The position numbers were made by a program, and so were the translations under genes. DNA of 64,000 nucleotides, taken from the NCBI RefSeq assembly GCF_009914755.1, contig NC_060932.1; one strand, given 5' to 3'. This document shows positions 1-64,000 of the stretch, one piece after another. The notes under the pieces were generated by a model. The model saw only the letters and a list, made by a program, of their open reading frames with translations, was not told the origin of the DNA and made no database searches. The stretch is from the human T2T-CHM13v2.0 reference genome, Homo sapiens. Within the stretch, counting starts at the first letter, position 1, and every line of letters begins with the position of its first letter.

Positions 1-75
1 GAGCCATGATTGCCCCACTGTACTCCAGCCTGAGTGACAGAGCAAGACCCTGTCTCAAAAAAAAAAAAAAAAAAA
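1..75 (+). mobile_element. Alu 3' end with A-tail
   Basis: CACTGTACTCCAGCCTG...GTCTC(A)n. Confidence 0.9.
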
Positions 76-426
76 GCCCTCAGCCAAGTCACATGTTGCT
101 CTTTTGAGAATGAGGCAAATGTCCAAAAAGATAACATCTGAGACTTAGAGCAAGTTCTAGAACAAGAATAAAAAAAATTTTCTTCCAGTTGGTAGCAGAT
201 TGTCTGCAATCTTGTGTTGAGGATTTCTAGGACCTCACCAGACTCAAGGGGCAGTGCATGCTGGGATTATTTTGTAATGTCTACCATAGACAAGGGCTGT
301 GAATTTGCTGGTCTTGTCCTTGGTATTAGTTTATTCCTATTAGATATCTCAACTGTAGGAAGTGGAAATAAATTTCTCAATGAAAAGCAATGGCTTATGT
401 ATTAAAGAGCCAATTCAAGAAAGATC

Positions 427-459
427 CAGTTCCTGCTTTAAGTCTTAAAGCAGGAACTG
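427..459. repeat. Perfect 16-bp inverted repeat with a 1-nt spacer
   Basis: CAGTTCCTGCTTTAAG-T-CTTAAAGCAGGAACTG. Confidence 0.95.
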
Positions 460-994
460 CTATTCCTGCTAGGAAAAGAATGCCCTGGAGAAGCTGCTCT
501 GTTGGCTTGGCAAAGAAGAGTGACACATGTCAGAGTGAGGATAAGAGACCCTATTGAGTATCAGGATGCAAAATTATACATACGTTTTTCTACAAATTAA
601 GACAACTTCCAATTTACTTGTCACATTATTTTGATGGAATATATGCAAATTAATGTTGTGTCCTATTGCTTGGTACAATCTTATACCAAAAGGCCTTCAG
701 TGATTTCTAGGCATTTTTAAAGTTCAGAGTGCAGTTGTTCCTAATGTTTCTGAGAACGCCCTGTGTCGGTAATTTTTAAAATTCTGTCTACACCCAAATG
801 TAGGTATACCACCTACATTGGCAATTCAGTAATTTGGAAAATTCCCAGGGGACTGTGGCTTACAGAAACTACTGATCCAAAACACTTTATAGATTAGCAA
901 AATAAGGCCAAGAGAGGGAAAGAAACCTCACATTTACTCAAGTTTAATGACAACACTCAAATCAATGAAGTATAAAATAATGCTGAGACACCTT

Positions 995-1676
995 CTGGTA
1001 CCCAAAGTGTCCTTTATTCTTTATCATCCTATTTGAGTTTTATTGTTTTTACACAGCTGGGAAATGCTTAAGGTACAAATTAATAAATTTTAAACTCAGT
1101 ATGGAAAATACATTTAATAAATTAAAGCAAAAACCAAAGATCTGAGGAGATCCAAGAGATCAAGACAATCTGTAACCAGAGTCTGAAGTATCCAAGGAGC
1201 TACTCTTTTTGAGGCATATTCTCCTCAGCTTCCAGTTATCATTTGATAAACACATCAGCAAAAGGTTCAGTGTTTTAAACAAATGTAGACTTTATTTTGT
1301 ACTGTACAAAGTGCTAATGTCAGTAGATCCATTAAAATATAGAATATTTAAGAAAGATCATTAATAAAAGTAATGGTCATTCAATTTAATGTTACAGTTT
1401 ACAGCGTTTTACTGCTAGTGTTTTAAGTCAGCATGAGCAGTATCAAAGTACTTATGTAGCTAGTTTCTAAAACTTTACAGAAAACCCAGTACAATTCCAA
1501 GTGCTTATAGCCAATATAAGCATATTTCATATTAGAAATAGTTATCCATATGTTAACAAGAAACTATGGTCCTCAAATATGCCAATTTTAGAGTCTAATA
1601 ACTACTGATAGTAACTATGTAAATATTTTGGAATAAACAGTTATTTACGCAAGCCACACTTCAGCTGAGATGATCA
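995..1676 (-). other. PBK: PBK 3' UTR (3' end approximate)
   Basis: AT-rich sequence after the stop; minus-strand AATAAA at 1291-1296, 1039-1044 and 1013-1018. Confidence 0.75.
1013..1044 (-). terminator. PBK polyadenylation signals (two AATAAA)
   Basis: tttatt on + at 1013-1018 and 1039-1044. Confidence 0.65.
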
Positions 1677-24481
<22,805 letters not shown>

Positions 24482-24504
24482 TGTGAAAGCCACTCTCAGT
24501 CCTA

Positions 24505-27213
<2,709 letters not shown>

Positions 27214-27249
27214 TTCTTCTAAGATTTCTATCTACCTATGTGAAGCTAC

Positions 27250-27990
27250 TCTTCATTCACTCAGTCAATATGCACACACTGAGCACATACCATGTGCTCT
27301 AACAGTGCACTGTTCTACACTCTGGAAATAGAGCAGCAAACAAGACCCAAACAAGTATGAAGATAAACATATACTATTTCAGGGGAAATATATATCAGTG
27401 AAGGGAGCAGAAGGCCTTGGGAAGGGGCTTAATATTTGAGTTTAAAGTGGTCAAGAAAGGTCTCCTTGAGAAACTCATTTGAAGGAAGTGAGGGAGCAGG
27501 CCCAAGCAAGTATCTAGTGAAAGTCTTCCAGAGAGAGGACAAGAAATACAAAGACCTGAGGCAGAAATCTTCACGAAGAGGCGAGCTAGCAAGGGGGAGA
27601 ATGAGACAAAGTCAGGGAGGCTGAGGGTAGGGACTGGCAAGTCAAGTAGAGCATTGTAGCCACAGGACTGTGACTTCTACTCAACTGTAGTCACAGTCAA
27701 GATTTCAGCTTGTACTGAGAAACAGAAAGCTGTTGGAGAGTTTTGTGGAGGAGTCAAATAGGTGGGTGGATACGGATCTAGAATGCAAGCTGAAGATTTA
27801 AGTTTGTGGGATGGCAGCACGCAGACGTTATTAAAGCCAAGAGACTAGGTAAGATCATCTAGGGAGTAACTGTAGAGAGAAGAGGGGTGAGCCCTAGGGC
27901 ATCCAAGCATGAGAAATGAAAAACAAAGCAACCAAGGAGGTGCCAACAAAGTAGGATGCAGAAAACCCTGGCGCGTAGAGTGTCCTGGAA
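27250..27990 (-). mobile_element. L2 fragments
   Basis: CATTCACTCAGTCAA..TGAGCAC..CCATGTGC 3'-end motif and purine-rich L2 body; more L2 at ~37470-38280 and ~49000-49640. Confidence 0.5.
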
Positions 27991-28639
27991 ATCTTATGAT
28001 GAGCCTTATGAGTCTCACTGCCTTTTCCCGCTCACTCTACGGAGGATTTGATATTCAGAAGCAGCACGTTTTAAAAAAGAAAACCTATCTCTAAAAACAA
28101 CTAGGTTTAAACAGAAGTCGTAACATTTCATTATGTTCTCTTACGACTGAGTCCCACCTTCTACTCTAAGCTATTTGCACCTCAATGTACCATGTCCTAT
28201 CCATTTCACAGTTGTCTGAGGGCCACTTTTTTCCAGACTGCACACTCAGGTTTAGGCATTAACTGCTGACAGATAGCTTTTGGCCAGTAGCCCAGACTCT
28301 GCTTCAGATTATGTTATGTATTGTATATGCATTCTTAACATTAATTGTTAAATAACCATACTAATTCTAAATCACAAGGTTCTCATGAAGATGACAGCAA
28401 AAAAAACAGTGAATATTTAGATGAAGATAAATTAGAAATGGCAGTAGGATGACCGTGAGCAGAATTTCATACTCTGTGGAATACGTAAGATATTTTTAAC
28501 AATCAAGTACTGTTTAAGAGGCAGCATTAAAGTGAGCAGCGCTCAAGCAAGCTAATCTACAGATTTACCGGGTCAAACGTCAGTGACCTTTGGGCCCTAA
28601 GCCTGGGACCCTGGGACTCAACAAATACCTGGACACTAC

Positions 28640-29440
28640 TGACAAAGCTACGACGCGGACGGGCAGCAGAAAACGGAAAATTAAAAGAATGAGAGAAAAA
28701 GTAAAGGAGAAAAGAGAAACAAAGTAGATGTAGAAACTCCAAGGGGAAGCAAAGAGAAAGTGTGGGCCGCATGACTCTCAGGTCCTCTGCATCTCACACG
28801 CTCAGCAGGGTTCGGGGGTGGAGGTCAGACTGTTTACCCCAATCCAGGGGCTCACAAGGGGCTGGCTGCCAAAATCCTTCTTTGGCTGTAACCAGATCCT
28901 CCCCTGTCACGAAAGCCCCCGCAGAGGCCTCGGCTCCGGGCTCGGCCCCCGCCAGGGCTCGCAAAAAAAAAGCTCCTCTTACCAGAGTCTCACCGCCTGG
29001 AAGGAAAGGTCGGAGGTGAAAATAAGTCGTGGCCAAGTACCTCTTCAAAATTGGTCCCGAGCGGCCCCCAGCGAGACCCTGCAGCTGCCTCTAGCACCAA
29101 CACATACGCCCGGCAGCTGCCGTTGCAATTCGAACCCTCCTGGCTTTCAAAAAGTCGCGCGCTGCGCCAGCTTCGGCCCCGAGCTACGGGGCGGCGTGAA
29201 GGACACGCCCCGCCGATTCGCCGTTCCTCCTCCCTCTCCCAGGACTCCCGGTGCCCGCAGGCGCCAAAGACGAGGGAAGGAAGGAAAGGCGCGGGGAGCA
29301 CAAACTTTTACAGGAACCACCAGCCCTTCCGAGGAGCACAGCCCGGTGAATAGAACACAGTTGCCTGTGCTGAAGGCTGAAGCTCTCTCCAAACGCTCAC
29401 ATCTGTGTTGAATGTGTCGTGATTATGACGTCAATTTTAT
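28640..29440 (-). promoter_or_regulatory. PBK CpG-island cell-cycle promoter
   Basis: CpG-rich. CHR TTTGAA at 29146-29151 with a CDE-like GCGCG 4 nt upstream; second TTTGAA at 29044-29049; CCAAT at 29050-29054; GC boxes at 29188-29194 and 29208-29214; E2F TTTGGCGC at 29261-29268; palindromic CRE TGACGTCA at 29426-29433. Confidence 0.85.
28983..29165 (-). other. PBK: PBK non-coding exon 1 (TSS approximate)
   Basis: In the CpG island; donor CTG/gtaaga at 28983/28982; alternative donors at 28994 and 29041. Confidence 0.7.
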
Positions 29441-29600
29441 TATAGGTTTATGAGGCCTTGAAACACTGTAAAGACAAATGCGTAGCTTAAGGAACAATCA
29501 TCTTTAGCCGAGGGAAAAAAAAGATATTTAGAAATGTTGCTAACTCATGTAATTGCCACATTCAATTCAACATTCTTTAATTTATTCAACGATTATTTAG

Positions 29601-29798
<198 letters not shown>

Positions 29799-30162
29799 TG
29801 ATCAGGGCTTCTCCCCAGGAAGATGTGCCCTGAGGCATCCCCCGAGGATGGCGCAGGTCCTGAGGGTCGTGGGGATCAAAGAATATGAGCCAAGACGTAT
29901 AAATCACATGTTGGAGTTTGCCTTCCCCTATGTGACCACAGTTCTGGATGATGCAAAAATTTACTCAAGCCATGCTAAGAAAGCTACTGGTGTGCAATTG
30001 CAATCCAGTGTGCGCCGACCAGTTTTTTTTTACCTCTCCGCCCCAAGAGATTTTTATTAGATATTGCAAGGCAAAGAAATCAAACCCCTTCGCCTTTGAT
30101 CAAGCCGTATTCAAGTCCTAGAATGCCACCCAATAGATATTGCTTAACAGCTCCAAACTATA

Positions 30163-30799
30163 TGTTGCAGGGAAAACCCCAAAACTAGGGTACAGCCACA
30201 GAGGCCACCTGGCTTGGAGCAGGAAGGAATTCGAGAGCAGCCCCATAGAGTAAAATGAGAGCAAGTTTATTAAGAAAGTAAAGGAATAAGAGTGGCTACT
30301 CCACAGGCAGAGCAGCCTGGAGGGCTGCAGATGGGCTATTTTTACCGTTATTTCTTGATCATATGCTAGATAGAGGATGGATTATTCATGAGTTTTACAA
30401 GAAGGCCCTGGGGATTTTCTGGAACTGAGGGTTCCTCCTCCTTTTAGACCATGTAGGGTAATAAGTTCCCCGGGTTGCCATAGCATTTGTAAACCGTCAT
30501 GGCACTCAGGGGGAGTGTCTTTCGGCAGCTAAATCATTATAATTAGCCTGTAATGAGCAGTGAGGATGACCAGAGGTCATCCACTAGTGGATTTCAGTCT
30601 CAATCTTGATCCGGGTTCTTTGCCTGGAGTGGTTTTTCCAACCCTGGTGTGCCAGGAAAGGGAACGCTGAGTGGCCCCCTATGGGGTGCCCTCTTGGTTT
30701 TGGTGGGTTTGGGCCACCCTCTTTACTGCATCTGTTTTATCAGTGGGGGTCTTTGTGACCTCTATCTTGTGAAATCAGTCCTGCCAAACTTCTGTCTCA
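30163..30799 (-). mobile_element. MER41-family (ERV1) solo LTR inserted in the TAF9 pseudogene
   Basis: TG...CA ends; imperfect 4-bp TSD (TATA/TACA); matches recalled MER41 blocks such as GGCTGCTCTGCCT.TGGAGTAGCCA...CTTTACTTTCTTAATAAACTTGCT. Confidence 0.85.
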
Positions 30800-30864
30800 T
30801 ACATACAGGCTTAAGTCTTTACAGAAAAAGGCATCTACGTCTGAGGGAAGAATAACAGTCCCCA

Positions 30865-31423
30865 TGATATCAGTGGGCCAGGGGAGGTCCTCAAATGCCG
30901 GTGGGTCCTGGACCCCCGCAGGTGTCCAGACTCTTGACACCGTCTTGAGAATGGATTCAAGGATGAGTTGGAAAATAGTGAAAGTATGGAGATTTGTTGC
31001 AAAGGGAAAAAGTACACACTTAAGAAAGGGGATTGCGGGCGTACTCAAGAGAGTCACACAGTGGGGTGTGCGGTTTCTCTCTGTATGGGTTTCTTCAACC
31101 AAGGGGTGGAATATTTATGACAATTCTTGGAAAAAGATGGAGATTTCTTGGAACTGTGGTGCCACTCGTTTTTACACCAAATATGGGTGTTCCCAGAACT
31201 GTCATTGCGCTGGTGGGTGTGATTTAGTGTGTTAATGAGCATATAATGAGGTCCTAGGTGAAACCTAGGTCAAATCCAGCACCACTTTGGGTCTAGTTGG
31301 TCTTAGCCAGCTTGGTGCACACCCTGTTTTTCAGGGGTTCATCAGCCCATAACCCCTACTCATGGGAAACTGCTGTCTGGAGTTTTTATTCTCCTGTGAA
31401 CACCCTGCATTATTTCTGTCTCA
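30865..31423 (-). mobile_element. Second ERV1 solo LTR (MER41D/E-like) inserted in the TAF9 pseudogene
   Basis: TG...CA ends; exact 4-bp TSD CCCA (30861-30864 / 31424-31427); MER41-like core CACCCACCAGCGCAATGACAGTT...ATTCCACCCCTTG; TAF9 homology resumes afterwards. Confidence 0.8.
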
Positions 31424-32169
31424 CCCAGATTAAATGTTGGTTCAGTTACTAGCCGACCAGGTGTTCACACACTAGGCACACCACCCCCCAAACCATGTTT
31501 GTGGCAACTAAAGTAAGGACTCAAATGTCCCTCACAAGGCAAAGGTTTACAGTGTAGATGTCTGCTTCACATTGCCCTGTGAAGCGTGAATTCCTGTAAC
31601 ATCAGCAATTCAGAATGTTCTGGTTAATCCATCACGAATGGTCCAGAGGCATTCTTATTACACTAATATGGTGTCATCACAAACTACTGCCAATGGAAAA
31701 AAAAACATGAAGAAGATGATAATGATGATGATGAGGACGATAATTTGTAATCTAGCTTTGATGTATGTAACATGTATACTTGACCTTGAATTCACTGTAC
31801 TGAAATTAATCATGCATGCTGGATGCTTTCAAGTTGTGTTTTAGAAAACTTAAATAATATTTCATGAGTATACTCTATTTTCAATTGAAATATTAGATTT
31901 TCTTTAATAGGATAAGTAATGGTTTTTCATCAGCTTTTAAGTGTAAAATAATAAAGTTGTCCTTCATCAATTAAAAAAAAACACATTTATAGAGCACCTA
32001 CTTCTACCCTTCAAAGTCCAATCTTTCAGCATCCCTAAGCTTCCTTAGCCCGTCTCAGGAGGAGGCAGGGGATGGGGGCTAAGGAAACTTAACCAAATCA
32101 CTCCTCCTCTCCTAAGTCTTTACCTTCACCCCCTTTAATAGTCATTTTTCTTCCAAATCAAACAATAAC

Positions 32170-32372
32170 AATAATAGCAAATACTTATTTAGTATTTATT
32201 GTATGTCAGGTCTTGTTTCATGTATTAGCTCATTTAATCTTCATAACTCTATGATGTAGGTTACTATGATTATAAACTCCATTTTTCAAATGAGGAAACT
32301 GAGGCACAGAAATGTTAAGTAATTTGCCTAAAGTCACAGGATTTAACAATTGGTAGAGCCGCAATTCGAAAC
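32170..32372 (-). mobile_element. MIR
   Basis: Core ATGAGGAAACTGAGGCACAGA..GTTAAGTAATTTGCCTAAAGTCACA; other MIRs at ~2755-2900, ~48340-48560 and ~52985-53105. Confidence 0.75.
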
Positions 32373-33253
32373 CATGTTGCCCTTAGACTTCCTCTTTAAC
32401 AAATGTGCTTAAAATCTCTTCCACATTACACATGTGTGCACACACACGCACACCCCTCCACCTCTGGGGCCTTTCCATTTTTGGTCACCCTCTTTCAAGC
32501 ATAGAAGCACAGTGTCTCACCTCTCTCTCTCTCAACTCTCATTCTAATTTTCTTCTGCAGGCATTATATTATAGACCTCACCACCTTTTCTTTAAAGATC
32601 TATAGTGTTCTATACTTTTTATGAAGTCCTACATTTTTACAAGCCTATTTTCTACTCTTACTGGCTAATAAAATCCTGCCTAAAGCCAGAGCCTGAAAGC
32701 TTCATAATTAACCATTGCTAGTGAAAAGAAACTCCAGGGAGATGAGGTTATCGATGCAGGTATAAGATGAGGCCAAAAGCATGCATGAGAGAGAAGGCAC
32801 TGGTGTAAAGCCTTACTCATAACCATCCTGTTCCCCATCTTCTAATCATAAAACTGCCTCCAGAGATTAGCCACAGAAACATCTGAACTTCACAAGTGCA
32901 GTGTTATCATTTGTGAAATGCAACCATGAACTCAAAATCTTGCATACTAGTCAGTTGTCATGGAAAATAGCTTGCAACCTAGATCATTATTTATTTCAGT
33001 GTATAAATGGCCTGGTTTCCTTGGTTTAGCAAAAGAGCCCACAATTCTGACTCTTGGCTGCCTGAGCCCAAAGAAACATCGGCACTGTCATCTTTTTACG
33101 GCATAAACTCTAACTTCTGGTCCATGCAGGACCTCACCTTTTGATTTTCAAGGGCCTAGTTTGAAAATGAAAAAGAAAATTAACTTTTTTTCTCTCTTTT
33201 TTACTGCTATTGCATTTTAATTCTCTTTGAAGCTAGGTAAATGCTGCCAATTG

Positions 33254-33875
33254 TGATATAGGAGTTAAGAAGAAATTAGGCAGATAGTGAGGGTAAGGAA
33301 GTCCTCAGTAAGGTTTTCCTTTTCTTGAAAAGCAGCCCCCAAATCATCTTCTTTTCTAACAAAGAGCAGCCTGTAAAATCGAGCTGCGGACATAGACAAG
33401 CAAACTGGAAGCTTGCCTGGATGAATGCTGGCAGCTGTGCCAGTAGGAAAAGGCTGCCTGGGGCTAGGCATGTCCAACATGGTGGTTCCATCTATCCCTT
33501 TCCCTGTCAACCATGTGCACAGTAAGGAGAAGGCAACATGCATTGGCCAAGTAGAAACCCCATTTGCATTATAAAAGATTAGGGTGGGTGGCCAGCTATG
33601 TAAACGTCCCACCTGGTCCAACCAATCTTGGGCCCTATGTAAATCAGACACTGCCTCCTCAAGCCTGTCTATAAAACCCTGTGCACTCCACCACGGGACA
33701 GAAGTCCCACTAGGGCACCCCTGTCTCTTGCAGGAGAGAGAGCAGTTCTCCTTTCTCTTTCTTTTGCCTATTAAATCTCTGCCCCTAAAGCCACTTCTTG
33801 TGTGTCCACATATTCGATTTCCTTGTGTAAAATGAGGAGCCTCGGGTATTTACCCCAGAAAATGACACCACTTCA
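33254..33875 (+). mobile_element. ERV1 solo LTR, LTR9-like
   Basis: TGATATAGGAGTTAAGAAG...CACTTCA with exact TSD ATTG; internal CCAAT, TATAAAA and ATTAAA. Confidence 0.75.
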
Positions 33876-34914
33876 ATTGGTTAGGTGGGAACTTTTAGGA
33901 AAGAAGAGGAAAAATATCAAAATGTTAAGGTTTTATCTTGTTACATCTGTATATCCAACCAATCAACTTGACACATCCCTAGGGTGCTTCTCAGGTGTCC
34001 CAAAGCCATTAGGTCTTCAGATGAGGCCATCGAGCAACAGACTTGGATCAACCTCAAAATGTTCAGCAAAGAAGCTACATGCAAAAGAATACACTATTGC
34101 ATAATGCTATTCATATAAATCTCAAAACAGGCAAAACAAAGCCATAGTATTTAGGAGTTCATGCTTAACTGACAAAAACATTACAAGGTAACACCACCAA
34201 AGTGACTACCATCAAAATCAGGTTCATGATCACTTTGGAGGAAGAAAGTAGGAAGGATCAGGAGAAGAATGAGAGGGGCTCCTGGGGTGCTAACATTCTA
34301 GCTCCCCACCTGAGTGATGCTACACAAGGGTTTGCTTTGATAAATCATTGTGCTGGACATTCTGTTTTGGGTACTTTTCTGTAGTGTTAAGTCCACAGGG
34401 GAAGAGCTTTTTAAAAGCAAAGGGACATGTACTCCATAAATATATACACCTACTGTGTACCCCTAAAAAGTTAAAAATTTAAATTTAAAAAAAAGCAAAG
34501 GGAGAAGAAAAAAAAATGTGATGGAAAGTGAGCCCGGGAAGGTCTGTCACCCACATAGGGACACAGCGAAAGGGTTCCGTTATGATCTTCTCAATGAGAT
34601 GCACTTGGTGCAACCTGGAAGGCAGAAATGAGATGGAATCCCTTTCCTGCCCCTTTGCCTGTTTCCCCTGGCAAGCACAGCTCGGTGGGGGATGGCGGGG
34701 GGGGGGGCGGGGGGGTTTGGGGGTTTGGGTTTTTTTTTTAGGGTTTCAGCAACCACATTCTTGTGTCTAGTCACTTACTTTGTGGGTCTTGAAAGACACC
34801 TGCAGTGGCAGTGGTGGTCTCCCAATCCGTGGATCACAGCTATGATGGGTGTCCTTGAATCTAACATGAACCCAACACCCCCAGTCCCAGTCTCCTGCCT
34901 GGCAATGGGCAGGT

Positions 34915-35665
34915 GTATAGTGGAAAAACAGTTTTTCTCTATACTCACACTCAACACTTCTGTGACCAGATGTGCACACTTTTTCCCATGCCAGCCACTT
35001 TTCCCACACCAGCTGGGTGTCGTACAATTCAATTCAGTTCTGACACAGACCAGAGTTAGCACAGACCTCACAGGTTAAGGGCTCAGTCCCACAACACCAG
35101 CCCCCAATTCAGATGCCAATCACAAGTAGTAAGTCCCCAGGACACCCACAACTTCTGTCTGATTTGGCTACAAATTGGAGCTTCCCATGAACCCCTCTTT
35201 GGGTTCAATATTTTGCTAGAGCAGCTCCCAGAACCCAGGAAGACAGTTTACTTACTATTGTCAATTTATTACTGAGGATATTTCAGCCAGATGAAAAGGT
35301 ACAGCATAGGGCAAGGTCTAGAAGGGTCCCCAGCACAGGTCCCCATAGAGTTAGAGTGCACTAGCCTCCTGGCACGTGGATGCATTCACCAACCTGGAAT
35401 CTCCCTGAACTCCATCTTTTAGGGATGTTAATGGAGGCTTCATCACAAAGGCATGATTGATTATTAACCCAATCGCTAGACCCTCTCTCCTCCCTGGAGA
35501 ATGAGGGGTAGGGGTGAAAGTTCTAGGCTTCTGATCATGGCTTGGTCGTTCTGGTGACAAGCTCTCATTCAGCAGCCCAGCAAAAGTCACCTACAGACAG
35601 TATAACAGATGCTCCTATCACCCAGGTCATTCCAAGGGATGAGGAGCTCTGAGTCCAGACCCTGG
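34915..35665. mobile_element. MER21-like LTR
   Basis: Blocks CACCAGCTGGGTGT, CACAGGTTAAGGGCTCAGTCCCACAA, TCCTATCACCCAGG..ATTCCAAGGGA; by eye. Confidence 0.6.
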
Positions 35666-36559
35666 CATCTGGGAGAGGTGCAGCTGCAGCTGTGGAGCAA
35701 GGTGGGTGGGGGTTTGCGGGGAGGAACCCTTTGCACATCCACCTAGGGAGGGCTGGTCTCCACCAGCTTTGTTCATCCTCAATGGCTAAAGGTTTCCATT
35801 TGCAGTTTTCTGACTTTTCCTACCTCCCAATAAGAAGCGAAATTAGCTGGTTCTGGGAATACGGGGCTTGAAAAACAAGAAGTGCTTTGGAAAATGTGCT
35901 GGGATCTGAGTCGCCTGTAATTGATGAGTTCCTGCCTCCATTGTGGTCCAGTGAACTGGGAAGATGTGGCAGGGAACTCAAACCCTCCCTAAGGGAAGAC
36001 GCCTACTTAATGCCTAAGGAAGATGAGTTTTCCATCCTCTGTGATTGTGTAAGATTTCCGGGCCAGCCCTGACATCTGGCCACAATCTCAGCACCCAGTC
36101 ATTGTTTTTGTTCCACAATATTCTTTGCTTTTTAACTCCATCAGAAAAAAAAAAAAACTGTCTTGATTCTCAACATGTTAGGGTGAATCAATACAGTGAT
36201 TAATAGGAAATAATTTTTGGTGGTTTATATTTTAAGTACTAAGTACCCATCTAGAATGTATAGGGTGGTCAGGAACTTAGAGGGAATGGAAATCCTCCTG
36301 CACACTGGATGCGGTTTGAAATTATCCTGCCACTAAGACAACAGCAGCATAAACATACTGGGTGAAGAAAAATAAGCCGGATGTTCTCAGGACATCTGAA
36401 AATCATTGGTTCAGACCCTTTCCTTAGGGAAGATAGTTAAATGGAGAAGTTGGTCACTTTAGAACCCATGAAGCTGAGGCATGAGAACAAGCCCAGAGCT
36501 TTTTCAGCAACGTGACACACTCAGTTTGTTTGTTTGTTTTTTAATTAAAAAAAATAATT

Positions 36560-47372
<10,813 letters not shown>

Positions 47373-48734
47373 TCATATCTAAAAATACTTCACTGTTGAA
47401 ATAAGTACAATCAGTATATTTTCCATTAATCATTCAATATGATCATTTCAAATTAATTTAATTCTCAACTTATTTCAGTGCTTAATTAGCTTATATCAGT
47501 GTTTCTTAAAGTAAATTTTGTAGAGCACTAGTTCCCCACACAGTACTTTCCTATGCCGCATAAGAAATTACCACAATCTTAGCAGCTTAAAAACAACAAA
47601 CATTTACATTTCCACTTCCAGAATGGCCACACGAGGTGCTCCACAGTCTCCAGCAAAGCCAGCATAACTGGTGAAAAATATATTTCAAACCTCAGTATTT
47701 AAAGTCTCTGGAAATTGTCCTAAGAGTATATAGCAAATAAATAAACATTTATTCAAGAAAATGGAGTAAAATTTGGTAAGAACATTGAGAGTCCATGGCA
47801 TTTGAACCGTAACTCCTTCCTTACCCAGGGTTGACTGTGGCAGAAACTCCAGCCTAGGCAGGTAAAGCCAAGAACGCAAGGCTCCCTCTCCCGTCGGCTC
47901 CCACTTTCGGGTATGGTATGTTCCTGGGAGGGGCAGGCCACAGAATTTTTCATCAGCTGTGTGTTGTAAATTCCAGGGCTAAATTCCAGGTGAGTCCAGC
48001 CAAGAGGCTTGATGTTCTCTTCTTCCACCCAGCCCCCACTGGCAGGTGAAGGTTCTTCACCAGGCGCATCACACTGAGAACAGAGAGGCTGTGCTCATCC
48101 TTATTTGCAGGGTGGAGGCTCCACGCTCAGAGGGATGGATGATGCCATCCTTTACTATCACTAAGTGTGGAGTGGGGGATAACAAAACGGGTTAATGTGG
48201 GAGGTGAAAAGGTTTTACATTTCTGCTAAAAGGAGGTCAGTTCTAAATTACTTTTATTGCACACTGCTATAAGATCCATGAAGCTGACTTCTACAGTAAT
48301 GATTGCTTACACATGTTGAAAGCTTGGTGCAACAGATAGGGTGCTAGACTAGAGGTTGGATATCTTTTACCTTAATTTTGTCATTTACCAGCTGTGTGAC
48401 TTGAGACAATTTACCTAACCTCCGGTGGGTCATTTTTTTCATTACATAACGGGGATAATAATGACTGCCTTAATGATCTCACCGAACAAATATGCAAACC
48501 AAATCAGGTAACTTGTAAAGCTGTCTTAAATTGATTACCCTATATGAATGTAAGGGTTTATTTTTGTTGTTGATGATGACAATGTAGATGGTTAATCACT
48601 AATTAAAAATAATTGGCTTAAAGAAGCATAGTTATCCAATTAACTTATCCTTGATTGATTAAACAGGTTTAAACCCAGTTCTTGTGGTTGTTCATTACCA
48701 TGGACATAGAACGATCAGTTATATACTAGGATGG

Positions 48735-48921
48735 TTGTTCTTCACCTTCAGTGTGTTTCAGAATCACCTAAAGAGCTTGTTGAAATGCAGGCTTCAGGAA
48801 CCCCTCCCCAGAGTTTCTGATTCAGAAAGTCTGGATCGGGGTCTGAAATTGTGCATTTCTAACAAGTTCCCAGGAGACACTGATGCTGTTAGTCTAGAGA
48901 CCACAATTTGAGAACTACTGT
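48735..48921. mobile_element. MER5A DNA transposon
   Basis: CCCCAGAGTTTCTGATTCAG...GCATTTCTAACAAGTTCCCAGG...TTTGAGAACTACTG; partial copy at ~55095-55205. Confidence 0.75.
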
Positions 48922-50568
48922 CTTAGGTGGACAGGACATTTTCAGTCTTGTTACAAATTGCTATAAGGGCCCTGAAAAAAGATTCCAGGTAATATGAAAA
49001 CATTTTTTAAAAAAGGCACCTGCCCTAGCCTGGGAACTGCTAGAAATCTGCAAGAAGGAAGGAACATTGGAGCTGAAATCTGGCAGAAAAGTGGTAGTTA
49101 ATCAACATAGCAGGGTGGCAGAAGAGAAGAACTGCTAGACCAAAAGAAGAATGGGTCAAAGGCTCTGGGGCTGGACGGAGTGTGATGCTCAATGCTTCTG
49201 AGGAAATGGAAGGCCAGCATGCCAGGGTGAAGGTGAACACAGTGGAGGCACCGGTGAGGCCAGAGTGAGAAGGAGGAGACCAGCCCTAAAGACTCTGAAT
49301 TTCATCCTGAGAGCAATGGGAATTTGCTGAAAAGTTTTCAGCAAAAGAATGTAATGACCTAATTTGTGTTTTTAAAAGTCCTTTCTGGCTGCTACATGGA
49401 ACACTGGCTAAAAGTAGGCAAGGGTAGAAATGATGAGACTAGCTAGGAAGGTACAGAAGTCCAAGAGAGCTGGTATCAAGGGCTGGCTGACAAAGTCTAA
49501 GTGAGGTGGGGAGCTGCAAATGGGAAGAGTGAGGCACTCCCTGGAGTGGCGAGAGAGGGAGCTGCCACCTCCCAGCTGGGTGAGTTGCAACGTTCACTGA
49601 GCTGGAGGGTGGAGGACCACAGTGTGATGGTAGGGATGGGTGGAGGGACATCCTGATTTCACTGGGGACTTACTGTATTTTAATTTTTTAACTCACAGTA
49701 GAATTCAGGATTTTTTTTTTCTTTTTTTTTGAGGCAGACTCTTGCTCTGTCGCCCAGGCTGGAGTACAGTGGCTGATCTTGGCTCACTGCAACCTCTGCC
49801 TCCCAGGTGCAAAGAATTCTTTTGCCTCAGTGACCCAAACAGCTAGGAGTACAGGCATGAGCCTGCCCAGCTAATTTTTGTATTTTTAGTAGAGACGAGG
49901 TTTTTCCATGCTGGCCAGGCTGGTCTCGAACTCCTGACCTCAGGTGATCCACCCGCCTCGGCCTCCCAAAGTGCTGGGATTACAGGCATCAGCCACTGCG
50001 CCCGGCCAGAACTCAGAATTTTTTTTTTTTAATTTGGAGAATATACATTTCTAAGAATTTTGAACAATTGTGCATACATAATCACTACTGCTATTAGGAC
50101 ACATGATAATTTCATCTTCCAAAAACTTCCCCAGGTTGTCCTTGGTAGTCAAATCTTCTCCTTACTCCTAAAACCTGGCAACAGTGGTATCATCTTGGCC
50201 TCTATACTCTTACCTTTTCAAGAACGTCCCAATGTGGAATCATACAGTGGGTAATCCTTGGGGCCTGGCTTCTCTCACTTAGCACAGCATATTTGAGATT
50301 CATCTGTGCTCTTGCATGTGTCAATAGTTCATTTCTTTTCATTCCTAAGCAGTAGTGTGTCATTTGGGTGTACCCCTTTGTTTTGGCATTTATGAATAAC
50401 ACTGCTATAAAGTTTCATGGACAGGCTTTTATGTGAACAGAGATTTTCATTCCTCTAGGGTAAATGCCTAGAGTTGGGGTGCTGGCTCATATAAGCTTAT
50501 GTTTAACTATATTTCATATTTTATCTTATTTATTATTTATTTACTTTATATATTTTTTAATCTTTTAA

Positions 50569-50904
<336 letters not shown>

Positions 50905-51790
50905 TAGAGTGCGGTGGCGTAGTCATAGCTCACTGCAGCCTTGAACTCCTAGGCTCAAAGGATCTACCCAACTGAGCCTCCCAAGTAGTTGGAGTCCTGG
51001 GCGCATGCCACCATGCATGGCTAATTTTTATTCTTATTTTTTTGTAGAGGTAGGGTTTCACTCTGTTGCCCAGGCTGGTCTCAAACTCCTGGCTTCAAGT
51101 GATCCTTCTGCCTTGGCCTCCCAAAGTGCTGGGATTGCAGGTGTGAGCCACCTCACCTGGCCTTTTTATAAAAAACAGCTCAACTATTTTCCAAAATGGC
51201 TAAGCCATTTCACATTCCCCCCAGCAGAGTATGAGAGTTCCAGTTGCTGTGTACCTGCATCATAATTGGTATTGCCAGGTTTGGGTTTTGTGTGTGTGTG
51301 TGTGTGGAAATTTTGACCCTCCTCATGGGTGTGTAGTGGTGTGGTTTGACAGTGTGGAGTATCTTTTCATGCACTTATTTGATATACGTGTATCTTCTTT
51401 GCTGAACTGTCTTCTCAAATGTTTTGCCTAGTTTTTCATTGGGTTATTTCCTTATGAGTGAGCTGGCCAGATTGCATTTGAGAGGCCTTTGTGATATCTG
51501 GGTGATAATGGAGGCCCTTGGAGACACATGCTTGGATGTTCAGAGATGTCTCATCTGGAGATGCTCACTTGCAAGTCAGTGGCACATAGAGATGCATGAA
51601 ATAGTCCAAGGACTGCTTGTAGAACAGAGCTTTGAGGCATTCCAGCACTCAGTGGCCAGAGAGGAAGGTGAGCCTGCGAAGGATGCTGAGGACGGGCAGC
51701 AACAGAGGTCAGAGGGAAACCTTAAACATGTGGTTTCAGCAAAGCCACAGATGAGGCTTTGCTTCTTTTTTTGTTGTTGTTGTTTTTTGA

Positions 51791-51895
<105 letters not shown>

Positions 51896-51902
51896 TGAGT
51901 AG

Positions 51903-52118
<216 letters not shown>

Positions 52119-54015
52119 TGAATGCTGATCAGGTATGATAAAGGCTGCAAAAGATGTGTTTGGTGTACCAAGGAAGATGCCATTGGTAAGCCTAGGAAAG
52201 TTTCAGTGGCCCTAAATGGGGGGATGGATTGGACCATGCTGAGGAGGGAGTGGGAGTGAGGAAATGGAGTCAGCAGGTCAACTCTTTTTATTTTCTAATT
52301 TTAAAAATTAGTTTATTTTTTAGAGACAGGGTATTGCTCTATGGCCCATGCTGGAGGGCAGTGGTGTGATCATAGTTCACTGCAGCCTCAAACTCCTGGG
52401 CTCAAGTGATCCTCCCATCTCAGCCTCCTGAGTAGCTGAGACTGCAGGTGCGCTCCACCATGCCCAGCTAATTTTAAAAATATTTTTCGTAGAGACGAAA
52501 AATATTCGTCGCTGTGTTGCCCAGGCTCAAGTGATGCTCCTGTCTCAGCCTCCCAAAGTGCTGGGATTACAGGCCTGAGCCACAGTGCCCGATCCAGCTA
52601 ATCTCTTTTGAGATGTGGCTTTAAAGAGGAGATAGATAGATTAGTAAATGGAAGAGTAGGATCAAGGAATCGCATTCTTAGGCTTTGCTGAAATTTGAGA
52701 ATTTCTACATTAAGACATGACTCTTCATTTACTCATGAACTCAACATTTGAGGTCCTGCTATGTGCCAAGTACTACGCTCCTTGCTGAGGAAAGAAAGCT
52801 GAATACAATGGAGGCCCCAGATGACAGGCCACTAACTATGTAGATGGCAGCCCCGTCTATCAACTCGAGCAGAACAGACAGTTCTGTTTATGGCATTAAG
52901 ATACAAGAGTGTTCTTACTGGTAACATCTTTCCGTAGAAATTGTGAATTTTGTCTTAGGCTACATAGGTTTCAAGGTTATAAAATACCAGATCTGGGAGG
53001 GAACTGAGAGATCATCTCATTCAAAGGTAGGAATTTGAGTCCCAGAGAGGCTTAGCAGCTTGCCCAAGGACGCACATCTCCTAAGTGGCAGATTCAGGGA
53101 CAGAGCCCTTATCTTCTGCTTCCCAGTTCAGGGAATTTTCCACTACTCCATGCCAGATGATACACGTAAGTGTCACTTTCTGCATTTCTAAATTCATATA
53201 GCTTAACCATTCCTTTAAGTGGTAATGTTAATGAATTCCATGAGTTAGTGCTTATTTTCCACATTCTGCCAATTAGTTGTGGGTTGGGGGTGATCCATTC
53301 CAAGGCCCTGGATTATTAAGTGCAGTGTCAGCTGTTTTTTGAAGGTAATTCATTCCAAAGCTTGGACCAATTACACCTAGCAGAATTGAGAGTAGGTTGA
53401 ATTTGCCTCTAAATGTCTTTGAATTGAAAATCAATAGTCCTGTCTGCTCCCCCCATAGCATGGCTACAGGGAGCAACTGGGGCATGCGGGAGGTGGTGTC
53501 TCCACACACTGGGGAGGTGGGTATCCTGAGGGGGCGCAGGGGTCAGGCTCAAAGCAGTCCCCCTCTTACCTGGTGGATAACAGGCTGGAGCAGTCTATTT
53601 TGGGAGTTGGCCTTTTTGTGCTATTCCATCTAGAAACAATAGTAAGAAGAATTTATGATTATTTCTAACCTTCCCTCCCTCCATCATTCTCCCAGCCCTG
53701 AGCAATCTGGATTGGACTCCTACCATCTGGGAAATACCAATTTCACTTGGAAACCAGGAGCATCTCCTACCTCATCTAGAACTAGTTACCTCCCCAGCCA
53801 GCAGCATGTCAAGGAGAAACAGAAAAAGTATAGATTATCTATCGTGCAAAACAGCCATTTTCATGCCCACGGCTTCTGGTGATCAGATTAATCTTTGGTG
53901 GCCTCTGCCATCCAACCTAATCATTTGAGGAGGCAAAGGCTTGTCCTGCACCGATCTGTCTAGCAGTGTGGCTCTGGGCAAGTGATGGCATCATTAAATA
54001 TTACAGCTGGAAACT

Positions 54016-54880
<865 letters not shown>

Positions 54881-56496
54881 GAGAGGCTTTCCAAGCTCAC
54901 ATATTTAGATATTACCAACAAGGAAACCAGGCTTAGGGAAATGAAATATCTCATGTTCTATACATTTGTGGTGGTGCCTGCCTGCTCTCTCTGCTTTCAG
55001 TTTCTTCACCCGCAAAAAGGGAGATTGAGCACTTCTAATATCCTTTCCACCTCTCGCATTCAATGCCCTGAAAGTCCCTTTGAGCCTTGCTACTCAACAC
55101 ATGGGTGTGGACAGCAGCCTTGCAGCATCGCTGAGAGCTTATTAGGAATGCAGAATTTTGTGCCCCACCCCAGACCAGCTGAATGAGGATCTGCATTTCA
55201 ACAATGTGCATATAAGATTTAGAAGACTCATATAAGCACAACTCATATAAGTCGGCTTTAGAAATGCAGTTGCTCTTGGCCCTAAACATCCTGTATTTTT
55301 TTTCCCCTAAAGCTTACAGTTGTCTTTCTCTCATCAGCCTGCAGAGGTCAGGAGAGAGCCGATGGCGGTCTTAATGAAGAGGAAGGAGGGAAGGACGCAG
55401 CTTTTTTTACCCCCGGCTTAATTTACTCCGTATTCGGCTTAACTTACTGCCTATTCTACCCTCCGGTCTTCAAGTTCCCTTAAGCTCGTTGGCCTGTTAC
55501 CCAGTAAAACTACAAGGAAATGGTCTGTGTGGTGAATTTTGAAGCTGTCCACAGTACAGATACTCCAGTGTCTGCCCTTCCAGAAAAGAGCTGGACCTAA
55601 GGGGTCCTCCTGTCTCACGTGCAGACTCCCAGGGCGGGATTAAAAATGCAAAAATCCCATGTTTCCTTGCAAATCCATGTGAATCTGTGGCTGATATTAT
55701 TATACCACTCTATGTGATGTAATGAAGCATAATTTATTTTGGTTCTATAATGTATTTATTTATCAAGGCATTTGTATTCTATTTTATTGTTGATCAATTT
55801 CCTGTAATTTAAAATTCTAATGACCACCTCTCCAATAAACCAAAGGCCAATGTCTTCCATGTTGTTATACAAATGATATTCTTTGTATAATGCTTTAGAG
55901 TTTATAAAACACTATTTCACTTTTTAAAAAATCTTCATAACACAAGATACATTGAATACCTCCATTTATGATGATGATGATGCTGCAGCCCAAGGTTTAT
56001 CCAGTAGGTTGTAAAACTAAGACTTGAATCCAGGTCTCCTAATTCTATATTCCATAAATCTTTCTATTTTACTAAATGGCCTCCACTAATTATAATAAAG
56101 TTTCCACTCAATGAATGACATCAAGGTGTAGTTACCCACTGCTGAGATGTTTTATTTGGGGATTTAACATTTTTATCTGATATTTTTTCCAGCAGTGCAA
56201 TTTACCAGCAATAACTGATTAGATATTATAATTTCCAAAGAAGATTTCCCTCTGTCTGTGATTAGAAAGAGGCTACTGGGAAAAAATGAACTTTAAAAGT
56301 AATAATCCAAAATACCACAGGATAGGGACATTTCCCTAGAATACAAAGTCAACACTCCCTTCCCTCTGTCCATCCCTGTAATGCCTAGCCCCCATCCCAC
56401 CATATAAATTCTCTTTTCTGTCTCTCTAGTACAGAAAAGAGAGGATGTTTCTTTCTCCTTTTGGATCTTCCTTCTTTCTCAAACATTAAATACCTA

Positions 56497-56705
56497 GTGT
56501 CTCAGTTGTTTTGGGCTGCCATAACAAGCTACCAGAGACTGGGTGGTTTATCAACAATGGAAATTTATTTCTCACAGGTCTGGGGGCTGGGAAGTACAAG
56601 ATCAAGGTGCTGGCAGATTCATTGTCTGGTGAGGGCCACTTCCTGTCTCATAAATGGTGCTTGCTTACTGTGTCCTCACATGACAGAAGAGGGGAGGGCA
56701 ATCTC
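56497..56705. mobile_element. MaLR LTR fragment (MLT1/MST type)
   Basis: GGGCTGCCATAACAA..CCAGAGACTGGGTGG...AAGATCAAGGTGCTGGCAGATTC. Confidence 0.7.
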
Positions 56706-56754
56706 CTGGATCTCAAGATTTAGATGTTCTATTTATTGAATGTATGCTAGAGCT

Positions 56755-59450
<2,696 letters not shown>

Positions 59451-60250
59451 CTGTTGTAGTCGGGGGAGATGGTGGAGAGAAATAAATAACAAAGCTGCGG
59501 TCAGTCAGGACCGCCCCCCACCCCCAGCTCCAAAAAGCTACAGGTCGGGGGAAGGAGAGGCAAGGGGTTAAGGCAAGGTGTGCTCTCCAGAGGGCTAAAG
59601 AAGAGCTATTCTAAGAAGACAAGTGACTTACACCTTTGACATTTTATAGAAATGTTAGAATAACCGTTGGGCCAGGCACAGTGGCTCACTCCTGTAATCC
59701 CAGCACTTTGGAAGGCCGAGGTGGGCAGGTCACTTGAGGTCAGGAGTTCAAGACCAGTGTGGCCAACATGGCAAAACACTGGCTCCACTAACAATACAAA
59801 AATTAGCTGGGCATGGTGGCTCATGCCTATAATCCCAACTACCTGAGAGGCTGAGGCACATGAATTACTTGAACCCAGGAGGCAGAGGTTGCAGTGAGCC
59901 AAGTCATGCCACTGCACTCTAGCCTGGGCGACAGAGGGAGACCCTGTCTCAAAAAAACAAAAAAAAAAGGCCAGGCGCAGTGGCTCACACCTGTCATCCC
60001 AGCAGTTTGGGAGGCTGAGGCGGGCAGATCACCTGATGCCAGGAGTTCGAGACTAGCCTTGCCAACATGGTGAAACCCCATCTCTACTAAAAATACAAAA
60101 ATTAGCTGGGTGTGGTGGTGTGTGCCTGTAATCTCAACTGCTCGGGAGGCTAAGGCATGTGAATCGCTTGAATCCAGGAGGTAGAGGTTGCAGTGAGCTG
60201 AGATTCAGCCACTGCACTCCAGCCTGGACGACAGGGCAAGACTCTGTCTC

Positions 60251-60281
<31 letters not shown>

Positions 60282-61214
60282 CTATCATCACACAATGTCG
60301 CTGAAGAAACTCTAGGGTTCCTATGGGTGAGAAAGTGGTATCTCATTAGAGACGTGTCCAGGGCACAAGAGTGGGTGCATTTAACTATGACACATGTAAG
60401 CCCCAAATCAGGCACTCAAGATAAAGTCAGTCATCGTGTCTTTTAGATATTAAAGAGGGCAGAAAAAGATATCTGCCCTTTAGATATTAAAGAGGGCAGA
60501 AAAAGGTATTTCCATGGCTCTTCTCCATGGAACCTGTTTACAGAATGGGAACCACAAAGATTTGGGAGGGTGGGGGCACCACCAGGACTTTTAGAAGAGA
60601 AAGAAAAGGGTGCTTCCTTTGTGGATTTCCAGGAAGTCAACTTTTCTCTGTTGACTTAGCAAATTATCATGTAGCAATCTCAGCACATTATTCCCAGAGG
60701 TGCCACTTTAAGCATGTGACCAGGACCGTGCAGTGACCTGGGCCATCCCCACATACTGTTCAGGTCCTGTGCCTGGAATTCCTGCCTGTCCTTAGATGAT
60801 GGGGCCAGTGACTTCACAGACCCGCTACCTAACTCTGGACGATCTTCTTACATTGAACGGAACTCCGGAGGGAAGCACATCCCCAAGTGAGGACTCTGGA
60901 GATGTGAGGAGGAAATAGACAGGTGTTCTTTTCTCTATTGAATGCAAAAGCAGTTTTCTTGTAAGATGGGCCTTGGTGATTGTTCTGTTGCTTGGGACCC
61001 ACTTCCTTTGGTTACCAAATAAGGCTTGAGCCATCACATTCCTTCATGTTCTTGGTCAAGACAGTGTTATCATCCAGAAATATTAGGGTGGCTTTTCCTA
61101 TAAGCTGCCCACACTACCAATCCCCACTGAAAAATGATCACATCATCCAAATTCACCAGCCCTCCCCACACTCACCAGGTTTTCAGGAGAAGGAATGTGT
61201 GTAATGGAAAGCTT

Positions 61215-63262
61215 GTGACATGTTTTTTGCTTTATTGAAATTCTCTCTTACAAAAGGTCTGATGTATTTTAGGCCAGGCCTAATTTGCTTTGGTCCCTGA
61301 AATGCAGGCCCATGGTCATTTCCATGTCCTCTGAAGTAGGTATGTAAACTAGTAGACTTCCATTTTTAAGGTTCACACACTTTTTAACATTGTTTTTATT
61401 TGATGTAAAACAAGACTTATGTTGTCCCTAATGGAAAGACCAAGTAAGAGAGTTATGTGCGTCTTCATGGAAGGGATAACTGGATTCTTTGCCAGAACCG
61501 GGTTGGGAATTTAGTTTGTTCAATGTGGCATCTTTCACCTTTAGTTTTTTTTTTTTTTTTTTTTAACTTAAATGCAAACCTTGCAATGTGCTGAGCTATG
61601 TAGTAAAAAGTGCTATGTTTATATATGCATACATATATGGGCTCTGGCAAGGGATGCATGAGTACATGCGTGTTATGTAAACATAGCAATTGGTCAGAAA
61701 GAGAGTTTCTCATCATTAGGACATTTAAGGAGTGGCAAGCATATTGGAAGCAAGAATGACCTAGGGCCATATTGGCTTAGTTGTCAGCCAGGAGTGTTGC
61801 TGTTCCTACACCTGGAGGGGCCCAGGTCTCTCCCCAAGCAGGCCAGTGCTCACCTGATATGACAGGTGATCGTGTATCTGAGGCCTATGAGTTTGAGATT
61901 CCCCCAAGGTGAGGTGGGTCTGCACTCACTTGCTACCAGGTAGCTCCCCTAGTTCTTGAACACGTGTATGGCCCAGTTCTGCTCCTCATGTAAAAAGCAG
62001 AACACGATCTCCCTGTCTCTAGGAGGAGGGTGCAGATTGCAGATTTATGGAGGCCCAAGGCCCCTTATTCCTACTCCCCACCCCCAGAGGTTATAGGGAA
62101 TCTTCATTTCCTTCCCCCCTAAGGGTTCCATTAGGACTTGTGTTTTCCTGACCACAGATTCACACCTGAAGAGGCTTGGAAGATGCAAAATCATCACCTC
62201 CAAACAGCTGAGACACACATGACTTGGCTTTAACCGTGACTGCCCAATGCCAGAGCACTGGACTCAGGTTTAACATGGGCAGCCCCCATGTCACCCTCCA
62301 CATCAGCTCTCCTCCTACATTGATGGTCGGCCTGGAAGCCAGTCATGTTTGACCTTGCACTCACGCCCTGGAGGTTCTGAAGTAGGCAACTTTCTAGTTA
62401 CACAGGTCCTGCACCCAAGCTTTTAGCTCAGGCCAAGTAAAGACAATAAGTTCAGGTGGGCACACGGTCTCAGTCATTTTGTCTTCTTACTTGCAGTCTA
62501 GGTGAATGGACCAGTTAAGTGCTACCTGGAGGTAAGGCTGTATCCAGACTGACATGCCCTGGACCAATGCAGCTAAGTGGATACATGAATTTGGCACCCA
62601 AGATACTATTTAGCGTGCCATGGTAGTCATTCAATGTTAGTTTCATTCCCTTCTCCAAATCCAGCTGGATTCCTGCAGGTGACTTGCATTTCCCTCTTGC
62701 CCCTACAGCTGGCTTCTCCTCTATGTCACTTCCTCAAACTAGCAAATGGGGAGCAGAGGCAGAGTAAAGGGGGGAAATTCATCACTTGACGTTGCCTCTT
62801 GCTGGGGAGGAAGATGTAGAAACTCTTGGACTAATGGAGGTTTGGGAATTGTCTGAAGAGTAAATGATCTATACTACCAACCATCGCTGCTGCTGCACTT
62901 GTCTCTGACACATTCTCAGCATTCACCTGTAACTAAAAGGCCAAAGGGAACTGGGATATTGAGGCCTGGTGCATGGTGTTCAGAGGCTGGGCAAAGTGGT
63001 GATCCAGTTGATCAGGGCTCCTCATGCAGGAACCTGGTGGAAGAGAGAGACGGGCAGTAGGTCCCAGAGTTATACTTCGGAGCACATGTTCAAGAGGGAA
63101 ATGACGACCGGCCCCCACGGTCCTGGGATGCAGGTGTGAGGACTGAGAATGCTGGACGGGGTGTGGTCGAGGCATGGTCAGGGTGGCCCCGAGCTGTGCC
63201 CCACCCCAGGGATGCAGGAAGGGTGCTCTGTGCAGGACCCCGAACTTGGGCTCTGCCCACTT
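61215..63262 (-). other. SCARA5: SCARA5 3' UTR (about 2 kb; end approximate)
   Basis: Repeat-poor sequence after the stop; minus-strand AATAAA at 61395-61400 and 61231-61236. Confidence 0.7.
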
Positions 63263-63399
63263 TCAGTGTCTGTTGCATGTCACGCTGGCATCTTCGGCAT
63301 GTCCACAGTTTGTCACCCCCCATTTGGAGAAGCTGCAGCGGAAGATGGTTTCCTCTGTGCCCTTGCAGGCAACGTCATCCATCCAGATCCTCCCAGTGC
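63263..63399 (-). CDS. SCARA5: SCARA5 last coding exon (C-terminal half of the SRCR domain): [45 protein letters not shown]
   Basis: AG acceptor at 63401-63400 after a pyrimidine tract; typical SRCR pattern IWMDDVxC-G-E...C...WG..NC.H.EDA.V.C; TGA at 63265-63263. Confidence 0.93.
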
Positions 63400-64000
63400 C
63401 TGTGGAGACAGGGAAACACAGCTATAAGCGGATACACAGGAGGGCGAGAAGGAGAAGAGAGAGCATAACTGTGCCTGCCCTTGACTTGGCTCTGCTGTAC
63501 ACTCAAACCTAGGGGCTTCCAGCTACCCTCTCCACGCCCCCCGAAGACCTCATACTTATTTTCTGGGATTAGTTTCTTGAGGGCAGAATCACAATAATTG
63601 TTGGTGATGATGGTAGTAGCTACGAATATCAGCTATGTGTCAGAAGCCGGACAACCTCTCCTTTTTAGTGGCAGTGTCAGGACTGGCTATTAAAGTCTTA
63701 AACTCTGTCATTCACTCTTGAAGTACGTGGGTAAAATCCCTTTACAAAGAATGTCAAGGGAACATTTAAACCACTTCCCTGCTGTTTGGCTCTAACAGAT
63801 GAACTAAGTGGCTTGAACATATTTTTGTTACGTAGACATTTTCAGCCCCTGTTGTCACGGGATTGCCATGCAGTGAATCCGGGGATGGAGGAGGGAGGAG
63901 AGGCCCCTTCCGCCACCTCCTTGGATGTTGTTTCTTCTCCAGAGCCTCTTCCTGGCCTGGATAGCTGTAGCTCTTACACAATAAGCCCTTTGAGGCAGAG

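What the first reader, a model, noticed from the sequence alone, without database searches (positions are those of the whole stretch)
31124..31198. Three perfect STAT (GAS) sites, two in tandem, carried by an LTR about 2 kb upstream of PBK/TOPK
Seen: TTCTTGGAA at 31124-31132 and again at 31145-31153 (12-nt spacer), and TTCCCAGAA at 31190-31198, all inside the LTR at 30865-31423. Known: TTCN3GAA is the STAT1/3/5 site; TTCTTGGAA is a classic STAT5 element; paired sites about one helical turn apart support STAT tetramers; MER41 LTRs act as STAT1 enhancers elsewhere; TOPK was named from lymphokine-activated killer T cells. Inference: this may be a primate-specific, LTR-donated cytokine (IL-2/STAT5 or IFN/STAT1) input added to an otherwise E2F/CHR cell-cycle promoter.
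Basis: partly seen in the sequence, partly recalled or inferred. Interest (0 to 1): 0.7.

Follow-up and report, generated by a model that had tools for sequence, protein, structure and literature searches.

The report
MER41-type LTR carrying STAT sites
A roughly 50-million-year-old retroviral remnant two kilobases upstream of the cell-division kinase gene PBK still carries three STAT-protein binding sites inherited from the virus; this is a known kind of element that may, but is not shown to, pass cytokine signals to PBK.

Summary
TTCTTGGAA sits at 31124-31132 and 31145-31153 with a 12-nt spacer, and TTCCCAGAA at 31190-31198. All three lie inside a solo LTR at 30865-31423 that is bounded by a perfect 4-bp target-site duplication.

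- **Origin of the sites:** they are family features, not chance. Of 39 genomic copies, 21, 31 and 17 keep a perfect site at the three positions.
- **Homology:** the tandem pair aligns in register with the pair in the AIM2 enhancer LTR.
- **Family:** a published promoter list used as an anchor (GCSH) and published genome coverage point to MER41E. A second solo LTR, probably MER41B, lies 65 bp to the left at 30163-30799, and its pair has decayed.
- **Setting:** both LTRs were inserted into a TAF9 processed pseudogene. Both are sense on the minus strand, the same direction as PBK.
- **Age:** divergence gives about 47-52 My, which fits published simian-ancestor dates.
- **Function:** this is only indirectly supported. 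A 2022 preprint reports a STAT5 CUT&RUN peak near the PBK start site in K562 cells, holding a pair of sites 12 bp apart. Between the neighbouring genes' start sites only two such pairs exist, this one and one 119.5 kb away.

Verdict: a real element of a known kind and a new member of it. An effect on PBK is plausible but unproven.

The parts
30865..31423 (-). Solo LTR (559 bp) of the MER41 group, probably MER41E. It is sense on the minus strand, the same direction as PBK.
   Evidence: There are 281 first-look candidates in the genome; 40 were scored, at 77-82% identity. The ends are TG...CA with a 4-bp duplication. Naming rests on the GCSH anchor plus published coverage. Orientation rests on poly(A)-signal counts (30 of 39 copies on the minus strand, 0 of 39 on the plus strand) and on the sense-only rule of the published list.
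31124..31132 (.). STAT (GAS) site 1, TTCTTGGAA; left half of the tandem pair.
   Evidence: A perfect TTCN3GAA is found at these columns in 21 of 39 copies.
31145..31153 (.). STAT (GAS) site 2, TTCTTGGAA; right half of the tandem pair (12-nt spacer, 21 bp centre to centre).
   Evidence: It is perfect in 31 of 39 copies. The pair is perfect in 17 of 39 copies and its 30-nt length is kept in 31 of 39. It aligns in register with the pair in the AIM2-locus LTR.
31190..31198 (.). STAT (GAS) site 3, TTCCCAGAA.
   Evidence: It is perfect in 17 of 39 copies.
30861..30864 (.). Left copy of the 4-bp target-site duplication (CCCA) of the 30865-31423 LTR.
   Evidence: Junction view against the TAF9 parent gene.
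31424..31427 (.). Right copy of the 4-bp target-site duplication (CCCA).
30163..30799 (-). Second solo LTR, probably MER41B, in the same orientation. Each half of its tandem pair departs from the motif by one core base. It carries a 107-nt foreign insert at 30580-30686.
   Evidence: There are 2432 first-look candidates; 40 were scored, at 75-82% identity. The flanking duplication is TATA/TACA. Among 20 copies, 7 have a perfect 21-bp pair, 19 have at least one perfect site, and none has the insert. GCSH anchor.
30577..30653 (-). Inverted copy of a TAF9 exon piece lying inside the second LTR. It is the same piece as 29702-29782.
   Evidence: It is 78.8% identical to the TAF9 gene in reverse orientation. 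There are only 5 genome matches. Three-way alignment.
29702..31967 (+). TAF9 processed pseudogene (host), split by the two LTRs into pieces 29702-29782, 29844-30162, 30804-30862 and 31430-31967. RefSeq gives 29829-31744.
   Evidence: BLAST to the TAF9 gene (L002): 87.7%, 84.2%, 89.8% and 78.0%, colinear.
28983..29148 (-). PBK exon 1, with the start site at 29148. CHR-type TTYGAA motifs on the PBK strand lie at 29146-29151, 29129-29134 and 29044-29049.
   Evidence: Gene table supplied with the finding.
29258..29437 (.). The only RefSeq functional-element rows between PBK and 33 kb: two 'enhancer' rows at 29258-29317 and 29388-29437. Neither is on an LTR.

Best explanation
**Shown**
- 30865-31423 is a solo LTR of a MER41-group, gammaretrovirus-like endogenous retrovirus.
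- It was inserted, with a 4-bp duplication, into a TAF9 processed pseudogene 1.7-2.3 kb upstream of PBK.
- Its three STAT sites are inherited family features.

**Inferred from print and counts**
- The subfamily is MER41E.
- The LTR is sense on the minus strand.
- In that reading the three sites lie in U3, a few tens of bases upstream of the family's TATA-like box. They were therefore the virus's own STAT-responsive promoter module.
- This copy keeps neither of the family's two core signals (the TATA-like and poly(A) hexamers). It is unlikely to act as a promoter and can act only as a binding platform.

**Inferred function**
- In cells with active STAT5, and possibly STAT1 or STAT3, the intact 12-nt-spaced pair plus the third site recruit STAT dimers or tetramers.
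- The LTR then works as a conditional upstream enhancer that adds a modest cytokine input to PBK's cell-cycle (CHR/DREAM) promoter.
For: **Element and bounds**
- Genomic copies at 77-82% identity, the target-site duplication and colinear pseudogene flanks.

**Inherited sites**
- 21, 31 and 17 of 39 copies keep perfect sites, and 17 of 39 keep the perfect pair.
- The site-bearing stretch is the only part that still aligns between this LTR and its neighbour (63% over 111 nt).
- It aligns in register with the pair in the AIM2-locus LTR (63% over 262 nt). That LTR is the published interferon-induced AIM2 enhancer, now called ERV-Saru.

**Family name**
- Schmid and Bucher's Table 2 marks MER41B (1069 kb of genome) and MER41E (135 kb) as consensus sequences with a 21-bp tandem pair. 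It also shows IFN-gamma-induced STAT1 tags on both.
- The GCSH promoter is listed as holding 'MER41B; MER41E' within 2 kb, sense to the gene.
- There I find exactly one element of each of my two families.
- The family sizes, 281 against 2432 first-look candidates, decide which is which.

**Orientation**
-.

**Occupancy**
- The preprint 10.1101/2022.06.10.494364 reports a K562 STAT5 CUT&RUN peak linked to PBK, at a locus 'near' the start site. The peak holds a pair of sites 12 bp apart, lies near an active histone mark and is lost in ACK-knockout cells, where PBK mRNA and protein fall.
- Between the ESCO2 and SCARA5 start sites only two perfect pairs of that spacing exist: this one, 2.0 kb from the start site, and one 119.5 kb away.
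- A table in PMC6473030 lists STAT1 and STAT3 among factors with demonstrated sites in MER41E LTRs.
Against: - I could not see the preprint's Figure 5A or Table 1, so the PBK peak may be the other pair or a site I did not consider.
- Its gene assignment used GREAT, which reaches far from a gene.
- The fall of PBK in the knockout cells may simply follow their slower growth, because PBK is a DREAM-repressed cell-cycle gene.
- RefSeq lists no functional element on the LTR.
- Keeping all three sites needs no selection, since 8 of 39 copies do so.
- The 18 defining columns match the window in 0.915 of copies against 0.763 overall. That is about what neutral decay gives for columns where the window itself is unmutated, so it is not evidence of constraint.
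- The subfamily name rests on one positional anchor and on coverage figures, not on a Dfam or RepeatMasker match.
Confidence: 0.45

Rival explanations
1. Inert relic. The LTR is what is described above, but its STAT sites are leftovers that decay neutrally. They are not occupied to any meaningful degree at this locus, and PBK is driven by its cell-cycle promoter alone.
For: - Eight of 39 copies keep all three sites and 17 of 39 keep the pair, so intact sites are common in the family.
- There is no excess conservation once ascertainment is allowed for.
- RefSeq has no functional-element row on the LTR.
- Only a small subset of potential STAT1 sites is occupied genome-wide (abstract).
- PBK is in the DREAM/RB-repressed set, with CHR motifs at its start site.
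- No paper in the library links MER41 with the gene PBK.
Against: - The preprint reports a STAT5 peak with a 12-bp-spaced pair near the PBK start site.
- This LTR holds the only such pair within 119 kb of that start site.
- As a class, MER41E shows IFN-gamma-induced STAT1 tags (ln ratio 1.65).
Confidence: 0.4
2. LTR as promoter. Being sense to PBK, the LTR (or its neighbour) starts STAT-driven transcripts that run toward PBK. These could be an alternative PBK 5' exon or a non-coding RNA that interferes with the promoter.
For: - Both LTRs are sense on the PBK strand.
- The STAT sites lie just upstream of the family's TATA-like box.
Against: - This copy keeps neither the TATA-like hexamer (kept by 24 of 39 copies) nor the poly(A) hexamer (kept by 30 of 39).
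- RefSeq lists no transcript or exon between 29148 and 61213 (and the gene table).
- The neighbouring LTR still has a poly(A) signal on that strand, which would end such transcripts before PBK.
Confidence: 0.05
3. Chance motif cluster. The three sites arose by chance in unique DNA and have nothing to do with a repeat.
For: The window as a whole has no excess of the motif (24 against 24.52 expected).
Against: - The sites are shared, column for column, with dozens of genomic copies.
- The cluster occurs in only 10 of 1000 shuffles.
Confidence: 0.01

Closest known systems
MER41E LTRs (Repbase/Dfam name; IFN-gamma-induced STAT1 binding reported by Schmid and Bucher 2010, PMC2897888)
   Same: - A tandem pair 21 bp centre to centre as a family feature.
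- Small family size: 135 kb of genome in print against 281 first-look candidates here.
- A 4-bp duplication, as printed for ERV-MER41E and all other group I types in Frith's table.
- One element of this family lies where print places a MER41E in the GCSH promoter.
   Different: I could show no difference, but there was no direct match to the Dfam or Repbase model. MER41G, MER41D or MER41C are not formally excluded.
The AIM2 enhancer LTR ('MER41.AIM2' of Chuong et al. 2016, reclassified as ERV-Saru by Frith 2025, PMC11905727)
   Same: - A solo LTR upstream of the gene in the same direction as the gene.
- A tandem pair with a 12-nt spacer that aligns in register with the pair here.
- Group I with a 4-bp duplication.
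   Different: - It is a different LTR type: only 63% identity over 262 nt, 636 bp long, about 14 copies.
- It lies 220 bp from its gene against 2 kb here.
- It has been shown by deletion to be needed for interferon induction of an immune gene. Here the neighbour is a cell-cycle kinase and no such evidence exists.
MER41B LTRs, the main STAT1-bound repeat class
   Same: The same tandem architecture. The neighbouring LTR at 30163-30799 appears to be one.
   Different: The finding's LTR aligns to that neighbour only over the 111-nt site-bearing stretch. The neighbour's own pair has decayed.
Cellular STAT5 tetramer sites with 11-12-nt spacers (the '12 bp optimal' figure is cited in the preprint from Sathyanarayana et al. 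2016; I did not see that paper)
   Same: Two TTCN3GAA sites with a 12-nt spacer. All three sites also fit TTCYNRGAA, a STAT5 preference I recall rather than took from a call.
   Different: The origin is retroviral, and cooperative binding has not been tested.
STAT5 binding at the mouse Pbk promoter (Cao et al. 2021, cited in the preprint; not seen)
   Same: The same gene and the same factor.
   Different: Mouse lacks MER41 according to print, so any mouse site is independent. The human stretch from the PBK start site to the LTR (29149-31123) has no perfect TTCN3GAA.

Membership tests
MER41-group ERV1 LTR (subfamily MER41E) | Interspersed repeat with LTR ends (TG...CA) and the 4-bp target duplication of group I ERVs | tested here: met
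   Frith's table gives a 4-bp duplication for all group I types listed.
MER41-group ERV1 LTR (subfamily MER41E) | Sequence match to an element that print names MER41E | tested here: met
   GCSH is listed with 'MER41B; MER41E' within 2 kb, sense to the gene. The finding's LTR matches L079 836-1314 at 73.5% over 419 nt and 75.9% over 58 nt, and its neighbour matches L079 1762-2177. Which element is which is inferred from family size.
MER41-group ERV1 LTR (subfamily MER41E) | Tandem STAT sites 21 bp centre to centre in the family | tested here: met
   The pair is perfect in 17 of 39 copies and its spacing is kept in 31 of 39. Print.
MER41-group ERV1 LTR (subfamily MER41E) | Best match to the Dfam or Repbase MER41E model rather than C, D or G | not testable with these tools
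   No repeat library is on hand. RefSeq's mask rows carry no names and do not cover the LTR.
MER41-group ERV1 LTR (subfamily MER41E) | Simian-restricted distribution, with this insertion shared by simians | not testable with these tools
   No other primate genome is available. Print says all MER41 subtypes entered in a simian ancestor. Divergence-based age is about 47-52 My.
STAT-responsive LTR enhancer (of the AIM2-enhancer kind) | Intact STAT sites homologous to those of the proven enhancer | tested here: met
STAT-responsive LTR enhancer (of the AIM2-enhancer kind) | Stimulus-dependent STAT occupancy and active chromatin at this copy | tested here: inconclusive
   The preprint text fits, but its coordinates were not visible. 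RefSeq has no functional-element row here.
STAT-responsive LTR enhancer (of the AIM2-enhancer kind) | The neighbouring gene's induction depends on the element | not testable with these tools
   No data. In the preprint, PBK falls together with lost STAT5 binding, but also with slower growth.
STAT5 tetramer site | Two STAT sites with an 11-12-nt spacer | tested here: met
   The '12 bp optimal' figure comes from the preprint.
STAT5 tetramer site | Cooperative binding that depends on the STAT N-terminal domain | not testable with these tools
   This needs binding data.
LTR-derived alternative promoter | Sense orientation to the gene, with core promoter and poly(A) signals kept and transcripts starting in the LTR | tested here: not met
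   Orientation is met. Both core signals are absent in this copy although most copies keep them (24 of 39 and 30 of 39). No RefSeq transcript starts there.

The most novel reading that the evidence does not exclude
The STAT5 input to human PBK/TOPK is physically supplied by this MER41E LTR. On that reading, the cytokine-linked expression that gave TOPK its name rests on a simian-specific retroviral module, while mouse reaches the same wiring through an unrelated promoter site. More widely, a large share of the 'optimal 12-bp' STAT5 tetramer sites seen in human cells would be MER41-group relics. Genome-wide there are 1343 perfect 12-nt-spaced pairs against 573 for the reversed control pattern. 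By eye, about 23 of the first 50 listed have spacers like those of the three LTR types studied here.
Probability: 0.25. Interest if true: 0.55.

Novelty: new member of a known kind. Interest (0 to 1): 0.35.

Why it matters
MER41-group LTRs are the standard example of retroviral remnants rewiring interferon and STAT responses in primates. The known cases sit next to immune genes. Here the same module sits next to a mitotic kinase that is a cancer drug target. A preprint that reports STAT5 control of PBK never mentions that the site could be retroviral. If the link holds, two things would follow: human and mouse PBK would differ in how cytokines reach the gene, and human STAT5 'tetramer site' catalogues should be read with repeats in mind, as Schmid and Bucher warned for STAT1. 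If it does not hold, this is one more decaying MER41 copy.

Tried and rejected
1. **Naming through the AIM2 enhancer.**
   - The first 10 kb fetched (L001) gave no match.
   - The next 10 kb (L003) gave only a 63% match over 262 nt.
   - Frith 2025 explains why: that LTR is ERV-Saru, not MER41B.
   - So AIM2 shows homology of the tandem pair but cannot name the subfamily.
2. **Chuong et al. 2016.** It is not held under either id I tried (the PMC id was recalled). What I say of it comes from a review and other papers that cite it.
3. **Copy counts as family size.** The first-look candidate numbers (281, 2432 and 30) are lower bounds and depend on word frequency. I use them only to rank the two families.
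4. **Extra conservation of the STAT sites.** The share of 0.915 against 0.763, reached by 4 of 10000 random column sets, looked like constraint. I rejected it because the columns were chosen where the window is unmutated.
5. **A plus-strand reading of the LTR.** There is a TATAA on the plus strand in 26 of 39 copies. I rejected this reading because no copy (0 of 39) has a plus-strand poly(A) signal downstream, 30 of 39 have one on the minus strand, and the GCSH anchor is sense to a minus-strand gene.
6. **A second LTR-derived site among the preprint's five targets.** A Saru-like fragment 8.5 kb inside SP100 has no perfect site, so I dropped the lead.
7. **Rfam.** Over 29400-32100 there are three weak matches, all far below their gathering scores. 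Nothing came of it.
8. **Literature.**
   - 'MER41' with 'PBK' found one paper, whose 'pbk' is the R package pbkrtest.
   - 'PBK, STAT5, ChIP-seq, IL-2' found only the preprint.
   - 'PBK, STAT5, tetramer' added nothing usable.
   - Cao et al. 2021 was not found.
9. **Supplements.** They are closed. Supplementary Table 2 of PMC6473030 (79 genes with a sense MER41 LTR within 2 kb) and Supplementary Table 2 of the preprint may settle the name and the peak position.
Full report
**Observation.** The window reads TTCTTGGAA at 31124-31132 and at 31145-31153, with a 12-nt spacer, and TTCCCAGAA at 31190-31198.
- The window as a whole has no excess of TTCN3GAA: 24 sites against 24.52 expected, and 56 of 100 shuffles reach 24.
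- The cluster is locally unusual. At least one triple within 75 bp appears in 10 of 1000 dinucleotide-preserving shuffles, and at least one pair with a 12-nt spacer in 8 of 1000.
- In the 224 kb between the ESCO2 and SCARA5 start sites there are 61 sites, this single triple and two perfect 12-nt-spaced pairs.

**The element is real and its bounds are exact.** A search of the reference with 30865-31423 gave 281 first-look candidates. Forty were scored, at 77-82% identity, and 9 of the 39 other long matches span bases 1-559. BLAST against the TAF9 gene (L002) shows that the flanks are pieces of one processed pseudogene. The pieces 29702-29782, 29844-30162, 30804-30862 and 31430-31967 match at 87.7, 84.2, 89.8 and 78.0% and are colinear with the parent. 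The junction view shows TG...CA ends and a perfect 4-bp duplication, CCCA, at 30861-30864 and 31424-31427. This is a solo LTR inserted into an older retrocopy.

**A second LTR sits 65 bp to the left.** The stretch 30163-30799 is another solo LTR, from a much larger family (2432 first-look candidates; 40 scored at 75-82%). It is flanked by TATA/TACA.
- The two LTRs align with each other only over 31104-31208 against 30375-30484, at 63% over 111 nt. That is the stretch that bears the STAT sites.
- In 20 copies of the neighbour's family, 7 have a perfect 21-bp pair and 19 have at least one perfect site.
- The window copy has none, and each half departs from the motif by one core base.

**The sites came with the virus.** I fetched 39 copies as LTR-only stretches and aligned them.
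- A perfect TTCN3GAA occupies the columns of sites 1, 2 and 3 in 21, 31 and 17 of 39 copies.
- The pair is perfect in 17 of 39 copies, its 30-nt length is kept in 31 of 39, and all three sites are perfect in 8 of 39.
- Five of the 39 are near-identical chr1 duplicates. Without them the counts are 8 of 34 for all three sites and 17 of 34 for the pair.
- The middle three bases vary much more than the flanks. The share of copies equal to the window is 0.578 there, against 0.915 at the 18 defining columns and 0.763 overall.
- I do not read 0.915 as constraint. Those columns were picked where the window is unmutated, and about 0.89 is expected from neutral decay at the observed divergence.

**Homology with the known STAT-bound LTRs.** Reviews of Chuong et al. 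2016 place an LTR with a STAT1 motif 220 bp upstream of AIM2 and report that deleting the motif abolishes induction.
- In the reference, the only tandem pair in 20 kb of that locus lies in an LTR of about 640 bp (L003, about 6101-6744).
- The LTR has about a dozen long relatives. That fits Frith 2025, who reclassifies the AIM2 enhancer as ERV-Saru: 636 bp, about 14 copies, group I, a 4-bp duplication, simian.
- The finding's LTR aligns to it at 63% over 262 nt, and the two pairs are in register.

**Family name.** Schmid and Bucher 2010 list which repeat consensus sequences hold tandem STAT1 sites 21 bp apart: MER41B (1069 kb of genome) and MER41E (135 kb). Both show IFN-gamma-induced STAT1 tags, with ln ratios of 2.69 and 1.65.
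- A 2019 paper lists GCSH as having 'MER41B; MER41E' solo LTRs within 2 kb upstream, sense to the gene.
- In the 10 kb upstream of GCSH (L079; start site at position 500) the finding's LTR matches 836-1314 and its neighbour matches 1762-2177. Both matches lie within 2 kb of the start site.
- The small family is therefore MER41E and the large one MER41B.
- This rests on one positional anchor plus family size. No Dfam or RepeatMasker tool was on hand, so MER41G, D or C are not formally excluded. Naming did not need inner genes.

**Orientation.** The poly(A) hexamer lies on the minus strand about 130 nt from the left end in 30 of 39 copies, and 0 of 39 have one on the plus strand in the right-hand third. 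A CATAAA box on the minus strand lies between it and the STAT sites in 24 of 39 copies.
- The GCSH elements, which print says are sense to a minus-strand gene, align plus-to-plus with the window text.
- Both window LTRs are therefore sense on the minus strand, the same direction as PBK.
- The three sites lie in U3 just upstream of the family's core promoter.
- This copy has kept neither of the two core hexamers, so a promoter role is unlikely.

**Age.**
- Kimura two-parameter distance between the window LTR and the 39 copies averages 0.219 (range 0.162-0.264). Among the other copies it averages 0.231 over 741 pairs, including 10 pairs below 0.07 between the five chr1 duplicates.
- On a star tree that gives about 0.10-0.115 substitutions per site per lineage.
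- At a neutral rate of 2.2e-9 per site per year (a figure I recall, not from a call) the age is about 47-52 My.
- The neighbour gives 0.252 to its 20 copies and 0.216 among them, a similar age.
- Print gives 45-60 My, and entry in a simian ancestor after the split from other primates.
- Both LTRs must be younger than the TAF9 retrocopy they interrupt.
- The copies used are the best-scoring ones, which biases distances downward. Subfamily structure biases them upward.
- Orthology in other primates could not be tested.

**Does it act on PBK?**
- PBK is a cell-cycle gene. It is in a list of 268 p53-p21-DREAM/RB-repressed genes, and CHR-type TTYGAA motifs lie on its strand at 29146-29151, 29129-29134 and 29044-29049.
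- No perfect STAT site lies between the start site and the LTR.
- A 2022 preprint mapped STAT5 by CUT&RUN in K562 cells and validated PBK as one of five targets. STAT5 binding in a region linked to the gene was reduced or lost in ACK-knockout cells. The peak held a pair of sites 'spaced by the optimal 12bp' and lay near an active histone mark, and PBK mRNA and protein fell.
[quoted passage not shown] Genes were assigned with GREAT.
- The coordinates and motif letters are in an image and in supplements that I could not see.
- Only two perfect pairs of that spacing exist between the neighbouring start sites: this one, 2.0 kb away, and one at 119.5 kb. I therefore think it likely, though not shown, that the peak is on this LTR.
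- The preprint never mentions LTRs, retroviruses or transposable elements.

**Evidence against a role.**
- RefSeq lists only two small enhancer rows, at 29258-29317 and 29388-29437, and none on the LTRs.
- The fall of PBK in the knockout may follow slower growth.
- Most potential STAT sites in the genome are unoccupied (abstract).
- The preprint cites work saying STAT5 binds the mouse Pbk promoter (cited paper not seen). A STAT5 input to this gene is therefore not in itself a primate novelty.

**Verdict.** The element is a real solo LTR about 50 My old, of the MER41 group and probably MER41E. Its STAT sites are an inherited viral promoter module homologous to the one in published STAT-bound LTRs. 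That makes it a new member of a known kind. In the searched library, no paper links MER41 with the gene PBK, and none beyond the preprint combines PBK, STAT5, ChIP-seq and IL-2.

Noticed in passing
window 30163-30799: A second solo LTR, probably MER41B, lies 65 bp left of the finding's LTR in the same orientation and inside the same TAF9 pseudogene. Each half of its tandem STAT pair has lost one core base, while 7 of 20 family copies keep a perfect pair.
   Followed up: yes
window 30577-30653 (insert 30580-30686): Inside that second LTR lies a 107-nt insert found in none of 20 other copies. About 77 nt of it is an inverted copy of a TAF9 exon piece, the same piece the pseudogene carries in forward orientation at 29702-29782. 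It shares some differences with the parent gene and some with the pseudogene copy. The origin is unexplained and may be a local templated insertion.
   Followed up: partly
window 29702-31981: The TAF9 processed pseudogene reaches further than RefSeq's 29829-31744. Similarity to the parent runs from 29702 to 31967, and an AATAAA at 31950-31955 is followed by an A-run at 31973-31981.
   Followed up: partly
whole genome (G000): Perfect TTCN3GAA pairs with a 12-nt spacer number 1343 in the reference, against 573 for the reversed control pattern. By eye, about 23 of the first 50 places listed have spacers like those of the three LTR types studied here.
   Followed up: partly
L079 836-1314 and 1762-2177 (chr16, upstream of GCSH): GCSH has the same two LTR types within 2 kb of its start site, also sense to the gene. 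I did not work out how many such close pairs chance alone would give.
   Followed up: partly
L009, L017, L019, L028, L029 (chr1 at 146.4, 148.4, 16.7, 143.5 and 142.8 Mb): Five copies of the finding's LTR family are near-identical to one another (distance 0.011-0.066), so they are segmental-duplication copies rather than separate insertions. All five have lost sites 1 and 3.
   Followed up: no
L055 position 4621 (chr8:28234621, a SCARA5 intron, outside the window): This is the only other perfect 12-nt-spaced STAT pair between the ESCO2 and SCARA5 start sites. It lies 119.5 kb from the PBK start site, and its spacer does not look like a MER41 spacer.
   Followed up: no
window 29400-33200: RefSeq's masked-repeat rows (100 bp or more) cover neither LTR, although both belong to repeat families with hundreds to thousands of copies. 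That mask is therefore no guide to old LTRs here.
   Followed up: no
L080 (chr2:230907700-230908000, inside SP100): A fragment related to the AIM2-type LTR lies 8.5 kb inside SP100, another of the preprint's five STAT5 targets, but it has no perfect STAT site.
   Followed up: yes
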